Assembly: GCA_965644265.1 (NCBI GenBank) | Contig: OZ286462.1 | Location: 51,274,001-51,338,000 of the forward strand | Source: Glycera tridactyla | Lineage: Eukaryota | Direction of reading: 5' to 3' | DNA: 64,000 nucleotides | Part shown: piece by piece, positions 1 to 64,000 of the stretch | How positions within the stretch are numbered: position 1 is the stretch's first letter | Layout: each line of letters opens with the position of its first letter | The notes under the pieces: model-generated | What the model saw: the letters and a program-made list of their open reading frames with translations, nothing else | Told to the model about the DNA's origin: nothing | Database searches by the model: none | Translations under genes and position numbers: made by a program

Positions 1-39
1 TCTGTTTTTGTAAAATCACCTGGTGGCGTGATTTTTGTG

Positions 40-400
40 TATTTGAAATAATTCCACAAGTTTCCCACTTAGCTTGAAACCCTGAAAATCCTGATAAGCG
101 CTTCAACATGTGAGGTGGGTTAGAATGAGAGCAGGTTGTATTTTTAGCATCAAAGTACAATATAGGCTCCCTCCATGTTCTTCTGTCTTGGATCATGGCA
201 GATCAGGTGACGGCTGATTCGAGGTCTGTGTAGAGATATAACGGAAGCCAAGATTTCAATCAAAGTGAATGTTTGTTCTCCAGAGGCTGGACTATGGTGG
301 TATAGTCTCAAACTTTATATATGTGAAAGAACTGTAGCCAACAGGTTTGACGATAGCTGTCTGAGTTTATTTAATTTTATATTTTCTTTTATGTTAGCAT
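40..400 (-). pseudogene. Possible heavily degenerate L2/CR1-type LINE relic (C-terminal end of ORF2)
   Basis: Manual minus-strand translation gives frameshifted fragments EILASVISLHRPRISRHLICHDPRQ and SHSNPPHMLKRLSGFSGFQAKWET. These resemble the L2/CR1 ORF2 C-terminal pattern (KIL..YK.LH..P.YL ... WNSLP....S.S.FK.KLK). The match is weak and made by eye. Confidence 0.3.
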
Positions 401-1829
401 TGGTCCACCATGGGGATCACCAGGCCCTGCCATCTTAGGTCTTTAAACAAAGATATTTTTGTAAAAAGATGTGACTGTTCTTACCCTGTGAGGGTATAAT
501 GAGGTGTTATTGTTATACTATTGATGTTTCTAGTGATCTTGAGCAGATTGGACAGACAGATATGATGAATGTTCTCTCCTGAGAAGTAATATGTTGGAAA
601 GAATTGAGAGAGAGAACAATGGAGCCGAATTCCAGAATAAAATGGTATTCTTAAATCATGTGATGCAAAACATCAGGTTTGGCCAGTGCAAGCGCCATCT
701 ATATCCTCGATTTGTCCACATAATAATAGATTATTCGCGGAAATGGCTCAATTTAGTCATTACCTTCAGGGCACACTCTGTAGAATGGCGAAAAAAAATA
801 AAAACTGCAGAGGGTTGTGAAACAGTGGTAGTGTGATGGAGAGCTTGACTCCCGCCACAATCACTCTCGCTACGACCAACAACGCCAGTTTATTCGCTAT
901 GTTTTCCAGGTATATACAGGTTTATGTCAAATTGACGCCTGATGTGAATATGATAGAGAAGAGTGAATTTTTAATGAATGTTTTGCTACTGTGTTTGAGG
1001 CTGAGACAGCTAGTGGAAATTTCTATGACTATGGAAGTTTGTGAAGATCATTGCAATGTCTGGTAGTGCAAGAGAGCCTAATCTTGCACAGGTTGTTCTA
1101 TAATATATCTATGAACCAAGGTTTAAGCTTATATATTAATGTGGTTCTTGAAGTTTAAGCTCCACCACCCTCATCATTGTTACCTAAGGCTCCAGAGAAT
1201 CCCATTGATGCAGCCAGTGTGGTGGCGTGATTTGATCTAGCTAAAAGTCCCTGTGGATCACCTAAGTTGGGATGTCTTGTTTGTGTATTCTCCCTAGGTG
1301 CCTAGGTGGGTGCAAGGTTAAGGGTACCCTATCATTCTGTTCAGTCAACAATAATAGACGAAATATGCAATGCTGTGCAATGACTGATGTCAGAACCAGA
1401 AGCCAGCCGACCTTTGCTTCTGATTCTGACCATCAACCCTCATTTCTGCATTCAAAATTCATGCTGTTTATGTGTGTTGGGCGTGATATTTTGAGTATAG
1501 TCTCTGTGTGATGTCAGAGTCAAATTGAGAAATAAGTTAAACGGGATCTTTGGTGGGACTACCACCACTGATCGTGGCCAAAATGTTCTCAGAAATGAGA
1601 GGTCACAAGTCTGTGGCTATATTCTCAATCTCTATAAATGTATCGCGATTGTGGCGTGATTGTGCGTGATCAGATTATACATGTGAAACCCCATATTTAA
1701 TCGCATGATACTCGCATTTATCGCATGGTAAGGTTGCTGTGTGTGTATAATCATGTATATATATATATATGAATCGTAAGCAGTTTTGGAGGGAAATATT
1801 TTGTGATTGATTGATATGTTGATACTTCA

Positions 1830-2400
1830 TGATATCGATCGGTTATTAACTGGTATGTTCGTTTGCTTGAGTTTCAGAGACATGGCGCCAGGAGTGACCC
1901 TTGTGGGATGCCTCATATCTTCCATTTCTCTGAGCTCGGCAGATGGGCATATCAGTGGACCAGCATGGAGTATGCGACCGCTACCAATCAAGTCCTGCCA
2001 AAATCTGTGATAACAGCCATATGCCAGGTCACGCCACCAGTGTAGCTTCAACACCGAACTTTTAGGAATCACAGGCTGACCTGGCTGGACGATGTATATA
2101 ATGGCTGAAAGTGTGCTCAATACGATCGCGAAAATTCACATGGACTGCATATTATCATTGATAAGTGGCCTCTTGTTGGCCTATAAGCAGAGACGATGTA
2201 GTATGAGGAAACCAGCTGATAGTCAGCCCAATGAACATTATGGTTGGTTGCTGTAATAATGGTGTGTGGTTGTCTGATTTCCATACGTAAAACTGCTTGC
2301 TTGTCTGTGATATGGGCCCCATGCACTGTCTGTGTGACAGACGATGTATGGTGAGTACATGAAATGTCTTGTTGACAAGATGATGAGTTTCTCACATGTG
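1830..2400 (-). pseudogene. Degenerate APE-endonuclease relic of an old LINE
   Basis: ORF 2117-2395 contains YYIVSAYRPT (compare APE ..IVSVYRPP). ORF 1827-2120 contains HPTRVTPGAMSL (compare APE EPTRVT..S.TL.DL). The two motifs are in the expected order on the minus strand. Confidence 0.45.
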
Positions 2401-3877
2401 GTGGCGTGAGTATGGTGGCATGACGAGGGTAGTCTCCTCCTGGATAACTACGCCAGATGTGGGGTGGAAGGCATCATGCAGTGAGTGGCTGAGGCCACTG
2501 TTTTATGATGATACTAGTTATCTCAGGATGGAGCTGCAGGCTGCCATGATTTATGAGATTTGCTTACATTCTTCTTTTTTCTTCTTCTTGACTATCTGTC
2601 TCTCTTCTGTTAACCCTTCTTTGCTTCTTTGAAGACTGTTTCCCTATCTACTTTCTCTTTTTGGTTCTTTTGAATCATATCTTGCTTTAATATATACCAG
2701 GTTATCGTTTGGTAACGATTTTGGGAAGTTTCAGTGTGTTGGAACATCAACCTAAGTCAAAATTGAGTAGAAACCGGATTTTATTTCGCCATTAGACCGC
2801 CAATCTGGTGGCGTGATTCTATCTATGATGAATGGTTAATGTTCCAAGTAACCATCCCGGATTGTAGTCAAATTCACTTACATTTGGTCGAAATAGAAGC
2901 TTAGGGCATCTTGTGATGTATATATCAGCAAATTGGCGATTTATGCCATTTAAAAATGGAAATATCATGTTTTTGGCTGCTTGAGAACATACCACGAGTT
3001 CTGTCAATATACGGAGCCGGGATGATACTGTACATCAGGTAAACTGAATATGTGCAGCACTAGCTGCGGATGTCATGAATTCCGTGTAGTAATGTGCAAT
3101 TTTCGGCAATAGGTTCGGGAAGAAATCGAAAAAGAGGCTATGCTTCAGAGTAATAGCATGCTCAAAGAAGCCCCATGCTCGGAGACCATGAGGTGAGAGC
3201 AAGCATCTCCCTGTGAAAAGTCGCCTTTATGCATTAACATGCATTATCACAGGATCACAGTGTTGAAATGTGTCTCTTTTTCAGCTATTATATATGTGAA
3301 TTCACCTCGAACTTGTCCAGTGGTAAAATTCCTAGAAATGAACCTATGCTGAAAATCAGCTTAGGATGAAAACGACTAAGCAAATGCATAGGATAGGTGG
3401 CTTAAGTTTCCTAAGCAGAAGGTTGAACTGAAATTTGCTGGGTTCATGGTCACGCATGCAACTCAGTCTGCAAACCAACTGGAAGCTGTGGAAACGTCTT
3501 TTAACACCACAAATGCTTAGTGAACTAGGGGAATCGCCTTGCTTCTTAGTAAGGAGGGTACTTGCTCCGAGGTCGTAGCATTCCTAAGTTGGGATGTATA
3601 TATCAGCGATTTTATTCAGGTCAGACACCATTGTCAGAAAATGGCAGAGTTTTAGCCAGACAATGCAGACATGTTTTGAAGTAGGTCAGAAAGGCTGCTG
3701 CGAGCAGTGGTATTCTTCCACCAGGCAGGCTGCTGATGCTGAAGGCTGGTAGGCTGGCCACATATTTTCAGTATCTAAGAATAACCATGAATCCAGGCCA
3801 GCTTGCATAAGCTCGTTCTGCCTTGGTGTCGGCAGCCATCTTGGTTGCCATTATGTATGCTGGTGCAGGGCACGGAA

Positions 3878-4021
3878 GTGACCTGGTTTCACTATTGACA
3901 TCAGAGAATGTGACCTGGTTTCACAATCGACACCAGGGCAAGACTTATAAGGCCCTGGTTGCTAAGGAAGATGTGGTTACTAAGGGAAATCAGGTCACAC
4001 TGTGTCAAAACCGGGTCACAT
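3878..4021. repeat. Small palindromic (MITE-like) module with 2+2 inverted copies of GTGACC(T/C)GGTTT and a central hairpin
   Basis: GTGACCTGGTTTCAC at 3878 and 3910. Inverted copies GAAATCAGGTCAC (3986-3998) and AAAACCGGGTCAC (4007-4019). Central ACCAGGGC/GCCCTGGT stem (3932-3939 / 3952-3959). Confidence 0.65.
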
Positions 4022-4507
4022 AGGCCTCATTTCTAGGAATGAGCCTTTGCAGCTCCTTAGAAGGCTGGGCAAGCACTCGAGGTGAAGCATTCCATTCTAT
4101 CTCAAGGATATATAACTGTGAGGGAAGGAATGAGAAGCAGAGATCTTCTGGGAGCCTACGAGGACGGTCGCTGCCGAGATAGGACGAACTTCAGCTTCTC
4201 AGTCCTTCCCACTGCATTCTTGTACCTGTTGGAAGAGGGAAGGAATAAAGGACTTCATTTAACCTGGACAACATCGTTGGTCATTCATGTTGGTGAGCCT
4301 GGGTGAACAAAAGTGAGCCTAGGTGAGCCAGCTCCAGCCTATGAAGAGTCGATCCTGTGAGCAATCCCCCGCTCTTATGTGTCTGAGATGTGTCTACTAG
4401 GTGCTACTAGGAGATCATAAGTACATTTACTAGCCCGGGTATCAACTGTCTGGGTGACTGCTCTACAATCCTTGCTCGTCATGAACACGCCTGTAAACCA
4501 TCTTTGA

Positions 4508-4648
4508 CAGATACATCGTACTTGGACGACAAATGGGACAGTGTTTATTGTGAGAAACGAGGGAGAAGAAGCCAACCCCATCACAAGCGAGGACGATTTG
4601 CCGCGCATCACCAACGCAGATGAAAACACTGATCAAAACCAGGGATAA
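4508..4648 (+). pseudogene. C-terminal fragment of LINE ORF1p
   Basis: Manual translation QIHRTWTTNGTVFIVRNEGEEANPITSEDDLPRITNADENTDQNQG*. This matches the W(T/S).(D/N)G.(I/V)F....I...(D/E)DL C-terminal pattern typical of CR1/L2-group ORF1 proteins. There is an in-frame TGA at 4505-4507 immediately upstream. Confidence 0.65.
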
Positions 4649-4782
4649 TTCGTTTTTTCCAACGAAAATTCCTCCCGACGGCACTAATTCAATTATTGTA
4701 TGAATCTTGTGTGCTAGTTGTTAATAGTAAGCATTTTGAATAATGGACTACTTTTTCTGTGCATTCTTATTGTAATACAAGA

Positions 4783-4940
4783 CAATGGCGGTTATATGAC
4801 CAACCGCTCCCATGATTCCTTGCGAAATTTTTCGCAATTACCGGACAAATTCTCCCATGATGCTTTGCGAATCTCGACACTCAGCCAATCAGCGAGCTCC
4901 TTCCTCGAAGGGCTAGGCAAGAGGTACAAAATGGCGGCCG
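4783..4940 (+). promoter_or_regulatory. CpG-rich Pol II promoter-like cluster inside the LINE inter-ORF region (2x Staf/ZNF143-like, CCAAT box, YY1)
   Basis: CTCCCATGATTCCTTGCG (4807-4824) and CTCCCATGATGCTTTGCG (4852-4869) resemble the Staf/ZNF143 site. AGCCAATCAG is at 4883-4892, CAAAATGGCGGC (YY1) at 4927-4938, and a second AATGGCGG near 4784. Confidence 0.6.
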
Positions 4941-5042
4941 AGACCAGAATCATGAACATCACCCGGTATTTCAGAACAACTTAATGCCTTCATAATCACT
5001 TATAGGACACGAATTATTGCTACTTCAAGAGTTCGGTTACCT

Positions 5043-5195
5043 ATGGACCGACTAACGCCACCAGACAATCTTCGGAGGTAGAATAATAACTTTGCTAGAC
5101 GATTTATCTCCCTACTAATCGAGTTGTCATAAGAGTTAGACTGCATTCATCGAAGGGTGCTATGTGTACTTGCTCGGCGGTTCGTCTCGGTCCAT
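5043..5195 (+). other. Predicted multi-branch RNA structure in the LINE leader
   Basis: Closing stem ATGGACCGA (5043-5051) / TCGGTCCAT (5187-5195), extended by ACGCC/GGCG. Inner stems GGAGGTAG (5074-5081) / TTATCTCC (5104-5111) and GCATTC/GGGTGC (5143-5160). Confidence 0.5.
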
Positions 5196-5593
5196 CAATA
5201 ATACTCAACACTATTTTGTCTTAATGCATCAGCTACTACCTTAATATGTTTAAATGGCTGGTTCATCTAGATTTTTGGGCCCACACCATGGAGAGGGCTG
5301 ATACCTGAACTGATGACCATGACCATTTCCTGCAGTGTAAATATAGTATAACACCATGAACAGCACATAGAATACTCTACTCAAAGACAGGGATATATGA
5401 ACTAGTTGCTTGAAAACTTGCATGTAAGAGCTACAATGGCAGGCTATCTCTAAAAGTGGTGTTTCTGACATAAGAATAGCCAAAGATGGACTGAGATCGA
5501 ACGAACTTGTCTCATATGCATAATGTTGTTCCCGTTTGAAATTTATCTTGTATTCCAGCATTCAACACTGCCTCAGGTATACGACTCACTTAT

Positions 5594-5688
5594 GGATGGC
5601 GTTTAATCCACATGGATACCTCATCCTCTAGTTGTGTCTGATCCTTTTTAGACAAGGATGGCGTTTAACCCATATGGGCACCTCATCC
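5594..5688 (+). repeat. Two tandem 33-nt bulged hairpins (62 nt period) with a compensatory base change
   Basis: GGATGGCGTTTAATCCACATGGATACCTCATCC (5594-5626) and GGATGGCGTTTAACCCATATGGGCACCTCATCC (5656-5688). Confidence 0.75.
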
Positions 5689-5993
5689 ATATTGAAAGAC
5701 AAGTAGATGTATTCGTCAAGTAACATGTTAATGAAAGGCATGTAGCCGCATTGGTGAATATTATGTCATTATCTACGATATCGACCCTTATTCCTCTTGA
5801 GATCATATCACAAGGCAGACTTGACTTAGTTTGATCTGAATGCAATATACCAGACTGATCATGCACTGATAGTATGGTAGTTTTACTCATGGGGATCACT
5901 TACTGACCAGAAAGGGACTGTTTCACTAACGAACAAGGTTGATCTATCACCCCCCCCCCCTCCCTTTGGTAATCTTTATATATCAATAGTATA

Positions 5994-8900
5994 TTGATCT
6001 CATATAGAATATCTCCAGACACCGTCCTGAGAGTAAACGTGTGTGAATGTGAATCTTATATCACCCATCGCTCAATAGCAGCTATCATAGTACACAGAAC
6101 ATTGTTTCTGTTTAAAATGACCCTATATGGGTATCTCCATAACTGTTTCCCAGACACCTTTAGCTTGCAGATACTAATATATCGATCCGGTGACATAGAA
6201 AAGAACCCTGGACCTAACGAAATCACTGTCACAAATCTAAGAGAGATCAGTAGAGCTAAGGGAATCACCATAGCCCACCTGAACATCTGCAGTATCTTCA
6301 ATAAGCTGGACCATTTAAGACACTTACTATTCAACAGTGACATAGACCTGATGTATATCACAGAAAGCTGGTTAACTGGACATATTACTGATGCAGAGCT
6401 GAAAATATCAAATTACAACATACTCAGAAACGATAGAAAAGACAAGAGAGGGGGTGGTGTTTGTCTGTTTATTAAAGAAAAATACAATTTCTCTAGAGTA
6501 TCAGAATTAAGCATAAGCAACAATGACATTGAAAGCCTAGGCATACAGTTGATATTGCCACATACAAGGAAAATTCTCATAACAGGTATTTATAGACCAC
6601 CCAATGGGAACATAGGGAATTTCTTTGACAACATGGGAGAGTTTACAGAATTCACACTGAATAATCCAGATGCAGAAGTGGAATACATTGGAGACTTTAA
6701 CATTGACTTGACTCAGAAAAAAGCAAGGGACACAGTATCTCTACTCAGATGGGCAGGTCTATGCGGACAACAGTCTTTCTTAAATGGTCCAACCAGGATA
6801 ACTGCAGATACTTCTACATGTATAGATCTAATCTTCTCAAATAGACCTGAAGTGATGAATCAAACAGGCCATTTTCGCCACGGAATCAGTGACCATGACT
6901 TGATTTTCTATAGCCGAAAGCTGATCAAACCCAAGGGAGAGACTAAATTTATTCACGCCCGGAGTTTTAACAAATATGATAAAACCAGCTTCTGTGAAGA
7001 CCTACGGAACACAAACTGGAATATCATACTAGCGCAGACTGACGCAAACGAAGCTTGGTCTATTTTTAAGGATATGTTCTTACCAATTTGTGACAGACAT
7101 GCCCCATATAAGAGGATCAAGATTAAGGGTAGCCTACCACCCTGGTTGACACATGAGTACTTCTCTGCAAGCGACCAACGTGACTATCTGTATAGAATCT
7201 TCAAGCAGACTAAGAATAAGGACGATGAAATCATAGCAAAAAGGGCAAAAAATTATGCAAATATGTTAAATCGAAACCTTAAGAAGGAATATGTTCAAAA
7301 TCAAATAGATCGCTTTAGAACTGATAGCAAGAATTTATGGAAAGTCATCCGGAATATTTTACCCAACAATAAATCTACAGATATGCCCAAAACTACAATC
7401 TGTGACAGGTCTGACAATACTGACATTGCAAATGCATTGAACCAGCATTTTGTAGGAGTGGGGCCAAAATTAGCAAGTATGCTGCCAAATGGTGACAGAA
7501 GACTAATCCCCGAAATAGACAATCTAGAACTGTCCTTTGAATTTCACAATATAGAAACCAGTTTTGTACTGAAGTCACTATCTACACTGTCCTGCTCAAA
7601 GGCAACAGGCCTTGATAATCTGCATGCCCAACTATTGAGGGATAGTAGTGAGATTGTGTCACATGCAATTGCCTATATAATGAATTTGTCAATTGGTACA
7701 AGTGTGTTTCCAGAGGAATGGAAGGAAGCCAAAGTCACCCCCTTGTATAAGGATGGAGACAGGAATTCTCCTTCTAACTATCGTCCAATTTCAGTCTTGC
7801 CCATCTTAGGTAAGATATTGGAAAGATTCGTACACGACCAGATATATGCTTTTATGAATGATCATAATCTTTTTCATCCATCCCAGAGTGGGTTCAGGAA
7901 AAATCATTCCACAACTACCTGTGCAATTTCTGTAACAAACGACATCCTAAGTGCAATGGATAGAGGATCTAGTGTTGGTGCTGTATTTCTCGACCTGAAA
8001 AAGGCTTTTGACACCGTCGACCATGCCCTGCTCTGTAAGAAACTTGCGGAGTACGGTATGGGCGACGGTGTCACAGGCTGGATAAATAGCTATTTGTCAA
8101 ATCGACATCAAAGAACGACTTTCCGAGACAAGCTCTCAGATAGAATGTTAATACGATGTGGAGTCCCTCAGGGTTCCATATTGGGACCATTGTTGTTTGT
8201 GATTTACCTCAATGATTTGCCGAAAGTACTACTGAATTCAAAAATCGCAATGTATGCAGATGACACTGCAATCTACTATGAAAGCACCACCACTGAAGAC
8301 ATAAATCTGAAATTACAGGAAGACCTGGAACTGATGGCAAATTGGCTAGTTGTCAATCGCCTGTCACTGAATGCACAGAAAACTAACACTATGCTTTTTA
8401 CAAGAATGCGGCTTTTTTACCAAGGCCAACTTGACCTGCATATTGGCAATACGCAATTGGAACAGGTTGAACACATGAAATATCTGGGTTTATACCTTGA
8501 CAAACGGCTTAGTTTTGACAATCATATTGAAAAATTGTGCAACAAATCAAAAGGCAAGTTATATGCATTGGGGAGAGTACGGAAATACATGAAACAAGAA
8601 ACTGCCTTGAAATTATACAAATCACTAATCTTACCAGTCATAGACTATGGTGATGTTTTATATGGAACTGCAAATCAAAATTCATTAATGAAAGTTCAAA
8701 GGATCCAAAACTCGGCCTGTCGAATTGTTTTGTTAGCTGATAGACTAACAAGCACAGCCTCAATGCATGAACAGCTAGGCCTTTTGAATCTTGCAGAAAG
8801 AAGATTGTATCATGACTGCATTTTTGTCTTCAAATGTGTTAAAAAACTGTCACCAACTTATTTGCATGAAATTATAACTCCACTGTATCTTCATCATGGT

Positions 8901-9080
8901 CGTAGTACCAGAGGAGTCACTCAAGGAAATGCTGTTGTACCAAGAAGCAGAACAAATGCTGGAATGCAATCCTTCTCCGCACGAGGTCCATTTACCTGGA
9001 ACAAACTACCACAAAATCTCAAGGAAATGGACGACCTTAGTTCTTTTAAATTTGCACTGATCAATTGGTTGAAAACCTGA
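5994..9080 (+). CDS. LINE ORF2p: 2A peptide + APE endonuclease + reverse transcriptase (first ATG at 6117)
   Basis: Uninterrupted 1028-codon ORF. APE motifs: HLNICS, ITESWL, RGGGVCLFI, GIYRPPN, GDFNID, PTRIT..TCIDLIF, SDHDLI. RT motifs: YRPISVLP, QSGFR, FLDLKKAFDTVDH, GVPQGSILGPLLF, YADD, KYLG. CR1/L2-type C-terminus (TWNKLP...FK..L). Confidence 0.97.
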   Translation: MISYRISPDTVLRVNVCECESYITHRSIAAIIVHRTLFLFKMTLYGYLHNCFPDTFSLQILIYRSGDIEKNPGPNEITVTNLREISRAKGITIAHLNICSIFNKLDHLRHLLFNSDIDLMYITESWLTGHITDAELKISNYNILRNDRKDKRGGGVCLFIKEKYNFSRVSELSISNNDIESLGIQLILPHTRKILITGIYRPPNGNIGNFFDNMGEFTEFTLNNPDAEVEYIGDFNIDLTQKKARDTVSLLRWAGLCGQQSFLNGPTRITADTSTCIDLIFSNRPEVMNQTGHFRHGISDHDLIFYSRKLIKPKGETKFIHARSFNKYDKTSFCEDLRNTNWNIILAQTDANEAWSIFKDMFLPICDRHAPYKRIKIKGSLPPWLTHEYFSASDQRDYLYRIFKQTKNKDDEIIAKRAKNYANMLNRNLKKEYVQNQIDRFRTDSKNLWKVIRNILPNNKSTDMPKTTICDRSDNTDIANALNQHFVGVGPKLASMLPNGDRRLIPEIDNLELSFEFHNIETSFVLKSLSTLSCSKATGLDNLHAQLLRDSSEIVSHAIAYIMNLSIGTSVFPEEWKEAKVTPLYKDGDRNSPSNYRPISVLPILGKILERFVHDQIYAFMNDHNLFHPSQSGFRKNHSTTTCAISVTNDILSAMDRGSSVGAVFLDLKKAFDTVDHALLCKKLAEYGMGDGVTGWINSYLSNRHQRTTFRDKLSDRMLIRCGVPQGSILGPLLFVIYLNDLPKVLLNSKIAMYADDTAIYYESTTTEDINLKLQEDLELMANWLVVNRLSLNAQKTNTMLFTRMRLFYQGQLDLHIGNTQLEQVEHMKYLGLYLDKRLSFDNHIEKLCNKSKGKLYALGRVRKYMKQETALKLYKSLILPVIDYGDVLYGTANQNSLMKVQRIQNSACRIVLLADRLTSTASMHEQLGLLNLAERRLYHDCIFVFKCVKKLSPTYLHEIITPLYLHHGRSTRGVTQGNAVVPRSRTNAGMQSFSARGPFTWNKLPQNLKEMDDLSSFKFALINWLKT
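6159..6215 (+). other. 2A-like StopGo (ribosome skipping) sequence FSLQILIYRSGDIEKNPG|P
   Basis: Exact match to the D(V/I)ExNPG|P consensus (GAC ATA GAA AAG AAC CCT GGA CCT, 6192-6215), preceded by a hydrophobic helical tract and located directly before the APE domain. Confidence 0.9.
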
Positions 9081-9345
9081 AAGAAACATATTGTTTATAT
9101 CATCCAATACTTGAGCTATTCCGATGTGATTACAAATCTATTTGTATGAGAGCCCGTGGTGAACCAGGAATAGACGCATGCGAGAAGGATTGAATTGATC
9201 ATATCGACAGAGTGAGAACCTTCGAATTGGGTGATTGCATCCTCGAGATGTCCCAAGTACTTTTCTCACATTGTTATCTTATAATGTGTTGTATTATGTA
9301 CACTCGAAGCAAAATAAAAGACTATTATTATTATTATTATTATTA
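9081..9345 (+). other. LINE 3' UTR with nested stem-loop, polyA signal and (TAT)n tail
   Basis: GTGAGAA (9212-9218) / TTCTCAC (9263-9269), TTGGG/CCCAA and CATC/GATG nested stems. AATAAA at 9313, then TATTATTAT... to 9345. Confidence 0.8.
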
Positions 9346-12104
9346 ATATGTCAGTATAATTTCAAAAATCTGTTGAGTCCATTCAAAAGTCAAATGACTG
9401 AAAATGGTTGAACCGTCAGTCTCATGAATTCGATCACTCAATCAGGACCAGGGTCGACACATCCCAGTATACATAGAGGAAGATTCGATGATGAAGGTTC
9501 ATCTGCAGTTTCAAGGGATCTCACAACAGTGAATTCACAGTAGCCAGTATTTGAGGCAACTATGTGGATGTATTTTGGACATGTCTATATCAGAATCTCT
9601 TATTTTGAGTTCCGCAAAACCTAAGATTTCATAACACGACTTTTCTCTCCGTCACTCTGTCCACTTCTGATTGGGACACTGCGAAAATCATTCCTGTTAG
9701 GTAACCAATTTCATTACTCTCTTATCACATGCATTTGTAGCTTTTCCTGGGAGCAATAATCAAAGAAATTAGAGAAACATTATTGGCATTCAGATTCAGG
9801 GTTTACCATCATAGTCTGTGTCATCAGTATTTCAAGTGATGCATCAACTTTTTTGAGGCCATTTCAGTGAAAATGAAAGATTATCCGAAATTCAGAGGGG
9901 CAGATGGTCATGTGGTGAGAATCCATTAAGGGGATGTTATCCTCAGAGAGGATTGTCGATAGATAGTGAAAAACCCCGAACAGTTCGTGAAAACGATGAT
10001 TAGGTCTGTTTTTGTGTTGTTGTACAGGACACTCAATAGCTTGTGGCAAGCTTGAATCAGTTTTTGTCAACAAGAGAAGAGTTGCACTTACATAGTCTTC
10101 TGTGCCCACATGTCATTAAATAGCCCTGAAGACACGCGGACCTTTGACCGCATCCTGTCTGCCCCCAGAGTTCACACGGCTGTGACCCAACATCAAAGAG
10201 TTTGCCAAGTACTCCGGGGAATTTCATGACCACTTTCAAATTTATGATCTAGGATATCATTACAGAGAAGAACTCTTGCTTACTTCATGTTGTTGGTTGG
10301 TTGAAGTGTAATGTAACATTAGTCCCATATGTGCTATATTGGGATGCCTGTATAATGGGATCATTAGAGAATCTCCTGGAACATCTGTTCGTATAAAGAT
10401 CTCAAATGAAGAATCATTTTGGAACATGATAAGAACATTGGATGGGAATTGCTTTGATTTTCTGTGCTGAAAGATTAATTCACACATGAACGAACCTACA
10501 AACTGCATCATCTGTGAATTTTTGGTAATCATTGCCAAATGATCGTAGCCAATCAGTACATTGTCAATTACAACCTCTCAGATTTTCGGGGGCCATTGGC
10601 TAATAACTTGGTAGCCAGCAGGCAAATTTAGTACAAATAGGCTACCCTGAGGTAACACTGTAGAAGCTTGAGAATATGGGATAGATGTTCTATACTTGAA
10701 CAGCTTCTTTATGTTTATTACTGAAAAATGCTTTGCTGCAACTGTGTTTGGAAATGCCTTCATCTTTCACGCTGTTGACAGTGATCAAACTTGAAGTTAC
10801 AAGATGATGTTGAAATCCTCATCAGACTTTTTCAGTGTGCGCACATATTTTGGCTTGCAGGGTTCGGCCTTTAAGGGATTTCATTCTAATTTACTTGCAG
10901 AGTCTTAGTAAATTACTTAATAATTGTACACCCAAAGTCTGTTGACAGTTTTGACGGGTGATAATTGGAAGGTAATTGACAGTCTTTCTATATGGAGAAT
11001 ACTGTTACCTCAAGTAACCTGGGCAAAGTCATTCCTTTCTCTCCAGGCATCTTTCAAAATCTTTGATTTGTATAATGAGGTAGAAGATTGCCTGTGAGTT
11101 CTTAGCTCCATCTTGAAATATCCTCTTTCTCAACAGTCTTGTGGTGAACACTCAAGGTTTTTATATGCTCTGCTTCCATACTTGTGAGAAAATACAAATA
11201 TATGGAAAAGAAAATGAAAAAGTTGGCGTTGATAGCAGTGCCCTCATTTGAGCCTGTGATCAAGCATAGCTTCCGGTTGTTACCATGAAGTTTGATATTT
11301 TGGTCAGGATCAATGAAGGGAATTTATCACTTGATAATGCATTAAATCAAATTGAAAATGAACATAATTTGACTCATCTTGGAGAAAAATTGGAAAATAT
11401 TTTTCTTAAAGATTGAAATTTTTTGAGGATGGAATATATGCATAAGTGCACAGATAACAATATGATACATCATGCTCAGATGAAAAGTTGAACATGGCTC
11501 ACATCCATTGAAGCTCATTATCATGTTCCTCAAAAGGTTGATCCTAATCAGTTGATGGATCTCTCAAAATTACAAAACAAAAATGACACCTGTAAGTGAA
11601 TTCTTTAATGTTGAATATGAACAAATCTTTTTTGAGTTTTCCCTTTTCGATTTTCACTTTTTAAGTTTGAGATCCACACTATCCATGGTTAGTTCTGGTG
11701 TAGTATGGTCAAAGATGGTGGATGTTAGGTAGAGTTATCTATTAGTACACGGATGTGTATCGGTGATTGATTTGAGGCGGCTGTCACAGCCATAGCTTTG
11801 AGTGAAGAAGCATGCTTTCTGCTGGTGTTTTCAAGTGTCGCAAGTAAATCACCGCGTGGCGAAGGATAATGTTACATGATGAAATATTGTAATGAGCACT
11901 GTATGAGGCCACCTTACACTCATGTGACTCACAAACGATCGTATATCAGCGAGAATCGATACCATTTCAGGTTGCCGTTAATAAATCATGGTTGTGTTCA
12001 AGTCAAGAATGCATAGCTTGGAAACAACGAGCGATGCCCTCTTTTCGTACCCTTTGCTGGCCACTGATGACAGGCATGATGTGATCTTGAAAGGGATTAC
12101 TTAC

Positions 12105-12140
12105 CTGTGTACGGTAATTTCAATTCAAGTTTCATGGTTC
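12105..12140 (-). CDS. Candidate 36-nt symmetric (phase 1) host-gene exon, (G)TMKLELKLPYT
   Basis: Minus strand cctcttttcag|GAACCATG...TACACAG|gtaagt. Both splice sites are near consensus and only one of three frames is open. Confidence 0.5.
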
Positions 12141-13870
12141 CTGAAAAGAGGTGTTGAGGTTGATAGGGCGGTTTGCAAGTCATGCACATGCATATTTCTT
12201 CATCCTGTACATTTCATCAGTTGCTTTCTGCCTTGATATCAATTGTCTTTACATGGTTAGTGAAACTGTCATCAAGGCTTACATGGTAAATCGACATACA
12301 TGCTCTCATTTCGGAGGAGCTCAGAGTGTTATGCAAAACTTGCTTTCAGAGATGATCAGAATTGAACAGAGATGAGGGAGAGTAACCTTTGAAAGCAGTT
12401 GTCAGTTAAAGGCCAGTTTCCTGCTTCAAGGTTGCTGGTCAAAGATTTCAGTATTGTAATATTTGCTGGATATTCGCTGCGAGAAAATCTCCATCCATGG
12501 CTATTGTTAGGCTACCAATTTAAATTATATCAGTTCAATTGATTTTTAGATAGATGGACCTCAAAATGTGGTTCTGCACATAGATCCAGACCTCCAACAA
12601 CAACAAACAATCCCAGCATGTCCCTATCATTTCTCTATTTCCATCTCCAAATTCTGTTCAACTGTGTTCAGGAATTGGGACCATGTTCATTTCATGCAGA
12701 AATGGTGAATTTCTGTCTTTTGAATGCCGTGAAGGTGAAAGCATAGATCAAGTACATCGTTTACTTGATTCATGGTGAAAGTTTAAAAAATTCAACTATT
12801 CATTGGGTTTCCAGTGATAATTTGTACATGAATCGATCTCCATTCAGAGAGTACCAATTTTATGTACATTGAGGGAAAATAAGATATGTCAAATGGTACT
12901 ACTCTGTTCATTGCGCTCTTAATTTTTCTATGATGAGTGCGTGAATATCGCCACAAATAAGATTTGACACAGGTTTTTAAGTATAAAGCATTCCTGTGAG
13001 GCAAAAGAGATAAATATACTTGGGAAGCTTGGTGGAGGATGAATCTATTATTGTGAGGAGGAGGAGGAACTGGTCGATAACTTAGCTCTCCCCAGACTAA
13101 TTCAACCCACATTACAACTCGTAATGAAACTAATCTGGTGTGTGAATCAATTTTAGTGAATGACCTATGAATAGGTGCCCCCATATACTTCCAGCTCTTA
13201 TAATACATACTGTGCTGTACATGAACGATCATCATTACTGATTTTCTAGGATATTTTTCAGTTTATGCATGATGTATGAAAATACTTAGTAATTTGCGTG
13301 TATAAGTTTATGTGGGTGTTGTTGATGAAGGGAGCAGTGGGGGTTTAATGATTGTACTTTCATCTATTATTTCAAGCTATGTGGTACATGTCTGAAATGA
13401 TAATACAGTATGGCTTGCTCATATTCGATGCAGCTCCACTACGTTCCCCTACTAATTGGGCTCCCAGTAATGCCTTGTCGGTGATCAGGTTCCAATCAAC
13501 GTGGAATGTACTGCCCATAGGCATTGTCTCATCGCGCGTCACGAGTCACGCGTTTGTGCGTGCTGATCAGCCCATTATTTCGCCAATACTGCCATTGTTC
13601 TGTCATCTGCTCGCACACTGCCTGCAATTGTAATTGCAATAAATCATCACTTGTAGCTCATTTGTGCACTCAACTAATGATGCGCTGATGAACGGGGTGT
13701 CAGAAATCGTCACATTTTATCCACCAAAATATTGGGATAGACAATCTCTTGATCTGTATTCTTTCAACTTCCCCATTCTTCTCCTGGATAGGTGAAACTC
13801 CTGTTAACAACTTTCTGATTTTTGCCCACAGAAATGATTGCTGTCCTTGAGATGCTTGGCTCCTATAGTA

Positions 13871-14048
13871 CAGTGAAACCTGTCTTGGGAGACCCCTCTT
13901 TTGGGAGACCACCCTCTAATGGGAGACTGCTCTTTGTCGGCTATTCTCTATTTGACATAGTCAAATATACCTCCAATGAGAGACCACCTCTCTTGAGAGA
14001 CCACTTTTCGTTGGCGTTTGGGGCGGTCTCCCAAGACAGGTTTTACTG
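13871..14048 (+). mobile_element. Tc1/mariner-type MITE, subfamily A (full length, 178 bp)
   Basis: TA flanks. TIR CAGTGAAACCTGTCTTGGGAGACC vs GGTCTCCCAAGACAGGTTTTACTG (1 mismatch in 24). Central palindrome TATTTGAC-ATA-GTCAAATA and repeated GAGACCACC motifs. Confidence 0.9.
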
Positions 14049-14472
14049 TATAATAACTCTCAGCCACATATATGATGAGTTTTTCTCAACTGATGTTTTC
14101 TTGTGGATGGCTTTGTTTTCCTTGAAAGAGAGCTTTGGAAAGAGACATCCAACAACTTTCATCTCCTGCTTGTTGATGCATTTTGCTGCCTGAAATAAGG
14201 GCAAGAAATATCTGTATTCAGTATATATATATGCGACTGATTGGGATGAGAAAAACTTGATTGAATTTATATTTGGTCAGGGGTGTGTTTTTCTTGGTGG
14301 TTCAATTTACCTTCATCAGCAGGAGTCTGCATTGTCATATTTCTGTGGTTGATTTCTGTCCAGTGAGAGTTGATGTTCTTCTGATGATATGGTAGGGGTG
14401 TTTGGCCATATGCACATGTCACTCATTCCCAGTGTAATTGCGAGCAAATTCCTCGTGGAGAATAATTGCAGA

Positions 14473-14653
14473 TTGTGCACGCAAGACTGTTGATGAGCAG
14501 CAACGCTCACGACACACGTCTACCTCTATTATCACCCAGCAGGATCCCCTCAAGATGGAGGCAGGCGAGTCTTCACACCTGCAATTTGCATCCGAGGCTG
14601 AGGGAGGCTTCACTGGCTTTAGACCTATTACAGATGGAAGTAATTCTCAGTAA
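14473..14653 (+). CDS. Weak candidate exon (DCARKTVDEQQRSRHTSTSIITQQDPLKMEAGESSHLQFASEAEGGFTGFRPITDGSNSQ*)
   Basis: The open frame has a protein-like composition and a taattgcag acceptor. The polypyrimidine tract is poor and no homology was recognised. Confidence 0.2.
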
Positions 14654-16289
14654 TGTTCAAATTGGTTGAGATGGATTATGATAAATCATAAGTGAACTGC
14701 ATTTGTTGAGTTGACAGCAGTTTTTCTTGATTGTGGGACTGTATGGAACTCAGGGCACAAATGAAGCTTATGCATATTTAATGGCTGCTACTGAAGCTGC
14801 TGCATTTGATACTAGCTCAGCTTCATATGCAGCAAAGCTAAGATGAAAGTGGCTGGGACTTCTTTAAAAATCACTGTCTGTTGTTTGCAAAGGATAGGAA
14901 GTTGAAACAATAGGATATCCCCCTGTCTCCAAGAAAATGACATGATATTATTCAATTCTTCAATCAATTTGATGATAGAAGATGTTACACTAATATTAAG
15001 TATTATGTGAAAACCACAACCATTGGCCTACTCTTGTACAATGGATGGAACTTTCGGCTACATTGTCAAAAGTTTTGATTGTTTCATACCTAGAATCACA
15101 TTGTTTGTGATCCAGAATCAGTCGTTTTGTATTGTTTTGCTGGTCAGCACAGACACATAGTTTGAGGAAAATAATGCAGTATCATGATTGTTCAGTTGTA
15201 GTGTCATGTAAATGAATGATGGCGACGCTCAGTCCCATACATGATGTCAAATCTCTTCTATTGCTTACAAAGCATTCACACAAAGAGAACTTGCCTCACA
15301 GGATGGTGTTGCATCACCAAACTGTGGGTAGACATATGTTCAAAACATTAATATACCTCTTGGTCAGGGCTGGTGTTATTGACCATGTCAGTACTCAGCG
15401 AGGCTATGACAAGACTCAAGTGTGTAATAGTTTATTGACTTGGCTAGAGACGTGTTCAGGCCTGATTTACTCTAGGCCTGTGAAATTACAAGGATTTATT
15501 CCACTGTTGTCTGGTATACATCCAATTTAAATGGTATTCACATCTAAGCTGGCTTTATTTTTGTTTGATTCTGGAAAACCTACAGCTATTGCCTCTGATG
15601 CTATGCCGGTAAAACCTCCCCAGGCAGAATGACTGATGGCGTGAGTAGACTAGCAACAAAATGACACAGCCAGATTCAGACCATAGCTCTCAATTGCTAG
15701 AAAAGCTTGTCTGTGTCCCATAAAAAAGTCAAAACAAGATATTCTATCACACAACATAGAAGCCTTTCCAATGGTGTAAACATTCTAAAATGCAAATCCA
15801 TTCTTATTTCTATCCTTTTTAAAAAGAGAATCATGGCAATTGGAAGTGCCTGTGCCATTAGTGAATAGATTTCTTGGACTGTTTCAAATATCATAATCAC
15901 GAAAGTGAAAGTCTACGCTGATGGTCCTGTGCATTTCGGCATGATTTACACTCTTTGGAGGTTGGAGAGGGGTTGCTTAGGACAAGTAAATTATGGTGGG
16001 AAACACTGATTTGAAATTACAAAGTCAATGCTTGAGCCAGGTTGCTGCCTAGTGTAGAGACTGCAGAAGAAAGGTAAGCCTGTATCTCATAATCAGCCTA
16101 GCCTGACAGACTATCGGTACATCAAAATGTTACGATCACACAGCCTGTCTTGTTTGCGATGGATATAGTGGAGATTTGAGATTTTTCATGTGTAACATTT
16201 AAATTCCTTACTATATCAATCCCTGATGTTCATTATTATGGTGATGTGGAATGATCAGATGGACGGTAGATGTGCAGATATAGTAGCTG

Positions 16290-16560
16290 ATATGACGCGG
16301 GAAAGGCAATCATGAATTGCTGAGAAGATTTGTGTCAGTGGCATGTGTCCCCGTGATCTGTGCCTTTGTCCAGGTGATGGTTATGTACAACGGCGCCGAT
16401 GCACCAGCGATATTGGCCGATCGTCTTTATGGCCGAAGTGGAGAAGGTTAGGCAAGGTTCGCTGACAGTAGGATAATGAGAACGTGGGAAGCTTCTGATA
16501 TGTTACTTGTGCGCTTGTCGTAATATGCGATCGGAGATTGCCCTCCAGTGGTGGCTGCAG
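16290..16560 (-). pseudogene. Degenerate RTE-clade LINE C-terminal relic
   Basis: Manual minus-strand translation TYQKLPTFSLSYCQRTL..HFGHKDDRPISLV....*PSPGQRHRSRGHMPLT. This resembles the RTE ORF C-terminus (LYG.LP..S..I..RRL.F.GH....PIS.V..W.P..G.R.RGRP.LT). Confidence 0.45.
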
Positions 16561-17678
16561 CTCGTTTCATAATTTGACAAGACATGATGGCTCCTCACAT
16601 GGCTATGTGCCAGAGATTGTTACTTGTTCTCGTGTGAGTTTCACAAGAGGCTGAGCTCCCTTGAGATCATGGTGGATGCTCCTAATTGATATTTAATTTG
16701 ATAGAATTCAGAGTAATACAAGGGCATAAATGTCTTTTGTGTACAGGGCATGCAAATAAGGAAGGTCTACACTAGGATAACCACACTGAGAGGAGGTCCT
16801 GCACACCCTATTGAATGCATCATCATCTTAGACCATGAATGCAAAATCTGATTGTGTCCCAATCAATAGGTTTGAAATGTGATGCATAGACATCAGATAC
16901 TTCATTCTGGCCACTATTGTGTGCACTATCCTGAAGTTCTGGTATTTACTGCATTTTCGCTGAATATCAGCCCTGCCTTGCTGTGTTGACATGCATGGAA
17001 TCCTTGGTACAATTCCTGCTCTCTTCATCTCCGATGTGTGGATAATAGTTTCTTGGTTCAGGACCACTGGATATAGAAGCAACGAGGGACTTTCCAGAGA
17101 GTATGCAGTTTTTTGTTGATGGAGTACATTTTGCTGTGCAGTCAAATGAAGTATTGAAATCAGTTGTCTTTCGATCAGATCTCTTCTTGTGGATCTTTCA
17201 TCCTGCTTTCTGTCTAACTTCCACTATTTGTATTCTTATGACCAATTGAGTGAATCAGTTCATTTTAAAAATAATTGTATTGTCTTTTTGATGTTCAATA
17301 CAATGCATGGAGAAAAATGCCAGAATTGGTGATGCTTGAGAAGATATCGAATGAGGTCTCACCAAGTATGAGGGGAAAAAAATTGTTTTGTATTTGAATG
17401 TTTGCTTTGAGGAAGTACTCTTAGAAATGTTGATCAGACTCCAGCTGGGGAATGGAACCTGATCCAATATCACTCCCCATAATTAAAAAGGCCTCAATGA
17501 AATCTCCATGATCACATAGACATTTACAAACAATAGTTGAAATCGGAATCTTATCTATTTTCTGGAGCATTGTAAATTTAAGTGCACATAGGAAGTTGAG
17601 GAGACCACTTCAACTTCACAAGTGCATTTTTTCTCCATTTCTGTCAGTTTAGCTGTTGGTTTGTTCATCTCACTCTCT

Positions 17679-18044
17679 NNNNNNNNNNNNNNNNNNNNNN
17701 NNNNNNNNNNNNNNNNNNNNNNNNNNNNNNNNNNNNNNNNNNNNNNNNNNNNNNNNNNNNNNNNNNNNNNNNNNNNNNNNNNNNNNNNNNNNNNNNNNNN
17801 NNNNNNNNNNNNNNNNNNNNNNNNNNNTGATTTGTTAATCTCCCAATGTATTCATACATTCATAAATTCGTTCATTAATTTATTCATCCACTCATCCATG
17901 AATTCCTTCACCTNNNNNNNNNNNNNNNNNNNNNNNNNNNNNNNNNNNNNNNNNNNNNNNNNNNNNNNNNNNNNNNNNNNNNNNNNNNNNNNNNNNNNNN
18001 NNNNNNNNNNNNNNNNNNNNNNNNNNNNNNNNNNNNNNNNNNNN
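17679..18044. other. Two assembly or masking gaps (17679-17827, 17914-18044) flanked by CT- and CATT-rich simple sequence
   Basis: N runs adjacent to ctctct and ttcattcat-type sequence. Confidence 0.95.
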
Positions 18045-19706
18045 GTCCCCATGCCTCACTTTGGATTTAACTCCCTCCCCATTTATTTGTTTACTTTTAG
18101 GATTCCTGATCTCACTAGTCCCTTTGTTGTCTGAATTCCCCATCCATAAATAGCTAATAGATGTAGACCAACTATCACTTTGGATCAATTGCTTGTAAGA
18201 CTTCAAAATGTAGGCCATTTTTGCTGTTATGAGAGGCAATATCATTAGGAGTGATAATGGAATAGAAAAACATGGTGATCAATCATTTAATCCCGAACAC
18301 AATCAGTCATGCGCTTTGTCTCATTGAACGTGACGGAATGACCCATTTATTACCATATTGTTGAGCTTCTTGGTCCATTCATGAGGTATCCCTGCAAGTG
18401 CATCTTCTTGATAGGAGTTTCAGTCATATGTGATCCCAGAGATCGATTCTGTTGATCAAATTAGATTTCGATTTCACTAATCGATGTCACCATGTTGGAG
18501 TTCATTTCATAGATAGTAAGAAAAGACTGAATAGTGAATGTATTAATCAAGAAATGGCAAGCTTGGTACAGTTACCATTTTCTTAAGATATATTCATTGA
18601 TTTATTCATTATTTTTGAACATGTGATTGCTGTCCATGAATATACTTGAATCAACTCTGAATTGCCTATCAAATGATCATGTGTTTCTATGCTGCCCTGA
18701 TGGATCGCCCGTGGTAGTTGTGTCTGGTCACTGCGTGTGATACTCATCCACCAATCGTCTCTCTGATGCTATTCTGAAATGTTACTGAAACAGACAAAAA
18801 TGCACAACCTGTGAACAACCAGGAACACATGGCATACATAACCCGAGGGTTGATACATGCTGTTAAACCTCAAACAAACAACACAAAATTATGTCAGACT
18901 GGACAAATGTTGCATGTATTGCTTATTTCTGAACAGTTGAGTGGACAATGGTCTTCGGTCTTCATAATGATTCATTGGATGTATAATCTGTGTAAAGTCA
19001 CGAATTACATCTTGGCCACATTGCACACGATTCGAAGGATTCTCTCGTCTGATGTTGGTGTTCCCCATTGCTGGAGGCAACTAAGAAAATCTGCAGTTTT
19101 ACCGAGTACCATAGCCGCTTATTAAAATGGCCCCGGGTGGCATCTTGGTCTCAATTTGGCATGAACATTTCGCAGCTTTCAGCACATTCTGTGGAAGCCT
19201 CATAAAAAGTATACTCATCTTAAGGCAATTTTGTTTTCATGCTGGTACCTAGTTTGTATTCAGGTTAAGGAATATAGGGTCATCAGGGAAACATTTTAGG
19301 ACATATTTTGATAAAAATAGATAGATAATGCTGCCCTAAACACGATTCCAGTATCACACTGCCATGTGTCATGTGGCATTGAAATGCAGGATGGTTGCGT
19401 CCAAGCAATTCATTTACGGCAGAGTAGCGCAAGATGATATTTAATTCATATGTGAATCAGATTAGTTTCGGGCCATAGGTGCTGTGGGGAATGCCCTCTC
19501 CTGGAAGATGCTAAGGTGAAAAATAGATAGAAACACGGTCATGTGCAGCTAACACTGTTAACCATGTGCCACGGCGGATGTAATCAGAATCTATGGCTTT
19601 CCACTCCCATCACTCATTTCCGAAGTGGAAAATGCTGGACACCAATCCACCACTTTTCCCGAGTGATTTAGTATCAATATCATTATTTACATGATACTCA
19701 TTTCAG

Positions 19707-19794
19707 AAATACATGCTTAGTACAGATCAAATGAAGTGGAAAGAAAAGTATGAACGAGTGAAGAAAGAAGTGAATGCAGCATTGGAGCTGTCAG
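19707..19794 (+). CDS. Candidate 88-nt host exon encoding a coiled-coil-like segment KYMLSTDQMKWKEKYERVKKEVNAALELS(G)
   Basis: ctcatttcag| acceptor and CAG|gtattt donor. The open frame is charged and heptad-like. Confidence 0.45.
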
Positions 19795-20259
19795 GTATTT
19801 GCTCAGTAAAGGACATGAGCAGGGCAGGTTTGATGGTACCGTCAGTAGTTGACAAAGATAGAAATATCTATTTGTGACCCAAGTTGGAGAACTTGAAAAG
19901 CTTGGAATTGTGTGATTGATATGGAATTTCATGATGGAGTAGATATTAAATCTGACCTCTTGTCACTCAAGTGTGATAAATATGGTAATTTTGTTGGATG
20001 AATAAAAAGACACAATGTATCTCATGCATGTCAGTCACACCAGAGCACAGCATTTACGCTAATTAGTCTTGAAAAGCTGAGGGAAAAATCCTGGCAGAAT
20101 GTCTCATTCGACTGGTGCCTTGTTGTGTTATTTTGGCAGCAGGTGACCAGACCAATCTGACAAATGTCAATATGATTGCACCAGAGGTCAAGGTACTCCT
20201 GGAGGGATGAGCCCTGCAGCCTAAAATGGCGACCCCGGTGATCATCTGGTATGCCCCGC

Positions 20260-20560
20260 AGTGGTATACAGTGACCCTAGAAGAGGTGGGGTGACCGTGA
20301 CGAATGTCCCGTTAGGTGCCACTCGGCAGAGGATGTGGTTGTCACGCAACTGGAGGATGCCTCACGCAATCGACACCGATTGTTCGACTATACGCAGTTT
20401 GACTACCACTAATTTCTGCCATTATCACTCATCTTCACACTACCCAATAGGAGACGCATCCTGCCTAGACTCCATGCCCTTTTATCCAGGTCCCATTGAA
20501 ACCTGGGCACCATTTCACTCAAGGGTAAATGCACTCAGAGTATCAGATCCTTCTCGGAAT
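20260..20560 (-). mobile_element. Possible SINE-like or other interspersed repeat fragment
   Basis: CpG-rich island in AT-rich DNA. The minus strand contains CCCAGGTTTCAATGGGACCTGG, similar to the CCCAGGTGTAAATGGGTACC core of metazoan tRNA-SINE central domains. No clear A/B box was seen. Confidence 0.3.
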
Positions 20561-21166
20561 ATCATGACAATTGAGAGCCATGACATGTTGGAATGTGAAA
20601 GCTTATAAATGTCCCCCTCCCCTCCATAGGCAGCCATTGTAGCAAGAATCATGATATCACCCAACATTTGATGGTGCTACATACATCTAGGGCATGACAA
20701 TTGGAACGCCTTTTGTCCCATTTGCATGATAACTGTATGGACTATAATACATACTGGCTAATTATCCTGCCAGAACTATCCATTTGTCATAGGAGGATGG
20801 GCTGTTGCATGCTGTTACATGGTTAGACTTCCTTCTATGAATAGATCCATGAAGAGATCAGGTCTCGTGACATAGATCTCCGAACCCATCATTGATGACT
20901 GTTACATATATTGTCAGATTTAAAGGTGAGCTATCGGAGCAATATGGTTAGAAGTTGCTCTTTCATACATGTACATATACACTGTATGGAAATGCACACA
21001 TTCATCGATGAATGAGGAACAGTAGCTAGAGAAATGAAGTAGCTTGCAATTGGCAACTTTCTCCGCAAAAATTGTCAGATATAATCCAGCAGAAGCAGAA
21101 CATTGTCAAAAATGTCATTTATATTATCAATTGGTTCACCTACTTCTCAGTTCCTCAACTTGGTAC

Positions 21167-21414
21167 CTGTCATTTTAGTTAAATCAATAGAAGAGAATTG
21201 CTTGGTATCATTTGTAACTGCTCTGGGCAAGCATTTCAGGGGATCTGAGACAGAGAAGATGAATGAGTTAGAATGCGGACATTTAGACAGACATTCATCC
21301 GAGGCAGGGGGCTTGATGGATATTGGGATTGATGAGTCAGCCATGATGGACGGAAGTAGGTCATTCACCCCATGTGATCACCGCACCATATGCAGAGTAT
21401 CGACAACCCATCAG
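21167..21414 (-). CDS. Candidate exon with an internal ATG at 21344 (MADSSIPISIKPPASDECLSKCPHSNSFIFSVSDPLKCLPRAVTNDTKQFSSIDLTKMT)
   Basis: Strong aattttaatttcag acceptor, ACAG|gtacca donor and atcATGG Kozak context. It ends in phase 1, compatible with the 12105-12140 exon. Confidence 0.35.
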
Positions 21415-23129
21415 CTGAAATTAAAATTGATCAATACACCGCCAATCAAATTTTGCAATAAATCATTGAATTGTATGAGTGTGTACAAAGTTGTACAATG
21501 AGTTAATGTTTTCACATGTCCGTTGATAGGTCGATTTGTTACAAGGGGCCATGTCACATTTGCGGTTGACCCAGTTGTCTCCGCAGGTTGCCATTATCGA
21601 GCTTTCACTCAGCTGACTCTGTGAAGGGACACAATAAGCTGAGCTCTTAGAAGTCTTAACATGTGACCAGACTTGACCACTTACTGGTAATTAAAGGAGA
21701 TGGCTTGTGAAAGCTTTGACGCTTCCCGCACAGTCTTGACTCTTCATTTCCCATGATTATAGGAGAGATAGATGGGAGGAGTGTGGATGGTAATGAAACG
21801 GGAGCTTGCTATCAAATCGGGCATGTAAAGCTTGTCGCTTTCAGGAACAAAAGACCCTTTCCAAGCCATACCTTTCACATCTCCCAGACGGAGGATATGG
21901 GTTCAAGGTTATTCATGTAAAGTGCTACCGCACTCTCGGCACATTAATAGAACTAAGGGAACATAGTTCATACAGAAATGTGCCTTATTGGCACATATTT
22001 CCCGAGACATTCACTTGATGATAATATTGTTTCACCTAATTTCAACAAATTGAGAAACTTCATTTTAATACACTATACCCATTCCTGACACAAATAATAA
22101 GAAGATATTCAATGACCTCATGACAGAATTCCTCTGTAACATCATGTGTTGGTGAAATATGTAATGTAATGTAATATAGACTTTATTTTAAAAGGAAAAT
22201 CTACAATTAACTGTCAGCAAACAGTCCTTTTCAGTATATCGTTTGTGGTTAAAAATGGGTTAGTTGTAGCAGCAATGGTACATGGCTAGTTATCAATGAA
22301 CCTTATCACATGAGAAAAATGTCTATGGAGATTTCTGAATGGATTGACATTGTTGGGGTGGTGCCCCAAATGCTGATATTGGAAATGCATACAGGATGAG
22401 TTTATACACACAAATGTTAATAAAACTGGAGCAGCCCAATAATGATCCCATAATGTGCTCCCAAATTGCATTATCAGCTATGGCTAAATGTCATTAGTTT
22501 CATCATTCTTTTCTCATTTCAGGTCATAATGAGAGAAATGCATGACTCATCGCCAGTGTTATCTTTGTCATCATGTTTTCATGTTGATTAAACACTGTTA
22601 TGAAACCCCACTGAAACATCCATGTGACTGTTCGCTTGTAGGTTGGGTTGTAGGATGAGTTAACCATCAATTCACTCCTTTCTGCGGTAAATTCTTCATT
22701 AAAATATTATTGTGGGAGGGCCCGCTATATTTGAATATTGCTGAAGTGGTGTTATGTGAACTTTTCTGATCCAAGGTGATGCCATCGCAACTGCATTCAC
22801 TTCACATTTCCTGTCTCCAATATTTACAAAGAATGTTTTATTGAAAATTGAATTCATCAGCACAATTGCTTCTTCCCACTCACACCTTTGTCAGTACAAT
22901 GGACCCTTTGATATGCATCCATCTAGATCTCATGAGCTTCCACCTTCAAAGGGGAAACTACTTTCACAAGACAACTTCCCTATTTACCTTCAGCAAGAGA
23001 CTGACTCTTGGAGACCACCTTTTGGTGAATTTAGACTGATTTCTAATCACAAGTTCAGGGTTGGATCCAGATGAAGGCACAAGGACATTTCAAATCTGCA
23101 AATGTATTGTTCTTGGTTCCAAGATCATC

Positions 23130-23319
23130 CATGATGAACAAAGATTTACCTACTATGGAACGATTTGTTGAGACATATCACTACGTTTCAATCTGTCAAC
23201 TGGGTAACGTGACAACTCCACTGATCAATCACGTGATCAAGACTGCTTGTAGTGTGGTCGAAATGTCGTGATACGTCTCAACAAATCGTTTCAAATTAGG
23301 TAAATCTTCTTTCATCATG
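23130..23319. mobile_element. MITE with ~60-bp TIRs (a family distinct from the CAGT MITEs)
   Basis: CATGATGAACAAAGATTTACCTACTATGGAACGATTTGTTGAGACATATCAC is the near-perfect reverse complement of GTGATACGTCTCAACAAATCGTTTCAAATTAGGTAAATCTTCTTTCATCATG. The internal segment contains TGATCAATCACGTGATCA. Confidence 0.85.
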
Positions 23320-24087
23320 ACATTTCACGTGTTTTATCCAGCATTGGCACCTCTTCAAAACAATTGGACCCACTTCTCCTATAATGAATGTACCCATTTT
23401 AAGATATTTTGCAGAGAAATGCCATTTTTTCCCCTCAAATTTAAAGGGGGCAAACGCCCCCCAGTTTAGAAAATCCTGGATGCAATCCAGTAGGTTTCAC
23501 TGTACAGGCAAGCTTGCTGATGATTCAGCACTTTACTCATTTGTTTTTTCACCTCATTTTTTCTTCAACAGCATAAGATTTCAACGGAGAAGTGAAAAGA
23601 TGTGTCTGTCAGCGAATGATCGTCTGGCAAAGAATTAATCAGATCGCTGTAAATGAAGGCTTGCTTAAATTTGACTTTGACATGGCAGCCCGCTGGTGGT
23701 GGAGGATAACAGCATCAGTTGGGGGTCAGTGAACACCATGGGGATGGCGGTTTGATTGGCCTAGATGTGAAGTCATGAACCTCAACATGTTTTAAAAGTG
23801 TCCTACTAGGCAGTATCTGTTGGCATCAGTTGACGAGCTTGCACTGGCTGATTGTTGGCCTATCAATATGACTACAGCCAGAGGTGTTCTTAGGTCATCC
23901 AAGCTAGTTAACTTCTGTCACATCAACTCTTAGGTCAATCCTGTGGTCACTGTGATGGTCCATAATTGAATGCAGTACATTCATTAAGTATTTCCCTAGC
24001 TTGATGCCTTTCTCTTCTTCTAACATATAACTGTACTTGAGATCACAGCATTGCACATGTTTTTGAGAGTCGGCTCCCAGCCAGCTA

Positions 24088-24265
24088 CAGTGGAAGATGC
24101 GACGAGAGACCCCCTGACGAGAGATCACCTCTGACAGAAGACCACTATTTCAGGGCAGCTTTTTCTATTTGACATAGTCAAATATACCTCCAATGAGAGA
24201 CCACCTCTTTTGAGAGACCACATTTTGGTGACGTTTGGGGCAGTCTCTCATCCCAGGTTTCATTG
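24088..24265 (+). mobile_element. MITE subfamily A, full length (178 bp)
   Basis: TA-CAGTGGAAG...CAGGTTTCATTG-TA, with the central TATTTGACATAGTCAAATA and GAGAGACCACC repeats. Confidence 0.85.
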
Positions 24266-24631
24266 TACATAGTCACCCGGTCATTTGTTGTTTAATGCAT
24301 AATATTTTTTATTTGCAAAATTTTCTCAAAATGGTGGATGATGAAATTTTCATTCATGGTGTTTTCATCTCACTTGAGTGTGAAACTTGAGTGTGAGTTC
24401 TAGGAATGTGAAGTTAGGTTGGGTGCAATTGACATGATCATCAGAAAGTTGAGCAGCATATGACAGTGAGCAGTGTCATGGCTGACAACTCTACTACGCA
24501 ATCTTGCTACATCGGCATGCCGATGATGCCTGCATCTGACAACTTCTTTATCGCAGAACTCGCTCCTGATCACGGCAGCTGACAACTTGCTGCTTGGATT
24601 GCCATATCGGATCAGCACTCGATCGCAAACA

Positions 24632-24808
24632 NNNNNNNNNNNNNNNNNNNNNNNNNNNNNNNNNNNNNNNNNNNNNNNNNNNNNNNNNNNNNNNNNNNNN
24701 NNNNNNNNNNNNNNNNNNNNNNNNNNNNNNNNNNNNNNNNNNNNNNNNNNNNNNNNNNNNNNNNNNNNNNNNNNNNNNNNNNNNNNNNNNNNNNNNNNNN
24801 NNNNNNNN
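24632..24808. other. Assembly or masking gap
   Basis: N run flanked by ...AAACA and GAGAGAG. Confidence 0.95.
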
Positions 24809-25035
24809 GAGAGAGTGTGAGAGACTGATCCCAAAAAATACTATTCCGAAAAAAAAAATGAGGATATAAATATAAACTGATGCCATTTTTCTTATTAGAA
24901 TTTTGGGTAGTTATGGGAATATTTCGCTCAGTAGCTCAAATGAAAATCACAAAATTGCTAATGCTCCACATAGATATTGGGCTGTCAGCTAAATGGGAAT
25001 ACAGTGGAACTTGGACTTGACTGGTATCTCAATTA

Positions 25036-25212
25036 CAGTCGAACCTGTCTATAAAGACCGCCTTCGGTCGCATCAAAAAGCGGTCTTTATGGGCAGGTGG
25101 TCTTTATAGAAAGATCATTTACTGTTGAAAATACTACCACTGTCGCAGCTCAGGCGGTCTTTATAGAGAGGTGGTCTTTATGGAAAGGTGGTCTTTAGAG
25201 CAGGTTCGACTG
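25036..25212 (+). mobile_element. MITE subfamily B, full length (177 bp)
   Basis: TA-CAGTCGAACCTG...CAGGTTCGACTG-TA, with internal repeats of GG(T/C)GGTCTTTA. Confidence 0.9.
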
Positions 25213-26089
25213 TACTTCAGAAATAGATTTTTCAAGACTTTTGTTTTGCTAGCTGGTGGCAACACATTTGCAAAAAACTGAGAAGATGTGAGAGAAGTTT
25301 TTGCTACTAGTGCTACTAGCACGTGAACCCTGCAATGGGAAACTGCCACATAACAGATGATCCCTTGTTGGAGGAACTTTGGATATATGGGAGAAGTAAG
25401 GTACCACCAAAAAGGGGTCTTTCAAAATCGATACCCTCTCATCAGGTGATTTCTCATTACGGTATACACTGAGGTAGTTGTTTCAATGAGTGGTCACAGA
25501 CCAAAAGTGGATGCAGCATACAAAGAGTGGGTCGGACCTGTGTGGTTAAGAGTCAGCGATCCGAAGTTTCTAGCTTGTTGTTGGTGAAGTCATATTTGGG
25601 AACCAGCTGGCATGGGTCTGGCATAATGTATGATGACAGGACCGCACAAGTGCACTTCCACTTCTGATATAACTACCTTGATGAATGATGACATTTTGAG
25701 ATCTTCATCTGCTGAAATATCAGGACGTCATCCGTTTCTTCTGTCATGACAGTATACGTTTTTTAAACATTCGAGAATATCAACGCATGATTGCTAGGAT
25801 GAGCCTCGCTTAAAGCAGTATCGTTTCTTCTCCCATCATTTTGTGATCAAAATAGATACAGAATAAACCAGTGAGGAAAGTTACTGATGAGAGAAACACC
25901 TGCTTGAACAGATCACATCTTGAGAGCGCCTAGTATTTGTGACATATTCGAATATATCTTCAACAAGAAAAGATCTGTTTCATGAGACTATTTATGGTGA
26001 AATTTAGGGTGGTCCATCATCACAGTATTCACCTTATTGATATTATTTGGATGATAGGTTTGTTCAGCTGAAAAGCTGATATGATTGTA

Positions 26090-26290
26090 TACATATTTCT
26101 ATCATTACTGTTATTATTATGATTGTTTTTAATATCTTTATCATTATTATCCTCATTCTAATCATCACTTTCATTATTTTCATCCCTATTCTTGTTGTTA
26201 TTTGGTATGATCAACTGATAAATAATAGTTATTACCTCTATTATTATCTTTATCTACATCATCATTATCACTTTTGGCTATGGTAATAAA
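26090..26290. repeat. Degenerate ATT/ATC low-complexity tract
   Basis: Run of attatc/attatt-like trimers. Confidence 0.6.
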
Positions 26291-29200
26291 ACATGCAAAG
26301 ACATAGTTAGGCGGTGCAGCCGAAAAGCCGATGACCACTTTAAATGAAGTGAACTGCTAGAACTAATTTTTGAAAGAAATATCATCCATGGATGATTCTG
26401 TTCGGCCGTGAGGATCAGTAGATTATTGTTTGCCATCCTACTTGTGATCTTTTGTTACTGGGCTGCATTTGGGGTTACTCCCACAGGATGCCATATCATG
26501 GTGTTCGGATAATATGTTCCCCTGCCAATATCGCATTGTGATGACAGCCATATTGTCATGCATGTCGTATCATTGACAGATATTTAAATGAATGGCTTGC
26601 GAGATGAAAGAGCCAATCGTTGTGATCATATACTGCTGCATGGCTTGATGTTGCCGGGCAACTCCGTGAAGTCATGGTAATGGCCTTCACCTTGGAACAA
26701 CTCAATACAACGCTTTCTGTCCTGCTTGCTGCAACGTGTTGAATACGGGAAAACCTTGTGAACATGGTCAGGGACTTTATAAGGATGCATTGCATCTCAC
26801 CAAAATACAATCCTACAGTGAGGTACATGTTGAGGTGGTGGAAAATGGGATGTTCATTCAGCATAAATCATACCTCGGCAAAACTCAACCTTCTGGCAAA
26901 GGTGAAGGCCACTCTTGACTGGGTACCTGTCAGTTTTTTCAGTAAATACTCCCTTTTCTGCACTAAATGTATGACCACCCTCGAAGTTCACCTCTGTTAT
27001 GCCTCGAATTTCAGGCATGCAACATCGGTCCATTTTGACCACTTCTAAGGTGGAACAACAACCGCTAAGTGTGCTTGAACAATAAAACAATGGACAATTC
27101 AAACAGGCAAACATTTATACACTGGTGTTAATGTGTACCGGGTCACAATGCAGGATCATGCCTTGGATCCGATGTTTCATAGGTCATGACCTTAGGGTGT
27201 TGTCATTACACGCTAAACTAACATTAGTCGAGTGGGCGCTATCGGCGCACAGAATCCTGTCCAGTTTAATAGTGATAAAATGCGCCATTGCACCTTGTTT
27301 ATGATTCATAAATGGAGGTGCATTGAATGGGTACTTGTTGTGTGATGGATGGATCTCGTTCTGTTTGAGAATGGCTGGACATCAGGACCATTGTCCCGTA
27401 GTAATGAGCTATTAAAATGATGTGATCCAAATATTTCTGACCTTTGCCTTATCATGACACTATCAACTTTATTTCCATGTTCAGTGAATGGCCTGTCAAA
27501 GTGAGGAAATGGATTGATATATGTCCACAAATGGCAGTAGCAAAACTTCTTTTCACAAAACAGTTGATTATACAGCAATGCCATATGATCCAGATTTTTA
27601 GGATAAGGCAATTTGTCAGTCAGGCGGTATACAGTGGTAACCTGAGATTTTGGCCAATTGAGAGATATTTTGATATAGAATGATGACATATACTATGCAT
27701 CCCCATTTCAAACATAGAAATTATCTAATTTCTTGTGGATTTGAACCTGGGATGTTCAGCATGGAACCAACCGCCAAGCCTGGAGGATTTCCGAAAATGT
27801 GATTTGTAGATTCTAATGGTGTATTGTGAAAATAGTTTCATTCTAATCAAATTTGTTGTTTCCATCTTGGAGTGTAATACAATGCACATGTTTCCATTTC
27901 ATTTCTGTCAATTTGAGGTGACAAGCAATCATGCGAGGGTGAGGTTGATTCTGGGGATGAGAGCACCACATGAAACTCTCGGGTGCCTGATAAACCAAGT
28001 TGTTGATACTCAGAAGCACCGTGAGTCATGTCCCGATGACAGGTCTTTCATCAAGTATCCCAAATAAATAGTTTCTAGCATGCTGAAAAACGATTCTACA
28101 GTGCACAAGTGTACCATAACCCACCACCTGACTCTTATACTACAGATGTTGAAAGGGTCGGAGTTCATTCCCCATTTTGTTCGTCCTTATATTCACAAGA
28201 TTGATGATGGTATTGTCAGTTTGTCAGCTGAGCTCTTCATCTTCTCGGAAGGTGAAATCCAGCTTTTTCATTTTCTGTCATGAAATCATTTGGTTGCATG
28301 GTGATATTCCCTCTCTCGAAATGGCACTCTTCAAACTACAAATAATTTTCGCCTGTGACAAAGTGTTTTCTGCATATTTCCAAAGCATTTCAAGGTCACC
28401 TTCAGGTACTGCCCTAGTTCCAGATCTTCAAATTTTTGGCTGAAATTTTCAAAGAATTCAGATTCATGTGGGTTTTGTGCGTGGAGCTTATTAGTTTGGC
28501 GCAAAGTTTCTCTTTGCTCAAGTTCATTTGGAGGCAGTGACCGCTGCCTCCACCAGGTGACAGTTTACCACCACTGTAATGTGATCGCTCAGCTAAGGCT
28601 GACAGGCCTAGTCTCATGTGAACTATCAAGAAGTCATTCACCTGAACGTAGTTTGCCCGGGGTGATCCCAGTCTTACTTAGCTGATTAATCCAGAGACAG
28701 TGGACAGTTGATAAATATTAGTGTCTAGACATTTCGGCGACAGCCATCGCATCAAGTTTTCAGTGATAGAAACCGCCCACTGAATGTGGTCTCTAACTAC
28801 AATACATCTGGTAATCGCCCACAACTGGCTCTCTGCTGAAATTTTGCCTTCTGCAGCTTTTAAGACTTTCAAGATAATGAGGAATAATACCATTGAATGT
28901 CTTTGTGACTGATATATCACTTTGATGACAAATGATATTGGTAGAAATAGTTGTTAGGTAGCACTTGTCTCAACTGATGTGCTTTATGTGTAGAAAAAGA
29001 AATGTCATCAGGCTCTAGTATCAGCTATCTGCCAGTTACACAGTAATGTCATCAATAGGATCACCAGTTGTATGATAGACATGTAGAGATGTGTCTGAAC
29101 TGTTCCTGTCTGCTAATTCTGCTTGACAACCTTTCTTCATCTCGCCATTGCCTCAAACATTCATAAAAAATCGTAACTTTCTGATCAACTGAGAAATTTA

Positions 29201-30420
29201 CACTCTCCCACTGGGAGAGTGAGATTGGTCTTTTCACTCTCCCAAAACCAAATTTAATCTTCCTGGGATTTGGGAGGGTGGCTAAATTCGAAGACTGGGC
29301 TTGTCGGTTTTGCACTTGATGGCTTGAGTAGCTAGATTGATATTTTCTTTTGCAGTGTTTTGGGGGGCAGGCATATTTATTATTGATGTAGGCACTTCCC
29401 GTTCATTGTTGAGAGCAGGTTTCTGTCACAGTCTGCTAATTAAGGTGATCTCATGTCAACTGGACAATGTCTTCTATCATTCAATGCCGGATTTAGTTAA
29501 AGGCAGCTGTCAGCCAAGCTTTGTTGCTGATGAAGCTATTTTCTTGCTATGTTTCAAAGCCAATTTTAGCAATTGCGTGGGTTCTGTAACCATCTTTAAA
29601 GGTTGGTCTCAGTGCAATTATTCAGTACATGCTTCATGGTCAAATCGACATTTGGTCAATGGACAGTGAATTCTCATAATTTGCAGACTTTGATAAGACT
29701 GTCGGTATGATGAATTATGAAACTGGAATTTTGATTAGCAGACTAGAAATGACATAGTAAAAGTTTCAATATATTTTTCGAGAATCAGATTGAAGATGTA
29801 TTGGGGACAGAGGCAACCCCATGGCATCTGTGTGTCAATTGTAGTTAATTTGATATCATTCATCACTCTTTATACGATGTTGTCAAATGAAATATGGTCG
29901 GAAATGGTAATTGTTGCCCTGTTGATCAGTTTCACATCTCGAATGTAAGCAGATATATATGCAAGACACTGATTATTCCAGAATCGCATCTCAGAGTTCA
30001 GTGACGTCAACCCCAGAAGCAGTTGAGGAATAACGGTAATGATCAGAGTTCGGTGTGCCCAAAATGAAGTGAGAAATGCGAAGATCCCAAGAAAGTTGGC
30101 ATTTAGCGAAAGCTGACACCAGATTTCTCATTGCAATTCTGCAAATTCCAACCTTGTTTCCCAAGTCAATTCTCTATTTCTGGCGAGGTCCTTCATGCTG
30201 GATGATGAAGCGACATGCAGGATTTTGACCTCCAGTTGAGTCAGTGCCGGGGTTTCCTCCGGACAGCCAACAGTTGTAACAATTAATTTGGGATGGCAGA
30301 CAGGGTGAAAGGAAGTGGGTTCAGCCTACGTTAATCAGCTTGAACATGTCATTGATGAATTTTTAATGTGTTTTCAGGATGTCAGCCTTCCTAAGCGGTG
30401 TGAATTAGATGGGTATTGTG

Positions 30421-30675
30421 TGAGTGAGTGAGCGTGGGTGTNNNNNNNNNNNNNNNNNNNNNNNNNNNNNNNNNNNNNNNNNNNNNNNNNNNNNNNNNNN
30501 NNNNNNNNNNNNNNNNNNNNNNNNNNNNNNNNNNNNNNNNNNNNNNNNNNNNNNNNNNNNNNNNNNNNNNNNNNNNNNNNNNNNNNNNNNNNNNNNNNNN
30601 NNNNNNNNNNNNNNNNNNNNNGTGGCTTGATGAGTAAATGGGTTGGTGATTTCTGAACAGGGCAGGCAGGCAGGC

Positions 30676-30756
<81 letters not shown>

Positions 30757-30853
30757 GGAAGGCACATATATTGATTGAGTGCTTGATCAATTGATTGATT
30801 GATTGATTGATTGAATGAACAGTTGATTGATTGATTGGTTAAGGTATTGATTG
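30421..30853. repeat. Compound microsatellite block: (GAGT)n, N gap 30442-30621, (GGCA)/(GACA)n 30661-30757, (ATTG)n 30788-30853
   Basis: Directly visible tandem tetramers. Confidence 0.95.
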
Positions 30854-31272
30854 AAGGAGTGCATTATTTGAGAGAAGTGAATGTGGTTCATCAAGTGATT
30901 ACAATCATTTGATAATTGAGCAAGGATGTCATTGTTAGGCTTAGAAAAGTAGGTTTCTATCATTCCACCAGCATCAGCTGTATTTTTCTACTTTTAACTC
31001 AATAATTGGATGGATAACTAAGAGCATTACTGTGGCTCTGTGATCATTGAACGATAGATGCTGTATGCCCTGTGTTCTCAGCCAAAGGTTTGTATGCAGC
31101 CATAATCTTAGCTTTTCTGACTGCATTGATTTTGCTCTGAATGGTTCTGGAATCATCAGGTTCAACTCATGGCAAAAGCTTGTCAACATTAGGCAAATCT
31201 GCTTACAGTATCAGGTCATAGGGAGGCTGATGAATTGTATCCTTAGTGCGAATGTAAGTTTAGTGATAAGGA

Positions 31273-31380
31273 CTTACTCACTCACTCTCACTCACTCACT
31301 CACTCACTTGCTTAATAATTTACTGCACTAACTTTTTCAGTTGCTTACCTACTCACCAGCTTACTTACTCACTTACTTAC
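31273..31380. repeat. (CACT)n / (CTTA)n microsatellite
   Basis: actcactcact... followed by cttacttactcacttac. Confidence 0.85.
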
Positions 31381-32060
31381 CCATCGCATGGGTGTCTCCA
31401 TATAGCACATTTGGAGCTGATGTGACCAAACCAAGCACCCATTAATTCCTATCATGTTGGTTTCTTAGCCAGAATATCTACCATCGGTTCTAGATATATT
31501 GCTGCACAAGCGAATTTCTTGATACGTTAGTACACAAACATGGTAGAGATGTGGAAACGGCATTGCCCACTAATGACAGGATAGGCCAGCAAGCAGAGGG
31601 CACAGGTGGTGTATGACACGGTAAGATTTACTGGACTTCCTAGCCATATGACACCTGGATTTAGACGCAATCTCTGTGCCTATTAGCCTTCCAATAGGCC
31701 GTGATCCCTCTGTACTATAGGTCATATCACCTTCAGATACTCCCTCGTAAAAACTCGTCTTCTTCAGGCCCTATTCACTCATCCCTATATCCACTCAGAA
31801 TTCAAGTTAGTAACCTTGCGTACTAGGATACTCAACGAGATTCAGAGGGACTTAATGAATGATCTCCAGTATTGATGAACTCTACGCTTTACTGAGATAC
31901 CCCTGTCTCTCCATGCAAGGCCTGCTCGCTTATTTCCATCAATCTGTATTTGGTCAATTGCTATACCCCACCTTCTTTGGCCTTCTTAAGCGCATTTCAA
32001 CTTTGCTGACTCGAAATTGAGATTGAGAATCTTCATATTAAGACAAGATATTAAGACAGG

Positions 32061-32220
32061 ATATGACAAATAAAGCTGCCCTTCAAAAGCGGTCTCTTGT
32101 CAGGGGGTCTCTCCTCACAGGTTTCACTGTAGTCAAATATACCTTCAATAGGAGACAACCTCTTTAGACAGACCAATTTTTGGTGACATCTAAGGTGGTC
32201 TCTCATTGCAGATTTTCCTG
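32061..32220. mobile_element. Rearranged MITE A copy with its left half inverted
   Basis: The reverse-complemented left half (ending CAGGTTTCACTGTA at 32131) is joined directly to a forward right half starting GTCAAATATACC at 32132. Confidence 0.8.
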
Positions 32221-33069
32221 TAATACCGTCCTGACCTATATAAAGATGACATACATGCATGATTTTATATTGAATCTATACAAAGTAATTGGATGGATTC
32301 CTTGTAATCTCATACAAATTTTCAATAACATATCCAAAAGTAATTCCATGAATGCAAGTGAACGAATTAATGATCTGCGACAAAATTCAGATTAGTTATC
32401 CATCATCGTGGAGTGGAATCACTCACTTCAGGTTTCTCATTTTAATTCTGTGTACATTGTTCCGTGAAATCTGATGAACTACCTGGTTAGTTTCAATTCA
32501 CAGTCAGTGATTCATACAGTGTCATGAATTGAGTGGTTAGATGGAACTAGATTGAGATTATGAATGTGAGGAGATGGGGATCAAACCCAGCATGAGGTTT
32601 CTGACTTCCGCATGGCTGACAACATGCATTACACGGTACTTGTCAACATTTCATATTGCAGTTTTATGGATGCATAAAAAAGATGCATCATCCATCATAC
32701 AGTTTTTTTTTCATCCATCAGAATAATTTGATGATGATCTCAGGCCCATTAGGAGAGTGAGTGAAAGCAATGGAAATTTCCGCCTATATTCTGTATTATG
32801 ATTTCTTCTGACACTTGGATTTTGGATGTCTCACAAAAGAATTTCTGCTACCCAATAGTTTCAAACTTCTTCCTTCTTCAGGGGTGTGAAATTGGAAGTG
32901 CCTGAAACCCCAACCTGGTATTTCACTGATGATTAACCCAACTCTGCTGTGGTTGTTCACAGTTCTGCTGATGTGGTCATTGTGCTGGATGGTTGTGATT
33001 TCATTCTTTCTTTTTTTCTTAAAAATGAATTGAGATTGATAGGTACCTCTAGGGCAACTTTCTGTATTA

Positions 33070-33242
33070 CAGTGAAACCTGCGACCAGAGATCCCCTGAT
33101 GAGAGACCACCTCCGGGAAACCGCTTCTGCTTGGCACCTTCTCTATTTGACATAGTCAAATAAACCACCAAGGAGAGACCACCACTTTTGAGAGACCACA
33201 TTTTGGTGCCTTCAGGGTGGTCTCTCAAGTCAGGTTTCACTG
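33070..33242 (+). mobile_element. MITE subfamily A, full length (173 bp)
   Basis: TA-CAGTGAAACCTG...CAGGTTTCACTG-TA with the central palindrome. Confidence 0.9.
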
Positions 33243-33344
33243 TATCACCCTAATGTCTGCTATGAGATGTTGAAGTCAAAGGACGAGAATTTTCGTCCAA
33301 GGATAGGTGACGCCTCCCTGATATTCACCGATCTGCCCATATTT

Positions 33345-33468
33345 TTTTCATGGCAGCTTTCCTTTCCAACATAGTCATATACATGTATACCTCTGACCAG
33401 AGATCACTTCTTTTGAGAGACGACATTTTGGCGACATTTAGGGTGGTTGATCGTTACATGTTTCACTG
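33345..33468 (+). mobile_element. MITE A, right-hand portion (degenerate)
   Basis: GGCAGCTTT...ACATAGTCA...GAGAGACGACATTTTGG...GTTTCACTG-TA. Confidence 0.7.
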
Positions 33469-33849
33469 TACAAGGTCTGTGTTTCACTTATTACAGTTGC
33501 TCATGTGTGTGTGGAGCTCAGGGTCACATGATGTGAAGTAGACAACCAATTTGACACATGCTGCCTGGGGATGAACATGTTAGAGAGCATGTATTTGTTC
33601 TGATCCATCACAGCTGTCAAGCATATATGCATCAACAACCACACTTAATTAATGATATGCCCATTTGGGTGCATGGGCTGACCCACATTGTTGTATACAC
33701 AGTTTTCCAGTATTGATTTCATAAGTCTGCTTTAGAAACTGTGTCAAATGCCAATCAAGGAAAAGAATATGAATAATCTCGAAGTATATTTCCCATCCAA
33801 GGATTCATTCTTTTCTTTGTGAATCATCCACATGGAGCTCTTTCATAGT

Positions 33850-33995
33850 ATCTTCAATGGGAGACCGCACTTTCAGGACAGCTTTTCTTTTCGACATAGT
33901 CAAAAACACCTTCGACGAGAGACCACCTCTTTTGAGAGACCACTTATTTGGAGAGACCGCTTTTTGGGGTGGTCCCTGATCACACGTTTCTCTCT
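33850..33995 (+). mobile_element. MITE A, internal portion (degenerate)
   Basis: GGGAGACCGC...TTCGACATAGTCAAA...GAGAGACCACCTCTTTTGAGAGACCAC...GGGTGGTCC. Confidence 0.7.
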
Positions 33996-34069
33996 ATCCA
34001 GGCACCAAATATCAAAAAGGAGTGATCTGAGGTTTTCAAGTCCTTCCTTTGATTTGCTCTTCATTAATA

Positions 34070-34245
34070 CAGTGAAACCTGTCTTGGGAGACCCTCTTTG
34101 GGAGACCACCCTCTAATGGGAGACTGCTCTCTATCGGCTCTTTTCTGTTTGACATAGTCAAATATACCTCCAATGAGAGACCACCTGTCTTGAGAGACCA
34201 CTTTTCATTGGCGCTTTGGGTGGTCTCTCAAGACAGGTTTTACTG
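34070..34245 (+). mobile_element. MITE subfamily A, full length (176 bp), closely related to 13871-14048
   Basis: TA flanks and TIRs. About 13 differences from the 13871 copy by manual alignment. Confidence 0.9.
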
Positions 34246-61366: not shown

Positions 61367-61915
61367 TATTGCCCCATCTCATTAGAGAACCTGTCACCTT
61401 CAGGCGTGGAGCTGGGTTTGATCTTATCATTGGATCGTGAGATATGGAGGAACCCTCCTCAGGATCTGTGAGTCAGTGTAATTTTCGAGGACAATATGGG
61501 CCTTATTGAAAATTGAATAGCTCCTTATGTTACATGATTACCCTAAAACATCTGGGAAATCAGTGCTCATGTGTTTCCTCTATCAGGGAGAGCCCAATAT
61601 AACTCAAAAGAAAAGACCCTTCCACTATATAGACGATTTCTTGATTCATCAGCAAATCACAGATTTGGTGATGATCAATTCCATTTCAGAATTTATTTGT
61701 GCCAAATTCAGTAGTTGTGTGTCAGCAATGGTGTCATACTACACTTGGATAAATATGAATTATAAAACATTTGATGCAGTGACCATAGGGTTGATTTCTC
61801 AGGGATGAAAGCATGTGATTTATCATGAATTTTTGTCTATTTCTCATGTATGGGACTTGTCTCCACTATACAATCTGAAGTAGGCATATTCATCTTTGTA
61901 GATTTCAAATAACAG

Positions 61916-62005
61916 GTGTGCTGTATTGAGGAGGTGGAGTGGGCGTCAAGTGTTTTGTTGAAGCTACAAAGCAACTGTGAAGTCTGTCAAGTTCAATCGT
62001 GGCAG
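61916..62005 (+). CDS. Candidate 90-nt symmetric (phase 0) exon VCCIEEVEWASSVLLKLQSNCEVCQVQSWQ
   Basis: tttcaaataacag| acceptor and GCAG|gtacgt donor. Only one frame is open. It could also be a UTR exon. Confidence 0.4.
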
Positions 62006-62458
62006 GTACGTTTTTCCGCCATATCATCGCAGATTGAAATGAGACTCGCATAGACTGTTGTTGACAACTCTGATCACTAGAAATTACTAGAAATGTTGTT
62101 CATTTCACCTTTGAATGCCAAATATGTTGATTTTACGCTTGTTTGAAGACAACAGTGGCAGTCTTATCTCATACAAATATCTGCAGAAAATGACGGCGGA
62201 TTCATAAAAAAATGCAATGAAATATTGGTGTAGTCCTTTTCAAAGACAAGCAGATTACCTGAAACCAGGTTTGATAATTGCCGGAGGGCCTATGTAATTT
62301 ATTCATGCAATAAAAATGGCAAATTTATCTTGTGAAACATACCCGCCACATTTGGATTTGATGGAGCTTAGAGGGAACAGACTGTTTTTTTGTACACAAT
62401 GTGAGACTATCGAAGCTGGAAAACTCAGAATTTATGGTAGAGCTATACAGAATGTGGT

Positions 62459-62890
62459 GATGTGGGCTCAAATGCATTCAGTAAGTTTATGACAAACGTG
62501 GCTAGTGAAATTTTTGTTTCCAAATTATTCGATATGTATGCACATCTTGTTCGTATAATGAGGAAATTATGAAAACAAATTGAAAATAAGGAATCTATTA
62601 TCACAAGTTAGTGGGATGGCTGGATAGAATGTTGTGGAATTGAATTTAAACTTACACAAACACAGAAAGTTCGAATTTCCAGAATTTGTTGAAAATCTAT
62701 AGAGATTGTTTAGATGTGGGCTCAAATGGATGCAGTAGGTTGATCCATAATGAAGGCAGTTGCTAGTGAAGTTGGTAGTAAATTTTTGTTTCCAAATTTG
62801 TTGATGGATAAACACATCTGTTTTTTTCAAGTTAAGGAAACTATGAAATCAAAGTGGAAAAAAAATGAATCTATTTTCTGATGTTGGCGA
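62459..62890. repeat. Diverged tandem duplication (~255-bp period), probably inside an old DNA transposon
   Basis: Both units share GATGTGGGCTCAAATG, GCTAGTGAA, AATTTTTGTTTCCAAATT, CACATCT, GGAAA.TATGAAA, GAATCTATT. Confidence 0.8.
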
Positions 62891-63570
62891 CATGTGGAAT
62901 TGAAAGTGGTTCTTGAGAGCGAGAGATGAAGGTGATTAGTCCCGTGACAAATGACGTAAGTTGATCCTAGAGGACCTTCCGTGATGCTTGACGACCATAT
63001 ATCATCCTGTCTCGCACGACGTCATTTTTACCTCGTTGCCGACTAGAGATGGCATGTCAGTGATGAGAAAAATCTCCACAACTCATCTCTGCTGGGTTTG
63101 AGACAATCTCCTGGGTGGCTGGAAACGGCCCATCCGAAAATAGCGTGTGTCGGAATGATTTGCATGCAATCCCCGGAGCTGTCGTCACAAATTCTCTGAT
63201 GAAACCATCAGTGTTGAGAGATCCTTATCTCCAGTTGACACTTCACTCATTTTTTCATGCTGTTAGTCAAATTACAACATGAAAAATATGAAGATATCTA
63301 TATAGAGAGGTATGAACAAATGGAATCTTCACCCATGGAAACATATTCATCTGTACACATGTGTGTACATGTGCGTGCTTGCATGTTCGTGAGTGTGTGC
63401 TGTGTAACTTTTCCACAAAATCGAATTGTGGCGTTGCTAGGAAGCAGCAATTATTGTATCTCATGATATCAAATCTCTATCCTACTTGTGAAATCTTGTG
63501 CAATCTGTATTGCCATAGAAATTGTGATATCCTTCAAAATGTTGATCAACCGAGATTCCTTTATGTTTCA

Positions 63571-63757
63571 CAGGCAAAATTCCCAACAAGAGACCAACCG
63601 TTTTCAATGACCACAATTTAGATATATTTTGTGGTTTGGCAAATGAAATATGGCTTTGAGAGATGAAAGCAGAATATAACTTTGACGAGCGACTCCCTTT
63701 TTCTAGAGGTTATTTTCTGATGAGATTGATACTAGTCTCTCATCACAGGTTTCACTG
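63571..63757 (+). mobile_element. Old degenerate MITE A-like copy
   Basis: Right TIR GTCTCTCATCACAGGTTTCACTG. Diverged left end with AAGAGACC. Confidence 0.5.
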
Positions 63758-63901
63758 TGTATCTGTATGAACTTGCTTGAATTACTGATGGCATGGTTGT
63801 GGGAGATAACAGTATCTAGAGGTCTTGGCAGTGTTTGAATCAAGTCGAGCCGGCCTCCCACCTGTAGATGTAATCAGTATCTCGTCCATTGTTTGCTCCC
63901 C

Positions 63902-63962
63902 GCCTCCTCTCCATCATCAGTTCTGCATCCCGACTCCTCTCCATCATCAATTCTGCATCCTC
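63902..63962. repeat. ~30-bp tandem duplication
   Basis: CTCCTCTCCATCATCA(G/A)TTCTGCATCC x2. Confidence 0.85.
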
Positions 63963-64000
63963 CTATCATTCTCCTCTTATCACATCATCCTATCATTGGG

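Follow-up and report, generated by a model that had tools for sequence, protein, structure and literature searches.

APE-type non-LTR retrotransposons that carry a 2A motif have been reported in the Rex1, L2, CR1, Crack and Ingi clades; the motif is defined as GD(V/I)ExNPGP in the N-terminal region of ORF2, and most of these elements encode a single ORF, without ORF1 (Odon et al. 2013, PMC3708506). 2A-led LINEs are, as such, already known. In human L1, the 5′-UTR contains an internal promoter with a YY1 box, located at the extreme 5′ end of the element and upstream of ORF1, and spliced L1 transcripts containing only ORF2 exist. LINE 5′-UTRs in general are typically CpG-rich and, as in human L1, may use YY1. 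We know of no LINE for which a Pol II promoter has been established in the interval separating ORF1 from ORF2. On the host side, TATA-less housekeeping promoters use ZNF143/Staf, NF-Y and YY1.

The locus analysed here lies in a 64-kb window (the whole stretch of DNA under analysis) and contains a 2A-led LINE ORF2 and, 1.2 kb upstream of this frame, a cluster of promoter motifs. A preliminary description had read both as one LINE (about 4508-9344), truncated 5′ inside an ORF1 of which 46 codons remain, with an element-borne CpG-island promoter in a 1.47-kb spacer and an RNA start near 4915. This model requires that i) the block lies within the LINE, ii) a real ORF1 lies upstream of the block and iii) transcripts from the block give ORF2 protein. 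Taken as a whole, we regard it as doubtful. The explanation that we tentatively prefer is that the locus combines two separate entities, a host promoter at 4477-5249 and a young LINE (about 5250-9342) that inserted directly behind it. On the narrower question of whether the LINE or the host owns the promoter, the chances are roughly even.

An intact 2A-led ORF2 and its relatives

The coding part of the element and its 3′ end comprise the following features.

5973-6116, + strand: ORF2 frame open upstream of ATG 6117 (48 codons)
6117-9080, + strand: intact LINE ORF2, 987 aa from its ATG without internal stop, with 2A leader, APE and RT
6189-6215, + strand: 2A motif GDIEKNPGP, residues 25-33 from ATG 6117, fitting GD(V/I)ExNPGP
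about 6300-6896, + strand: APE endonuclease domain (PF03372), N-terminal to RT
about 7770-8495, + strand: reverse transcriptase domain (PF00078)
9081-9344, + strand: LINE 3′-UTR, CpG o/e 1.04
9313-9318, + strand: AATAAA in the 3′-UTR
9324-9344, + strand: (ATT)7 tail, a microsatellite forming the LINE 3′ end

In agreement with the preliminary description, the 2A motif lies ahead of both the APE and the RT domains. Pfam gave 26.0 bits for PF03372 (cut-off 24.5) over residues 103-301 of the 1028-aa frame and an E value of 2.6e-40 for PF00078, with profile positions 6-204 of 205 covered. By its sequence, ORF2 is that of an APE-type non-LTR retrotransposon (LINE) and appears coding-competent, with a ribosome skip predicted between G (6210-6212) and P (6213-6215). 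Like the 2A-bearing LINEs of PMC3708506, the element ends in a microsatellite and not in poly(A), but its 2A ends 33 residues after the first ATG, compared with 40-80 in that study; counted from the opening of the frame, it ends at residue 74.

No relative with more than 41% aa identity was found in the collections searched and, because the best one is only 35% identical, the family itself is undescribed in them. NPGP occurs near the N-terminus in 12 of 120 database relatives. The closest ones by identity and path length are L016, L013 and L003, LINEs of CR1/L2 kind with esterase-type ORF1s (GDSL with or without CCHC), and L003 shares the 2A ahead of the APE domain. In these three loci the gap between ORF1 and ORF2 is only 0-99 nt, and their ORF1s, C-termini included, are unlike the 46-aa frame of the window. 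This short spacing stands against the preliminary model and favours an element without the upstream block.

A different architecture is found in L001, L008, L010, L011 and L015, in which ORF1, on the same strand, is separated from ORF2 by a non-coding, ATG-rich spacer of 0.87-1.4 kb; the collinearity of L001 and L011 from ORF1 through ORF2 to the tail shows that the spacer belongs to the element. These five related loci speak for the preliminary model. The spacers of L001, L008, L010 and L011 (coiled-coil, RRM-like or NADAR ORF1; 0.9-1.4 kb before an APE and RT ORF2) resemble that of the window. NADAR-bearing ORF1s have been reported in oyster Tx1 LINEs (PMC12477816). Members of this well-supported, related clade have a CpG-rich 5′ module, formed by ORF1 and the proximal spacer, and a CpG-poor ORF2. 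In the case of L001, CpG o/e is 0.93 in ORF1, 1.11 in the first 450 nt of the spacer, 0.51 in the rest and 0.53 in ORF2, and the window gives 1.01 for the 46-codon frame, 1.09, 0.52 and 0.43, a numerical agreement that supports the preliminary model and counts against a host promoter. Nevertheless, the long-spacer LINEs differ from the window in having poly(A) tails and no 2A, in ORF1s unrelated to the 46-aa frame and in an ORF2 identity of only 30-33%. The window ORF2 and this clade are sisters in FastTree (support 93) and part of a trichotomy in IQ-TREE, which weakens the parallel. Their spacers also lack the combination of promoter motifs: neither SBS (ZNF143/Staf-binding site) nor YY1 motifs occur in those of L008, L010 and L011, and that of L001 contains one CCAAT box and one AACATGGCGG without an SBS/CCAAT/YY1 cluster. 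This motif comparison covered L001, L008, L010 and L011, the L015 spacer being examined for repeats only.

The promoter motifs and the frame upstream of them

The region upstream of the LINE frame contains the following features, the motifs being assigned by sequence match.

4477-5249, no strand assigned: CpG-island-like block, 38 CpG, o/e 1.09, GC 0.43
4508-4648, + strand: 46-codon open frame plus TAA, A-rich and CpG-rich
4785-4791, + strand: upstream YY1-core-like ATGGCGG
4807-4826, + strand: ZNF143/Staf-binding-site-like element 1, CTCCCATGATTCCTTGCGAA
4852-4871, + strand: ZNF143/Staf-binding-site-like element 2, CTCCCATGATGCTTTGCGAA, 45 bp from element 1, start to start
4883-4892, + strand: canonical CCAAT (NF-Y) box, AGCCAATCAG
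4928-4938, + strand: perfect YY1 box, AANATGGCGGC / AAAATGGCGGC, the only perfect one in the window
4931-4984, + strand: uORF within and after the YY1 box, ATG 4931 in strong Kozak context, 17 codons

The CpG-rich block, the two ZNF143/Staf-like sites 45 bp apart, the CCAAT box and the YY1 motif are thus all present where the preliminary description had placed them. The block is the sole CpG-island-like stretch of the window, in which CpG o/e is 0.39 overall (64 kb) and at most 0.75 in any other 773-bp stretch. GC and CpG shift sharply at about 4480-4510, as the preliminary model would have it, and the last CpG, at 5188, is followed by a 310-bp gap without CpG. The two 20-nt sites are near-identical and share the pattern CTCCCATGAT(T/G)C(C/T)TTGCGAA, which is matched twice versus 0.03 times expected; when an independent 17-mer SBS consensus is used with at most 3 mismatches, these two sites alone match in the whole 64 kb. 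The motifs follow the order SBS, SBS, CCAAT, YY1/ATG on one strand, inside a block with CpG o/e of about 1. Judged by these features, the cluster is real and non-random, a putative promoter of housekeeping type, from which transcription is predicted to start near 4900-4925.

The order of the sites within a CpG island, ending in a YY1 box that overlaps an ATG with good Kozak context, is that of host housekeeping promoters, from which the locus differs in the GC content of the block, only 0.43, in the negative GC skew downstream of the cluster, in that no downstream host exon was identified, and in that ATG 4931 opens only 17 codons unless spliced. As in human L1, the LINE coding sequence is preceded by a CpG-rich regulatory region that includes a YY1 site, and ORF2-only RNAs could provide RT/endonuclease in trans; however, the L1 promoter precedes ORF1, whereas in the preliminary model the cluster would lie between ORF1 and ORF2.

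Might the cluster be no active promoter at all but a relic in decay, a piece of some other mobile element or motifs juxtaposed by chance? The modest GC content of the block points in this direction, as do the SBS-like sites, in which 3 of 17 positions depart from the textbook consensus. Against it, the 64 kb contain no SBS-like matches other than these two, which stand 45 bp apart on the same strand, beside a canonical CCAAT box and the single perfect YY1 box, in the only block with CpG o/e of about 1, and we consider inactivity very improbable. In this respect, CpGs retained in a window depleted to 0.39 would imply a long-term lack of germline methylation or a very recent origin.

As for the putative ORF1, the frame is open over 4508-4645 (46 codons) and closed by TAA at 4646-4648, 1468 nt ahead of ATG 6117, the first ATG in the ORF2 frame, so that both the frame and the spacer of about 1.5 kb had been correctly described. 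Its AT skew of +0.405 is in the top 0.6%, and its A-richness is bounded exactly by frame start and stop. Its identity as an ORF1 tail found no such confirmation. The only Pfam match of the peptide is to Baculo_FP_2nd, a putatively ORF1-type match that remains below threshold (16.4 bits, cut-off 24; E 0.0077). Comparison by hhalign with the NADAR-ORF1 profile of the relatives gave no match (probability 0.04), blastp and tblastn against the ORF1s of L001, L003, L009, L010, L013, L015 and L016 found nothing, phmmer against 1.84 billion (1.84e9) representative proteins returned spurious tandem-repeat matches only, and there was no match in the PDB. Codon usage scored against ORF2 falls below the null mean, unlike that of ORF2. 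The A-richness up to the stop and the sub-threshold match favour the preliminary model and are left unexplained by a host promoter, but the ORF1 claim fails all significance tests, and on these comparisons the case for an ORF1 upstream of the promoter block is weak. The want of significant homology to anything speaks for a host promoter.

The boundaries of the LINE

Three features bear on the 5′ end of the element.

5241-5249, + strand: left copy of a candidate target-site duplication, TTAATATGT, an exact 9-bp repeat
9343-9351, + strand: right copy, TTAATATGT, sharing 2 nt with the tail end
5250-6116, + strand: non-coding leader upstream of ORF2, 867 nt, CpG o/e 0.41, 26 ATGs

If the candidate duplication is real, the LINE would start at 5250. 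TTAATATGT is the sole exact repeat of at least 9 nt between the sequence adjoining the tail and the 3.2 kb upstream, and its left copy sits about 60 bp past the last CpG of the island. However, about 0.25 (25%) of shuffles also produce an exact 9-mer adjoining the tail, the right copy shares two of its bases with the tail, and there is a rival, imperfect repeat (12/14) at 5759-5772. Composition points to the same boundary: excising 5250-9351 leaves flanks that are alike (dGC 0.01-0.05, typical), whereas excising 4508-9344 leaves flanks differing by 0.10 GC, as only 3-6% of adjacent windows do. In addition, the CpG content of the leader (0.41) is that of ORF2 (0.43) and not that of the island. 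Both the flank discontinuity and the candidate duplication at 5241 stand against the preliminary model, and there is no sign of the block being repeated along with the LINE; no second copy of the LINE was found within the 64-kb window.

According to the explanation that we prefer, the LINE would occupy about 5250-9342, with its 867-nt leader, the 2A-APE-RT ORF2, the 3′-UTR, AATAAA and (ATT)n tail, flanked by the 9-bp TTAATATGT. The TATA-less CpG-island promoter at 4477-5249, in which a pair of ZNF143/Staf sites is accompanied by a CCAAT box for NF-Y and by a YY1 box with an ATG inside it, would belong to the host. The LINE would have inserted in the sense direction some 0.3 kb past the predicted start site, into the 5′-UTR of a host transcript or into its first intron. 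In favour of this explanation, the cluster is non-random, its motifs are ordered and oriented as is canonical for host housekeeping promoters, and it lies in the one CpG island that the window contains; the lack of ORF1 in most known 2A-bearing LINEs (PMC3708506) also favours it. Against it, neither side of the element yielded a host exon or gene, and a LINE placed in sense 0.3 kb below a housekeeping start would be expected to be counter-selected, such adjacency being rare a priori.

Another reading places the 5′ end of a single-ORF, 2A-type LINE near 4480-4510, the block being its ordinary 5′-UTR promoter, with no ORF1 and the 46-codon frame a product of chance or a decayed relic. The CpG-richness typical of LINE 5′-UTRs, their possible use of YY1 (human L1) and the composition break at about 4480-4510 are consistent with it. 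So is the single ORF of most 2A-bearing LINEs (PMC3708506). Nevertheless, the motif order at face value puts the start about 400 bp inside the element and, because RNAs from an internal start lose the promoter, this promoter would not be inheritable without a second start upstream. The objections from flank continuity and the candidate duplication apply here as well, the A-rich frame is left unexplained, and we hold this reading to be quite unlikely.

From the block to ORF2 protein

Between the block and ORF2, the leader contains three further features.

5594-5626 and 5656-5688, + strand: two 33-nt direct repeats forming small hairpins (41-nt hairpin repeats; z -2.4 and -1.75)
5950-5960, + strand: C11 run
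5988-5989, + strand: first AG after the C11TCCCTTT tract

An RNA started in the block would have to carry ribosomes past 33 upstream ATGs between about 4925 and 6117, several of them in strong Kozak context; in the leader, ATGs are sparse only from 5890 onward. The structured RNA elements of the preliminary description were not borne out. Compared with dinucleotide shuffles, 5250-6116 is less stable (z +1.68), and no excess folding stability was found in 5570-5710 (z -1.07) or in 4950-5249 and 5967-6116 (z +0.29, +1.34 and -0.32); lower values were reached only by the two small hairpins listed above. An Rfam search of the window gave no match. With 33 upstream ATGs and no excess RNA structure, a simple subgenomic ORF2 mRNA from the block is disfavoured and, because of the ATG-filled leader, translation of ORF2 from an RNA started there would need splicing or internal ribosome entry.

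A possible splice exists. Downstream of ATG 4931 there is a single GT donor, and splicing it to the AG that first follows the C11TCCCTTT tract would put this ATG in frame with ORF2; of the 33 upstream ATGs, 31 would be deleted together with the hypothetical intron 4966-5989 (junction 4965/5990), and the 2A would lie 86 residues from the N-terminus. This arrangement counts for the preliminary model, but an in-frame outcome is roughly a one-in-three chance event. A fuller version, which we consider rather unlikely, is that an element-borne promoter lies between a swapped-in ORF1 and ORF2, that transcription starts near 4915, that removal of this intron splices the ATG of the YY1 box in frame and that 2A frees the 86-residue leader from APE/RT.

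What would each outcome mean? If the promoter is the host's, the locus is an ordinary young LINE insertion near a gene start, whose sole notable point is a coding-competent, 2A-led sense LINE 0.3 kb below the start, where host read-through is possible. If it belongs to the LINE, this would be the first case of a Pol II promoter sited between ORF1 and ORF2, and the supply of RT/endonuclease would be uncoupled from ORF1 and from full-length copies, which bears on the mobilisation of SINEs and retrocopies. Such a promoter would also suggest a solution to a problem that the comparison exposes, namely a LINE clade whose ATG-rich inter-ORF spacers of 0.9-1.4 kb are uncrossable for scanning ribosomes. 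The spliced, element-borne arrangement, if true, would yield an ORF2-only mRNA even from copies without ORF1 and would explain how ORF2 is expressed in LINEs with spacers of about 1 kb, such as the related NADAR-ORF1 clade.

The LINE and the CpG-rich block upstream of it

What can be considered secure is that the window contains a new LINE, coding-competent and belonging to the known 2A-led APE-type class, which adjoins a promoter-like CpG island. The window, animal DNA with GC 0.39 and CpG o/e 0.39 overall, carries on the + strand a frame that is open from 5973 to 9080 and encodes 987 residues from its first in-frame ATG at 6117. Two Pfam domains lie in this ORF2: PF03372, an APE-type endonuclease whose 26.0 bits exceed the cut-off, and PF00078, a reverse transcriptase (E 2.6e-40). 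Its residues 25-33 conform to the 2A consensus GD(V/I)ExNPG|P (Odon et al. 2013, PMC3708506), bearing out the preliminary description of an ORF2 led by a 2A peptide, for which skipping is predicted. An N-terminal 2A in LINE ORF2 has already been described in several clades, most such elements having a single ORF (PMC3708506), and NPGP lies close to the N-terminus in 12 of 120 database relatives. The LINE, its intactness and the 2A motif are real.

Features of the LINE and of the upstream block (window positions)
4807-4826 and 4852-4871: near-identical 20-mers resembling Staf/ZNF143 binding sites (SBS-like), 45 bp apart
4883-4892: canonical CCAAT box, AGCCAATCAG
4928-4938: YY1 box, AANATGGCGGC, the sole perfect one in the window, with ATG 4931 in strong Kozak context
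6189-6215, + strand: 2A motif GDIEKNPGP in ORF2, with LQILIYRS directly N-terminal to it
9313-9318 and 9324-9344, + strand: AATAAA and (ATT)7, the LINE 3' end, 3' of the ORF2 stop and 3'UTR

Upstream of ORF2, the block 4477-5249 has a CpG o/e of 1.09, against 0.75 or less in all other 773-bp stretches of the window, and the two SBS-like sites, the CCAAT box and the YY1 box reported earlier are all found inside it. Matches to a Staf/ZNF143 consensus of 17 nt, with up to three mismatches allowed, are confined to the SBS-like pair in the 64 kb (both strands), and 0.03 matches are expected to the pattern of the 20-mers themselves. The order and orientation of the cluster are those of host TATA-less promoters (ZNF143, NF-Y, YY1). 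In all likelihood the cluster is a genuine Pol II promoter, whose motif order would predict a transcription start at about 4900-4925; that it is non-functional seems highly improbable. A snRNA, tRNA-Sec or other Staf-dependent RNA gene was rejected because Rfam and tRNA searches detected no tRNA or Rfam-family gene in the window.

The left flank is rich in GC (0.49) but poor in CpG (0.34); its minus strand holds a near-perfect YY1 box, AAGATGGCTGC, at 3832-3842, whose ATG opens a 23-codon frame starting MAADTKAERAY, and short tandem duplications, GTGACCTGGTTTCAC..GAC and GTGAGCCTRGGTGA, lie at 3875-3935 and 4294-4330. The LINE 3'UTR (9081-9342) has a CpG o/e of 1.04, like the upstream block, while ORF2 (0.43) and the leader between block and ORF2 (0.41) are depleted. 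Among related proteins, P0042 has three successive 2A-like NPGP motifs (residues 17, 100 and 190) followed by a PHD finger, and P0010 and P0007, with the 2A at residues 442 and 268, respectively, have 270-440 residues of unknown function N-terminal to it; in such elements a sizeable upstream protein is set apart from APE/RT by 2A.

ORF1 and the inter-ORF spacers of related LINEs

The 46-codon frame at 4508-4645 had been read, with its stop (4648), as the tail of a truncated ORF1. This identity is not supported. The only Pfam match, Baculo_FP_2nd, scores 16.4 bits (E 0.0077), below its cut-off of 24, neither PDB nor NCBIfam gives a match, hhalign finds none with a profile of the relatives' ORF1, and phmmer against 1.84e9 representative proteins returns just four bacterial tandem-repeat proteins, with scores summed over repeats. 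Codon usage is also unlike that of ORF2. A Pfam search of every open frame in 3588-4700 revealed no ORF1 further upstream, and the 2A was the only match in blastx of 2500-6220 against the 120 relatives. On the + strand the region is strikingly rich in A (its AT skew of +0.405 ranks in the top 0.6% of 141-bp windows) and, since this skew runs from about 4500 to the stop codon of the frame, the frame may be what is left of some coding sequence, its identity as ORF1 being weakly supported at most. That the block is an ordinary 5'UTR promoter of a LINE with no ORF1 is improbable.

How are ORF1 and ORF2 spaced in related LINEs? Among the 11 loci compared, L001, L010, L011 and the degenerate L008, from one assembly, combine a coiled coil, an RRM-like region and NADAR in an ORF1 on the strand of ORF2; a 0.87-1.4 kb non-coding, ATG-rich spacer lies between this ORF1 and ORF2. 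NADAR-bearing ORF1s have been noted in oyster Tx1 LINEs (PMC12477816).

Related LINEs with a C-terminal NADAR (ADP-ribose-processing) domain in ORF1
L001: 3765-8868
L010: 2712-8928
L011: 8001-12166
L008: 4165-8802

Collinearity between L001 and L011 extends through ORF1, ORF2, 3'UTR and poly(A) tail (65-78% nucleotide identity), but their spacers are unalignable, so the spacer belongs to the element and evolves fast. A further locus, L015, has an esterase-type ORF1 and a 955-nt gap to ORF2. The long-spacer relatives are CpG-rich in ORF1 and proximal spacer and CpG-poor in ORF2, and the CpG o/e values of L001 (0.93, 1.11, 0.51 and 0.53) nearly equal those of the window (1.01, 1.09, 0.52 and 0.43). 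The SBS/CCAAT/YY1 cluster occurs in none of the L001, L008, L010 and L011 spacers; the pair of a CCAAT and AACATGGCGG (YY1-like) in L001 was discarded as a conserved spacer promoter because the same-family L011 lacks it. These data weaken the premise of the preliminary description that ORF1 and ORF2 are normally separated by short spacers. The loci closest by identity or path length (L016, L013 and L003) differ: an esterase-type ORF1 is followed by a gap of just 0-99 nt. FastTree groups the window ORF2 with the long-spacer clade as its sister (support 93) whereas IQ-TREE gives a trichotomy, which makes a long spacer insecure as a trait of its own clade. Within this region of the LINE tree, long inter-ORF spacers do exist, and they are not assignable to the family of this LINE.

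Other features of these loci deserve mention. Besides the terminal poly(A), L001 (5248-5274) and L010 (4715-4745) carry an internal run of A27-A31, 85-170 nt past the ORF1 stop, which is not present in L011, of the same family as L001, and L012 has the ORF1-NADAR module alone; together this suggests that ORF1 is an exchangeable or separately retroposed module. The L008 spacer (5040-5710) contains about eight copies of the palindromic AGACTCAATCGAGTG in loosely tandem 48-70 bp units, resembling a binding-site array or promoter monomers. In L009, a 768-aa ORF (2260-4566) lies upstream of LINE ORF2 on the same strand; its N-terminal hydrophobic stretch, signal-peptide-like by eye, and its C-terminal ones make it look like a membrane/envelope-type glycoprotein, not an ORF1.

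Ownership of the promoter-like block

Within the 64 kb, self-BLAST found no second copy of the LINE. A word-indexed protein search gave no relative closer than 35% identity, an exact-protein look-up no record of the ORF2 protein, and a scan of metagenome, prokaryote-genome and viral contigs relatives of 41% at best.

Our tentative preference, at somewhat less than even confidence, is for a host promoter in the block and a separate LINE at 5250-9342. The sole exact repeat of at least 9 nt shared by the tail-adjoining sequence and the 3.2 kb upstream is TTAATATGT, and its left copy (5241-5249), shortly after the last CpG of the block at 5188, favours this insertion, though about 25% of shuffles give such a match by chance and an imperfect rival repeat (12/14) lies at 5759-5772. 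Removal of 5250-9351 joins flanks with a typical GC difference of 0.01-0.05, which favours a block outside the LINE, and a leader CpG o/e equal to that of ORF2 favours a LINE start at 5250. The cost of a host promoter is a rare adjacency and an A-rich 46-codon frame left unexplained. Four points favour the rather unlikely alternative of the preliminary description, a single element at about 4508-9344 that includes the block: a priori a host promoter rarely lies just 0.3 kb 5' of a LINE in sense orientation, the A-rich frame is delimited by its own stop codon, composition breaks abruptly at about 4480-4510, and some relatives have a long-spacer architecture. Yet an element-borne block needs a GC discontinuity of the flanks (removing 4508-9344 leaves a difference of 0.10, found in just 3-6% of adjacent windows), the 9-mer at the right place by chance, an ORF1 without detectable relatives and an architecture differing from that of the nearest relatives, and it puts the predicted start site 400 bp within the copy.

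Amino-acid composition of every open frame in the window revealed no convincing host exons. The eight N runs (131-242 nt, 17679-48182), all within simple or low-complexity repeats (GA, GT, CAGG, CATT), were rejected as masked host exons because simple repeats, not splice sites, are at their borders. Several open frames on both strands (13822-14193, 33070-34227 and 55911-56090) have the peptide motifs WSLK.GGLS..V.LTMSNR and VSQDRFHC in common, which hints at a repeat family, SINE-like or a piece of a TE, dispersed across the window.

The leader and the route to ORF2

The structured RNA elements proposed for the leader (5250-6116) did not materialise: it folds worse than shuffles (z +1.68), 5570-5710 is at z -1.07, and the z values of three further pieces of 150 nt range from -0.3 to +1.3. 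Small hairpins are limited to two 33-nt direct repeats (5594-5626 and 5656-5688, 62-bp period), with z of -2.4 and -1.75, in which one U-A pair of the first copy is a compensatory C-G in the second, with just two copies to compare. The stretch from 4925 to the ORF2 ATG contains 33 ATGs (shuffle mean 20), several in strong context (4931, 5288, 5436, 5486 and 5658) and all opening short uORFs; cap-dependent scanning through the leader to ORF2 is implausible. Only the final ~230 nt (5890-6116) are nearly ATG-free.

A speculative escape would be a splice from donor G 4966, the sole GT donor before the 4931 uORF stops, to the first AG (5988-5989) after a C11TCCCTTT tract. Such a join would put ATG 4931 in frame with ORF2 (1041 aa) and leave just two of the 33 upstream ATGs, 31 being spliced out; the 2A would then lie at a distance of 86 residues from the N-terminus. 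With a weak donor and with four of the nine possible acceptor AGs in frame, this fusion is a prediction, not evidence. Sense-strand C10-C14 runs occur upstream of ORF2 in the window (5950-5960), in L010 (5070-5083) and in another locus, L002 (5723-5732); a common element was discarded as probably chance, such runs being frequent in the L002/L010 assembly.

The complete model of the preliminary description, combining an element-borne promoter, an upstream ORF1 and a productive ORF2 mRNA, is improbable. If true, a LINE promoter sited between ORF1 and ORF2 would represent a novel variant, one of high interest.

Follow-up and report, generated by a model that had tools for sequence, protein, structure and literature searches.

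The window, a 64,000-nt stretch of contig OZ286462.1 of Glycera tridactyla, carries a 5'-truncated copy of a two-ORF APE-type LINE with an intact ORF2 (4510-9349; this and all features below lie on the forward strand), delimited by alignment to a full-length copy on another contig (L031/L032), with which it shares 4828 of 4840 aligned bases. Full-length copies have about 1.0 kb more 5' sequence than the window copy. ORF2 occupies a single stop-to-stop frame of 1035 codons (5973-9080), within which a 2A motif is in frame with the coding sequence downstream; the part past the predicted skip site (6213-9080) encodes an APE endonuclease (Pfam Exo_endo_phos, residues 62-260; 6300-6896) and a reverse transcriptase (RVT_1, residues 552-793; 7770-8495). 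The 3' end of the copy is marked by an AATAAA-like signal and a (TAT)n tail (9313-9349). APE and RT domains in one ORF, dispersed copies, 5' truncation and a simple-repeat tail identify an APE-type non-LTR retrotransposon; no target-site duplication was seen at the window copy. Frames of at least 1035 codons occur in nine of the 14 closest copies, at 86-100% identity over the 128 residues searched, and genome G000 holds many low-copy lineages with intact ORF2 side by side.

At its 5' end the window copy retains the last ~45 codons and the stop of ORF1 (4510-4648). Full-length copies begin at a common point, and their 316-aa ORF1 starts about 215 nt farther on; by its modelled fold ORF1 is an L1-like coiled coil-RRM-CTD protein, that is, of type II: the best 10 Foldseek matches to the model of the 316-aa ORF1 of locus L034 were human L1 ORF1p (E 4.6e-6 to 6.2e-5). 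Sequence searches with ORF1 gave no informative Pfam or PDB match, and Transposase_22 was not returned by Pfam. ORF1 lay upstream in 55 of 84 other loci for which upstream DNA was fetched (3 kb for 80 of them), and where its end could be placed (62 of 91 loci) it was separated from the endonuclease by 1010-2880 nt. The inter-ORF spacer of the window copy (4649-6116) is 1468 nt long and contains 40 ATGs; in eight family copies it spans 1338-1468 nt. Within it lie two tandem bulged hairpins (5594-5688; direct repeat D1), the copies at 5594-5626 and 5656-5688 each having an outer stem, a UUAA bulge and a short inner stem. This architecture recurs 42 times in 30 of 62 spacers, against 0.15 occurrences expected, and never on the reverse strand; its stem sequences differ between subfamilies. 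Farther downstream, a C-run and an in-frame TAA (5950-5972; TAA at 5970-5972) form the 5' edge of an indel-free zone: among eight copies no gap block falls in the 152 nt upstream of the ATG at 6117, versus 70 in the preceding 1316 nt of spacer. The C-run stands 200-315 nt before the skip site in all 18 representatives shown. It is usually followed by a G-run, the two making a small hairpin that marks the 5' limit of the open leader, and in one large subfamily an ATG follows it by ~20 nt, lost in some members.

A promoter-like block occupies the upstream part of the spacer (4807-4937), with Staf/ZNF143-like sites at 4807 and 4852, CCAAT at 4885 and a YY1-like site, AAAATGGCGG, at 4928; the factor names are those we presume for these sites, and the patterns were fitted after the sequences had been inspected. 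CCAAT occurs 214-279 nt after the ORF1 stop in 62/62 loci, versus 62 of 272 background windows, and the pair of CCAAT and a YY1-like site 28 or 44-46 nt farther on is in place in 61 of the 62, in a block about 220-320 nt after the ORF1 stop. Elsewhere this signature was found twice in 84,297 nt of spacer, was absent from the reverse strand, and occurs once in the 64-kb window, at 4885. Staf/ZNF143-like sites are present in 55/62 loci (2/171 background windows), and ETS-like sites, E-boxes and octamers in 38, 27 and 16 loci (7, 5 and 7 in background), respectively. CpG observed/expected is 1.09 for the block, against a comparison value of 0.57. Since the blocks fall into 17 sequence clusters, the sites turn over and the layout holds. 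Clustered sites with fixed order, spacing and strand, such as define an RNA polymerase II promoter, are thus found here, by patterns set post hoc. Upstream-type sites with a YY1 site after them are how a promoter is laid out when transcription begins between the two. A promoter at this position cannot yield full-length RNA, and it would therefore produce an ORF2-only RNA or act as an enhancer. The block is separated from ORF2 by 33 ATGs, which would put ORF2 out of reach of simple scanning. No pile-up of 5' ends was found at the block: 11 of 13 family matches span it and two start downstream, and copy 5' ends across the clade are scattered, with no excess there. Two other identities for the block could be dismissed, a coding role for the ATG in the YY1-like site by its frames of only 3-84 codons, and a separate inserted element by the location of all 13 genome matches within LINE copies.

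The original prediction placed a 2A-like StopGo peptide at its usual site in an APE-type non-LTR ORF2, and this is borne out, with conservation under selection. The translation of 6117-6215 is exactly MTLYGYLHNCFPDTFSLQILIYRSGDIEKNPGP, as predicted; the 2A-like peptide spans 6156-6215, its core GDIEKNPGP 6189-6215, and the predicted skip falls between 6212 and 6213. The core fits the class A pattern (D/G/C/N)(V/I)ExNPGP, with Gly before Asp, and, over all six frames, the window has no second D[VI]ExNPGP (residue frequencies give an expectation of 4.5e-5). In a DNA search, the same genome yielded 40 matches. Fourteen are close copies that include the 2A site, and this family survey, proposed with the prediction, found the motif kept in 13 of the 14: 12 are canonical and one reads DMEKNPGP, and the remaining copy (L007) lost it through a 19-nt frameshifting deletion. 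For pN/pS, 11 lineages were used, leaving out an identical twin, a near-twin and the deleted copy. Variation in the core DIEKNPGP is confined to third positions (pS 0.368, pN 0.010, pN/pS 0.03; bootstrap 0.00-0.08), and the value for the 2A peptide rises to 1.25-1.39 in the other frames. The core stands below even the endonuclease (0.10), and values increase to 0.23 for the seven residues preceding the core, 0.55 for the first 18 leader codons and 0.79 for the pre-ATG codons. The 2A core is under strong purifying selection, and the leader under weak amino-acid constraint.

In a wider protein search 150 of 8425 candidates were scored, 30 were taken as loci and 80 more were fetched. An NPGP-type motif was present in 113 of 116 unique related loci (80 canonical, 33 variant, three with none), a count biased upward because the search query contained the motif. 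Among 120 listed homologues from other genomes, of which only 28 had at least 45 residues before the recognised endonuclease start, 20 carried a 2A-like motif, canonical in 10. Whole subfamilies have non-canonical cores, namely GDIQL, GDISE, GDIAE and GDICE (L020, L022, L025, L030 and the L118-L154 groups). Two loci, L076 and L083, bear two tandem 2A motifs ~48 codons apart; apparently these are recombinants that fuse one subfamily's leader and 2A, in frame, with the 2A of a second subfamily. L073 and L074 have a leader like that of the L145 group but an endonuclease that groups with L024/L077, which suggests that 5' modules may have been swapped between lineages.

Judged from its sequence, this 2A is likely to release ORF2p with Pro at the N-terminus. 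A 2A core needs a suitable upstream context, and several canonical CR1-clade motifs proved almost inactive, in the available account of Odon 2013 (PMC3708506); in that of Snell and Matreyek (PMC13405545), activity is tied to leucines at -14 to -10. The family majority reads LQKLLYLSG upstream, with four to five Leu at -19 to -10, and shares the LLLLSG-like upstream class of the leucine-rich eukaryotic class A peptides set out in the available part of the latter study; the window copy and its twin differ from the family in reading LQILIYRSG (-14 K>I, -12 L>I, -10 L>R), which leaves the window copy with two Leu, two Ile and Arg at -10. In the portion of their table at hand (PMC13405545), two peptides are of note, the closest assayed one that has Tyr at -11 (IISLLQCIYLSGDVETNPGP, ending IYLSGDVETNPGP) and the sole peptide with an identical core, and both are classed as skipping. 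Of 62 R-S-G-D[VI]E rows, 27 (21 of 56 RSGDVE and 6 of 6 RSGDIE) could be tallied there, giving eight that skipped, five that fell off and 14 with no skip. The original prediction supposed that this variant might be new to assays, which holds for the four supplement files searched from that study: neither the window peptide nor the family-majority peptide is in them. On these comparisons the family motif very probably recodes in its host, and for the window variant the chances of efficient recoding are evenly balanced; its LIYRSG, in place of the family LLYLSG, may skip poorly.

The predicted 32-aa leader is uncertain. In its favour, all 13 family copies carry the ATG at 6117-6119 together with a -3 purine, which speaks for it as a start in the window family. 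Against it, this ATG is missing from sister subfamilies, falling within a 12-nt gap relative to one of them (leader lengths differ between window family and sister by 3, 12 and 9 nt), and the frame is open from 5973, 48 codons farther upstream (5973-6116), so that ATG 6117 is a candidate start only. Those 48 codons include an out-of-frame ATG-TGA start-stop (6047-6052), 70 nt before the ORF2 ATG and invariant in the 12 family copies checked. No stop interrupts the pre-ATG codons in 11 lineages; the simulated probability of this is 0.07, and 0.065 and 0.24 in two other families, with boundaries picked after inspection. Across loci, leaders are open for a median of 89 codons, and of the 102 loci whose open leader runs to 55 codons or more ahead of the skip site, 17 lack any Met preceding the 2A. 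Eleven of these Met-less loci lie in open frames of 1028-1075 codons. In six, no in-frame Met appears until 45-58 residues after the skip, which places it downstream of the conserved HLN at +21, and in five there is none in the 103-125 residues examined. Met-less subfamilies would thus need a non-AUG start or an AUG gained by splicing.

A candidate module for a non-AUG start (6075-6111) consists of an in-frame ATA at 6075 and a hairpin at 6094-6111. One leader motif contains an Ile, located at codon -35 to -86, whose codon is ATA in all 64 loci that fit the peptide pattern; over the first 89 codons downstream of the skip, ATA accounts for 408 of 1089 Ile codons. Three Ile-conserved endonuclease columns show mixed Ile codons, and the ATA-bearing lineages are set apart by long branches. 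In some lineages ATA is absent, with TCA, CTA, TTA, CCA or GTA instead, and other lineages keep the hairpin without ATA. The hairpin begins 17 nt after the ATA, and stem pairs 1-5 are paired in 33 of 33 representatives with two stem types, by our own count across families, in which the two types amount to about one swap. Weak start codons are aided by a hairpin ~14 nt downstream (Kozak). RNAalifold, run over 24 ATA-hairpin sequences whose two stem types differ in length by 1 nt, returned no common structure; nor did the hairpin show compensatory changes within the window family. A purine stands at -3 of the ATA in 63 of 73 loci overall, and in only four of 13 in the AUG-bearing window family. 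The 22 codons upstream of the ATA are likewise stop-free, a test made partly circular by the pre-selection of loci for open leaders. As neighbouring bases are conserved too, the ATA-hairpin may serve a different purpose at the RNA level. In the window family we give initiation at AUG 6117 slightly better than an even chance; AUA 6075 or a codon farther upstream is a weaker though serious candidate, and a spliced-in AUG an improbable one.

Whichever of these starts is used, the protein made beyond the skip would be identical, and in this lies the simplest role for a 2A here. In the mechanism we favour, ORF2 would be transcribed from the spacer block; the ribosome would skip the Gly-Pro bond just before the endonuclease, freeing a throw-away leader, so that the N-terminus of ORF2p would be Pro regardless of the codon at which the ribosome began; and partial drop-off at the 2A would hold ORF2p low. 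We regard the skip itself, with loss of the leader and a fixed N-terminal Pro, as probable, and judge it likely that ORF2 has its own promoter and that the 2A sets the ORF2p N-terminus whatever the start codon. A broader claim, for which we would argue only tentatively, is that the whole clade no longer relies on bicistronic translation, with a housekeeping-type promoter for ORF2, a hairpin-assisted AUA start in several subfamilies, and a 2A that trims a variable leader and so gives every enzyme molecule an identical first residue, Pro.

Two other readings concern the peptide itself. The motif might be kept for pausing or a lower protein level and seldom split the chain, the LIYRSG variant being a weak or dead skipper. 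The 14 non-skipping peptides with Arg at -10 in the tally above would accord with this, as would the non-canonical cores of 33 of the 113 clade motifs (GDIQL, GDISE and GDIAE among them) and the 59% of tested ORF2p-linked peptides that lowered protein abundance in the available data of Snell and Matreyek (PMC13405545). Yet the core is constrained more than the enzyme itself, Arg at -10 recurs in 14 of 113 motif-bearing loci from several lineages, and the variant lineage of window copy and twin has moved recently, as its two copies are 99.7% alike and one is full-length; we therefore think rare splitting unlikely. Far less probable is a proposal made with the original prediction, that an unskipped hydrophobic leader acts as a signal-like sequence and gives ORF2p dual targeting, part of it entering the secretory pathway. 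There is precedent in sea-urchin NLR proteins, which likewise have an N-terminal 2A (Roulston 2016, PMC4981915, in the part available), and most family copies have hydrophobic residues at the beginning of the longer pre-ATG frame (8-residue hydropathy 2.4-3.0). The sea-urchin signal sequences have long Leu runs, however, and the window leader has none: the 32-mer has a GRAVY of -0.16 and a longest hydrophobic run of 3, its best 8-residue hydropathy is 1.8 (1.2-1.8 over 11 family copies), and Leu-to-Pro changes occur in the leader of family copies. By these measures it lacks a hydrophobic core and tolerates Pro, which runs counter to both the signal-like character and the dual targeting, and the pre-ATG hydrophobicity may merely reflect T-rich codons (pN/pS 0.79).

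The remaining readings leave the 2A unchanged and differ in how ribosomes reach it. Ribosomes might enter a full-length two-ORF RNA internally, at the structured 3' portion of the spacer, and so translate ORF2, with the block serving as an enhancer or antisense promoter. IRES-like entry was proposed for long spacers in the available text of Luke 2013 (PMC3894237), conserved sense-strand RNA features (bulged hairpins, C-run and ATA-hairpin) do lie between the block and ORF2, and the failure of any copy to start at the block also fits. That last observation loses force if RNA without ORF1 is simply a poor template; moreover, the block has a single orientation, CCAAT then YY1-like on the sense strand, and Rfam gave no match in 4400-6400 at E<=5, so we hold internal entry to be doubtful, though not negligible. 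Splicing out of a spacer intron, joining an upstream AUG (of ORF1 or the YY1-like site) to the leader, would account for Met-less leaders and remove the upstream ATGs, and a CAG at 6012-6018 is kept in the family alignment. By inspection, however, subfamilies share no donor or acceptor that keeps its phase, the frames from the ATG in the YY1-like site are short, as given above, and none of the 62 loci with ORF1 is a spacer-less copy (shortest spacer 1010 nt); we consider splicing improbable.

A 2A at the start of a LINE ORF2 is published (Odon 2013, PMC3708506; Luke 2013, PMC3894237), and in the available parts of these accounts L1Tc, Ingi and CR1-17/26_BF have the same GD(V/I)ExNPGP in the ORF2 N-terminal region, directly before APE. 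Most of the ~50 elements described there lack ORF1; CR1-26_BF, CR1-53_BF and CR1-1_LG have both and were read as intermediates in ORF1 loss, to which the published model ties the 2A. The Glycera clade differs from these elements in combining ORF1 and 2A across a diversified clade, with a long spacer and Met-less leaders, and the presence of ORF1 in its full-length copies sets it apart from single-ORF 2A LINEs. The same parts of the two papers describe no spacer promoter. LINE ORF2 2As are a recognised group in the Snell and Matreyek screen (PMC13405545, as available), and further 2A-like peptides appear in the accessible portions of recent work (Li et al. 2026, PMC12846837; Cell Rep 2025, PMC12338488). 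The nearest parallel for an internal promoter is Drosophila TART, an element with two ORFs in which a transcription start (5b) has been mapped ahead of ORF2, from where RNA containing ORF2 alone could arise; TART differs in its short spacer, in a site seen only in S2 cells, and in the lack of any mention of a conserved promoter block or 2A in the available text (PMC1636488). TART was the only lead found in the literature to a promoter between ORFs or an AUA start in LINEs, in a search mostly outside subscription journals, so that absence from print is not established. In architecture and ORF1 type, rather than by RT phylogeny, the element resembles CR1-group LINEs (CR1, L2, Crack or Daphne) with a type II (Tnp22, L1-like) ORF1, which in the available descriptions (Metcalfe and Casane 2014, PMC4120745; Stuart et al. 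2026, PMC13343379) have the same APE+RT ORF2, coiled coil-RRM-CTD ORF1 and simple-repeat tail.

The 2A itself is thus a further instance of a class published in 2013, and what is newer is its setting: a two-ORF clade, a promoter-like block in the spacer, and Met-less leaders. How ORF2 is produced in long-spacer LINEs was stated as an open question in the available text of Luke et al. 2013 (PMC3894237), and the clade offers cheap tests in its 130-nt promoter-like block, its candidate non-AUG start and natural 2A variants with one to seven Leu. The joint persistence of 2A and ORF1 across deep lineages argues against the 2A as a replacement for ORF1. If the clade does dispense with bicistronic translation, ORF2p would act in trans on ORF1p-coated full-length RNA, and 5'-truncated copies like that in the window would remain able to produce the enzyme; should the spacer promoter be real, seemingly dead copies without a 5' end could still supply reverse transcriptase.
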